Shown: in pieces, positions 1-35,682 of the stretch
Numbering within the stretch: position 1 is the stretch's first letter
Layout of the letters: each line of letters starts with the position of its first letter
IMG/VR virus record: IMGVR_UViG_3300028591_000112
Coordinates: 95,934 to 131,615 of that record
Strand: one strand, 5' to 3'
Origin: a virus
Lineage: Duplodnaviria > Heunggongvirae > Uroviricota > Caudoviricetes
DNA length: 35,682 nucleotides
Program-made: the position numbers and the translations under genes
Notes under the pieces: model-generated
The model's database searches: none
What the model was told of the DNA's origin: nothing
Seen by the model: only the letters and a program-made list of their open reading frames with translations

Positions 1-706
1 TATTTTTTACAGCCTCATCAACTAAATCATTTAATCCATGTTGAGATTCATATTTTTCAGTTATTCCATCAATAGTTAAATTAATTGTAAGTCCAGGACA
101 TAAACAACTAATTGTATTAACTAAATCTTTTACTTTATTTTCTTCTACAGAAGTATGAGTAAAAAATTCTTCACTTGGAGTCCATATAACTGATGTACCT
201 GTTAGTGCGGGATCACGATAAGTTTCGCTCTCTCTTTTATTAAATACACCTTCTACAAATTGTATATGTTCAACTTCTGAATCTCTCCAAGTTTTAACAT
301 CTAAAGTATGAGATAAAAATGTAGTGATTTTAGATCCGATACCAAAACTACCTAAAGAAGTTCCTTCATATGTTCCATCTTCACGATATTTACCTGAAGT
401 ATTTAAAACGCTAAAAGCAGCTTCAAGAACTGTTTTTCCATCTTCTCTATATTCATTAGGAATAAAACCTTGACCATAATCTCTAACTTCTATTTGAGTA
501 TCTTTATCTTTATTTTTAATTTTTATATCTATTTGTTTACCATGACCTAATCTAAATTCATCAACAGCATTAGATAAAATTTCAACTAATAGTTGTGTTG
601 AATATGTTGTATCACCAGCATAAACACCAGGTTTAAGTCTTGTAAACTCTAAAGGTGATAAAGATTCAATACTATCTTTTGTATATAATTTTTTATCTTC
701 TTTCAT
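1..706 (-). CDS. gyrB: Type II topoisomerase (GyrB/ParE-like) subunit B, N-terminal ATPase part; runs off window
   Basis: Manual translation MKEDKKLYTKDSIESLSPLEFTRLKPGVYAGD...LLVEILSNAVDE...VRDYGQGFIP...GSFGIGSKITTFLS matches GHKL motifs of GyrB/ParE. Confidence 0.88.
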   Translation of the reverse strand, partial: MKEDKKLYTKDSIESLSPLEFTRLKPGVYAGDTTYSTQLLVEILSNAVDEFRLGHGKQIDIKIKNKDKDTQIEVRDYGQGFIPNEYREDGKTVLEAAFSVLNTSGKYREDGTYEGTSLGSFGIGSKITTFLSHTLDVKTWRDSEVEHIQFVEGVFNKRESETYRDPALTGTSVIWTPSEEFFTHTSVEENKVKDLVNTISCLCPGLTINLTIDGITEKYESQHGLNDLVDEAVKN

Positions 707-772
707 AATTTTTTTCCTTTCTATAATTTTCCATATTAATTATATTAAAAATTTGGCATAAAATCAAAAAAA

Positions 773-1288
773 TTACTCTATGGATAGAGTAATATTATTT
801 TCTTTTAAAATTTTGGCTAATTTTGAAGTATTGCCGCTTTTTTCTGCAACGGCATATGCATCCGCCAGTTCATTTCCAATTTCATTATTATGTCCTGTTA
901 TTTTATATAATCTATAATTTGGAAATTCTTTTATTGCATATTCATATAATGGTTTAATTAAATCTAAATTTTTTATTTCTTGTTTTGAACTATTAATTCA
1001 ATTATTGGCAGCTCAATTATAAATTCATTCATTAAATATATTTACTACATATGAACTATCACTATATATACACACTTCATAATCTTTATATTTAGTTGTA
1101 GCTAATTCAAGAGCTTTTAGAAGTCCTTTTAATTCCATTCTATTATTTGTAGTTTCAGGTTTATCATAATCGTCTTTACCCATATATGCATCTCATATTG
1201 TATTGGCGGCCGCATCATAATTAACGCAACTTCATCCGCCTATTCCAGGATTCCCACTACATGCTCCATCACAAAAAATATTTATCAT
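773..1288 (-). CDS. rnhA: Ribonuclease HI (code 4, 171 aa)
   Basis: MINIFCDGACSGNPGIGG(TGA=W), TTNNRMEL, DSSYV, NE(W)IYN(W)AANN(W), GHNNEIGNELAD; four in-frame TGA at conserved Trp positions. Confidence 0.95.
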
Positions 1289-1320
1289 ATTCTCATCACC
1301 TCTTATAATAAAAGACAGTA

Positions 1321-1773
1321 TTAAATACTGTCTTTCTTTTTATTTTGTATTTTTTGTAAAAAATTTTCTTTATCCTGTCTATAATTAATTATTTTCTTTC
1401 AAATTAAGTCTGCAAAGTTATTAACAGAAACACTAAAAGTGTTTAATTTATCTCGAGATAGATACATTTCTTTTCTTAGTTGACGAGCTTCTAAACTATC
1501 TTTATTATAATCTTTCATTTTATTTAGTTTTTCATTTAAACGATATAAAGTTTGATATTCATTTTTTAAGATTTTCTTTTGAGCTTTAAGAAATTTTAAT
1601 CCAGCACGCATTTCCGCAATTTCACAACCAAAAAAGCGTGATTCAATATCTTTATCTTCTTCATGTAATTTTGCAGTACCTGTAAATTCTCCTAAATAAG
1701 TAGTTATTATAACATAAGAAGTTTTTGATACAGAATTATAATCACTATATTTAACATTATATTTTTCATTCAT
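1321..1773 (-). CDS. Hypothetical protein (code 4, 150 aa)
   Basis: GGAG RBS before ATG 1773; TGA at 1399-1401 read as Trp extends the ORF to TAA 1321-1323, which lies inside a terminator-like inverted repeat. Confidence 0.7.
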
Positions 1774-1843
1774 TTTATTCAACTCTCCTATTGTTATAAT
1801 AATTAAAAATTTAGCATTTTTCAAATAACATATTATTCAACTC

Positions 1844-2182
1844 CTATACTGGTTTATGTCCGCACTCTGCAGAATTATTACTATTCCAACAACGACCATT
1901 AACATTGAAAGGACAATCATTACATGAACAAATAAATAAATCTCCTATTTTTTGTTTTGTTCCATCTTCAGAAAAACGGCCTAATTCAAATTCCATATCA
2001 AAATCTTCTTTTGTATATCCACCTATTTCTCTGACTTCTGCATGATTTGTTTCTTTTTTACAATTAATACAGTATAATTTTTTTAAATGTCCAGGCTCTC
2101 TTTGTTGACCTGAATTTCTTAAAATATCAAAGCCTTCTTGTCCACATTGGGTACAATAAAATTTGCTTGTTAAAAAATTCAT
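1844..2182 (-). CDS. Cys-rich hypothetical protein with zinc-ribbon motifs
   Basis: CTQC and CINC pairs, C-terminal Cys cluster; AAGGAG RBS. Confidence 0.75.
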   Translation of the reverse strand: MNFLTSKFYCTQCGQEGFDILRNSGQQREPGHLKKLYCINCKKETNHAEVREIGGYTKEDFDMEFELGRFSEDGTKQKIGDLFICSCNDCPFNVNGRCWNSNNSAECGHKPV

Positions 2183-2419
2183 TTTTATAAAATCTCCTTT
2201 CCATATATTTATATATTAACATTATATAATAAATTTATATAATTATCAAATAGAATAAAAATGCCTTTATTTTTGAAAATGAATAACAAAGTTCAACCTT
2301 ATTATTTATATACGCGGGCGCGCGCATGTGATTATATTAAAAATTAAAATAAAAATCAAATTGATTATTAATAAAAAATAATATATAATATAAATATAAA
2401 AAGAAAGGAATTGATTATT

Positions 2420-2692
2420 ATGATAAGAATAAACAATCCATTTGATATTTCTAAAGATGGCGGCAATGCTTTTATTGATGGAATAAATTTTCATATTAGA
2501 AACAGTGATGAAATAAAAAGAAAAATTATAAACAATTTAGATTATTATGTATATGTAACTACTATTAATATGGAAGAAAAAACTCCATTAAAAATATTAG
2601 ATAAGATTTTAAATTATTTGTCTATTGATTATGAAGAATTAACAATAGTTGATGAACATGATATATTAGATAAATTAAGAAAATATTGTTAA
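2420..2692 (+). CDS. Hypothetical protein
   Basis: ORF track, AAAGGA RBS, upstream TTGATT/TATAAT promoter. Confidence 0.7.
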   Translation: MIRINNPFDISKDGGNAFIDGINFHIRNSDEIKRKIINNLDYYVYVTTINMEEKTPLKILDKILNYLSIDYEELTIVDEHDILDKLRKYC

Positions 2693-2753
2693 AATTTTTG
2701 ACAAATTATAAAATTTATATTAAAATATAATTAAGAAAAGGAGGAAGAGTACA

Positions 2754-3140
2754 ATGGAAAAAGAAAAGAAAATAACTAAAGAACAATATTTAATACAATT
2801 AATAACAATAGTAGAAAATTCAAATGAAGATAATAAAAATGATTTAATCTACTTCCTTAATTCTCAAATAGAGTCACTAAAGAATAAAGCGGCTAAAGCT
2901 AAAGAAAGAGCTGCAATTAAAAAAGCAGAAGGCGATTCATTAAGAGAAGAAGTTAAATCTGTTCTTACAAATGAGTTTCAAACTGCAGATGAAATTTTAG
3001 CTCAATTAAATGGAGAAGATTTAACCGTTGCTAAAGTTAGAGCTCGTTTAACTCAATTAGTTAATTTAGGTGAAGCTATAAAAGATGATAAAAAAGTTGA
3101 CGATAAGAAAACTAAAAAAGCATATAAATTAGCTGATTAA
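2754..3140 (+). CDS. Small coiled-coil plus winged-helix-like protein (paralog family A)
   Basis: Similar by eye to 26030-26374, 31749-32114 and 32850-33221; AGGAGG RBS. Confidence 0.75.
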   Translation: MEKEKKITKEQYLIQLITIVENSNEDNKNDLIYFLNSQIESLKNKAAKAKERAAIKKAEGDSLREEVKSVLTNEFQTADEILAQLNGEDLTVAKVRARLTQLVNLGEAIKDDKKVDDKKTKKAYKLAD

Positions 3141-3196
3141 TATAAAATGTGCTTAAAGCACATTTTTTTATTATAAAGTTGTAAGGAGAGTATAAT

Positions 3197-4036
3197 ATGA
3201 AATATTGTATTAATTTTTATGGTAAACAAATTGATTTATTAGATACAATAGATGAGATAAATATTAATGTTTCTAAAATACAAGATTTAAATGAATTAAA
3301 AGATTTTTGTGAATTACATAAAAATCAAAGGATAAATTTATGTATAAATGATTGACAAGAAGGATTAAATAATAAATTTTTTGATTTATGTTTTACCTTT
3401 CAAGAAAATAATCCCGCATATAATATAGCAATTCGTTTACCAAATTGAGATAAAGGATTATGTTTAGCTTTAAAAGAAAAATATCCTCAAGCAAAAGTTT
3501 ATTTTGGAACAATGATAAATAATTGGGATACACTAGTTTGTTATTTAAATTATGGCGTTTCTGATGTTATTATTGCGGAGGCTCTTGGTTTTGAATTAGA
3601 TACTGTTGCAGAAATTGCTCATAGTAAAGAGGTTCAAGTGAGAGTTTTTCCAAATGTTGCGCAATCAATTTTTAAAGATATGCCTGATAAATTAAAATTT
3701 TGGATTAGACCTGAAGATATTGAAACTTGCGAAACATATATTGATGTATGTGAATTTTATGGCGAAGACGATAAACAAAATTTATATTATAATATATATA
3801 ATATAGATAAAAAATGGTCAGGTTCGTTAGGAGAAATAATTATTGGGTTGAGTAATGAAATTAATAGTATGACACTTTCTCCAGCATTTATAAATAAAAG
3901 AATTAGATGTAATAGAGAATGTATGAAAGGGAAAAAGTGCCAATTATGCGATCATATGGTTGATCTATCTAAATTATTAGAACAAGCAAATTTAAGAATT
4001 TCAATAAAAGATGAGGAGGAAGAAAATAATGGCTAG
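3197..4036 (+). CDS. Possible peptidase U32-like protein (code 4, 279 aa)
   Basis: ATG 3197 after AAGGAG, in frame with track ORF 3512 through two TGA; GVSDVIIAEALGFEL...VQVRVFPN resembles U32 barrel strands; C-terminal Cys cluster. Confidence 0.5.
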
Positions 4037-4328
4037 AGGAGCGATAGCAAAAACTGAAATATCAAAAAAAATATTAGATACTTTTGAAGGTAGTTTTTTA
4101 TATAATGACGGAAAAGAAATTAGAATTCCATATACTGAAGATGGAGAATTAATTCAAATAAAAATAACTTTAACTGCCGCAAAAGAAAATGTTTCAATTG
4201 GGGAGGATAACGCGATCCCAGGAGAAATTAGCGAGACAAAAACTGTTGTAGATACTAAACAAAAAATAGAACCAACAGAAGAAGAGAAACAAAATGTTGA
4301 TGATTTATTAAAGGCGTTAGGGCTATAA
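4029..4328 (+). CDS. Hypothetical protein
   Basis: GGAGGA RBS; start MARGAIAK overlaps the upstream stop. Confidence 0.75.
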   Translation: MARGAIAKTEISKKILDTFEGSFLYNDGKEIRIPYTEDGELIQIKITLTAAKENVSIGEDNAIPGEISETKTVVDTKQKIEPTEEEKQNVDDLLKALGL

Positions 4329-4334
4329 TGTTTA

Positions 4335-4363
4335 TTGATATTAAATAAAAATTTTAATATAAT
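4335..4363 (+). promoter_or_regulatory. Sigma70-type promoter upstream of a non-coding tract and tRNA-Arg
   Basis: TTGATA-17 bp-TATAAT. Confidence 0.7.
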
Positions 4364-4399
4364 ATAAATGTAAATATGAAAAAATAATAATAAATATAA

Positions 4400-4828
4400 A
4401 AGGAGAAGTAATAAAACTTCTAGGAGTATAAAGGTTTACCTTTTTGATATTATTAGACTGAGTAATATTTATAATGTTAATTAACGCAGACTAGAGTTAA
4501 TCTTTGTATTTTTGGTAAAAACTCCAACCTAAGTCTTACAATTAAGAAAAAATACAAGTGTATGTTTATGGTTGCTGACTAAGCCGTTCATAACAAATTA
4601 TTATGAACCCTGTTAAAGGTACGATATTCAACTATAGATAAGAATATCCTCTTATAAGTTGGGGAATAAGTATTATATTAGCAATATAAGAAAAATAACC
4701 ACATTATACGATAACTTAGTCATTAAAAGCAAAATTGAGGCTGACCTGCCAACAGACATGCGGGAGTCTGTTCGGTGAATGTTTGAACTAGGTTCATCAA
4801 TCATTGAGCGGCTGCCGCGAACTTTCTT
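4400..4828 (+). ncRNA. Putative structured ncRNA (~430 nt), unassigned
   Basis: No credible ORF; helices ttgtattttt/aaaaatacaa, tgactaag/cttagtca, gttcataa/ttatgaac, aacagac/gtctgtt. Confidence 0.55.
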
Positions 4829-4830
4829 AT

Positions 4831-4905
4831 GTCCTTTTAGTCTAATGGATAAAACATGTGGCCACGGACCACAAGTTCTGGGTTCGAGTCCTAGAAGGGA
4901 CACCA
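4831..4905 (+). tRNA. tRNA-Arg(ACG), C33 variant
   Basis: Cloverleaf; anticodon arm tgtgg-ccacgga-ccaca; encoded CCA. Confidence 0.9.
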
Positions 4906-5105
4906 TATATAAAAAATTAGGGTAATTTTTGTTTATTGTTTTAAAGCAAAAATCAAATATATATAGATAGACAAATAAGTCTATCTATATATAGCCTTCT
5001 TTCTAAATGTCAATGGGAGTATAAATATATTAAATATATACTCCCTATTGATTTTTTCTTAAAAATATTATATAATAATAATATAAAAAGGAAGGAGTGT
5101 TTAAT

Positions 5106-5336
5106 ATGAGTTTACTTACAGAAGAAACAACAAATAAAAATACTTATTTTGTAACAGTAATTGAGACTTTAAAGAAAAAAGTTGAAGTTGAAGCAGATAG
5201 CGAAAGTGATGCTATTGCTAAAGTTGAACACGCTTATAAAAAATGTGATATAATATTAGATGCAGATGATTTTACTGGAGTAAAATTTAAAATATCTAAA
5301 GTAATAGAAAATATTGAAGATGAAGAAGAAGAATAA
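5106..5336 (+). CDS. DpnD/PcfM-like small protein
   Basis: YFVTVIETLKKKVEVEADSESDAIAKV...IILDADDF matches the family pattern as I recall it. Confidence 0.75.
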   Translation: MSLLTEETTNKNTYFVTVIETLKKKVEVEADSESDAIAKVEHAYKKCDIILDADDFTGVKFKISKVIENIEDEEEE

Positions 5337-5341
5337 TATAT

Positions 5342-5720
5342 ACTAGGAAAAGATAAAAATCTTTGCAAAGACATTGTCTATTGATGAAGTCTTAGTTTCT
5401 AAGCGGGGCCAGGTACATGTAGAAAAGGGCTGAAAATCGCTATATAAATCAAGGAAAGTTTTTCTATATTATACTTACTGCTCGAGAAGTAGATAAGTCC
5501 TATTGCAGAGAAATCTGTGAATGTTGCCAGACGATAAATAAAATGCCAAGTGAAATTGCGGTGAATCTTACAACTCTAAGATAGTTTAAGACTTGGAATG
5601 TAGTAGCTTGAACAGGTGGAGAATCGGGACTCCTGTTAAATATATTAATTGGTTATATACTACCTTATGGACTCTAAACAAAAGTATAGGTTGGCATTAG
5701 CGGAAAGCCGTTTCCATAAA
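5342..5720 (+). ncRNA. Putative structured ncRNA (~380 nt), unassigned
   Basis: No ORF; helices aatgccaa/ttggcatt, aacagg/cctgtt, gcaga-gaaa-tctgt, tagaaaa/ttttcta. Confidence 0.5.
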
Positions 5721-5739
5721 TAAATATTTCCGCCGTTCT

Positions 5740-5846
5740 CTACGGATAAAATCGGTAATAGCTATCCGATACCTGAATCTAGCGGGTGGAGGTAATAAAT
5801 AGGGAAAATCTCATGTTTGTTGGTGTAAACCCAACTCCGTAGTCCA
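5740..5846 (+). ncRNA. Non-canonical tRNA-like RNA ending in CCA
   Basis: ctacgga/tccgtag acceptor stem + T + CCA; T-arm gttgg-tgtaaac-ccaac; arm acctg-aatctag-cgggt. Confidence 0.6.
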
Positions 5847-5849
5847 TTT

Positions 5850-5924
5850 GCCCTTGTAGTATAATGGCTAGTACAGTTGACTTGTAATCATCAAATGGCA
5901 GTTCGAATCTGTCCTGGGGCACCA
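5850..5924 (+). tRNA. tRNA-Thr(UGU)
   Basis: Cloverleaf, loop cttgtaa, CCA. Confidence 0.92.
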
Positions 5925-6040
5925 TTTAAAAAAATTGGAAATATCTAGAAAAATAAGATAGGCGGAAACGCGATTGATACTTAAGGTATAGAGGATGGAT
6001 CGCCAAGCTTCTTGTGGTGTGTTTGGAGAAGCAAAATTTT

Positions 6041-6116
6041 GTGGGTATCGTATAGTTGGTTAGTATGCGAGTCTTCCAAACTTGGGGCGCGGGTTCGAAT
6101 CCCGCTACCCACTCCA
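6041..6116 (+). tRNA. tRNA-Gly(UCC)
   Basis: Cloverleaf, loop cttccaa, U73 CCA. Confidence 0.95.
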
Positions 6117-6117
6117 T

Positions 6118-6191
6118 GCAGGATTAGTTTAATGGTAGAACGAGACCTTGCCAAGGTTTAGGTGCGAGTTCAATTCTCACATCCTGCTCCA
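6118..6191 (+). tRNA. tRNA-Gly(GCC)
   Basis: Cloverleaf, loop ttgccaa, U73 CCA. Confidence 0.93.
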
Positions 6192-6255
6192 AGATTTTTT
6201 TGACTTTTTTATAAAAATATATTATAATATTTATATAGAAAAGGGAATGATAAAT

Positions 6256-6630
6256 ATGAAAAAGTTTAATGAAAATAAAGAATATTTTTGGGAATACGAT
6301 TATTGGTTTGGAGAAGATTTTTTAAAAGGAATTTTTAAAGACCAATATTTAAGAAAATTTTCATTAGATGGTGCAGGTATTTATCATTTATTATTAATAG
6401 ATAATAAAATATATAGTTTATCATTGAAGGAAACTAATAAGTTATTATTAAATGATGGTAAAAAAGCATTTAGAGATGAAACAAAAGATATAATAATTCA
6501 AGATATTAGTAATGAATTTACTAAAATGGGTATTGAACATACTATTAATGGAGGTAAATTTATTACATTTAAAATATTTGATTATATAGGAAAAATAGAA
6601 ATCGTTAAAAAGGCGGCAATGCCTAGCTAA
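6256..6630 (+). CDS. Hypothetical protein
   Basis: Own TTGACT/TATAAT promoter and AAGGG RBS; the track's upstream extension overlaps a tRNA. Confidence 0.75.
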   Translation: MKKFNENKEYFWEYDYWFGEDFLKGIFKDQYLRKFSLDGAGIYHLLLIDNKIYSLSLKETNKLLLNDGKKAFRDETKDIIIQDISNEFTKMGIEHTINGGKFITFKIFDYIGKIEIVKKAAMPS

Positions 6631-6705
6631 TGCCCTCGGAAGTTTTAGGACTGACCGTGAAAGCTCGAGTATTCCGTGTGAAACTGTGAGAAAGGCGCGA
6701 GCTAT

Positions 6706-6782
6706 GGCGGTGTAGCACAGTTGGCTAGTGCAGCGGATTCATACCCCGCAGGTCATAGGTTCAAATCCTATTGCCGCCACCA
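6706..6782 (+). tRNA. tRNA-Met(CAU), elongator type
   Basis: Cloverleaf, loop ttcatac, G1-C72. Confidence 0.9.
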
Positions 6783-6885
6783 TTTTGTGTTTATAATAAT
6801 ACATAGGGGTACTCGACCATTATCCCTCGAACATTCTTTAGCGGGAATAAGTAGAAAAGTAGTGCACTACAATGGCTGTCCCTAT

Positions 6886-6961
6886 GGGGAGTTAGTGATA
6901 ACGGTTAGCATGCCTGATTTGCAATCAGGCGGTAAGGGTTCGATTCCCTTACTCTCCACCA
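6886..6961 (+). tRNA. tRNA-Ala(UGC)
   Basis: Cloverleaf, G3-U70, loop tttgcaa. Confidence 0.95.
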
Positions 6962-6986
6962 TAAGTTGAAAGGAACGATTTTATAG

Positions 6987-7187
6987 ATGAGTAAGAGACT
7001 AATTGAAAAGAAGGAACGAATTGCATTGAAAGTTCATCAATATGAGATTGAAGGCAAAACAATCCGAGCTAAATATTGGCAACGAAAATTAAATAAAATT
7101 GCCGATATAGAAAAGAAGGCAGCAGCTTTAATTAAAAGAAAGTTAGCTACACAAGGCATCAAGAAGTTGAATACTGTAAAAATTTAG
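6987..7187 (+). CDS. Small basic hypothetical protein
   Basis: GAAAGGA RBS; followed by hairpin aagactggtt/agccagtctt. Confidence 0.65.
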   Translation: MSKRLIEKKERIALKVHQYEIEGKTIRAKYWQRKLNKIADIEKKAAALIKRKLATQGIKKLNTVKI

Positions 7188-7233
7188 CGATAAGACTGGT
7201 TTTAGAAGCCAGTCTTCGCAAACTTTTATCCAT

Positions 7234-7309
7234 TGCCCCGTAGCCAAGTGGTAAGGCATCAGACTTTGACTCTGACATTTCCCTGGTCCGAATCCAGGCG
7301 GGGCAACCA
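7234..7309 (+). tRNA. tRNA-Gln(UUG)
   Basis: Cloverleaf, U1-A72, loop ctttgac. Confidence 0.92.
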
Positions 7310-7369
7310 TTATTTTAAAGCTCTATATTAAGTTTTTATTTCAATTTTTTATTTTTAGGAGGTTTTTAT

Positions 7370-7765
7370 ATGGATTTTTTAGATGATATTTTTAGTCCGT
7401 TTATTTGGGATAAAAATTTTTATAATTTTACAAGAGAAGAAAAGGATATGCATCCTTATTCAGTAATTTGTCATGAAGATGGTTCAGTTACTATCGTACA
7501 TAATGTATTAGGTTTAAATAAAGAAGATATAAAATTAGTTGCAAAAGAAATGCATGGAAAAGGTTATATTTTAATTGCAGGTAAAACTGTAGATGAAATA
7601 ACTAAAAAAACTTATTCTATCAATTCTAGATTTGAATGTAATGTTCAAAGATGCGACTTAGATAAGATTACTTCAAATATGAAAAATGGTTTATTATATA
7701 TTAATATTGAAGCAAAAGAAAATAAACCACAAGAGAAGAAAGAAAATATTATCACAATATCTTAA
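7370..7765 (+). CDS. Small heat-shock protein (Hsp20/alpha-crystallin family)
   Basis: VLGLNKEDIKL...ILIAG...DLDKITSNMKNGLLYINI motif; AGGAGG RBS. Confidence 0.85.
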   Translation: MDFLDDIFSPFIWDKNFYNFTREEKDMHPYSVICHEDGSVTIVHNVLGLNKEDIKLVAKEMHGKGYILIAGKTVDEITKKTYSINSRFECNVQRCDLDKITSNMKNGLLYINIEAKENKPQEKKENIITIS

Positions 7766-7796
7766 TTTTAGTTCTTAATATAGAGCTAAAATATAT

Positions 7797-7873
7797 GCGG
7801 GATTAGCACAGTTGGTTAGCGCGGCTGCCCTACAAGCAGTAGGTCCTAGGTTCGAGTCCTAGATTCCGCACCA
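7797..7873 (+). tRNA. tRNA-Val(UAC), C33 variant
   Basis: Cloverleaf; arm gctgc-cctacaa-gcagt. Confidence 0.92.
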
Positions 7874-7921
7874 TTTTGAACTTTAATGCATATGTAGAAA
7901 TATATATGCATTTTTTTATAT

Positions 7922-8013
7922 GCGGGTATACCCAAGTTCGGCTGAAGGGGGCTGCCTACTAAGCAGCTAGGTCGTTTTTTGATGCGAAGGTTCGAATCCT
8001 TCTGCCCGCGCCA
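7922..8013 (+). tRNA. tRNA-Ser(ACU)
   Basis: Long variable arm, G73; arm gctgc-ctactaa-gcagc. Confidence 0.9.
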
Positions 8014-8077
8014 TTTAATTTTTATTGATTTTTTTATTTATTTATAATATAATATAAATAGGAAAGGTGATTAATAT

Positions 8078-8494
8078 ATGAGATTATGGCATACAAAATT
8101 AATAAATTCATTACCTAATATGCATTTACAGGCACAATGGAGAGAACTATCTGCTATTGCGGGGGCTATTCAAAAGAATGGAACTCCTAATCATGTTTTA
8201 GTAAATTTTGTATTAGATTATGATTATGATAATTTTATTTCTTATGCTTATTATTTAAGAGAAGAAATGAATAATAGAAAAATTAGAACTATGAATTCTG
8301 TATGGGAGAAAATAGTAAGTTTAAAACCTAATTATACTTTATTATCATTAAATGATACATATAAAGAAAAAATGAATGATACTTATTTAATTATTTGTTA
8401 TTATAATTTATTTGAGAAATATTTATGTGGAATGTTTGGTAATGAAGATTGGGAAAAAATAGAAAAAACATTTAAAATGATACGCGGCCTTTAG
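8078..8494 (+). CDS. Pyrimidine dimer DNA glycosylase / endonuclease V-like protein
   Basis: N-terminal MRLWH..LI..LP..HL.AQWREL is typical of the family. Confidence 0.8.
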   Translation: MRLWHTKLINSLPNMHLQAQWRELSAIAGAIQKNGTPNHVLVNFVLDYDYDNFISYAYYLREEMNNRKIRTMNSVWEKIVSLKPNYTLLSLNDTYKEKMNDTYLIICYYNLFEKYLCGMFGNEDWEKIEKTFKMIRGL

Positions 8495-8517
8495 TCTGTA
8501 AACAATAGGCGTATCTA

Positions 8518-8620
8518 GGTTAAATAATCTGGATATTGTTTAAAATAAGGCACAAAGCAATATCGTCAGGCGGAGATAGTGGGATTTACAGCGAGGATCG
8601 CCGCCTTTATTTAGCCACCA
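8518..8620 (+). ncRNA. Putative CCA-terminated structured RNA (tRNA mimic)
   Basis: ggttaaataa/ttatttagcc terminal helix + ACCA; internal helices gatattgttt/aaagcaatatc and aggcgg/ccgcct. Confidence 0.5.
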
Positions 8621-8641
8621 TTAAAAAGGAGAGTGTTTATT

Positions 8642-9043
8642 ATGGTAAAATATAATCATTATTTAAAAGAAATAGGAGTAGAAGAAAATGATTTTCCTTT
8701 TCAAGATAAATTTAATTTTGATGACTCTCGTTATATGGAAGATAAAGAAGGTTTTAAGCCTTGTGAATTTTGGAGTTTAGATTACTCTCTTGCTTGTTAT
8801 ATATACTCTCATTTATGCTATTTTAAAGAACATTGTTTAGTTGGAAATCCAGCATATTTGACTTTTGAACAATGGGAAGATATTTTAAATAAAATGATAA
8901 AAGCATTTAGACTATATATTCAAAAAGACGATTATAAATCAGACTCTATTGAAGAAAGAAAAAGAGTATCTAAAAATAAACAAAAACAAATTAAATATGG
9001 TATGCAATTATTTATTAAATATTTTCATGATTTATGGTTTTAG
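8642..9043 (+). CDS. Hypothetical phage protein
   Basis: ORF track, AAGGAG RBS. Confidence 0.75.
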   Translation: MVKYNHYLKEIGVEENDFPFQDKFNFDDSRYMEDKEGFKPCEFWSLDYSLACYIYSHLCYFKEHCLVGNPAYLTFEQWEDILNKMIKAFRLYIQKDDYKSDSIEERKRVSKNKQKQIKYGMQLFIKYFHDLWF

Positions 9044-9088
9044 CTATTGCTAGACCACTGTAATTAAATATATTTTAAATATAGTGGT

Positions 9089-9162
9089 GTGGCCATAGCA
9101 CAATGGTAGTGCGCTAGGTTGTGGCCCTAGTTATCTGAGTTCAATTCTCAGTGGTCACCCCA
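9089..9162 (+). tRNA. tRNA-His(GUG), no encoded G-1
   Basis: Cloverleaf, loop ttgtggc, C73. Confidence 0.92.
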
Positions 9163-9166
9163 TTTT

Positions 9167-9240
9167 GGTTCGGTAGCCAAGCGCTAAGGCAGAGGACTGC
9201 AACTCCTCGATCGTGTGTTGGAATCACACTCGAACCTCCA
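9167..9240 (+). tRNA. tRNA-Cys(GCA)
   Basis: Cloverleaf, loop ctgcaac, U73. Confidence 0.9.
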
Positions 9241-9243
9241 TAT

Positions 9244-9318
9244 ACAGAGATCGTTCAATCGGTAGGACATTGGTCTCCAAAACCAATTATCTAGGTTCGA
9301 GTCCTAGTCACTGTGCCA
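9244..9318 (+). tRNA. tRNA-Trp(CCA)
   Basis: Cloverleaf; arm ttggt-ctccaaa-accaa; G73. Confidence 0.93.
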
Positions 9319-9374
9319 TTTTTGATTTTTATATAAAAATATAATATAATATATATAGGAAAGGAGTGATTAAA

Positions 9375-9818
9375 ATGGATATTAAAAGTGGTTGCGGTTA
9401 TCCTGCATCAAGTTTATCAAATTTTTGTCCACATCCTTTTGTAATTGATGGTATACAATGCAATTCAATGGAAGGTTTTTTACAAAGTTTAAAATTTAAA
9501 GATATTGAAATGCAAAAATACGTTTGTTCTTTGGTAGGCAAGGCTGCAAAATTTAAAGGCAAACCTAAAAAGTGGTATAAAACTCAAATTTTATATTGGC
9601 TAGGTACAGAATATCAAAGAGAAAGTCAAGAATATCAAGATTTATTAGATAGAGCTTATAAGGAATTATTTAAAAACGAAACATTTAAAAAAGCATTATT
9701 ATCTACAAAAGATACAATAATTACTCATTCTATTGGTAAATCTAATAAAAAAGAAACTGTTTTAACAGAACAAGAATTTTGTTCAAGATTAATGAAACTT
9801 AGAGATGGTACATTATAG
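9375..9818 (+). CDS. NADAR family protein (T4 gp30.3-like)
   Basis: LSNFCPHPFVIDGIQCNSMEGFLQSLKF motif. Confidence 0.85.
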   Translation: MDIKSGCGYPASSLSNFCPHPFVIDGIQCNSMEGFLQSLKFKDIEMQKYVCSLVGKAAKFKGKPKKWYKTQILYWLGTEYQRESQEYQDLLDRAYKELFKNETFKKALLSTKDTIITHSIGKSNKKETVLTEQEFCSRLMKLRDGTL

Positions 9819-9890
9819 GAGTTTAGTGTAATGACAGCGCATTGGTCTTTAAAACAGATAATCTAGATTCAAATTCTAGTTGCTATGCTA
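9817..9890 (+). pseudogene. Degenerate tRNA-Trp copy (loop ct-tta-aa)
   Basis: 5' half resembles exon 10344-10376, 3' half resembles 9244-9318; stems broken; ends CTA. Confidence 0.7.
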
Positions 9891-9952
9891 TTTTTTGACT
9901 TTTTTATAAAAATATTATATAATATTTATATAGAAAAAGAAAGAGGGATACT

Positions 9953-10339
9953 ATGCAAATTATTAATAAAAAGGTTCAATTAGAAGGATATGAAGTTGAA
10001 CTTTTAGAAAGAAATTCTGCTTATATAGATGTACAAACATTAGAATTAATTCCTCTATACAAAGTAAGAGAACAAGAAAAGATTTTTTGTTTAGATGTTC
10101 TATCTGAAATGATAGAAAAAAATGGAATAATACTTATTGAAGATACTAATAATTTGATAGAATATGTAAAAGAAAATTTTAGTTTTTATAAAAATTTTTA
10201 TCATTTATCAGTAGACATAAGAGATTATCCAGATTTATTAAGTTGGATAACTTTTAAACAATGGGAAAAATATCCAGGACATGAGTTAATAATGGATATA
10301 GATGGCACTTTCTTTTTAATAGAAATGGAAGAAAAATAA
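9953..10339 (+). CDS. Hypothetical protein
   Basis: Own promoter and GAGGG RBS. Confidence 0.75.
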   Translation: MQIINKKVQLEGYEVELLERNSAYIDVQTLELIPLYKVREQEKIFCLDVLSEMIEKNGIILIEDTNNLIEYVKENFSFYKNFYHLSVDIRDYPDLLSWITFKQWEKYPGHELIMDIDGTFFLIEMEEK

Positions 10340-10376
10340 TCTTAGGGGCTTAGTGTAATGGCAGCACATCGGTCTT

Positions 10377-10981
10377 AAGCTAAAATAAAAAGGAGTAAAA
10401 TTATGGATACAATAACAAAAGGAAGACTAGGATATAACCTATTAGAAAAAGAATTACTTAAAAGAGAATTTGAAATTTATATTCCTTTATTAGAAAATAC
10501 AAAAATAGATTGTATAATTTGTAAAAATGGAGTATTACTAAAATTACAAATTAAAACAATTCAAATAGATAGAGGATATAAAAAACTTCCTGTTAGAAAG
10601 ATTAGTCATAATCAAGGAGAGTATAAAGTTCATAATTATACCTCTGATGAAATAGACTTCTTTATTGGAACTGATGTAGAAACAGAAGATTTATATATAG
10701 TTCCTATTTCAATAATAGAACAGTATAAATCTGCAATTTCAATTAAAACATTAGAACCTTATAAAAATAATTTTACTCTATTGGAGCCTCAAGTTGGAAA
10801 CAATTTGAGTGGATGCGATGATATCGGTGAAACCTTAACTGGTAATACCGAGGGAATAGAATAATATTCTAGCCCGTAGAGAGTAGATAATCGCACACCT
10901 AAGTTAGAAATAATATGGTGAAGATGTACTCCAGACCACAAACTACAGTATCCAGTAGGTAGTGAAAACTATAGTGGCAAG
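10377..10981 (+). mobile_element. Group I intron after U34 of tRNA-Trp(UCA)
   Basis: Guide ttggag, P2 ctcaagttg/caatttgag, atcggtgaaa, aataccgag, gtagagagta, aagatgtactcc, terminal G. Confidence 0.9.
10403..10864 (+). CDS. Intron-encoded PD-(D/E)XK homing endonuclease (I-Ssp6803I-like)
   Basis: TKGRLG...IP.....IDCII...KLQIKT...YTSDEIDFF. Confidence 0.85.
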   Translation: MDTITKGRLGYNLLEKELLKREFEIYIPLLENTKIDCIICKNGVLLKLQIKTIQIDRGYKKLPVRKISHNQGEYKVHNYTSDEIDFFIGTDVETEDLYIVPISIIEQYKSAISIKTLEPYKNNFTLLEPQVGNNLSGCDDIGETLTGNTEGIE

Positions 10982-11097
10982 CAAAACCGTAAGAGCGGGG
11001 TCTCCAAAACCTCGGGTGTGGGTTCGAGTCCTACAGCCCCTGCCATGAGTTTTTAACGAGTTGTTCGTTTATTAATACATTTAGAAAGAGGGATAGT

Positions 11098-11337
11098 ATG
11101 GCAAAAAGAAGAGGTAGTTCTCATAGTGGAGAGGCACAATATTCAGTAACTCAAGCTAATTTAGATAAAAAGGGAAAAACAAACAAGAAATTAAAAAGAA
11201 GTCCTATGGCAACTAAATATTTAACTCCAAGAGGAAAAGAAATAAAAGAGGCGGCAGCAGAGTTTGTAAAAGCTCATCCTGCAGGATCTGGTCGTAGAAC
11301 TCAAAAAGCATTAAATAAATTAGCTAAGGTTGCATAA
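11098..11337 (+). CDS. Small highly basic hypothetical protein
   Basis: GAGGGA RBS; K/R-rich; downstream hairpin. Confidence 0.7.
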   Translation: MAKRRGSSHSGEAQYSVTQANLDKKGKTNKKLKRSPMATKYLTPRGKEIKEAAAEFVKAHPAGSGRRTQKALNKLAKVA

Positions 11338-11373
11338 TAAATAAATATATGATGAATTTTCATCATATTCTTT

Positions 11374-11449
11374 GGACGAGTGGCGTAGCCGGTGCGCGCG
11401 TTAGACTGAAAATCTAAAGGAACTAGTTCAACTCTAGTCTCGTCCACCA
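11374..11449 (+). tRNA. tRNA-Phe(GAA)
   Basis: Cloverleaf; arm ttaga-ctgaaaa-tctaa. Confidence 0.92.
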
Positions 11450-11491
11450 GAATAAAGGGGGCGTGGCGGAATCGGTAGACGCACAGGACTT

Positions 11492-12268
11492 TGTTCTAGT
11501 TTACAAAACCACACACAGAGCACTTAAATAGGAAACTTTTAAGTGAATGATGGCTAATTCGGCGAAAGACTTATTAAGTTAACGCCGAGCTAAATATTTT
11601 TGGGCAAACGCTTTAAAAATGTAGACATATTTTTCATAATAATATAAGAGGTGAAAATTATGGCATTACAAAAATACACAAAAGAATGGTTAGAAGAACT
11701 TTGTAAAGATAGTTTTTCATTAGCAGAAGTGTTAAAAAAAGCAGGTCGTAAACAAGGTGGAGGTAACCAAGAAACATTAAAGAAAAAAATTCAAGAATTT
11801 GATATTGATATTTCACATTTTACAGGACAACTTTGAAATAAAGGAAAAACAAAAGAAGAAGATAATAGAATAAAAAGTAATGAAAAATATTCATTAGAAG
11901 AAGTATTTTGTAAAAATAGTCCTGTAACGCAAAAGGTTTTACGTGGTTATGTAGAAAGACACAATATTTTAGAATATAAATGTGAAACCTGTGGATGTGA
12001 TGGGCATTGACAAGGTGGAGAAATTTCATTAGAAATAGACCATATTAATGGAGATAATACAAATAATACAAAAGAAAATCTTAGATATTTATGTCCTAAC
12101 TGTCATGCATTAACAGAAACTTATCGTGGAAAAAATAAAGCATTAAAAGCTCAAAAGTTAAATGTGTAGAGACTATACACCATCCACCTAAGTCTTTATA
12201 AGATATGGTGAAGACATAGTCCAGACTACAACGCGATTTCCGCGGCTATAGTAATATAGAGTAGTAAG
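11492..12268 (+). mobile_element. Group I intron in tRNA-Leu(UAA)
   Basis: P1 ctttgt/acagag, aattcggcgaaa, aacgccgag, gtagagacta, aagacatagtcc, terminal G; same U34^A35 site as cyanobacterial/plastid trnL introns. Confidence 0.93.
11660..12169 (+). CDS. Intron-encoded HNH endonuclease (code 4, 169 aa)
   Basis: Reads through two TGA; CETC...LEIDHINGDNTNNTKENLRYLCPNCH. Confidence 0.9.
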
Positions 12269-12339
12269 AAAATCCTGCGAGGTTAATCCCTCATGTGGGT
12301 TCAAGTCCCACCACCCCCACCATTTTTAGGAGGTAAGAT

Positions 12340-12546
12340 ATGAATAATCTAAAAACAGTGCCAACATCAAAATTGGTTCATATCTTATGTGAGGAAGAAA
12401 ATCAACATGTAATTAACGCAATTGCATATGAACTAGCTTGCAGAATATATGTACCAAATAATAGTCAAACAACTTTTGAAGAATTATTAGAAAAATTTGG
12501 TTATAAAACAATAGAAGAAGAAAAAAATATATTAAAGAAAAATTAA
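12340..12546 (+). CDS. Hypothetical protein
   Basis: AGGAGG RBS. Confidence 0.7.
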   Translation: MNNLKTVPTSKLVHILCEEENQHVINAIAYELACRIYVPNNSQTTFEELLEKFGYKTIEEEKNILKKN

Positions 12547-12550
12547 ACTT

Positions 12551-12637
12551 GGGTAGGCGCCGGAGTGGGAGAGCCGGGGCGGACTGTAAATCCGTTGTCT
12601 TACGACTGAGAAGGTTCGAATCCTTCGCTACCCACCA
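12551..12637 (+). tRNA. tRNA-Tyr(GUA)
   Basis: Cloverleaf with long variable arm; loop ctgtaaa. Confidence 0.93.
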
Positions 12638-12640
12638 TTT

Positions 12641-12725
12641 GCCTGGGTAGCCGAATGGTATAGGCACTAGTTTTAGGAACTAGCGACGAAAGTCATTGAA
12701 GGTTCAAGTCCTTCCCCGGGCACCA
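12641..12725 (+). tRNA. tRNA-Leu(UAG)
   Basis: Arm ctagt-tttagga-actag; long variable arm. Confidence 0.93.
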
Positions 12726-12728
12726 TAT

Positions 12729-12822
12729 GCCCACTTACCCAAGTTCGGCTGAAGGGGTCGGTCTTGAAAACCGAAAGGTCGTTAATAGCGGCGCGGAGGT
12801 TCGAATCCTTCAGTGGGCGCCA
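12729..12822 (+). tRNA. tRNA-Ser(UGA)
   Basis: Arm tcggt-cttgaaa-accga; long variable arm; G73. Confidence 0.94.
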
Positions 12823-12825
12823 TAT

Positions 12826-12902
12826 GCGGTACTAGCTCAGTCGGTTAGAGCACCGCCCTGATAAGACGGGGGTCCCAGGTTCAAGTCCTGGGTGCCGCAC
12901 CA
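12826..12902 (+). tRNA. tRNA-Ile(GAU)
   Basis: Cloverleaf; loop ctgataa. Confidence 0.92.
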
Positions 12903-12924
12903 TTTTTTTAAAGAGGTAAATAAT

Positions 12925-13140
12925 ATGAAAGATTATGAAATAGAGATAGATTATGTTCATTTTAATAAAGATAATATTTGCATAGGCTGGTCCGCAAATA
13001 TAGGTTTTGGAGTTTTAACAATTAATCAAAACAATAACACTTTTGCTATTGAAACCGAATGTTTAGGACAAAATTTTTATGAACAGGTTATGCAAAAATT
13101 TCAAGAATATATTTTAAATCATTCTATTATTATAGAATAA
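12925..13140 (+). CDS. Hypothetical protein
   Basis: GAGG RBS before ATG 12925. Confidence 0.7.
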   Translation: MKDYEIEIDYVHFNKDNICIGWSANIGFGVLTINQNNNTFAIETECLGQNFYEQVMQKFQEYILNHSIIIE

Positions 13141-13141
13141 T

Positions 13142-13217
13142 GTCCCTATAGTTCAAATGGATAGAGCACTAGACTACGGATCTAGTAATGAGAGTTCAAG
13201 TCTTTCTAGGGATACCA
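13142..13217 (+). tRNA. tRNA-Arg(ACG), canonical U33 copy
   Basis: Arm ctaga-ctacgga-tctag; CCA. Confidence 0.9.
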
Positions 13218-13272
13218 TAAAAAATAATTGATTTTTTATATAAAATATAATATAATAATAATGTAATAAAAA

Positions 13273-13416
13273 GTTAGTAGCTTAAAAGTGCATATAGTAT
13301 GAAAAGTTCGCGAGTATTCAGAATTATGCTTTCATTTTATTGGCACTGCAGAAGTCAATTTTATGTCCAGAGCACCAGCGCGGAGCTGGAAGATTCAGGT
13401 GTGAGTCCTGACTAAC
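13273..13416 (+). ncRNA. tRNA-like element with ~80-nt D-loop expansion
   Basis: gttag/ctaac, D-stem gctt/gagc, ccagc/gctgg arm, T-arm tcagg-tgtgagt-cctga; promoter 13228-13256. Confidence 0.5.
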
Positions 13417-13424
13417 AGTTTTTT

Positions 13425-13499
13425 GGCCGGTTCGGCAAGTGGTTAAGCCACCGCACTTTCTATGCGGTATCATGGGTTCGAATCCCATACTGGTCACCA
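13425..13499 (+). tRNA. tRNA-Glu(UUC)
   Basis: Arm ccgca-ctttcta-tgcgg; CCA. Confidence 0.92.
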
Positions 13500-13502
13500 T
13501 TT

Positions 13503-13577
13503 GTTCTCATAGTACAACGGATAGTACAAGGGTCTTCTAAGCCTTTGATCTAGGTTCGATTCCTAGTGGGAACACCA
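13503..13577 (+). tRNA. tRNA-Arg(UCU)
   Basis: Arm agggt-cttctaa-gcctt; CCA. Confidence 0.92.
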
Positions 13578-13587
13578 TTTAATTTAT

Positions 13588-14034
13588 GGGCTTGACAAGG
13601 TTTCGACTAGCATATTAGAATATTAGAATACAGGCGGTAGGCAGCTACCTTAAAGAGCAATAATAAAAATAAATGACAACATTTTAACAAAAATTGTTAA
13701 TAAAGTTAAATCTTTATTCTCTATTAATAGAGTAGTATTCGCGTAATACTAAACAACTTCTATACAAGTATCAGGATACAATCAGAAAAAGTATAGTCGT
13801 ATTAACGAGCAAAGATTGTCGCATATGAACTGTCTTATGTCGTGGAAAATATGTTGAACTACTTAATACATAAGCCTTTGTTGTTGAGTTTTACCAATAG
13901 GGTGCAGTTTTTATCATAGGATATAGTAAAAGGAGAGAATTAATAAAATTGGTCAAAGCTTGTAAGGTAAGAATGAGATTTCTGATATATCAATATGGTC
14001 TAGGACGCGAGTTCGATTCTCGCCAGGTCCACCA
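13588..14034 (+). ncRNA. ssrA: tmRNA; predicted tag (A)DNILTKIVNKVKSLFSINRVVFA at 13675-13746
   Basis: 5' gggcttgacaaggtttcgac; 3' gacgcgagttcgattctcgccaggtccacca; G3-U70; ataaat-GAC resume context. Confidence 0.95.
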
Positions 14035-14145
14035 TTTGTTTCGATAGCTCAGTAGGTAGAGCAATGAATTAAATATTTTAATAGACCATTAGAGTTGTGG
14101 TCAGATGGTTATAATTTTTATATCTCTATTTTTATATATAGTAAT

Positions 14146-14221
14146 GAGGGTGTAACTCAGTTGGTAGAGTAACGGACCTTTAATCCGTGAGTCGAGAGTT
14201 CGAGTCTCTCCACCCTCACCA
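14146..14221 (+). tRNA. tRNA-Lys(UUU), C33 variant, nested inside the split tRNA
   Basis: Arm acgga-cctttaa-tccgt; CCA. Confidence 0.92.
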
Positions 14222-14247
14222 TTATGAAAATGAAGGGAGATATAAAA

Positions 14248-14673
14248 ATGAATAGCAAAGATAAAGGTAATATTGGTGAAGCTATTGTTTTAGCAGAGTT
14301 TGCAAAAAGACAAATTCAAGTAGCAATTCCTTTTGGAGATAATGCTAGATATGATTTAATAGCAGATTTTAATGGCAAATTAAATAAAATACAAGTAAAA
14401 TATTGTGGACAAATTACAGAAAATAATTCTTTTACTTGTCCTTGTGCAAGTAGTACAAATCATACTACTAATAAACATTTATCTACTTATGAAAATGATG
14501 TAGATTATATGGCATTTTATCTTGTATCTATTGATAAATTATTATTAGTTCCAATAAAACAATTAGAAGGTAAAAAAACTATTACTTTTAGATTAGAACC
14601 ACCAAAAAATGGACAACATATAGGAATTAATTTAGTAGAAGATTATTTATTAGATAAAATTATAAATATTTAA
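14248..14673 (+). CDS. PD-(D/E)XK homing endonuclease (I-Ssp6803I-like), no intron core seen
   Basis: KDKGNIGEA...IPFGDNARYDLIAD...KIQVKY...YENDVDY. Confidence 0.88.
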   Translation: MNSKDKGNIGEAIVLAEFAKRQIQVAIPFGDNARYDLIADFNGKLNKIQVKYCGQITENNSFTCPCASSTNHTTNKHLSTYENDVDYMAFYLVSIDKLLLVPIKQLEGKKTITFRLEPPKNGQHIGINLVEDYLLDKIINI

Positions 14674-14713
14674 TCAAAGGGTCGAGAGTTCGAATCTCTC
14701 TCGAGACACCATT

Positions 14714-14789
14714 GCCTCCTTAGCTCAGTCGGTAGAGCGCACGGCTGTTAACCGTTAGGTCGTAGGTTCGAGCCCTACAGGGGGCGCCA
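14714..14789 (+). tRNA. tRNA-Asn(GUU)
   Basis: Cloverleaf; loop ctgttaa; G73. Confidence 0.94.
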
Positions 14790-14818
14790 TTTGAAAATAA
14801 TTTTTATATATAGATAAT

Positions 14819-15043
14819 ATGGCACGTTATTCTAGTCTTTTAAAACAAAAGATGCAAATTATTGCTATTGAAATAATCTAGAGCGATTTTTAAAAAGTTT
14901 GAAGTGTAGTCTCAGTGGTAATCAAGTCGTAGAAAATATTTCTACCACAAAAGTAAAACGAAAGTGCAACCCTAGTAATAGGCTGTCTTTTGTGAGGAAA
15001 ACTTACTTGACCTAAGCTACAGAATTACTTTTTAAAATGCCAT
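14819..15043 (+). ncRNA. Putative structured ncRNA (~225 nt)
   Basis: Nested helices atggca/tgccat, tttaaaaagt/actttttaaa, tcaagt/acttga, cacaaaag/cttttgtg, gtagaaa/tttctac. Confidence 0.55.
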
Positions 15044-15047
15044 TTAC

Positions 15048-15167
15048 AAAAGGGTTAATTGGAAATAGTTATGAATATAAAAACGATTACTTGTGTAATG
15101 TCAGTACGAAACTGAACCGCATCCGACGGGAAATTGACAGCTGAAGTATAATATAACTAGCCCTTTT
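15048..15167 (+). ncRNA. Putative structured ncRNA (~120 nt)
   Basis: aaaagggtta/tagccctttt, tagttat/ataacta, tactt/aagta, tgtca/tgaca. Confidence 0.5.
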
Positions 15168-15169
15168 AT

Positions 15170-15246
15170 CTCCAAGTAGCTCAGTTTGGTAGAGCGCCTG
15201 GCCTGGGACCAGGAGGTCGTAGGTTCAAATCCTGTCTTGGAGACCA
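15170..15246 (+). tRNA. tRNA-Pro(UGG), C33 variant
   Basis: Arm cctgg-cctggga-ccagg; C1-G72. Confidence 0.92.
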
Positions 15247-15250
15247 TTTT

Positions 15251-15326
15251 AGGGGAATAACTCAATGGTTAGAGTGGGGAGCTTATATCTCTCTGGTTGT
15301 GGGTTCGAATCCTACTTCCCCTACCA
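15251..15326 (+). tRNA. tRNA-Ile(UAU)
   Basis: Arm gggag-cttatat-ctctc; ACCA. Confidence 0.88.
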
Positions 15327-15329
15327 TTT

Positions 15330-15406
15330 GGAGGCTTAGCGCAATCGGTTAGAGCGTCTGCCTGTCACGCAGAAGGTCGTGGGTTCAAATCCCATAGTCT
15401 CCGCCA
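15330..15406 (+). tRNA. tRNA-Asp(GUC)
   Basis: Arm tctgc-ctgtcac-gcaga; G73. Confidence 0.95.
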
Positions 15407-15675
15407 TTTAGATTATTAATGGTAATCTTGGGCAGTAGTAGATTTTAAATGTTATTAAGGAGATAATTGAAACATATTATATGCCATTAACAGCCATTTT
15501 GACAATTATTAAAAATTTTTATATAATATATATGTAAATAAAAAATATTTACAAAGCGAAATTGTAATGACTTTAAATAATAACAATTTTCATATTTTCA
15601 TTTCTTCCAAAGAAAATATAGGTAAATGGGGCAATTATGCCCCTTACTTATTGATGGAAAGGTTAGGTTAAAGAA

Positions 15676-16200
15676 ATGGAGACAATTAAATTAAAAAAAC
15701 ATAAAAGAATTAAGTGAAAAAATATAATATTAATTATATTGATAATTGCAATAGGAATTTTTATTTCTACTTTTAAAATTGCCTATAAATATACAGCAAT
15801 AGATGAAGAACATAATAGGGAAATTATTGGTTATTCTAATAGTAAATATTTAGTTAATTATACTATGTATGAATATATAGGGGATATAGAAAAACAAAAA
15901 TACTTAATTGCAGATTTTAATTTAACTAAAATATATAAGGTTAATTTAACAATTGTTCATAGGACTAAAAAATATAATGACGAAAAGATAAAAAATGATA
16001 TTAAACAAAATACTTATGTTAAAGTTTATGCGGCAATAGTTTCATTAGAAGGAAAAACCATATATGTATTGCCGCCAAACCAAAATATAATATTTAATAG
16101 ACTACCTAAAAAAGAATTTGATGTATCTTTTGATTATATAGATATAAGTTTAATAAACACTGAAGAAGATATATATGATTTTATTGCTAGTTTTGACTAG
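15676..16200 (+). CDS. Membrane-anchored hypothetical protein (code 4, 174 aa)
   Basis: METIKLKKHKRIK(TGA=W)KNIILIILIIAIGIF: basic stretch then transmembrane helix; in frame with track ORF 15739. Confidence 0.75.
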
Positions 16201-16210
16201 CTTTATTTAT

Positions 16211-16289
16211 CGCGGGGTGGAGCAGTTTGGTCAGCTCGCCAGGCTCATAATCTGGAGGTCGCAGGTTCGAATCCTGCCCGCCGCAACCA
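16211..16289 (+). tRNA. Initiator tRNA-fMet(CAU), atypical
   Basis: cgcgggg start, C1:A72 mismatch, loop ctcataa; one extra G in the 3' acceptor strand. Confidence 0.88.
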
Positions 16290-16343
16290 TTGAAGATAAA
16301 ATGAAAAAATTTGACAATCCGAAAATTTTTCGTTATAATATAA

Positions 16344-16415
16344 ATGTAATGATTAAGGTATAGTCCATCATTACAATAAACAATCCCTTTCCATGCGGCT
16401 TCGGCCGCTCTTTTT
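16344..16415 (+). ncRNA. Putative small RNA with own promoter and terminator
   Basis: TTGACA(16311)-17-TATAAT; hairpin tgtaatga/tcattaca; gcggc-ttcg-gccgc + U tract. Confidence 0.5.
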
Positions 16416-16481
16416 ATTTGCTCTTGATTTTTTAATAAAAATATATTATAATATTTATATGATAAAGAAAGGAATAATATT

Positions 16482-16541
16482 ATGTGATTAATTATTTTGT
16501 TGATATTAATAATATTATTAATTGATTTAGCAAGTTATTAA
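16482..16541 (+). CDS. 19-aa hydrophobic peptide MWLIILLILIILLIDLASY (code 4)
   Basis: First ORF after a promoter; GAAAGGA RBS; TGA at codon 2. Confidence 0.45.
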
Positions 16542-16555
16542 AAGGAGGAATTATA

Positions 16556-17443
16556 ATGGCAAACACAGAAATATTTAAAATTTTATCTAATTATAAAAAA
16601 ATATTAGAAGAAAAAGGTTATAATGTTATTTATATTGGTTTATATGGTAGTCAAAATTATAACTTAAATGATGAAAAGAGTGATATTGATGTAAAGGCTA
16701 TTATTCTTCCAACTTTACATGATATTATTTTTAGAAAAGTTACAAGCACTACTATTGAATGTCAGCAAGGAAATATTGACGTTAAAGATTTATTAACTTT
16801 CTATGATGTAATTAAAAAAGGAAATTTTAGTTATATAGAAAGTATTCAAACTAAATATTCAATTGGAGATAAATATATAAAAGAATTATTTAGTCAATTT
16901 GAAGTCAATAAAAAAAGTATTTTAGGAGCTATGTATGAAAAAAGAAAAGCATTAACTCATGCATATCCAAGTAAAGTTCAAGAATTTGAACAATGGGGAT
17001 TCGATCCGAAACAACATCATCATATTTTAAGATTATATGATTTACTTGCATATAATTATGAATATGGAGCTAATAAAAGTTTTTTAACTTATATAGATGG
17101 TTCAGAAAGACAACAAGAATTAATTGCATATAAAAGAAATGCAAACAACATAATGAAAGATATTATTGAAAAAGATAGTGATGAAATTATTGAAAAAGCA
17201 AAAGAATTAATTGAAGATGATTATTCTTTTGAAATTATTAATATAGATGAAGAAATTAATGCTTATATTGAAAATAAAATAAAATTAGAAGTAAATAATA
17301 CATCAGTTTCATATGCTAGACAAATTAGAACTTTTGATAACGATATTCCAAAAGGAGATTTAAAAAAATTCCCTGCTTTAGAAAAATATCAAGGACAAGA
17401 TATTTCTTATATAGTATATGAAAGCATAGAAATATTAAATTAA
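16556..17443 (+). CDS. Pol-beta superfamily nucleotidyltransferase
   Basis: YIGLYGSQNYNLNDEKSDIDVKAI = hGS...DxD motif. Confidence 0.85.
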   Translation: MANTEIFKILSNYKKILEEKGYNVIYIGLYGSQNYNLNDEKSDIDVKAIILPTLHDIIFRKVTSTTIECQQGNIDVKDLLTFYDVIKKGNFSYIESIQTKYSIGDKYIKELFSQFEVNKKSILGAMYEKRKALTHAYPSKVQEFEQWGFDPKQHHHILRLYDLLAYNYEYGANKSFLTYIDGSERQQELIAYKRNANNIMKDIIEKDSDEIIEKAKELIEDDYSFEIINIDEEINAYIENKIKLEVNNTSVSYARQIRTFDNDIPKGDLKKFPALEKYQGQDISYIVYESIEILN

Positions 17444-17499
17444 TTTTAAAAATAAATTGATTTTATTAAAAAATTATTATATAATATATATGTAATAAA

Positions 17500-17820
17500 G
17501 AAAAAGAAGGCACTAGGGAAGCGAACCCTGCCACTACCAAAATTAGATACGATTTGCGGATTTAATGATTATCAAATCATTAAAACGCTAGAGTAAGCCC
17601 TATATTTTTATATAGGTGGCGAGAAATCCTTGCGCGGGAGCAATCTTTTTGAGGCGTCGTGTGTACAAAAAACACTGGTTGCAACATATATAATCTATAC
17701 TTTTATAGTGTAGATTGACTGTGGGCCTCAGGCACAGGATAAATATGGGCGAGGTAGAGTCTTAAGGTAATAGCAGTATCCGTGGGTAGACGGCTTTAGG
17801 AGAACTCAAAAACTGCTTTT
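17500..17820 (+). ncRNA. Putative structured ncRNA (~320 nt)
   Basis: Promoter TTGATT(17457)-17-TATAAT; no ORF; helices tttaatgatt/aatcattaaa, aatctatac/gtgtagatt, gccac/gtggc, agcagt/actgct. Confidence 0.55.
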
Positions 17821-17825
17821 TATAT

Positions 17826-17943
17826 ATCAGGTCGGAACTGGTGTTGATGGACTTATTGAAATAGTATAAGACATAGGGTTTGATTCCCCCGATAAATACC
17901 TTTAAAAGATTTTAAAGCAAGGTTCGATTCCTTTCTACCTGAT
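17826..17943 (+). ncRNA. tRNA-like RNA with two T-arm motifs
   Basis: atcaggt/acctgat closing stem; ggg-tttgatt-ccc and aagg-ttcgatt-cctt. Confidence 0.5.
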
Positions 17944-18036
17944 GGTAAAAATCTTAATTTTTATTATTTTTAGTTATATTATATACTAATATAACTATAT
18001 TATATGTATACATATATTAATTAGGTTACGACCAAT

Positions 18037-18230
18037 CCTGCACCTAAATGACAAAACGCGGGAGACCGTTTGGGTAAACATGATGCCAGCCAACGGGGAA
18101 GAAAATGTACCTACGCGGAGCGGGTTATAGCAGACCTCCGCCGTTGAAAAAGCCGTCCTATTGCTGTAGAAGGTTAGTCAGCCGAAATAGGAGAGCCAAT
18201 ATACCTCAAAAAGTATATTAATATTGCAGG
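18037..18230 (+). ncRNA. Putative structured ncRNA (~195 nt)
   Basis: cctgca/tgcagg, aaacg/cgttt, caacgg/ccgttg, gcggag/ctccgc, tcctatt/aatagga; terminator follows. Confidence 0.55.
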
Positions 18231-18382
18231 GCAGGTATCTGTCCTTTTTTGATTTTATAAAATAATTATGATATAATATTATTAATATAGAAAGAAGGTA
18301 GTTTATATGATAAATCCAAAAACTTGGTCAAGTTTAAAGATTTAACATAAATTATTTTTAATATATATTAGGAGGAGATATA

Positions 18383-19153
18383 ATGGCAAAAGCGATTGAT
18401 TTAACGAATCAAAGATTTGGGAAACTTCTAGTGTTAGAAAGAGATTATGAAGAAGCAAAAAAACATCCTAATGAAAGACAGGCTTGATGGAAATGTCAAT
18501 GTGATTGTGGAACTATAAAATCTTATAGAGCATCAGTTATAAAAAAAGCAACATCTTGTGGATGTGAAAAATATACAAATAAAAAACCTTTAACAGAAGA
18601 ATGGAAACGACATATTAGTGAAGGATTAAAAAATACGAATAAGAGAAAACCTATTCATAAAAGTCCTTTAAATTTAATTGGACAAAGATTTGGTTTGCTC
18701 ACTGTTTTAGAAGAAACAGATATTAGAAAAGGAAAATGTGTTGTATGAAAATGTAAATGCGATTGTGGAAATATAACTTATGTAATAAGTAATTCTTTAA
18801 CTAAAGGAGATACAAAATCATGTGGATGTATAAAATCTTATGGAGAATCGAAAATAGGGAAGATATTAAATGAAAATAATATTCCCTTTGAAAAAGAAAA
18901 ACAATTTGATAGTTGTAGATTCCCAGATACAAATAAAATGGCAAGATTTGATTTTTATGTAAATAATAAATATATTATTGAATTTGATGGAAAACAGCAT
19001 TTTGAAATTAATAATTTTTTTGAACAGTCATTAAAAGAAATTCAAGCTCATGATAAATTCAAAAATGAATGGTGTAAAAATAATAATATTCCTATTATTA
19101 GAATACCTTATTACAAAATAAATAATTTAACAATAGAAGATTTAATATTATAA
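18383..19153 (+). CDS. Free-standing homing-type endonuclease with two WxCxCDCG repeats and C-terminal Vsr/DUF559-like domain (code 4, 256 aa)
   Basis: DLTNQRFGKLLV...W-KCQCDCG...SCGC unit twice; RFDFYV..IIEFDGKQH; two in-frame TGA. Confidence 0.85.
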
Positions 19154-19167
19154 AGGAGGAGATTGAT

Positions 19168-20382
19168 ATGTTAAATATAAAAGGAGGACGCGAACTTGCT
19201 TATGTAGTTAATATAGATAAAATTGAACCAATAGTAGGTTCAGATAATTGTGAATGTGCTATTGTAGGCGGATGGCGTATAATGGTTCGTAAAAATACAT
19301 TCAAAGAAGGAGATAAAGCTGTCTATTTTGAAATTGATTCAAAATTACCTGAAACAGTAGAATGGTCTCAATTTTTAATTAAAAAGCATTATAGAGTAAA
19401 AACTCAAAAATATACTTTTGGTGGTGCGGGAAATTTTATTTCTCAAGGTTTATTAATGTCTTTTGCAGATTTTGGTTGGGATAATGAACAATATCAAGTT
19501 GGAGATTTTTTAACTGAAATATTAGGAATAACTTATGCTATTGCAGACGATAATAAAAGAAAAGCAGAAGTAGATAAATATACTAGAATGAAACAAAGAC
19601 ATTATGAATTATTTAGAAAAAATAAATTAATTCAATGGTTATTTAAAAGAACTTGGGGTAAAAAATTATTATTTATCTTTTTAGGTAAAAAAAGAGATAG
19701 TGCTAGCGGATGGCCAGTTGGAAAATTCCCAGGGGTAGCTAAAACGGATCAAGAGAGATGTGAAAATATGACTTGGGTTTTAGAAGATAAAACTCCATAT
19801 ATAGTAACTCAAAAATGTGATGGTTCATCTGGTACTTTCATATTAGAAAGAAAACATTTAGGTAAATATGAATTTTATGTTTGTAGTAGAAATGTAAGAA
19901 TGTTTAAACCAGAACAAACATGCTTTTATGGAGATAATAATTATTATTGGGATGTTGCTATTAAATATAATATAGAAGAAAAAATGAAAAAATATTTACA
20001 AGAAAATAAAGATATTAATTTTGTTTGCTGGCAAGGAGAAATATGTGGACCTAATATTCAAAATAATCCGCATAAATTACAAGAATTACATTTATTTTGC
20101 TTTCATATGACAGATAGTAAAAATGGTAGATATGATATCCGCGAAGCTAAAAAAATATGGGATAAATATGAAATGGAAACTGTTCCTATTGTAGATACAA
20201 ATTTTATTTTACCTGATGATTTTGAAGAATTTAAAAAACAAGCAGATGGATTATATGATGCTTCTGTTTGTGAAGGTAATGAAAATTGTGTAAGAGAAGG
20301 TTTTGTATATTACAAGACTACAGATCCAACTTTCTCATTTAAAAATGTATCAAGAGAATACTTAATTGGAAAAGGCGAATAG
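19168..20382 (+). CDS. ATP-dependent RNA ligase, DRB0094/Rnl2-like
   Basis: RELAYVV...VYFEIDS N-domain; motif I TQKCDGS, VCSRN, QGEICG, REGFV, SFKNVSREYL. Confidence 0.92.
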   Translation: MLNIKGGRELAYVVNIDKIEPIVGSDNCECAIVGGWRIMVRKNTFKEGDKAVYFEIDSKLPETVEWSQFLIKKHYRVKTQKYTFGGAGNFISQGLLMSFADFGWDNEQYQVGDFLTEILGITYAIADDNKRKAEVDKYTRMKQRHYELFRKNKLIQWLFKRTWGKKLLFIFLGKKRDSASGWPVGKFPGVAKTDQERCENMTWVLEDKTPYIVTQKCDGSSGTFILERKHLGKYEFYVCSRNVRMFKPEQTCFYGDNNYYWDVAIKYNIEEKMKKYLQENKDINFVCWQGEICGPNIQNNPHKLQELHLFCFHMTDSKNGRYDIREAKKIWDKYEMETVPIVDTNFILPDDFEEFKKQADGLYDASVCEGNENCVREGFVYYKTTDPTFSFKNVSREYLIGKGE

Positions 20383-20439
20383 CCTTTTTTATTGTTTTTT
20401 TAATTATTTTATGATATAATATTTATATAAGAAAGGAAA

Positions 20440-20637
20440 ATGTATATGGAAACAATAAAATATTTAATTAAAACTATTGCAGTGTGTTTGCTATTCTTCT
20501 TATTTATTCTTATGATGCATAACGCAGCTCGTAATATAAATAAAAATCAAATAGAACACTGCAAAAGAAATGGCGGATATGTTGTTCTTGGACAACATGA
20601 CTGGTTTGAAAGTTGTATATATGAAATAGAAAAATAA
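20440..20637 (+). CDS. Small membrane protein
   Basis: Promoter, RBS, one hydrophobic helix. Confidence 0.65.
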   Translation: MYMETIKYLIKTIAVCLLFFLFILMMHNAARNINKNQIEHCKRNGGYVVLGQHDWFESCIYEIEK

Positions 20638-20655
20638 AAAGGAGAGGAATAAAAT

Positions 20656-20913
20656 ATGAGAAAGTTATTTAGAAAAATTACATTAAGAAAATTTGCAAAT
20701 TGTTTAGATGAAAAAACATATAATGATTTTATGGAAATACGTGGTTTTTTAGTTATTTACAAAAATCATACTTGGGTTCGTGCAATGGATACCATTGAAT
20801 TAAAAATGATAATAGAAAAAGATGCTGATAAAATAGAATGTATTTTTGCAGATATAGATAAAATAAAATTAGACACAAAAATAATTATAGATACTGATAA
20901 AATAGAAAAATAA
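20656..20913 (+). CDS. Hypothetical protein
   Basis: GGAGAGG RBS. Confidence 0.7.
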   Translation: MRKLFRKITLRKFANCLDEKTYNDFMEIRGFLVIYKNHTWVRAMDTIELKMIIEKDADKIECIFADIDKIKLDTKIIIDTDKIEK

Positions 20914-20929
20914 AAAGGAGATGATTATT

Positions 20930-22129
20930 ATGACAAATGTAAAAATATTTACAGATAATATAGAGGGCGAAGCATTAAATCAAATATATACTTTAGCTAA
21001 ATTACCTGCATTTGATAATGCAAAAATTCGTATTATGCCAGATGTTCATGCGGGAGCTGGATGTGTGATAGGTTTTACTGCGGATTTAGGTAATAAAGTA
21101 ATTCCTAATATTGTTGGAGTGGATATTGGATGCGGAATGCGCGTTATAAAACTAGGAAATATAGATATAGACTTCGAAAAGCTAGATCGAATCATCCGTG
21201 AGCAGGTTCCCGCAGGTCATGAAGTTCATAATAAAATCTCTTTAGAAATAGATAAAAAATATATAGATAAATTGATATGTAAAAAAGCATTAAGAGATAA
21301 AGACCGTTTAATGGCATCTCTTGGAACTTTAGGTGGCGGAAATCATTTTATAGAAATAGATAAAGATGATGAAGGCTGTAAATATTTAGTAATTCATACA
21401 GGTTCTCGTAATTTAGGAAAACAAGTTGCAGAAATTTATCAAAATCAAGCAATTATGAATTTATCTCCTAAAAAAGATTATTCTAAATTATCTCAAGAAT
21501 TAATTTCTACATATATACAACAAGGAAGACAAACTGAAATACAACTTGCTCTTGCAAAATTACGTTCTGACCTTGATACATTACAACCTAAGATACCTAA
21601 AGAATTAAGTTATCTTGAGGGGGCAGCAAGAGAAAATTATCTATTTGATATGAACATATGCCAAGAATTTGCTGTTGCTAATAGAGAAAAAATTGCAAAT
21701 ATAATTTGTACTGAAATGAATTGGAATAAAATAGAAGAATTTGAGTCTATTCATAACTATATTTCTTTTAAAGATAATATTGTTAGAAAAGGAGCTATTT
21801 CCGCATATAAAGGACAAAAAGTAATTATCCCAATGAATATGCGTGATGGTTGTATAATAGGAATTGGAAAAGGAAACTCAGACTGGAATCAATCTGCTCC
21901 ACATGGAGCTGGAAGAATCATGTCACGAGCTGCCGCAAAATCTTCAATTAAACTACAAGATTATGAAAAATCTATGCAAGGTATATGGACTTCTACTGTA
22001 AATGAATCAACTATAGACGAGTCTGCATTTGCATATAAACCAATGTTAGAAATAATTGATAACATAAAAGATACTGTTGAAATTATAAATATTATTAAAC
22101 CAATATATAATTTCAAAGCAAGTGAATAA
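20930..22129 (+). CDS. rtcB: RtcB RNA ligase
   Basis: MPDVHAG, VGVDIGCG, GTLGGGNHFIE, HTGSR, RKGA, SAPHGAGR, DESAFAYK. Confidence 0.97.
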   Translation: MTNVKIFTDNIEGEALNQIYTLAKLPAFDNAKIRIMPDVHAGAGCVIGFTADLGNKVIPNIVGVDIGCGMRVIKLGNIDIDFEKLDRIIREQVPAGHEVHNKISLEIDKKYIDKLICKKALRDKDRLMASLGTLGGGNHFIEIDKDDEGCKYLVIHTGSRNLGKQVAEIYQNQAIMNLSPKKDYSKLSQELISTYIQQGRQTEIQLALAKLRSDLDTLQPKIPKELSYLEGAARENYLFDMNICQEFAVANREKIANIICTEMNWNKIEEFESIHNYISFKDNIVRKGAISAYKGQKVIIPMNMRDGCIIGIGKGNSDWNQSAPHGAGRIMSRAAAKSSIKLQDYEKSMQGIWTSTVNESTIDESAFAYKPMLEIIDNIKDTVEIINIIKPIYNFKASE

Positions 22130-22220
22130 TAATGGTATAACTTACCATTATTTTTTTTATTGATTTTTTTTATAAAATATATTATAATATTTATATAAAG
22201 AAAAAAGAAGGTGTATTAGT

Positions 22221-22892
22221 ATGAAAAGAGTATTAGATATAAGAGTAAGAAATGATATTGATATTTATGCAGATGTTTTAAAAGATGCTCGTTTTTTAGA
22301 TTGCGGAGCTAGTAAAACTGCATATGTAAAAGGAGAGACATGTTATAAAGTTCCTATTGGATATGAAGAATTAGATAGTAAATCTTTTACTATGTCATGT
22401 ATTTATCCTTATGAATATGAAGATTTTACTCATTTTATAGACTATGTTGTTGCAAATGAGAATCCAGCTTTAGTTTGGTCTATTGGTCAAATTGTTTTTG
22501 AAATTATGGTATGGCAACATTTATTAGAATTAAAAGATATGGGTTATGATATTTCTTGTTTTGCGGAAATAAAAGATTTTTATATTGATAAAAATGGAGT
22601 TCCTGTAATAGAGCAAGAATTTGTCCATTGTTCCCCAGAAAAAGTAAGAGAGCTTCCTTATTTAGATAGATATGAATTTGAAGATAAAAACAAATCAGTA
22701 TTATCTGCTTTAGATGATATGGGTTTTTGTTTAACTGATATTAGAGAAGGAAATATGGGATATAGTGAAGATGGTACAATAAAATGTTTTGATTTTGGAA
22801 TTTCTAGCGGATCTACTCTATATAATTATGACCCTTATGATGAATATTATGACTATAATAATAGTTGTGATGAAGATGAAGAAGAATGTTAA
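22221..22892 (+). CDS. Protein kinase-like fold protein
   Basis: LDCGASKTAY...YKVP, DIREGNMG, CFDFG = Gly loop, catalytic loop and DFG. Confidence 0.75.
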   Translation: MKRVLDIRVRNDIDIYADVLKDARFLDCGASKTAYVKGETCYKVPIGYEELDSKSFTMSCIYPYEYEDFTHFIDYVVANENPALVWSIGQIVFEIMVWQHLLELKDMGYDISCFAEIKDFYIDKNGVPVIEQEFVHCSPEKVRELPYLDRYEFEDKNKSVLSALDDMGFCLTDIREGNMGYSEDGTIKCFDFGISSGSTLYNYDPYDEYYDYNNSCDEDEEEC

Positions 22893-22909
22893 GAAAGGAG
22901 ATAGTGAAT

Positions 22910-23584
22910 ATGAGATGGTTTGTTACTGGCGATATTCATTCAGACATATGTGAAATATGGCGTTTCATTAAAAAGTTTGATTTAGGTGAAGGCGACAATA
23001 TAATTGTTTGCGGAGATTTTGGTATATTTTGGAACAAAGACCAAAGAGATGCAAGATATTTTATAAATCAATATGAAATAAATTGTAATGGCGTACATTT
23101 ATACTGGATCGACGGTAATCATGAAAACTTTGATATTATAGATAGTTGGCACGCAAAAAATAATAAACCATATGATAATAGTGAACATATTCATTATTGT
23201 CCTAGAGGATTAACAATGAATATCAACAATAAAAAAGCATTATTTATGGGCGGAGCTGATAGTATAGATAAAATAATTCGTAAAGAGGGCATATCATGGT
23301 GGCCGCAAGAACAAATTACAAAACAAGATATACAAAATATTACAGGTCATTATGATTATGTTTTTACTCATTGTTGCCCATATAATTTATTTAATGAAAA
23401 TAGAATTTATTTATGTTTTCATGGCGGAGAGTTAAGAGATATTACTCATATTTCTGAACAAAATTTACAAAAAATGTTTGACAATATTACTTTTGAACAT
23501 CATTATTTTGGACATTATCATGTAGATAAGTCATTAAATGATAAACATATGTGCCTATATAAAACTTTTATTGAATTAAAATAA
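22910..23584 (+). CDS. Calcineurin-like metallophosphoesterase
   Basis: GDIH, GDFG, GNHE, THC, GHYH motifs. Confidence 0.92.
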   Translation: MRWFVTGDIHSDICEIWRFIKKFDLGEGDNIIVCGDFGIFWNKDQRDARYFINQYEINCNGVHLYWIDGNHENFDIIDSWHAKNNKPYDNSEHIHYCPRGLTMNINNKKALFMGGADSIDKIIRKEGISWWPQEQITKQDIQNITGHYDYVFTHCCPYNLFNENRIYLCFHGGELRDITHISEQNLQKMFDNITFEHHYFGHYHVDKSLNDKHMCLYKTFIELK

Positions 23585-23650
23585 TCATATTGATTTTATT
23601 AAAAAATTATTATATAATATATATATAATAAAGGAAAGGAATTGAAAAAT

Positions 23651-23899
23651 ATGAATTATGTTGTTCTAATTGGAAGATTAAAAGAAATTCAAGAAAAACA
23701 TTTAATATTAAATGTTATTGAAAAAGATAAGAATTGAGATGTAAAATGTTATGTAGGAATTGGCTCTATGATGCAAAATGTAAGTCAATATTGTAAAAAG
23801 AATGATTTAGTTGGTATTAAAGGAAAAATTATTGAAAACAATGAAATTTTAATTGAAAAAATAACTTTCTTAAGTTCTAAAACTGAAGAAAATGAATAA
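23651..23899 (+). CDS. Short SSB-like OB-fold protein (code 4, 82 aa)
   Basis: MNYVVLIGRL...N(W)DVKCY...YCKKNDLVGIKGKI...EKITFLSSK; own promoter and RBS. Confidence 0.75.
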
Positions 23900-24074
23900 A
23901 AATTTATTGACAATTTTAAAAATTTTTGATATAATATATATACAATAAATAAAATAAAGGAAACCTTGTTGTGATAGGTGTAAAGGACAAGCAGTAGCCT
24001 GTAGATATGAGTTTGGGGCTACAAGAGAAAAGTTGATTTTTAATAAAATTTATATTATAATATTAATATAAAGA

Positions 24075-24758
24075 AAAAGGTAGGCTCTCCGCCTTAGAAA
24101 CAAAAGGGAAGCTATTTGGTAAAGGATGATGACTCTCCAGCAACCTAAAAAAGCAAATGAGTATTGAGTTTCAAAAATATATAAGAGTTTGCGAAACCCA
24201 CTGAATGAACAGGGTAATGCTTAAACAGAGGTTCTCGAGGGTATTTGCGTAATGCGAGAAACGTTTTCTACTTTTAGTAGATGTAATGCGGATAACGTTG
24301 CAAATCGTTAAAAACTACGGCAAAAAGTTCATTCACCTTTCATAAGACCACCGATTTTCGGTATGCTACTTAATAGTAGCATAGAGTAAATATAGAAAGC
24401 CGAACCGATAAGGTTGTCAAATACCAAGGGTGTTAAATTCAGTTAGTTGTTTTTGAGGTATTTGATAGGGAGCGGGAAAACAACAGGGATTTTTAAATCG
24501 TATTATTAAAGACTAATTAGTTTGATAATACAGTAGTATTTAAAAGCCAATCCTTATGTTTACTCTATGGTGCTATTAAGCACTAATAGCTCGATAAGAA
24601 CTAATATCACTTTCTTGGCGGCAACTGCCTATATTACCTAATTCTTAAACTGCTACTTAGTAGCTGAATTGTAATTAAAAGTTGTATGATTTGTAAATAA
24701 TCAGGGTGCATATAATTTGCAGAATTGAGGATAAAAAGATTATCCTGAGCCTCAATTT
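24075..24758 (+). ncRNA. Putative large structured ncRNA (~600-680 nt)
   Basis: Promoter TTGATT(24033)-17-TATAAT; no ORF; tgaatgaac/gttcattca, catagagtaaata/tgtttactctatg, tcaaatacc/ggtatttga. Confidence 0.6.
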
Positions 24759-24812
24759 ACTTATTGATTTTATTAAAAAATTATTATATAATATATATGT
24801 AATAAAGAAAAG

Positions 24813-24952
24813 ATATATATTTATTATAATATGTTTAAATGATATGGAAGAGTTTTCCACGAGAATTGGAACGAAAGATTGGGGACGCCCTGTGGTGTAA
24901 TATAGTAACACGCTTCCGAAAAACGCTTAAACATATTATAATAAATATATAT
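24813..24952 (+). ncRNA. Permuted tRNA-like domain inside a perfect 26-bp inverted repeat
   Basis: Inverted repeat 24813-24838/24927-24952; ggaag/cttcc stem; T-like arm precedes D-like arm; promoter 24764-24792. Confidence 0.6.
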
Positions 24953-25070
24953 AGGGTGCTAAAAATGCAAGAGGAAAATTTAACATGTTAAATGAGGTAG
25001 CCTAGCCAACCTGAGCTTAGTTCTCAGCTCCGACAAAAATGTACCAGCCCTGTAAATATTTATTATATAA

Positions 25071-25698
25071 TATATTAATGTTCTTTGATAATTAAAATAT
25101 TTTGAACCACTTGACAAACTTGGCTGATTTGCAAAGCTGAGGGTGGACGTCGACTTTATCTTCAAGGTTTGAGGCGGGAGTCTCAGATGGACGGAGATGC
25201 AGCAAAAGGTAACGATTGCCGCAAGATATGTTAATAGCATAAAAAGGAAGATTGATGGTGGGAATTTAATATTTAAATAAGGTACAGAAACCTGTCGTTG
25301 CAATCTTGACAGCCCAGTGGGTGTGTAGAGTAGGAGACCTGATAGCTGTGGTGGCTATAGGGTAAGGAACGTCCTATCAAGACCAATAAGCAATAGAGTG
25401 TGTCGTTGAAAGTAGAAATACTGTATAAGACGGGGAACTGGTGCGAGTAGCGGAAACCGACATATGATTTACAGAGCATTTTGAGAAAATGTCATCTTAC
25501 TAATGACAAAAAGCCTAATGCCCGTGAAAGTAGTGTATATTAACTGCATATAGCCTTGGGAGTTATCTCTGGATAAAGAAGATTGTGGGCTGATCCCCCG
25601 CATGAGGCTCTTTATTCTCTATGGACTGGAGTTTACTTATTAAATGTCTTAATGCGAGGAGCATCAGAATATTTTAGTTATTAAAGAACATTAGTATA
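25071..25698 (+). ncRNA. Putative large ornate ncRNA (~560-nt core) closed by a 35-bp helix
   Basis: 25071-25105 pairs with 25664-25698, all four non-Watson-Crick positions G-U; GC-richer, ORF-free, multi-helix interior. Confidence 0.7.
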
Positions 25699-25722
25699 AT
25701 ATATATTTAAGTATAAAAATAG

Positions 25723-25908
25723 GAGATACTGCGGTGGTGATGTTCTAACTCCTTTATCAAAAGAAACATAAAACCAGCCCCTTAAACTCGGGTGCATAAT
25801 AGAGTTTCTTTTGCTATTTAGGGGTTCTATATACAAGTTCTCCCCATAACAAAAGAATTTGTTGATATACATGCCTTTCTGGTTTGAGAAGTACCGATAT
25901 GTTATCTC
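25723..25908 (+). ncRNA. Putative structured ncRNA (~185 nt)
   Basis: gagata/tatctc, cggt/accg, aaaccag/ctggttt, acaagttct/agaatttgt. Confidence 0.45.
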
Positions 25909-26029
25909 ATATAAAACTTCTCATTGATTTTTAAAATAATTTATTATATAATATATATGTAATAAAGAAAAGATATATTTATTACAAAGTCATTTGGAAA
26001 TAAAAAAAATAGAAGGAGAGTGGATTATT

Positions 26030-26374
26030 ATGGAAAAAATGACAAATGTACAAATGTTTGAGGCATTAAAAGAATATGTGAAAGGAACTGAAAGAGAAGC
26101 TGAATTCGTAGAATTCTTAGACAAGAGAATTGAAATCGCATCTAAAAAAAGAACTGGCGAAACTAAAACTCAAAAGGCAAATAAAGAATTAGCTGATAGA
26201 ATTTTTGACTACATGGTTGAAAATGGAGCTGAATTAACAAGTGCTGATATCATGAGAGAATTCGGTTTAGGAAGTTCACAAAAAGTTGTTGGAGTTATGA
26301 AAGGCTTAATAAATAGCGGAAAAGTAACAAAAGACAAAAATGCTGATAAAAAAGTTGCTTATAAATTAGCCTAA
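26030..26374 (+). CDS. Winged-helix-like small protein (paralog family A)
   Basis: AAGGAG RBS; similar to 2754-3140 (both end AYKLA). Confidence 0.75.
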   Translation: MEKMTNVQMFEALKEYVKGTEREAEFVEFLDKRIEIASKKRTGETKTQKANKELADRIFDYMVENGAELTSADIMREFGLGSSQKVVGVMKGLINSGKVTKDKNADKKVAYKLA

Positions 26375-26466
26375 TTAAAATAGAGATGGGCACTATGATA
26401 ACCTGCGGCGGGCTCGTCTAGAGCTCGCCTTATTTAGTTTATGGAAGAAAGGGTGAGCGTTACCGC

Positions 26467-27312
26467 ATGACAGAAATTAATGATGTAAAAACTTATTTAA
26501 GACAAATTGGAGAATATAAGTTGCTAACTGAAGAAGAAGAAAAGGAATTGTTTAAAAAATATAGAGAAACAAAAGATGAACATATAAAAGAAGAATTAAT
26601 AAATAGAAACTTAAAACTTGTTGTGTCTATTGCAAAAAAATATAGTGGAACTAAATTAAATTTTATGGATTTGGTTCAAGAGGGTAATTTTGGATTGATT
26701 TCCGCAATAGAAAAATATAATGTTGACTTGGGATATAAATTTTCCACATATGCAACCTATTGGATTAGACAATCAATATCTAAAGCAATTATAGATAAAA
26801 ATAAAATAGTAAGATTACCCGCACATATAATAAATAAAATATCTAAAATGAAACAAACTGAAACGTTATTGATGACTGAACTAAATAGAACTCCAACTAT
26901 TGAAGAAATAGCTAGCAGAATGCAGGTATTGCCGCAAGAAGTTAAAGAATTAAAAGATATAAGTTTAGATACTATGTCTTTGGATATAACTTTAAATGAT
27001 GAAAATGATGACACATTAGCAGATGTAGTAGAAGATAAGAAAATTGAAACACCTTCTTCCGCACTTGCTAGAAAAGATTTAAGAGAACAATTATTAAAGG
27101 TAATGGATAGTCTCGATCCAAGAGAAAAAGATGTTCTAATTAAAAGATATGGTTTAATTACAGGTGAACCAATGACATTGGAAGAAACTGGTTTAGAATT
27201 AGGATTGTCTAGAGAAAGAATAAGACAGATTGAAGAAAAGGCATTAAGAAAAATGCGTAATCCAATTAGAAGTGACCAGTTAAAAGGTTATATGGCAGAA
27301 TTAGCGGCTTAA
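26467..27312 (+). CDS. Sigma70-family sigma factor, RpoD/SigA-like, lacking region 1.1
   Basis: [51 protein letters not shown]...[15 protein letters not shown]. Confidence 0.95.
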
Positions 27313-27441
27313 TATAGGTCGCTTTTTGTGTCTTAAAAATTTTAAAAAATAAAGAAGCAACTATTGACAAATTTAAAATTTTTTGATATAATATATATAT
27401 AATAAAAAATATCAATATAGTTTTATAATGGGGGTAGTAGT

Positions 27442-28152
27442 ATGTATTATACTTGAAAAGAATTAAAAGAAAAATATAATTGAAAACAATATAGAAGTAT
27501 TAATATACAAGAACAAATTAGATATGCTCAATCGCATGGAGTAAACATTGAAAAAATAGAAAATGTTTTTCCAACACAATTTAATATAATTAATAATCCA
27601 GATAAATGTTTTTCTCAAAAGCAGCTTATGGAAAAATATAATTGAACAACTAATTATGCTATTGCAGATTTTGTTAAATATGCAAAAAATAGAGGTGTTG
27701 AAATTAAAAAATTAGATTTTTCTAATCGTCCTTATTTTTATGAAATTATTAATGAAAACTATATAAATGATTGAGTTCCATATAAAAAATATCCAAAAAT
27801 AGAAGTATCACCAATGGGTTTAATTAGAAATTCTGTTACTAAAAAAATTTTAGGCAGTAAAACTACATATGGATATCTTCAATATAAAAATAAAGAAACA
27901 GGAGATTGTTATCTTATTCATAGAATTATTATGGAAACTTTTAATCCAGTTAAAGATATGGAAAATTTATATGTAGACCATATAAATGGAATTAGAGATG
28001 ATAATAGATTAGAAAATTTAAGATGAGTTACTCCAGAGAAAAATATGATATATAGACAAGAAAATTGATATATTATTCAAGATAATATAAATAGATTAAT
28101 TAAAAAATATGGATATGAACAATTTAATCAAATATTGAATAAAATTATCTAG
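27442..28152 (+). CDS. HNH endonuclease with repeated EKYNW N-terminal units (code 4, 236 aa)
   Basis: Continuous frame through six TGA; IHRIIMETF...VDHINGIRDDNRLENLR(W)VT...N. Confidence 0.9.
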
Positions 28153-28226
28153 TTGACAAAAATTTTTAAATATGTTATAATTATATTGTAAAAAATAAAA
28201 AAGAAAGGTTTTAAAAGAGTGATATT

Positions 28227-28502
28227 ATGGATAGAGAAGAAATAGAAGCTATACAAATGAGAGCTGAAGAAGAATATGAAATGATAAAAGATAGATGCCA
28301 TGATTTATATGACGAGAATCAAGAAGCATTAAAAGAAATAGAAAGATTAAAGAATATAATAAATAAATTAGAAGGATATATTATAACTAATAAACCTGTA
28401 TATATAGAGCAAAAAGGAACATCAAAAATAATTAATATAACAGATGTATTGTTAAAAATGATTGAATTAAAGGAGAATGAAGATAATGAAAATAATAGAT
28501 AA
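28227..28502 (+). CDS. Coiled-coil hypothetical protein
   Basis: Own TTGACA/TATAAT promoter; ORF track. Confidence 0.7.
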   Translation: MDREEIEAIQMRAEEEYEMIKDRCHDLYDENQEALKEIERLKNIINKLEGYIITNKPVYIEQKGTSKIINITDVLLKMIELKENEDNENNR

Positions 28503-28551
28503 ATTAAATGAAAAAGAGTATAAAAAATATTAAAGGAAAGGGTTGATTAAG

Positions 28552-28968
28552 ATGTTTGATTATAAATTAGAAGATGGAAAAATAATAAGAATAAGTGAAA
28601 AAGTTATAGAAAATTTAATGAATAGTTTAGATTTAGATAGAGAGTCTGCAATTCAAACTTATTTAGAAGATGAAGGTTATGAAATAAATGAGGAACAAGA
28701 AGCTTTAACTCAAAAAGCAAAAGAAAATAGAATAACTGCTACAATTCACAAAGCTGAAGGCAAAGCAAAAGAACGCAAGAAAGTAGAAAGAAAACCAAAT
28801 CCAGATAAAGAAAGCTTAATTGCGGCAATCGCTGAATTCTTAAATGATTTAGACGGGGTAGCTGATGTTACTGTAACTAATATTGGAAAACTTATAGAAT
28901 TTAAGTTTAATGATAAAGAAATGAAAATTGATTTAATTGAAAAGCGCGTTAAAAAAAAATTAGACTAG
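28552..28968 (+). CDS. Hypothetical protein (paralog family B)
   Basis: Shares NEEQ..L..KAK, ERKPN.DKE and KIDLIE.RVKK with 31092-31532. Confidence 0.78.
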   Translation: MFDYKLEDGKIIRISEKVIENLMNSLDLDRESAIQTYLEDEGYEINEEQEALTQKAKENRITATIHKAEGKAKERKKVERKPNPDKESLIAAIAEFLNDLDGVADVTVTNIGKLIEFKFNDKEMKIDLIEKRVKKKLD

Positions 28969-29158
28969 ACCTAGGTTAAAAAACCTAGGTTTTTCATTGT
29001 AAAAACAGGCATTTCCGCACCTCCGCATAAAAAGACATGCTAAGGGCTATTGTTTGTTTTGGGGTTATTTTGCGGGGTTGGGCGAATACTTTTGACATTT
29101 TTTCACTGGAAAAATGTAAAAATTTTAATTATAATATAGTTATAAAGGAGATGTTTAA

Positions 29159-29401
29159 ATGAATTTGCAAGAATTTTGCGAGAAGTATGGGTATGCAGAA
29201 AGTACCGTAAGTAAAACATTTCCGCAAGTTAAAATGAATATATTTAAGAAGTATGGTATAGAGGTTATCAAGATAGGTAAAGGTAAAAAAGCACAATATA
29301 TAGAAAAAGAAAAAACAGAAGAAAAACAGCTAGAAGATTTAAAAGAATTTTTAGATAAGAATCCTGCCATTAAAGAATACTTTGAAGGTATTGAAGGGTA
29401 G
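29159..29401 (+). CDS. Small HTH-like hypothetical protein
   Basis: MNLQEFCEKYGYAESTV; AAGGAG RBS. Confidence 0.65.
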   Translation: MNLQEFCEKYGYAESTVSKTFPQVKMNIFKKYGIEVIKIGKGKKAQYIEKEKTEEKQLEDLKEFLDKNPAIKEYFEGIEG

Positions 29402-29409
29402 GCGCGGAA

Positions 29410-29856
29410 ATGAAAGAAAAATTTTTATATTTAAAACAATTTATGACAGCTCTTGAAGATTTAGAACCTGAAGATAGATATAGAGCTACTTATGTTTTAT
29501 GTTATTGGGGGCTATATAGGGAGTTTCCGCAAGAGGCTACCGCAATTGATAAAATGTATGTAAAGACTAATGCAAAATTATTTGAGGGGCAGGATGCATT
29601 TGTTCAGGGGCAGAAAGAAAAAGGCAATAAAGGGGGCAGACCTTCCGCAATAACTGATGAACAAATATTGGAAGCATATAAAGCGTTAATGGATCAAAAA
29701 GGTGGAGAAGAGCCTACAGAAAAAGAGGTAATTGACTACTGCGGAGGCGGCGTTCAGAGAATTGCAACGAGAAAAGTGTGAAAAGAGAGAAAGAAAATTT
29801 TGTATGAAAATACAGAGGAGTTTCATACAAATACATACAATTTTTTGGACTTTTAG
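29410..29856 (+). CDS. Possible replication-initiator-like protein (DUF6291-like N-terminus; code 4, 148 aa)
   Basis: FMTALEDL...YGL-like segment...KGNKGGRPS; TGA 29779-29781 read as Trp extends the ORF to TAG 29856. Confidence 0.5.
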
Positions 29857-30136
29857 AGAGCAACTTTGTATGAAACCTACAATGTATGTATGTATGTAAT
29901 GTTTCATACAAATGTATGTATGTATGTATGTAACTTGTATGAAACCCTTTTAGTTACATACAAATGTATGTATGTAACCTTTATTTTGTATGAAATGTAT
30001 GTATGTATTGTATGTATGTGTTTCATACATTGTATGGAATGTATGTATGTATGTAACCCTAAATATTAAATAGTAAAATACATACAATTTCCCCTAGCGG
30101 GGAAAAAGTATGTATAGGGGCCGCCGATTCCATACA
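29800..30136. repeat. Field of TGTATG / (ATGT)n direct and inverted repeats
   Basis: Many tgtatgaaa, tttcataca and atgtatgtatgt copies. Confidence 0.9.
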
Positions 30137-31091
30137 AATGAATGATTGCCGCATATAAAGAGAGAGAAGGATATAATATTAATGTCTTGATACTATTGTA
30201 TATAATATATTAGTATATAGATATTATTATTTAATATTTAATATATATGATGTTTAGTGCTATTGTGTTTGGTATTTAGTGTTTAATACTATTGTATTTG
30301 ATGTTTAATATTTGATACTTTGGTATTGTTGTGGTGCGCGAGACGCACCCTAATATACACAAATGAGAATAAAAAACGATTACGATTAATTTTAAAGAAA
30401 AAAATAAGAACCTCAAAGGTTCTTTTTCTAATTCATTTTGCCTATTGTTTGCTTCTAATTTTGCTACTATGCTATTGTCATGTAAAAATTACCGTAAACT
30501 AGCAATTTAATAAAAATTTTGGCTTAAAATGCCAATTTGACAATTTTATAAAAAAATGATATAATTATAATGGGAAAGTATTATTATTATATATATTATT
30601 ATATATATCACCCCTATTATATATATTATATAATAAATATTAATAAAAATCAAGTAGTGCGGCGAGACGCGTCTCAAGATCTTAAAGCGACCGAAAAAAT
30701 GGTTTTTTTGAATATCATACTAAAAATTTTTATTTTAGTCAACTTAACGCTGCGTATAGGCACAGCCGCCGCATTCTTTTATTCTTACTCTTGTGGGATC
30801 CGAAGGATCCCCTTAATGCGGAAAAGCTCGATCAGAAAGTCTTAGAAGGAGAAAGAGGGTGCTGCGACGAGAGTGCGCGGTGGCGAGCCGCTCATCACTT
30901 TAGAAATTTCAGGAAATCATATGCGGCTTAGGCGAGGCCACTTTAGCGAGAAAAAAAGTGCATATAGACGCGTGTTTGGTGGAACGGGTCTCGGTCTACA
31001 AGTCGACCGAGACCGCGACGCTCACTTTTTCAATAAAAAATTAGGCATTTCCGCCTAATTGTATCATTTTTTAAGCAAAAAGTCAAGAAAA

Positions 31092-31532
31092 TTATTCATT
31101 TTCTTGCTTTTTTACTCTTGTTTCTATTAAATCTATCTTATATTTTTTATTATTATAAGTAAAAGTTATAAGTTTTGATTTATTTTCAACATTTATTAGA
31201 GAAAAATTGTCATTTTCTAGCATAAAATGAGTAAAAAGTGTGATAATATTTTCTTTATCAATGTTAGGTTTTCTCTCTCTTGTTGTTTTTTTGCGTTCAG
31301 TTTTTTCTTTTGCTAAAACCTTAACACCACTTGCTTTTGCTTGTGTGTTTAGTTGGTCTTGTTCTTCGTTGTTTAAATAGTTGTGGTCGCTTAACCACAT
31401 TTCCAATGCTTCAGCAATATCAAGTTCTAAACTATCACAAGTATCATAAACCCATTTACTAGAGATTTTAACTTGTTTTCCACTTTCTAGGTCTACCTTA
31501 AAAACCTTATCTTCTTCAACCCAATTTTTCAT
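31092..31532 (-). CDS. Hypothetical protein (paralog family B)
   Basis: Paralog of 28552-28968; own TTGACA/TATAAT promoter. Confidence 0.78.
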   Translation of the reverse strand: MKNWVEEDKVFKVDLESGKQVKISSKWVYDTCDSLELDIAEALEMWLSDHNYLNNEEQDQLNTQAKASGVKVLAKEKTERKKTTRERKPNIDKENIITLFTHFMLENDNFSLINVENKSKLITFTYNNKKYKIDLIETRVKKQENE

Positions 31533-31748
31533 AATACCACTTTCCTTTCTTTATTACATTATAATTATAACATAGAAATAAAAATGTGTCAACACTTTTT
31601 TGCAATTTTAGGATATTAAAATTTTGGCAGAAAATGTCGATTTTACGAAAAAATGTACGAAAGGCCATCGGTAAAAATAAAAAGGCTCATTTGCCAGGGC
31701 ACCGCCGCAAATGAGCCTTCCAAAGCAAAAAAGAGCAATTTCTTGCTC

Positions 31749-32114
31749 TTATGCTATTGAAAAGTATGGAACACCTTTTTGTTCAGTTCTAACGATTTTA
31801 TTATCGTTCTTTAATTGAGTTAGTAAAGCGTTCATTTTTTGATTAGATACTTTTTCAATGCTTAAATCTTCATTTTTTGCTTGGATTTCTCTAATTCTTA
31901 ATGGAGTTTCACTAGCAACAAGAATAGATACGATAGTGTCTTTCAACTTTTCGTTTTCTTCGTTTACAGCATTTTTCTTGCCACTTGCAATTTTCTTGTC
32001 AAGTAATTCAAGTTCGTGCTTTGCGAAGTCCTCGAACATTGTATTGCCAATCTCTGTTGCGTGTGCTAATAATGCATTTAGCACCATTCTTTTAGTTATT
32101 TTAGTTTCAGTCAT
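31749..32114 (-). CDS. Winged-helix-like small protein (paralog family A)
   Basis: Close paralog of 32850-33221 (HELELLDKKIASGKKNA). Confidence 0.8.
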   Translation of the reverse strand: MTETKITKRMVLNALLAHATEIGNTMFEDFAKHELELLDKKIASGKKNAVNEENEKLKDTIVSILVASETPLRIREIQAKNEDLSIEKVSNQKMNALLTQLKNDNKIVRTEQKGVPYFSIA

Positions 32115-32299
32115 TTTAATCAACACCTTTCCTTATCGACTGATTTGTAATAATTCTTTTCTTATTACATTTATATTATATCATAACTAATTTATTAAGT
32201 CAATAGTTTTTTTTATTTTTTTTTAACTTTTTAATTAGTTATGTTATAACCATTTCTTTATTACATTATAATTATATCAAATTATTTTAATTTTGTCAA

Positions 32300-32395
32300 T
32301 TATTTTTTTTCATTTTCTAATAATTGATAAATGTATAATAATCTTTCAATAATTATTTTTAATTGGTCTTGTATTTTTTCTTCTTGTGTTTTCAT
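32300..32395 (-). CDS. 31-aa peptide MKTQEEKIQDQLKIIIERLLYIYQLLENEKK
   Basis: Own TTGACA/TATAAT promoter and AAGGAAGGGA RBS. Confidence 0.55.
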   Translation of the reverse strand: MKTQEEKIQDQLKIIIERLLYIYQLLENEKK

Positions 32396-32849
32396 TTGTA
32401 TCCCTTCCTTTATTACATTATAATTATATCAAATTATAATTTAATTGTCAATAATTTTTAGGAAAAAATAAAAAAATTTTTTTTATCAAAAACCACTTGA
32501 CAAAAACCCAAGAGTGTGGTATAATAGAATAATGCGGGTCTTTTGCAGCAAAGCGCCCGCAAAAGACCCGTCAAGTAAATGCAAAAAACTTGACACTTAG
32601 GATGTCAAGTTTTTTAGAGTGCGTCCACTCTCTCATTGTTCCCGAACAATCGTACTAATTTTGCATAATCGCTTGACACTCTCTGTCAAGTGAGGTAGTC
32701 TTTAACGCAAACTCTGCATAAACGTATTACATCTTTTTACAAGAGTAGTAATAATCACTTGTTAGGGTTTCCTAAGTCCCTAATCTAAGCACCTAAAGGA
32801 ATGAGGTATTAAGTTTTAAGTGCTTAGATTAAGGACTAAGTCCTTAATC

Positions 32850-33221
32850 TTATTTTATACCGAATAGAGTTCTTTTTTTGTCAGTTTCAGTATCTCTATC
32901 AACACGATTTTCTTTTCTTAGTTGAACTAATAAAGCATTGATTTTTTGATTTGAGATTTTGTCAACACTTAAGTCGCTATCGCTTGCTTGAATTTCTTTG
33001 ATAGATAAATATTTGCCAGCATTAGTTAATACTGATACAATAGTATCTTTTAACTTTTCATTTGCTTCATTGATAGCATTTTTCTTACCGCTAGCAATTT
33101 TCTTATCAAGTAATTCTAACTCATGAATTGCATAGTTTTCAAACATTTCATTTCCGATTTCTCTAGCATGGTCAATTAGTTTGTTTAAAACCTCTCTTTT
33201 AGTTATTTTTGTTTCTGCCAT
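32850..33221 (-). CDS. Winged-helix-like small protein (paralog family A)
   Basis: Close paralog of 31749-32114. Confidence 0.8.
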   Translation of the reverse strand: MAETKITKREVLNKLIDHAREIGNEMFENYAIHELELLDKKIASGKKNAINEANEKLKDTIVSVLTNAGKYLSIKEIQASDSDLSVDKISNQKINALLVQLRKENRVDRDTETDKKRTLFGIK

Positions 33222-33388
33222 AATAATCACTTCCCTTTCCTTTTTTGGCATTTGTAATAAGTTAACTATTTCTTATTACATTTATATTATAACATAATCA
33301 ATTTATTAAGTCAAGTATTTTTTTTACTTTTTTAATTTTTTTTGATTATGTAATAACCTTTCTTTATTACATTAATATTATATCATTT

Positions 33389-33520
33389 TTAATTTATTTT
33401 GTCAATTATTTTTTTTATTTTTTCTTGTAAAGTTTTTAAAATAGCAACTTTATCTTCTAAAGTATATTCATTATCAATGCAATAATCTTCAAATAATGCA
33501 AGTAGAGTTTCAAATAACAT
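33389..33520 (-). CDS. 43-aa hypothetical peptide
   Basis: Own promoter and AAGGAAGTGA RBS; MLFETLLALFEDYCIDNEYTLEDKVAILKTLQEK... Confidence 0.5.
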   Translation of the reverse strand: MLFETLLALFEDYCIDNEYTLEDKVAILKTLQEKIKKIIDKIN

Positions 33521-33761
33521 TTTTATCACTTCCTTATTACATTATAATTATAACTCTAATTAAAAAATAAGTCAATAGTTTTTTTAATTTTTTAAAATAT
33601 TTTTAGGAATGTAAACTTTACATGTAAAGATCAACTTTTTCTTGACTTTTTTCTAAAACTATGCTATAATACGCAATTCGGCTCGTGACTTGCGCCCACG
33701 AGCCGCAAAATAAAAGGCGGCAACCGCCGCTACCAACCTTTTCTTTCTATAAATATACTAT

Positions 33762-34163
33762 CTAATTTATTTTTAAATCTTTAAGAGAATATTCTTTGTC
33801 AGGCTCCATTCCTACATACATTTTGCTATCTATTGGGAAGCTAGGCAATGTAATAGTTTCATAATTATCAAGAGTTATTATAATAGAATATTCTTCGTCA
33901 TAAAGGTTTTTCCACTTAGTAATATAATCAACTTCATCAATGAATGGCTTAATAATATTTTTTAAATATTTCTTTTCAATATCATCAAGAATATTTTCTT
34001 CATATTCTACTTCAATTGAGATATTTTTTATTTTCTTATCTTTTTTTAATTTACGTAGCAATTCTCCATTTTTAACACTTAAACTATTAGTTATTAGATA
34101 GAAGTCCTCACATTTTGTTAATAAAATATCTTTATTACTTTCTATTTTTCTTTTTTTAATCAT
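33762..34163 (-). CDS. Hypothetical phage protein
   Basis: ORF track; promoter plus hairpin leader. Confidence 0.75.
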   Translation of the reverse strand: MIKKRKIESNKDILLTKCEDFYLITNSLSVKNGELLRKLKKDKKIKNISIEVEYEENILDDIEKKYLKNIIKPFIDEVDYITKWKNLYDEEYSIIITLDNYETITLPSFPIDSKMYVGMEPDKEYSLKDLKIN

Positions 34164-34364
34164 TTCAATCACTCTCTCTTTCTTATTGGCTTTGTAATAA
34201 GTTATTTCTTTTCTTATTACATTTATATTATATTATAAATAAGTTTTGTTGTCAATAGTTTTTTTAAATATTTTTAATTTTTTTATTTTCTTAACTATTG
34301 TTTTTTTTCTTATTTACATACTTATTATATCATAAGTATTTTTAAAAGTCAACCTAAAAGGGAC

Positions 34365-35108
34365 TTAATCAAATTCGATTACTTGACTGAAGTCCCTCCA
34401 AGTTGGTGCAGTGTTAAGACTTACTATTGTATTTCCTAACATTTCCATTGACTTTTTAAAGATTTCAATTTCAATATCAATGTCATTAAGACCGTCATGA
34501 GCCTCTTCAAAGTCCGCATTATTTGATAGATAGCAATAAATTGCTTGTGCGGTAGTTCTTACTCTTCCGCTATTAGTTATAAAACAACTTTCTTTTAGAC
34601 TATTTAATCTATCTTTATTTTCTATACAATAATTTACATAGTCTTTTGAAAATGTTATTACTTTTGATATTTCCATAGTATCTAATAAATCAATATTTTC
34701 AAATGGGTTATCAGTTCCAAACTCTTCAAATAATCTTGCCATAGCATTTTTATCAAAACCGCCATTGTGTGCAACCATTATTTTAATATTGTATCTTGCT
34801 ATTGTCTTTTCAATATCTTTTGCAATATCATTTACACTCATTGTTTTATACCTTTTATCATTTTCTAATTTTTCAAAATAATTAGGGTATTTAGTAGCAC
34901 TAAAAGTTGATAACATTATGTATTTATTATTAAAAAACTTTCTAATTAGATAACTTTTTTCTTTTACAATATTATTTGTTTCAGTATCTAATATTTTCAT
35001 ACCTATTTCAAAAGGTAAAATACTTTCTTTTACATTTAATGTTCCTATTGTTTCAGTATCAATAAACATTAAATATCTTTCTTTTTTTAAATCAATTTTT
35101 TTAATCAT
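34365..35108 (-). CDS. DEDDh 3'-5' exonuclease
   Basis: FIDTET, AHNGGFD, EAHDGLND motifs. Confidence 0.88.
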   Translation of the reverse strand: MIKKIDLKKERYLMFIDTETIGTLNVKESILPFEIGMKILDTETNNIVKEKSYLIRKFFNNKYIMLSTFSATKYPNYFEKLENDKRYKTMSVNDIAKDIEKTIARYNIKIMVAHNGGFDKNAMARLFEEFGTDNPFENIDLLDTMEISKVITFSKDYVNYCIENKDRLNSLKESCFITNSGRVRTTAQAIYCYLSNNADFEEAHDGLNDIDIEIEIFKKSMEMLGNTIVSLNTAPTWRDFSQVIEFD

Positions 35109-35280
35109 TTTTAAATCATTCTCTTTCCTTATTGATTACATTATAATTATATCAAATTATAAAATAATTGTCAATATTTTTTTAATAATTGAAGAAGATT
35201 TTTAATCTTTCCACCTATTTTGTTTATTTATCAAATAAGCACAAATACAAACTATTTTCCATTTTATTTTTTTTATCATA

Positions 35281-35541
35281 CTACTCTTCCTCTATTTTCT
35301 CTACTAAATCAGCTTTTATTAAGTCATCAAATGTTATTGATAAAAATTCATCATCATCAGTAAATACCCAATATCCTATTTCTTCAGTAAAATGTTCTAA
35401 ACATCTATCTTCAATATCTACTGACCTAATATCCCACCAATTACCATCTATTTTTTCTTCATAACTTTTTTTGTCTTTGTTTAATGTAAACCCAAATTTT
35501 TCTAATTCTTTTAAATCTACATTATCTTTAATCTTTAACAT
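35281..35541 (-). CDS. Hypothetical phage protein
   Basis: AAGGAG RBS; own promoter; MLKIKDNVDLKELEKFGF. Confidence 0.78.
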   Translation of the reverse strand: MLKIKDNVDLKELEKFGFTLNKDKKSYEEKIDGNWWDIRSVDIEDRCLEHFTEEIGYWVFTDDDEFLSITFDDLIKADLVEKIEEE

Positions 35542-35682
35542 TGTTATCTCTCCTTACATTATAATTATACCAAATTAAGTTTTATTTGTCAATACTTTTT
35601 TTATAAAATAATGTAATAAATTTATTTTTTCTATTTGTTCTATAATCATATTTTATTTTTATGATTTCAATATTTTTATTTT

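Follow-up and report, generated by a model that had tools for sequence, protein, structure and literature searches.

A phage tRNA-Trp(UCA) gene split by a group I intron carries a conserved second, CCA-bearing anticodon-like arm

Gut phages that have reassigned TGA to Trp (code 4) encode tRNAs with a UCA anticodon. In the accessible parts of the two closest reports (Borges, 10.1101/2021.08.26.457843; Seki et al., PMC12636597) these phages combine UCA and G73 in this tRNA with the lack of a phage tryptophanyl-tRNA synthetase (TrpRS), reliance on the host, and TGA codons for Trp in structural and other genes, all of which apply to the phage studied here as well. Borges goes no further than to suppose possible “noncanonical sequences or secondary structures” in these tRNAs, and the mechanism of charging is left open there. 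The same parts of both reports describe neither a second anticodon arm nor an intron in the tRNA, whereas both are present in the gene analysed below. The Jade-type module (AP1 and HF2 pairs) also has a phage tRNA that reads UGA as Trp, but it joins an ordinary cloverleaf to its own TrpRS and RF1, and it is inactive in E. coli extract without its own TrpRS. Here, an extra arm is found instead of a TrpRS or release factor.

Extra stem-loops as such are well described. The present tRNA shares this trait and G73 with class II tRNAs (Ser, Leu, Tyr), tRNA-Sec, allo-tRNA and the selC* tRNA-Cys(UCA), and the UCA anticodon with tRNA-Sec. As far as these are covered by the available portions of PMC5389517 and PMC7609411, it differs from them in its 7/5 acceptor/T fold, in an arm that sits on an unpaired linker, in the invariant U-CCA mimic displayed by that arm, and in the product, which is Trp rather than Ser, Sec or Cys. 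An anticodon-like hairpin to which a dimeric synthetase binds outside decoding is known from the E. coli thrS operator (PMC9976931, seen in part), an mRNA leader without acceptor stem in which two anticodon-mimic stem-loops are bound by ThrRS and translation is repressed; in the split tRNA, the mimic lies inside a functional tRNA. A full-text search of mostly open-access literature returned no paper describing a tRNA with two anticodon arms, and such an arm is unmentioned in the accessible parts of the Borges preprint, of the non-canonical tRNA review PMC7609411 and of Mukai et al. (PMC5389517). The terms “variable arm” and “variable loop” are absent from the main text of PMC12636597, and “variable” from its PDF supplement.

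For the intron, the nearest relative among the group I (IC3) introns of bacterial tRNA anticodon loops is that of tRNA-Leu(UAA), Leu.3Ug (CUU/a...g/AAAA; Williams 2020), which has the same position, U at -1, terminal G, P1/P10 guide and covarying P3/P7 core. The host gene is different, namely a phage suppressor tRNA-Trp(UCA), although the 21 cases of Williams may include it. In the accessible part of PMC1995217, the I-Ssp6803I intron of tRNA-fMet (655 nt, with a 150-aa PD-(D/E)XK nuclease) is alike in size and nuclease family.

The recoded genome and its split tRNA gene

The window analysed here comprises 35,682 nucleotides (positions 95,934 to 131,615 of IMG/VR record IMGVR_UViG_3300028591_000112) and is the terminal part of a genome of 131,615 bases with direct terminal repeats, a completeness rating of 100% and 28% G+C. 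The sequence run matching this genome best carries a sheep-gut label and is a possible source of it, and partial matches are mostly from bovine gut. Open reading frames of at least 150 aa cover 0.45 of the genome under code 11, 0.70 with TGA as a sense codon (code 4) and 0.49 with TAG as a sense codon. TGA occurs in 46 of the 77 non-overlapping long ORFs, in which 160 TGA stand against 208 TGG codons, so that TGA makes up ~43% of the Trp codons. When the RNase H of the phage was translated with TGA as X, four out of five X aligned with W in the top solved homologues. Judged by ORF coverage and alignment, TGA is a Trp codon in this genome. Profile searches of the complete genome found neither TrpRS (PF00579) nor release factor (PF00472), while controls were positive in 14 and 10 of 14 genomes. 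ARAGORN with intron search reports 28 tRNAs in the whole genome and calls the split UCA gene as Thr, a miscall. No further UCA anticodon was found. The original prediction that this is the only intact UCA in the window can accordingly be extended to the whole genome, and a normal tRNA-Trp(UCA) elsewhere, which it had allowed for, is not among the 28.

An ordinary tRNA-Trp(CCA) is encoded by a separate gene at 9244..9318 (+), and a decayed tRNA copy lies at 9817-9885. Further downstream, a predicted sigma-70-type promoter (9895-9923, +) shows 11/12 consensus matches; it is a consensus match only, with 15 such sites found against 11.4 expected. A 128-aa ORF without Pfam family (within 9895..10339, +) stops 4 nt short of the split tRNA gene, and judging from this arrangement the two are probably part of one transcript.

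The split gene and all its elements are on the plus strand. The 5' exon (10344..10376) provides the 5' strand of the acceptor stem with A1, the D arm, the 5' strand of the anticodon stem and C32-U33-U34. It is followed by a group I intron of 605 nt (10377..10981), placed between anticodon positions 34 and 35 (site 3Ug) and ending in G. The 3' exon (10982-11045) opens with C35-A36-A37-A38 and the 3' strand of the anticodon stem (10982..10990), which complete the UCA arm. After a linker of 6 nt (10991-10996) comes a second anticodon-like arm (10997..11013) with a 5-pair stem and the 7-nt loop CUCCAAA (11002-11008), whose CCA occupies 11004-11006. A linker of 4 nt (11014-11017) leads to the only T arm of the gene (11018-11034), the 3' strand of the acceptor stem with U72 (11035-11041), the discriminator G73 (11042) and an encoded CCA end, to 11045.

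Joining 10376 to 10982 gives a 97-nt tRNA that forms a cloverleaf with a UCA anticodon, a 7/5 acceptor/T configuration, and 2 nt before a 4-pair D stem. The 8/5, 8/4 or 9/3 configurations of tRNA-Sec, allo-tRNA and selC* are absent, and the bacterial Trp acceptor identity (G73, A1-U72) is present. As the top position of the UCA stem (27:43) is U:U, this stem has four pairs; in fold energy the 97-nt RNA does not stand out from shuffled sequences (z -0.53). The second arm of the window allele is a perfect Trp arm (C32, U33, CCA, A37, A38), and its U33' stands 14 nt from the T stem, as in the ordinary tRNA-Trp of the phage. A recent duplication of the latter's CCA arm was rejected as the source of the second arm because the stems differ. 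Each element of the original prediction was recovered at these positions, i.e. a tRNA at 10344-11045 interrupted by an intron at 10377-10981, a UCA anticodon made by joining, and a complete second CCA arm ahead of a single T arm and the matching acceptor strand.

Comparison of the locus in related phages revealed an uninterrupted gene, L010:1474-1570, that is identical to the 97-nt joined product. It lies on the same contig as L001, where the gene upstream of the intron-less tRNA is identical to its window counterpart at 431 of 444 positions. Moreover, a 373-nt contig from DNA run X2 joins 10376 to 10982 within the window's own flanks, with 3 differences. Since these intron-less alleles show the same join, the exon junction is fixed. 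Two other joins were considered, one with a later 3' splice site at “taag” in the 3' exon and one of the 5' exon to the CCA loop; neither gives D- or anticodon-stem pairing, and the intron-less alleles contradict both. A different splice junction and a misassembly had been named as ways in which the prediction might fail. The former is countered by the intron-less alleles together with the shared insertion site in intron-bearing relatives (see below), the latter by the occurrence of the same joined tRNA in independent intron-less alleles (L010, X2 contig). As the joined tRNA is identical to the intron-less gene of a related phage, the second arm is neither misassembly nor scar. Assembled contigs (not reads) of run X1, the possible source run, included no piece across the tRNA locus. 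The contigs from RNA runs are pieces of relatives, including one of 625 nt with a two-armed tRNA, and are silent on splicing, strand and level.

The group I intron and its endonuclease

The intron contains an ORF of 153 aa (10403..10864, +), preceded by a Shine-Dalgarno-like AAGGAG (10390-10395, +), that is located in the P1 loop and extends into the ribozyme core. It matches Pfam PF11645 (PDDEXK_5; E 1.5e-16, 61.1 bits against a cut-off of 26.1) and, weakly, PDB 2ost (E 0.002), and is predicted to be a homing endonuclease of the PD-(D/E)XK type. The window allele has neither TGA nor TGG codons, while the endonuclease has an in-frame stop in 7 of 19 translated relatives where others have W or F.

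All elements of the ribozyme lie on the plus strand. The internal guide sequence (10781..10786) pairs with the 5' exon end in P1 and with the 3' exon start in P10. This confirms the predicted dual pairing of TTGGAG, with CUU (P1, including a U.G wobble) and with CAA (P10). The core (10788..10981) comprises P2 (10788-10809), P3 (10814-10819/10890-10895), P4-P6 (10824-10875), P7 (10881-10885/10927-10931), P8 (10896-10920) and a P9 region (10936-10977). With the structure drawn manually on the window row of ten aligned sequences, 98.7% of cells are paired, compared to 33-48% in slid controls, and both sides change in 18 of 45 pairs. P3 and P7 are each 100% paired, with changes on both sides in 3/6 and 1/5 pairs, respectively. 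The P3/P7 pseudoknot core, U at -1 in the P1 wobble pair, the terminal G and the P10 guide are all present, and the intron is predicted to self-splice. Its assignment to subgroup IC3 is by analogy, with four classical tRNA introns as the model. Rfam gave no match to the intron, either at gathering score or at E<=1; the Rfam group I seed is without a bacterial intron (Williams 2020, 10.1101/2020.01.27.920355).

A search with the endonuclease yielded 7 viral and 13 metagenome loci, partly from the same contigs. The insertion site is the same in the 17 of these 20 loci in which both exons are readable, the 3' exon being unread in L647, L653 and L655, and the guide TGGAGC is kept in all intron-bearing relatives where it could be located. 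Given the same site in the readable relatives and the covarying core, the splitting of the tRNA is not attributable to chance. Ten distinct 3' exons are represented among the relatives and the window, eight with a U-CCA loop and two with other long arms (L007, L648). What is new about the intron itself is its site, the element being of a familiar kind, although the table of Williams 2020 may include the site.

The second arm in related tRNAs

The conservation of the second arm was assessed by an arm-blind census that specified a UCA loop, any long arm, a T arm and a 7-pair acceptor stem with imposed G73, and left the loop of the arm unspecified. These anchored patterns replaced an earlier, looser pattern, which had covered 2 of 64 viral parts and gave 13 UCA tRNAs among 120 loci. 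Across 57 of the 64 parts of the viral collection (120 loci), 124 matches were obtained; 52 of them were rejected on their stems and 72 kept, 56 of which are distinct. A UCCA loop is found in the arm of 55 of the 56 distinct tRNAs, compared to 5.6% of shuffled arms. Similarity between the tRNA bodies ranges from 43 to 100%, with a median of 65%, and grouping at 80% yields 21 clusters. Four pairs of the second-arm stem are formed in 95% of cells, against a mean of 51% (maximum 60%) for permuted and 25-47% for slid controls; among the 21 cluster representatives the figures are 92% and 48%. The pairs in use include GC, CG, AU, UA and GU, whereas 31'-39' is unpaired in 15/55. The arm is attached by an unpaired linker of 5-7 nt. 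U33' stands 14 nt from the T stem in 39/55 tRNAs and 13-15 nt from it in 54/55, while the offset on the 5' side varies from 6 to 16. A1-U72 is present in 44 of the 56. Position 37' of the second loop is A in 53 of 55 cases, whereas position 32' is relaxed (G in 33, C in 13 and U in 9), compared to C32 in 13/13 ordinary Trp(CCA) tRNAs of these loci. A kept A37' with a relaxed 32' fits a protein reading the triplet better than it fits decoding. Three long-armed variants (L275, L007 and L648) are without the CCA loop.

The original prediction had offered, as an alternative, that the second arm is a scar of intron homing into a CCA tRNA. This is contradicted by the identical intron-less two-armed gene and by the retention of the arm, with compensatory changes, in 55 distinct intron-less tRNAs that are down to 43% alike. 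Conversely, a two-armed tRNA whose UCA is available only after splicing is supported on sequence grounds, as this is the sole UCA tRNA found in a complete genome in which TGA is assigned to Trp. The intron and the second arm are independent features. Including the suppression data given below, the two-armed tRNA is a real, conserved and functional architecture for which we found no published description.

A parallel family was found among amber suppressors. An arm-blind search for long-armed CUA tRNAs in 31 of the 64 parts (121 loci) gave 48 tRNA-like matches, 43 of them distinct. A U-Y-U-G-A motif is present in 20 of the 43, and 19 pass a hairpin filter for an arm with a CUG (Gln) triplet. 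In these 19 the arm stands 14 nt from the T stem in 16 cases and 13-15 nt in all, with a 5' offset of 5-13; the other 24 include short-stemmed CUG arms and apparent ordinary class II suppressors. In both families, Trp/UGA and Gln/UAG, the second arm displays the sense anticodon belonging to the amino acid that is inserted.

Bacterial genomes were scanned in 19 of 64 parts (120 loci) with a pattern that required TCCA. The 27 tRNA-like matches represent 22 distinct sequences, three of them true two-armed tRNAs; the other 19 are 8-pair, tRNA-Sec-like genes, caught because the pattern demanded TCCA. In Bacteroides neonati the two-armed tRNA adjoins the packaging genes of a ~28-kb TGA-recoded prophage, whose capsid, terminase, maturation protease and tail genes each have one in-frame TGA within the PHROG-matched stretch, while the flanking host genes have almost none.

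The distribution of the synthetase gene trpS (TIGR00233) was compared between two-armed and single-armed UCA records. It was found in 0/79 long-armed records (77 with a CCA loop) and in 0/17 of those at least 90% complete, and a single weak match with stops was seen among the long-armed records. Among single-armed records (23 of 24 examined) it is present in 5/23, and in 3/6 complete ones, within ~10 kb of the tRNA; the 18 single-arm records without trpS include three that are nearly complete. The Fisher tests for this contrast gave P of 4.5e-4 and 0.011, but the two search patterns are not symmetrical, many records are fragments, and, because the records are related, all Fisher values of this work (2e-5, 4.5e-4, 0.011) overstate independence. 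Release factors do not separate the groups (2/29 two-arm, 2/14 single-arm records). As far as gene content can tell, the trpS pattern fits two alternative solutions: to bring the enzyme, or to carry the arm.

Charging by host enzymes and the role of the second arm

In the accessible part of PMC12636597 (Table S1), Seki et al. assayed 31 phage UCA tRNAs for suppression in E. coli extract. Homologues of the split tRNA are among them, including one from the scaffold representing Borges's Agate clade. The presence of a related tRNA in the Agate representative points toward this clade for the phage. We judged the arm class by eye, which gave 13 two-armed, 12 single-armed and 6 doubtful tRNAs. All 13 two-armed tRNAs reached 26.7-58.9k RFU (background 5.4k, wild type 69.1k), i.e. 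33-84% of wild type after subtraction of background, while values above 20k were reached by 2/12 single-armed and 0/6 doubtful ones. The two active single-armed tRNAs, UCA-12 (28.8k) and UCA-18 (50.8k), are two of the three single-armed tRNAs with A1-U72 and G73, and their activity shows that E. coli TrpRS can dispense with the arm when charging a UCA tRNA. As most two-armed tRNAs share this acceptor identity, the contrast in activity is confounded by it. Among tRNAs with G1-C72, one two-armed species reached 26.7k while four single-armed ones stayed at 7.0-11.7k, which as a single data point speaks weakly for the arm. Insertion of Trp was verified by mass spectrometry for all 13 non-orthogonal UCA tRNAs tested in that study. 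As 11 of the 31 tRNAs are near background and the remaining 20 include only 7 that are not two-armed, at least 6 of these 13 must be two-armed. Two-armed tRNAs are thus working suppressors charged by host enzymes, as shown for homologues in E. coli extract.

The two subunits of TrpRS share recognition, one reading the anticodon triplet and the other the acceptor, and the E. coli enzyme binds C34 loosely, with discrimination against U34 not required (PMC12135181, accessible part). The anticodon is among the major Trp identity elements (review PMC9976931, seen in part). Given the tolerance of E. coli TrpRS at C34, the second arm may be of greatest importance where the host enzyme is stricter, or where the tRNA competes with RF2 and the host's tRNA-Trp.

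On balance, the second CCA arm is likely an identity handle for host TrpRS, with the UCA arm probably left to decode UGA, a reading suggested by conservation and spacing of the arm, the parallel amber family and gene content. The precursor would self-splice via P1 and P10, joining U34 to C35 in a 97-nt RNA. Host TrpRS would then recognize A1-U72 and G73 together with the U-CCA-A loop of the second arm, and the charged tRNA would suppress UGA by inserting Trp with endogenous synthetases only, as its homologues do in E. coli extract. Since the UCA arm is in register with the D arm and the CCA arm with the T arm, and the linker separating the two varies, the arms could trade positions below the D stem after charging and before decoding; we put this physical exchange forward tentatively. 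Equally tentative is the generalization to a natural class of five-armed tRNAs that separate identity from decoding: they would show the unmodified host synthetase a sense anticodon (CCA for Trp, CUG for Gln), swap arms and present a stop anticodon to the ribosome, with an intron as an additional gate in the present case. UGA decoding in this genome would depend on splicing; the intron itself, which would spread through its endonuclease, is not needed for reading UGA, as relatives without it exist.

A different function of the arm is less probable in each version considered. It might be a decoy or shield against anticodon nucleases or another defence factor, or a recruiter of modifying enzymes, with charging independent of it. 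The phage encodes an RtcB-like protein (20921-22129) and an RNA-ligase-like protein (19168-20382), which judging from their motifs are likely tRNA-repair enzymes, and E. coli TrpRS can work without the arm. Still, this explanation is rather unlikely, as it would leave unaccounted for the match between triplet and inserted amino acid in both families, the 14-nt distance to the T stem, and trpS being seen only with single-armed tRNAs. Improbable, too, is a working anticodon arm that reads UGG while the other reads UGA, as a dual decoder or code switch in which the tRNA would change between conformations on the ribosome. The perfect Trp arm of the window allele in the canonical T-arm register would suit this role, but the family's frequent G at 32' and unpaired 31'-39' are unlike decoding loops, an ordinary tRNA-Trp(CCA) is already encoded by the phage, and such a gene lies within 1.5 kb in 11 of 18 two-arm loci. 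Moreover, wobble normally allows U34 to read UGG as well as UGA, so that a second decoder is not needed. That an uncharged tRNA would show its CCA to the Trp specifier of host T-box riboswitches, raising Trp or TrpRS, seems very unlikely, given that a two-armed tRNA resides in the B. neonati prophage and no T-box match was found in that genome. We give even less weight to a class II identity, in which SerRS (or a tRNA-Sec role) is addressed and the CCA loop is incidental. A long variable arm and G73 are SerRS determinants (PMC7609411, PMC5389517, in their accessible parts) and ARAGORN labels two-armed genes as SeC, but the fold is 7/5 rather than 8/5, the arm sits on an unpaired linker, its loop is invariant, TGA aligns with Trp, and mass spectrometry gave Trp for 13/13 tested tRNAs. 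The three variants without a CCA loop may have such an identity.

The intron could also be more than a passenger, namely a timer kept so that splicing gates the change to UGA=Trp. The one UCA anticodon of the genome is the one that it interrupts, and the relatives with an in-frame stop in the endonuclease would need the spliced tRNA for its synthesis. However, a near-identical strain (X2 contig) as well as L001 have precise intron-less alleles, in the viral collection 7 loci with the intron compare with 72 two-arm or long-arm loci without it, a homing-type nuclease is encoded by the intron, and a sister intron bearing an HNH gene occupies the same position in the tRNA-Leu(UAA) of this phage. 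A timer is thus quite improbable, and a homing passenger is the simplest reading of the patchy presence, the nuclease and the precise empty alleles; from this pattern the intron is likely a mobile element. Finally, the decayed tRNA copy speaks for local rearrangement, yet the notion of a neutral recombination scar or assembly chimera can practically be dismissed in view of the identical intron-less gene, the 55 distinct covarying homologues, the functional data and the parallel amber family.

With the second arm as an identity handle, the two-armed architecture offers a testable answer to the question of how recoded phages charge their suppressors without a synthetase of their own. If this holds true, it would be a natural tRNA whose synthetase-read anticodon is unlike the ribosome-read one, for two amino acids, and a single short RNA, without a protein, would suffice for a phage to alter the genetic code. 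It would also provide a portable suppressor design, in which a grafted cognate anticodon arm keeps identity while the decoding anticodon is freed. Annotation as tRNA-Sec, or a missed or miscalled gene where an intron is present, hides such suppressors in recoded genomes. A cultured Bacteroides with a two-armed tRNA in a prophage provides a laboratory system.

Surroundings of the two-armed gene

A decayed, single-armed tRNA-like copy lies upstream of the two-armed gene at 9817-9885 of the window (27 bits, Rfam). Its loop reads UUA, its acceptor stem is broken, and its start coincides with the stop codon of a Gp30.3-like gene. The 5' half of the copy resembles the UCA family and the 3' half the Trp(CCA) gene. 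In L001, the related contig with an intron-less two-armed tRNA, the intact gene occupies the exact position of this decayed copy.

A second split gene, tRNA-Leu(UAA), is found at about 11458-12322. Its group I intron of ~777 nt is a sister of the UCA-tRNA intron, is inserted at the same 34/35 site and encodes an HNH endonuclease whose reading frame contains two TGA codons. The corresponding Leu(UAA) gene of L001 is without intron. The tRNA region further comprises a tRNA-Ser with the unusual anticodon ACU (7922-8013), found also in L017, and, within the tRNA cluster, a partial match to OLE RNA (14888-15037; 91 bits, model positions 438-593). Two genes at 19168-22129, probably RNA-ligase-like and RtcB-like judging by their motifs, are suggestive of tRNA repair.

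Two-armed and long-armed relatives

In a Bacteroides neonati prophage (L488, G103:C2, about 110,700-138,700) a two-armed UCA tRNA adjoins packaging genes. Capsid, terminase, protease and tail genes of this prophage contain one in-frame TGA each, and the genes for its terminase and portal seem to be split or interrupted. One two-armed tRNA is common to L412 and L492, contigs assigned to Parabacteroides and Gemmiger, which probably represent one phage contig binned into both genera. Separately, many tRNA-Sec-like genes (L399-L506 from bacterial genomes, and L111) show CCA in their short variable-arm loop. This may be due to chance, as the search pattern itself selected CCA.

Three long-armed UCA tRNAs with a related body are missing the CCA loop (L275, L648 and L007/L646) and may be charged differently. 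In L275 and L648 the arm is similar to the intron's 3' (P9) end; the L007 arm carries a different 7-nt loop.

Some of the amber (CUA) suppressor tRNAs (L522-L642) feature an extra arm with the Gln anticodon CUG, its T-stem spacing being the same as that of the CCA arm. CUG-armed CUA tRNAs account for at least 11 rows of Table S1 in Seki et al. (PMC12636597), with 10 of these 11 strongly active.

Intron endonuclease and codon 23

An additional, apparently free-standing PDDEXK_5 endonuclease gene is located at 14224-14673, between tRNA-Lys and tRNA-Asn. Among the intron endonucleases, codon 23 encodes Phe in the window, Trp in L008/L654, and is an in-frame stop in L005, L006, L647, L649-L651 and L655. 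In the latter alleles, the nuclease would thus need the spliced product of the very tRNA that hosts its own intron.

Follow-up and report, generated by a model that had tools for sequence, protein, structure and literature searches.

A phage tRNA-Lys gene interrupted at its anticodon by a candidate homing cassette with a nuclease gene and a spare tRNA-Lys

Introduction

What kind of element splits a tRNA gene at its anticodon and brings along a second, complete tRNA of the same isotype? This question is raised by a lysine tRNA gene that lies in two halves around an insert of ~600 bp holding a spare tRNA-Lys and a nuclease gene. The locus lies in a 35,682-nt stretch of DNA, referred to here as the window, from a circular contig of 131,615 bp with a 71-bp terminal repeat and a G+C content of 28%. 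Since related loci are found on viral contigs, we read this genome as that of a phage; besides a tmRNA and a large tRNA array, its genes include those for RtcB, an RNA ligase and a sigma factor. Coding cover across the genome was 0.84 with translation table 4 vs 0.69 with table 11, a rise that makes it likely that the phage reads TGA as Trp, and an HNH frame in the genome becomes open under table 4. Sequencing runs that had both the region and a habitat label came for the most part from sheep, cattle or goat gut, and 525 nt of the tmRNA were matched with 0 differences in a sheep-gut RNA run.

Results

Anatomy of the broken gene and its insert

The features of the locus are listed in Table 1. 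In the outer gene, 14038-14044 pairs with the 3′ strand directly before the ACCA at 14708-14711, giving an acceptor stem of 7 bp that includes one G-U pair. A preliminary description had placed the two halves at 14038-14067 and 14669-14711, and halves of a tRNA-Lys are indeed present, matching the exons of a related locus, L010, at 26/26 and 41/41 positions, but the identity of the left half stops at 14063. The nested tRNA-Lys(UUU) and its CC-UUU-AA loop, also described there, were recovered by ARAGORN and Rfam, and this spare is the sole intact tRNA-Lys among 28 ARAGORN calls in the 131.6-kb genome, differing from the spliced resident type at 24/76 positions. The reported overlap of the nuclease stop codon with the old anticodon loop holds as well, with the TAA (14671-14673) falling on positions 36-38 of the old tRNA.

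Table 1. Features of the interrupted tRNA-Lys locus, in window coordinates.
Feature	Positions	Strand	Evidence
Phage tmRNA, upstream synteny marker (context outside the element)	13588..14034	+	Rfam RF00023, E 1.7e-16, 45.4 bits, slightly below the gathering score
Resident tRNA-Lys(UUU) 5′ half, positions 1-26	14038..14063	+	L010 5′ exon, 26/26; runs on uninterrupted in the X4 contig
Damaged remnant, 5′ anticodon stem strand; loop bases 32-33 gone	14064..14067	+	Unlike L010 and the X4 allele
Inverted-repeat left arm, 10-11 bp, A/T-only; right arm is the nuclease gene end, 14664-14674	14068..14078	+	
Conserved spacer with small hairpin (14084-14102) and TGGTC ... TATA-like motif	14084..14142	+	TGGTC invariant in 8 aligned cassettes
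Intact replacement tRNA-Lys(UUU) with CCA, loop CC-UUU-AA	14146..14221	+	ARAGORN; Rfam, 69.7 bits
PD-(D/E)XK (PF11645) homing-endonuclease gene, 141 aa	14248..14673	+	Ribosome-binding motif 14233-14239
Resident tRNA-Lys 3′ half: anticodon TTT, AA, 3′ stem strand, T arm, acceptor strand, CCA	14669..14711	+	14671-14711 identical to L010 3′ exon, 41/41

The spacer motif is a probable promoter, from which the spare tRNA and the nuclease would be expressed. Similar motifs were found upstream of the intron HNH gene and of an ORF that we take to belong to a GIY-YIG-like family, with no enrichment across the genome (8 matches vs a null mean of 3.6 and maximum of 9). The inverted repeat is 10 bp long in the window, 8 bp in L008 and 13 bp in L012 when each arm is paired within its own locus, vs 4-9 bp in cross pairs, and no left-junction repeat was seen in the remaining six nested loci. 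It may have been left by template switching at a near-palindromic break, may help folding, or may be due to chance in A/T-rich DNA. Chance or misassembly is an unlikely source of the layout as a whole, because it recurs in 8 further contigs with different outer tRNA genes ("shells") and because, in a contig of run X2, this 3′ half is again joined to a nuclease gene related to the window's.

The insert encodes an I-Ssp6803I-like endonuclease

The nuclease gene is the only ORF of at least 40 aa in the insert, and the insert thus holds no integrase. Its product matched PF11645 (PDDEXK_5) with an E-value of 1.6e-30 and 106.4 bits, above the curated cut-off of 26.1, and its only PDB match was 2OST (E 2e-5), which we take to be I-Ssp6803I; the family assignment first made by eye was therefore confirmed. 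The start codon is most likely at 14248 (141 aa, P0001), and the frame is free of TGA codons. The YD and QVK motifs align to 2OST, with N in place of the first acidic residue, and the D, Q and K, whose roles we assume to be catalytic, are invariant or nearly so among 16 relatives. We calculated dN/dS values of 0.12-0.20 against the four nearest relatives, indicating that the ORF is under purifying selection. A protein search returned 786 relatives, dozens of them above 85% identity.

Three alleles occupy one site

The locus is found in three states: empty (X4), filled by a group I intron with a nuclease gene (L010), and filled by the cassette (window). In L010 and in the X4 contig the tmRNA sits at the same place as in the window. 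L010 has the same tmRNA end and exons identical to the window's halves, split inside the anticodon by the intron, whose nuclease is nearer to the window's than any other (88% aa and 85% nt identity). The empty allele, which would be expected in relatives if the insert is mobile, is represented by a single short contig of 82 nt from DNA run X4, in which the gene runs on uninterrupted behind the same tmRNA; it matches 14000-14063 with one other letter and two gaps and extends 20 nt beyond the junction, where the anticodon arm is intact. When viral contigs were scanned for exact patterns of the empty allele, one scan returned an unrelated tRNA-Asn and the other nothing, and runs X7 and X8 had nothing on the locus. 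Filled alleles (window, L010) and an empty one (one X4 contig) are thus seen at one syntenic site, as in homing elements. That the outer halves are still identical to the L010 exons points to recent arrival or to some retained role.

The layout recurs in nine shells

Four scans yielded 124 loci (6, 41, 68 and 9), many of them on the same contigs, and the flanks of 62 were read; at 53% identity or above, each locus was either read or was an apparent duplicate of one that was. We classified the contexts of 30 non-redundant clade members by hand, in a tally whose rows are related and not phylogenetically independent: nine were nested (window, L008, L012, L013, L017, L054, L055, L056 and L063), four lay within group I introns that occupy the same anticodon site (L010, L015, L018 and L025), and 14 lay beside an intact tRNA-Lys(UUU). 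The last three (L020, L049 and L014) had one context each: behind a Lys gene that a different insert interrupts, with just a 5′ half, and with no Lys gene within 500 nt. Acceptor strands differ among all nine shells, whose isotype is certain in two cases (window and L012) and deduced from loop remnants in the others. Right junctions fall at tRNA positions 34-38 in 9/9 loci, and left junctions range from ~26 to 35; positions 32-33 are also missing in L008, L013 and L017.

A spacer motif was common to the eight cassettes picked for alignment, and the seven aligned carried tRNAs were 56-95% alike. The spacers and tRNAs of L055, L056 and L063 differ from the others, which makes it probable that such cassettes were put together more than once. 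The carried tRNA-Lys of L055 (L055:1380-1470) and L056 (L056:1399-1470) have an odd D arm and T loop, and that of L055 was missed by ARAGORN. In L049 (L049:1330-1483), a 78-nt tRNA-shaped insert splits a tRNA-Lys-type gene at the anticodon, and the nuclease lies outside, directly downstream.

A sister group of nucleases (34-50% identity) is found mostly with tRNA-Asn(GUU), likewise intron-borne or adjacent to the gene, so that target and nuclease clade match. Among cultured phages, 15 records carried relatives at 29-40% identity, and none of the five that were read had the nested layout. In the Enterococcus phage EFP01 (L182:429-964), the anticodon loop of a tRNA-Asp(GUC) holds a related nuclease gene and no nested tRNA, and no intron core was found in this insertion; in L043 (L043:2411-2958), a related gene lies in a tRNA-Asn-like anticodon loop, again with no nested tRNA and with no core seen by eye. 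These two insertions possibly represent a bare form of the element, which in EFP01 would be present in a cultured phage.

No group I intron core in the nested inserts

Rfam found no core in the insert, yet it was also blind to the ORF-split introns of L010, L015 and L025, and we therefore replaced it with our own profiles of the two core halves, built from seven intron loci with L010 held out. As positive controls, these profiles matched L010 (E 1.8e-26 and 6.3e-23), the tRNA-Leu intron of the window (1.8e-6 and 3.5e-14) and, in its 3′ half only, the tRNA-Trp intron of the window (2.3e-4). They matched none of the nine nested inserts nor L020 (best E 1.5), which bears out the earlier statement that the insert has no group I core. 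The ORF-less intron of L011 shares the core motifs and was scored by Rfam (Intron_gpI) at 49.6 bits (E 7e-12) against a gathering score of 50. Together with the empty allele, the absent core supports the earlier reading of the insert as a selfish cassette that does without splicing.

These profiles also bear on the possibility that the locus is a product of local decay, in which an L010-like ancestor gained a tRNA-Lys by chance and lost both ribozyme halves, leaving an immobile scar. The insertion point is that of the introns, the L010 nuclease is the nearest to the window's, and partly degraded relatives exist, L121 having a trimmed intron 5′ core and no 3′ core and L125 a truncated nuclease. 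Decay would, however, have to erase the intron as far as the 3′ splice site repeatedly, and repeatedly pick up a related spacer and tRNA in different shells, and all nine nested loci are free of any core trace (best E 2.1 or worse). We consider it improbable.

A cassette that would replace the tRNA it breaks

Our main reading, to which we give a probability of about 0.8, is that the insert is an intron-less cassette, with a spacer followed by an entire spare tRNA-Lys(UUU) and then a PD-(D/E)XK nuclease gene, that sits in the anticodon of a dead tRNA-Lys gene and spreads by homing, the nuclease being predicted to cut and the spare to replace the broken tRNA and escape cutting. When a co-infecting phage has the uninterrupted gene, the nuclease would cut it in the anticodon arm, the cassette would be copied in during repair, and the spare, avoiding cutting through its different anticodon arm, would stand in for the lost tRNA-Lys. 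Since no splicing is needed, the left junction could become ragged as the 5′ half decays, with the right junction held at the anticodon loop. Group I introns at this site carry the same nuclease lineage too, so that splicing and replacement are likely to be vehicles that it can exchange for one another.

The predicted target is the anticodon arm of the uninterrupted tRNA-Lys gene. I-Ssp6803I recognizes a ~23-bp site across an anticodon arm and leaves 3-nt overhangs. Over such a site, the spare and the empty allele differ at 9/23 positions, and a scan of the genome for the 23-bp empty site found no site with fewer than 5 mismatches. By hand tally, a G30-A31/T39-C40 stem was present in 11/13 invaded genes (L012 does not fit, and L056 was unreadable and counted as a miss), while the same stem with a normal loop was present in 3/23 carried genes (Fisher p 4e-5) and in 10/25 distinct unrelated phage tRNA-Lys genes (Fisher p 0.05), p values that overstate the case since the tally rows are related; the invaded genes can be scored on the stem alone, by which 6/23 carried genes match. 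The supposed core is present in the spares of L011, L016 and L017, and the gene invaded in L012 lacks it.

There appear to be two routes of escape, of which a loop change to C33 is the rarer, most carried tRNAs differing in the stem. C33 is found with the stem kept in 3/23 carried or adjacent tRNA-Lys (window, L003 and L026) and in 0/25 of the background set. The altered CC-UUU-AA loop that had been proposed to protect the spare is thus present, but it is probably not the main route, as eight of the nine differences from the empty site lie outside position 33.

The C33 change, recurring in L003 and L026 and absent from the background, could also be taken to mean that the cassette is kept for a tRNA-Lys variant that resists host anticodon nucleases, with the DNA nuclease as a helper or hitch-hiker. 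In the parts of the sources consulted, tRNA-Lys(UUU) is a known target of PrrC (PMC10264068), and tRNA genes are amplified by SegB against defences (PMC13096335). Such a swap leaves the same-isotype anticodon insertion, the intron alleles and the parallel Asn clade unexplained, which makes it unlikely as the main explanation, though the benefit is compatible with homing by a replacement cassette, as a second one.

The outer gene is most likely dead

We considered 82 rejoins of tRNA length between the outer halves, and none gave at least 4 stem pairs with an xU-UUU-AA loop; the best Lys-type rejoins in the window had 3 stem pairs and a UA-UUU-AA loop. As a control, rejoining L010 gave a perfect 76-nt tRNA-Lys. 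RNA runs X3 and X5 (one sample, contigs only, by which absence cannot be shown) covered the tmRNA and an OLE-like region with 0 differences; among the matches listed, there was no joint across the insert and no high-identity piece of the nested tRNA or nuclease. It is very improbable that the insert is instead a protein-spliced intervening sequence, in which the repeat would lengthen the anticodon stem, a nuclease cut the insert out and either RtcB or the RNA ligase of the phage rejoin a working tRNA, since even though the phage encodes both enzymes, the predicted precursor fold closes the outer cloverleaf around the insert, and L012 has complete exons and the 13-bp repeat, 0/82 rejoins restored a proper Lys arm, L008, L013 and L017 lack positions 32-33, and a complete spare would be superfluous.

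A likely change of vehicle in the nuclease lineage

We built a tree from the 30 non-redundant rows and four Asn-linked outgroup rows, with five near-duplicate or outgroup rows left out, in which bootstrap values have not yet settled and the deep branches are not fixed. The 30 rows formed one clade against the Asn-linked outgroup (support 100/99). Within it, the window, L008, L009, L011 and the intron-borne L010 grouped together (100/97), separate from L015 and L018. Placing the four intron nucleases in one group was rejected by the AU test (p=0.027), for a group set by context and in a test made after the tree was seen. In its intron core, L010 is 77-84% similar to the other Lys introns, and its nuclease is 85% like the window's gene vs 71-74% like the other Lys-intron nucleases. 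A sliding-window test of the L010 nuclease gave no clear mosaic; it was nearest to the window's gene over most of its length, with the first third uninformative.

As the intron nucleases do not form one clade, one lineage likely alternates between splicing and replacing, and the nuclease likely changed vehicle at least once, in either direction. We tentatively suggest, with somewhat more doubt than confidence, that replacement homing is a third vehicle besides introns and inteins, that an isotype-fixed clade shuttles between ribozyme and spare-tRNA cassette at one and the same anticodon, and that such cassettes are a reservoir of nucleases for tRNA group I introns. If that were so, L010 would represent the capture of a nuclease by an intron.

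Discussion

Comparison with known systems

The following comparisons draw on parts of the cited accounts. I-Ssp6803I is a tetrameric (PMC3943268) PD-(D/E)XK homing endonuclease of a group I intron in the tRNA-fMet gene of Synechocystis PCC 6803 (PMC1995217). The window's nuclease resembles it in Pfam family, size, match to the 2OST sequence and insertion at a tRNA anticodon, but it interrupts a phage tRNA-Lys, has no ribozyme around it and is accompanied by an entire spare tRNA. Comparable in logic are the mobile endonuclease ORFs of fungal mitochondria that bring a replacement C-terminus, as in Allomyces atp6 and Glomus atp6, atp9, cox2 and nad3 (PMC3630166): there too, an intron-less nuclease supplies the part that keeps the gene functional and strands the native end. 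In the fungal ORFs, however, a fragment fuses to the resident 5′ part of a protein gene, whereas in the window a complete, separate tRNA gene is nested in a dead one. In the tRNA-dependent lysogeny of mycobacteriophages, a tRNA-Lys(TTT) is destroyed and complemented by the phage's own tRNA of the same isotype (PMC10865867). The window element likewise breaks a tRNA-Lys and brings the same isotype, but lysogeny involves a whole phage, a tyrosine integrase and the host chromosome, whereas here a 600-bp element with a nuclease only resides in a phage genome. As far as these accounts go, the element would work like the fungal replacement ORFs and tRNA-dependent lysogeny, and what was found in it matches neither a group I intron nor an integrase element.

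In the same partial coverage, SegB of T4 and T6 is a GIY-YIG nuclease that lies between genes and recognizes a T-loop motif of many tRNAs with no isotype preference, and in collaborative homing a free-standing nuclease and an intron converge on one site (PMC2330249, PMC2988022, PMC13096335, PMC3984707). The window's nuclease resembles SegB in lying outside an intron, in a phage tRNA cluster, and differs from it in that the element is inside its presumed target and linked to one isotype. No account of a nuclease cassette that carries an entire tRNA into the gene it targets turned up in a literature search that covered few subscription papers. This locus contributes the PD-(D/E)XK family, three alleles together, and a likely switch of vehicle. 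How homing nucleases met group I introns is described as an open question (PMC3984707, in the part consulted); one locus with three alleles, near-identical flanks and a small enzyme makes the pre-adaptation model testable on short DNA substrates. The element would also offer a selfish explanation for tRNA gene swaps and anticodon-arm divergence in phages, for which the explanation given elsewhere is escape from host tRNases. Only the spare tRNA shows up in the output of annotation tools; the scar does not.

Other features of the tRNA array

Several further observations concern the window around this locus. RNA-repair genes adjoin the tRNA array at 16556-22129 (a weak nucleotidyltransferase match, an RNA ligase and RtcB). 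A partial match to OLE RNA (14888-15037, 91.2 bits) is present in L010 too, and an RNA-run contig spans 14816-15054 with 0 differences. A tRNA-Ser at 7922-8013 has the rare anticodon ACT. The tRNA-Leu(UAA) at 11457-12322 is interrupted by a group I intron with an HNH nuclease (11660-12169), whose frame passes through TGA codons. Finally, the tRNA-Trp (10344-10376 and 10982-11045) has two anticodon arms (UCA, followed by CCA) and is interrupted by a group I intron that encodes a second PF11645 nuclease (10403-10864); the two-arm tRNA-Trp was found with no intron in 10/10 viral contigs matching the pattern, and the sequence in L171 is that of the window's exons.

Follow-up and report, generated by a model that had tools for sequence, protein, structure and literature searches.

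ROOL RNA (Rfam RF03087) was described as a family by Weinberg et al. 2017 (PMC5737381), and one of its members is the L. salivarius lncRNA of Cousin et al. 2017 (PMC5643018). Its occurrence near phage tRNA clusters in the rumen belongs to the founding description of the family (PMC5737381; PMC12990946; bioRxiv 10.1101/2025.04.15.649049; PMC12515178). Cryo-EM has revealed that ROOL forms RNA-only cages (Kretsch et al. 2025, PMC12286853), in which, according to the available text of that paper, loop L18 of one chain pairs with L18 of another, a loop too conserved for a covariation test. In the one case in which ends have been mapped, that of L. salivarius, the promoter lies 225-450 nt upstream and both ends fall inside helix P1, as given in the available part of PMC5643018, so in this case ROOL is a processed RNA. 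Its P1 is short, and the mapped ends look blunt, without a two-base offset. GOLLD (RF02032) and OLE (RF01071) are comparable to ROOL: both are large, ornate RNAs, found in phages or Firmicutes, and both assemble via palindromic kissing loops into multimers made of RNA only, and loop L9.3 of OLE is reported to change among the same palindromes as the ROOL loop (PMC12286853, available text).

The papers that we could search hold nothing on ROOL biogenesis. The main text of PMC12286853, as available, contains neither ‘RNase’ nor ‘boxA’, the available text of PMC5643018 contains neither ‘RNase’ nor ‘processing’, and no paper in the literature searched joins ROOL with boxA or RNase III, some supplements and the subscription cage papers (Wang, Ling and others) lying outside that scope. 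Excision by RNase III is, by contrast, described for rRNA: in B. subtilis, the enzyme is reported to cut 67 nt after the 3′ end of 16S rRNA (PMC6144821 and PMC4838370, in part).

Here we analyse a 35,682-nt stretch of DNA (the window) from a complete virus record of 131,615 bases, a 131.6-kb gut/rumen phage. We propose, with a probability of roughly 60%, that the window carries a ROOL gene set in an rRNA-style stalk, from which a host RNase III cut likely frees a stable ~590-nt RNA predicted to form an RNA-only cage.

Match of the locus to the ROOL family

On the + strand, 25083-25684 matches the ROOL model over model positions 1-574 with 135.7 bits (E 2.9e-31), above the curated Rfam cut-off of 99.1 bits for RF03087. 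With 130.4 bits under this model, the experimentally mapped ROOL of L. salivarius is about as strong a match as the window copy. A permissive Rfam search with alignment returned ROOL at 121.9 bits; run with fast filters over the whole window, Rfam missed ROOL at 25083-25684. By its match to the whole model, the interval almost certainly encloses a divergent member of the known family, 602 nt long by the model and non-coding. The model of the conserved GOLLD 3′ domain and that of OLE gave no match up to E 10 within 23500-26100 in the permissive search, and GOLLD gave none in the whole genome, in a search without a positive control (the model gave a weak match in one related locus, L107). Neither family thus matches this locus, and the OLE 3′ domain discussed below lies 10 kb away. 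A sequence-only reading of the window had proposed a ROOL/GOLLD-like or new large RNA here; the first of these names holds, GOLLD and a new family do not, and the strong Rfam match confirms the RNA while removing its novelty as a family.

Pattern and protein searches yielded ten further distinct phage homologs and thus 11 sequences that are 63-94% identical pairwise. Most of the 15 + 35 + 20 + 6 pattern loci were chance matches; we kept all full-length profile matches, merged same-contig duplicates to reach 11 and excluded no homolog for absence of the boxA-like word described below. A gapped core pattern had no match among viral contigs, and blastn against cultured phages and plasmids returned short chance matches only. 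Eight of the 11 phage homologs exceed the Rfam cut-off, whereas L004, L059 and L075 went unreported by cmscan though they align end to end with the other homologs, and were probably lost to its filters. The phage subfamily scores 122-177 bits, against 258-354 bits for 12 ROOLs from bacterial genomes, the latter being the ROOLs among 13 loci sent to Rfam out of 26.

The locus shares with known ROOLs a length of ~600 nt, the order of helices, a pseudoknot, a variable linker, a phage with a tRNA cluster, a rumen/gut origin and presence in an RNA library. It differs in belonging to a divergent subfamily, in a terminal helix that holds a fixed rRNA-stalk word and runs 12 bp past the Rfam model (which covers ~23 bp of it), and in a loop palindrome, GAUC, that is not the consensus. 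Moreover, the nearest tRNA is 8.8 kb away, although tRNAs abut several homologs: tRNAs or tmRNA adjoin ROOL in L004, L006, L019, L059, L063, L066 and L067, with tRNAs directly 3′ of it in L004 and L067.

Genome setting and coding potential

The phage apparently reads TGA as tryptophan, as frames of at least 100 aa cover 84% of the genome under table 4 and 69% under table 11. In the available text of Borges et al. (bioRxiv 10.1101/2021.08.26.457843), Firmicutes or Bacteroidetes hosts are predicted for TGA-recoded phage clades, and ROOL goes unmentioned there. Public runs that contain the region come from sheep and cattle gut, where an organism is named. The window encodes 26 tRNAs, RtcB, an ATP-dependent RNA ligase and a sigma-70 factor. 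Following the tRNA cluster on the + strand, the ligase (19168-20382) and RtcB (20921-22129) stand side by side as an RNA-repair pair.

That the interior of the helix holds no credible ORF, as had been claimed from the letters, is borne out under both codes. With table 4, no + strand frame longer than 49 aa overlaps the interior, and on the - strand one 107-aa frame, which has no Pfam match, and one 78-aa frame do. Neither table 11 nor table 4 reveals a conserved reading frame there, and 113/130 pairwise indels against the homologs are not multiples of three. Frame lengths, the lack of a Pfam match and the indel pattern together led us to reject a protein-coding reading of the interior.

Other structured elements in the window and in related loci

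Several further elements of the + strand deserve mention in their own right. An Rfam match to OLE at 14888-15037 (91.2 bits) covers model positions 438-593 only, and tRNA-Asn and tRNA-Pro on either side leave just 380 nt, not enough to hold a complete OLE. To judge from the part of the model that it covers, this phage sequence may be an OLE-like 3′ domain standing on its own, or else belong to a small related family. Upstream of ROOL, 24062-24760 comprises ~700 nt without a gene, has its own promoter, folds better than shuffles (z -3.7) and apparently consists of several small conserved elements in series; parts of the series are also present ahead of ROOL in L018 and L081. One such element without an Rfam match, formed by 24182-24240 with 24315-24335 and separated in the window by an insert of ~70 nt, also occurs in L016, L017, L021, L063 and L081; it shows nested stems, a loop complementary to a downstream word and, by eye, compensating changes, and is a possible pseudoknot. 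A perfect 26-bp stem around 88 nt follows at 24813-24952, and its right arm has an alternative partner in 25046-25076, with which it would enclose a second small element (24930-25076) directly before the stalk; neither 24813-24952 nor 24930-25076 has homologs among the loci examined.

Downstream, a second conserved element of ~95 nt without an Rfam match (25720-25815) recurs in L006, L059, L063 and L075, the first three of which have a tRNA or tRNA-like sequence immediately after it, and has relatives in RNA contigs of runs X12 and X18. It could be a processing element or a ribozyme; a home-made descriptor for HDV-like (theta) ribozymes, used without a positive control, found none in the genome and 22 loci. 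In related ROOL loci, the stretches noted including L004 956-1694 and L006 4278-5100, the tRNAs are joined by tmRNA (L004, L006 and L059), by drum RNA (L092), by weak matches of Y-RNA type (L095) and, in L107, by a GOLLD match below threshold. In L019, a 32-bp stem at 876-1092 (+) encloses 153 nt and lies ~700 nt upstream of the ROOL of that locus.

A 35-bp terminal helix closes the RNA

The leader arm at 25071-25105, whose inner part is ROOL P1, pairs with the trailer arm at 25664-25698 (+ strand) in an unbroken 35-bp helix of 31 Watson-Crick and 4 G-U pairs that encloses 558 nt, just as the sequence-only reading had described it. With both strands of the 131,615 bases scanned, G-U pairs allowed and a span of at most 1500 nt, it is the longest uninterrupted helix in the genome, and shuffles of 24000-26000 reached a maximum of 21 pairs (300 dinucleotide shuffles) or 22 pairs (300 block-wise shuffles). 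A 22-bp helix elsewhere, at genome positions 57470-58154 within a TGA-containing coding stretch, was set aside as chance. The leader arm is conserved in the 11 homologs, and variation in the trailer arm is mostly G-U wobble.

The further claim, that exclusively G-U deviations betray selection on the RNA and give the + strand, needs to be divided. The absence of other deviations is partly built in, as the ends of the helix were placed where other mismatches start. The excess of G-U over A-C in the stem of the 11 homologs (25 cells against 5, and 13 distinct column types against 5) nevertheless supports the RNA-level, + strand reading independently. The enclosed region is folded much more stably by the + strand than by the other: in folding against 20 shuffles, the + strand reaches -187.4 kcal/mol (z -4.3) and the - strand -136.1 kcal/mol (z -3.7).

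Conserved inner fold

Covariation in the 11-homolog alignment is strong: 94.1% of cells are paired and 77/161 pairs have changed on both sides, a level matched by 0/500 shuffles, and slid partners give 7-13 both-side pairs. These figures refer to a fold taken from the same alignment and the Rfam match, with helix 8 (of 27) out of register, which lowers the score. A pseudoknot at 25400-25463 (+), joining 25400-25405 to 25458-25463, is paired in 100% of cells, with both-side changes in 4/6 pairs. This pseudoknot vindicates one of the four inner helices picked out beforehand (tgtcg/cgaca); the other three fall outside the conserved fold, in which each strand of ctgag/ctcag and caagat/atcttg has other partners, and tgtcat/atgaca falls in the unconserved linker. 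The linker, at 25464-25511 (+), is unalignable between homologs, and the matching linker is reported to be disordered inside the cage in solved ROOLs (PMC12286853, available text). A second long-range pairing is predicted within 25512-25609 (+), between 25512-25516 and 25605-25609. In 11/11 homologs, both words retain their four-letter core; the words are invariant and without covariation within the subfamily, and the Rfam consensus has another complementary pair in this place. Letters at the short putative J6/8-L8 contact, the third such contact expected of a ROOL, are likewise conserved.

A palindromic loop that changes its letters

A hairpin at 25584-25602 (+) presents the palindrome GAUC (25592-25595) in its loop. 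Its place in the model suggests that it corresponds to ROOL L18, the loop of bridge B6, and we predict that it forms a self-kissing loop between cage halves. Among 23 ROOLs, the loop four-mer is AGCU in 9, CGCU in 9, CAUG in 3 (placed by eye), GAUC in 1 and GGCC in 1. A perfect four-base palindrome, of one of four kinds, is therefore found in 14/23, and the central two letters are self-complementary in 23/23. CGCU (9/23) is an imperfect palindrome, and both it and the UGCU of L. salivarius keep only two standard pairs. Because adjacent bases cannot pair within one chain, switching from one palindrome to another supports pairing between chains, and this covariation lends indirect support to cage assembly.

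An rRNA-stalk word in the 5′ arm

The leader arm contains a boxA-like, rRNA-stalk word at 25079-25091 (+). Its first ten letters differ from the window in 0/110 cells (11/11 homologs), against 18/110 on the partner strand, where the differences comprise 12 G-U wobbles and 6 mismatches and pairing is retained in 93.6% of cells. Deeper in the stem, the two strands vary alike (34/187 and 33/187). Across the 131.6 kb of the genome, 25079 is the only place with this ten-letter word.

We took this word to be the Bacilli rRNA boxA and then tested it against Bacilli rRNA operons. In Priestia megaterium, a longer form of the word has 31 matches, against 0 for the reversed control, mostly as pairs ~1.75 kb apart, and the sites fetched all (11/11) precede 16S or fall within the 16S-23S spacer. 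In the 17 of 22 operon-sized loci fetched, 15/21 sites pair with sequence ~1.65-1.7 or 2.95-3.2 kb downstream at -28 kcal/mol or lower, forming rRNA stalks of ~28-32 bp that are constructed like the ROOL stem and likewise have wobble in the 3′ arm. The short word, in 101 genomes of the class, is about twice as frequent as its reversed control, and an rRNA marker is present in 5/34 loci examined. The word alone is thus not diagnostic of rRNA operons; its longer form in complete operons is.

The likeness to an rRNA precursor stem that the sequence-only reading had remarked upon is accordingly real in both word and layout. Bacilli pre-16S and pre-23S RNase III stalks share with the ROOL stem the ten-letter word on the 5′ arm, an AU-rich stem of 28-35 bp, G-U wobble on the 3′ arm and a promoter shortly upstream. 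By contrast, the ROOL stem is continuous with ROOL P1, and the phage copies mostly read GAUAA (three GAAAA, one GACAG), where rRNA stalks have GAAAAC. What the stem encloses is the 560-nt ROOL, not 16S or 23S, which makes the locus a mimic or the bearer of a borrowed signal rather than an rRNA operon.

Distant ROOLs present a mixed picture. Of the 12 from bacterial genomes, 6, among them two related pairs, show a similar word at their 5′ ends (each with p ≤ 0.012 by shuffling), and in the remaining 6 it is absent or not above chance. Long terminal stems are common among these 12, occurring without the word in L101, L107 and L091, and in the L. salivarius ROOL both the word and a long stalk are absent. 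How many ROOLs have a stalk is thus estimated from 12 genomes and L. salivarius.

Promoter, ends and RNA contigs

The nearest complete sigma-70-type promoter, TTGATT-17-TATAAT at 24764-24792 (+), is a copy of the phage's repeated promoter and, as a consensus match, gives the predicted start of a precursor; a promoter scan finds no more sites than it does in shuffles. A lone TATAAT at 25065-25070 has no -35 box. The promoter ends 21-34 nt before the word in 7/11 homologs and lies 286 nt upstream in the window, and 3 homologs have no promoter in the 400 nt, or the available flank, upstream. Behind the ROOL gene there is no terminator-like site, and the 3′ end therefore needs a nuclease; the phage encodes no RNase III domain. 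Counted on the P. megaterium trailer from what we take to be the 16S end motif, the 67-nt distance of B. subtilis falls opposite the GAAAA part of the word. Transferred across species, and so possibly a few bases off, this would place RNase III cuts near 25089/25090 and 25681.

One RNA library from sheep gut (run X3) contains an identical contig of 588 nt, with a depth of 176.8, that covers 25089-25676 in + strand coordinates, contigs of this kind showing neither strand nor exact ends, and a contig of a second run of the same sample (X4) covers 25102-25664. Both end inside the stem and close to the predicted cut; they represent one sample, and DNA in the library is possible. Related ROOL contigs occur in 4/4 RNA runs examined. 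One of them (X3) extends ~95 nt upstream of the predicted cut and another (X12) runs 36 letters beyond the last aligned place; such overrunning contigs reflect either precursors or no cut, and count against sharp ends in those relatives. X3 and X4 contain no contig over 25692-25915, and no contig has an end-to-end joint, contig gaps of either kind carrying no evidential weight.

Alternative explanations

If the word acted as boxA only, serving Nus antitermination or helping folding, the long stem would serve as a protective clamp on the ends that is left uncut or trimmed slowly. Several observations fit such a role. First, sequence is fixed on one strand only. Second, the word lies as close behind the promoter in 7/11 homologs as in rRNA leaders, and it is one letter from the E. 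coli boxA consensus, GYTCTTTAANA, given in the available text of PMC5725501. Third, one homolog, L081, keeps the word intact where its outer stem pairs poorly (12/29 aligned pairs Watson-Crick), which fits boxA better than cleavage. Finally, some related RNA contigs overrun the stalk. However, the partner strand still pairs exactly opposite the word, as it does in rRNA stalks, and in the absence of a terminator behind the gene a nuclease is required for the 3′ end. That the identical RNA contig stops inside the stem is a weaker point in the same direction. Overall, we regard a boxA-only role as unlikely.

Chance resemblance in AT-rich sequence is another explanation. The helix would then be an ordinary long P1, with ends set by ROOL's own promoter, by RNase P or Z at tRNAs, by ribozymes or by exonucleases. 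The long P1 helices that lack the word in L101, L107 and L091, its absence from the L. salivarius ROOL and the tRNAs that directly follow L004 and L067 are all compatible with this explanation. It sits poorly, however, with a ten-letter word that is unique in the genome, falls at this very place and is fixed in 11 homologs of 63-94% identity, and with the recurrence of the word at the same place in 6/12 distant ROOLs; we consider coincidence quite improbable.

RNase III cleavage leaves 5′-phosphate and 3′-OH ends, which in this stem would be adjacent, and the phage's two RNA ligases (RtcB and the ATP-dependent ligase), encoded 3-6 kb upstream, could conceivably join them into a circular ROOL. 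We give circularization very little credence, as repair of the 26 tRNAs explains the ligases and as circular RACE of the L. salivarius ROOL required a ligation step and the ends mapped are those of a linear RNA (PMC5643018, available text). Hardly any weight attaches to a DNA-level inverted repeat that would relocate the ROOL gene, either as the termini of a mobile cassette or as a recombination site: ROOL neighbours do vary among related phages, but on the + strand G-U exceeds A-C by 25 to 5, the stem and P1 of ROOL form one continuous helix and the arms of the stem are asymmetric in conservation.

Discussion

Our proposal of a ROOL gene in an rRNA-style stalk builds on four observations: family membership, a conserved fold, a long terminal stem and the likeness of that stem to rRNA stalks. 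An rRNA-like processing route that uses host RNase III and Nus factors is an analogy drawn from these observations, and we consider it probable. In such a route, host RNA polymerase would start at the phage promoter upstream, which in the window places two other small structured elements ahead of ROOL. While still single-stranded, the 5′ word could act as boxA and recruit Nus factors, which would explain why sequence is fixed on one strand only. Once the 3′ arm has been made, the stalk would close and RNase III would cut near 25089/25090 and 25681, freeing ROOL from neighbouring tRNAs or small RNAs; exonucleases may then trim the ends further. By inference from solved relatives, the monomers would join via kissing loops, the palindromic loop among them, into a hexamer or octamer.

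ROOL is already known as an RNA family, and our additions, the rRNA-type stalk and the palindrome switching, are both modest. Neither was found in the literature searched. What the cage does is more speculative. Our best guess, doubtful though conceivable, is that it is produced alongside the tRNA and RNA-repair island as a plentiful container or decoy that resists nucleases and sustains translation against RNA-cutting defences of the host. The rRNA-type stalk also hints at a host from the Bacilli.

More broadly, a large part of the ROOL family may borrow the boxA and RNase III stalk of rRNA, with transcription by a Nus complex, folding and excision proceeding as for 16S and 23S, and palindrome switching may reflect cage assembly under natural selection; we place this wider proposal a little short of even odds. 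The rRNA-type stalk would provide a concrete route for ROOL production, through host RNase III and Nus factors, and it indicates where natural ROOL ends should fall, which would be useful for structural work. The loop, with its four palindromes, supplies an evolutionary test of the contact between half-cages that was unobtainable from the alignment of Kretsch et al., and the result bears on whether ROOL cages exist in cells.
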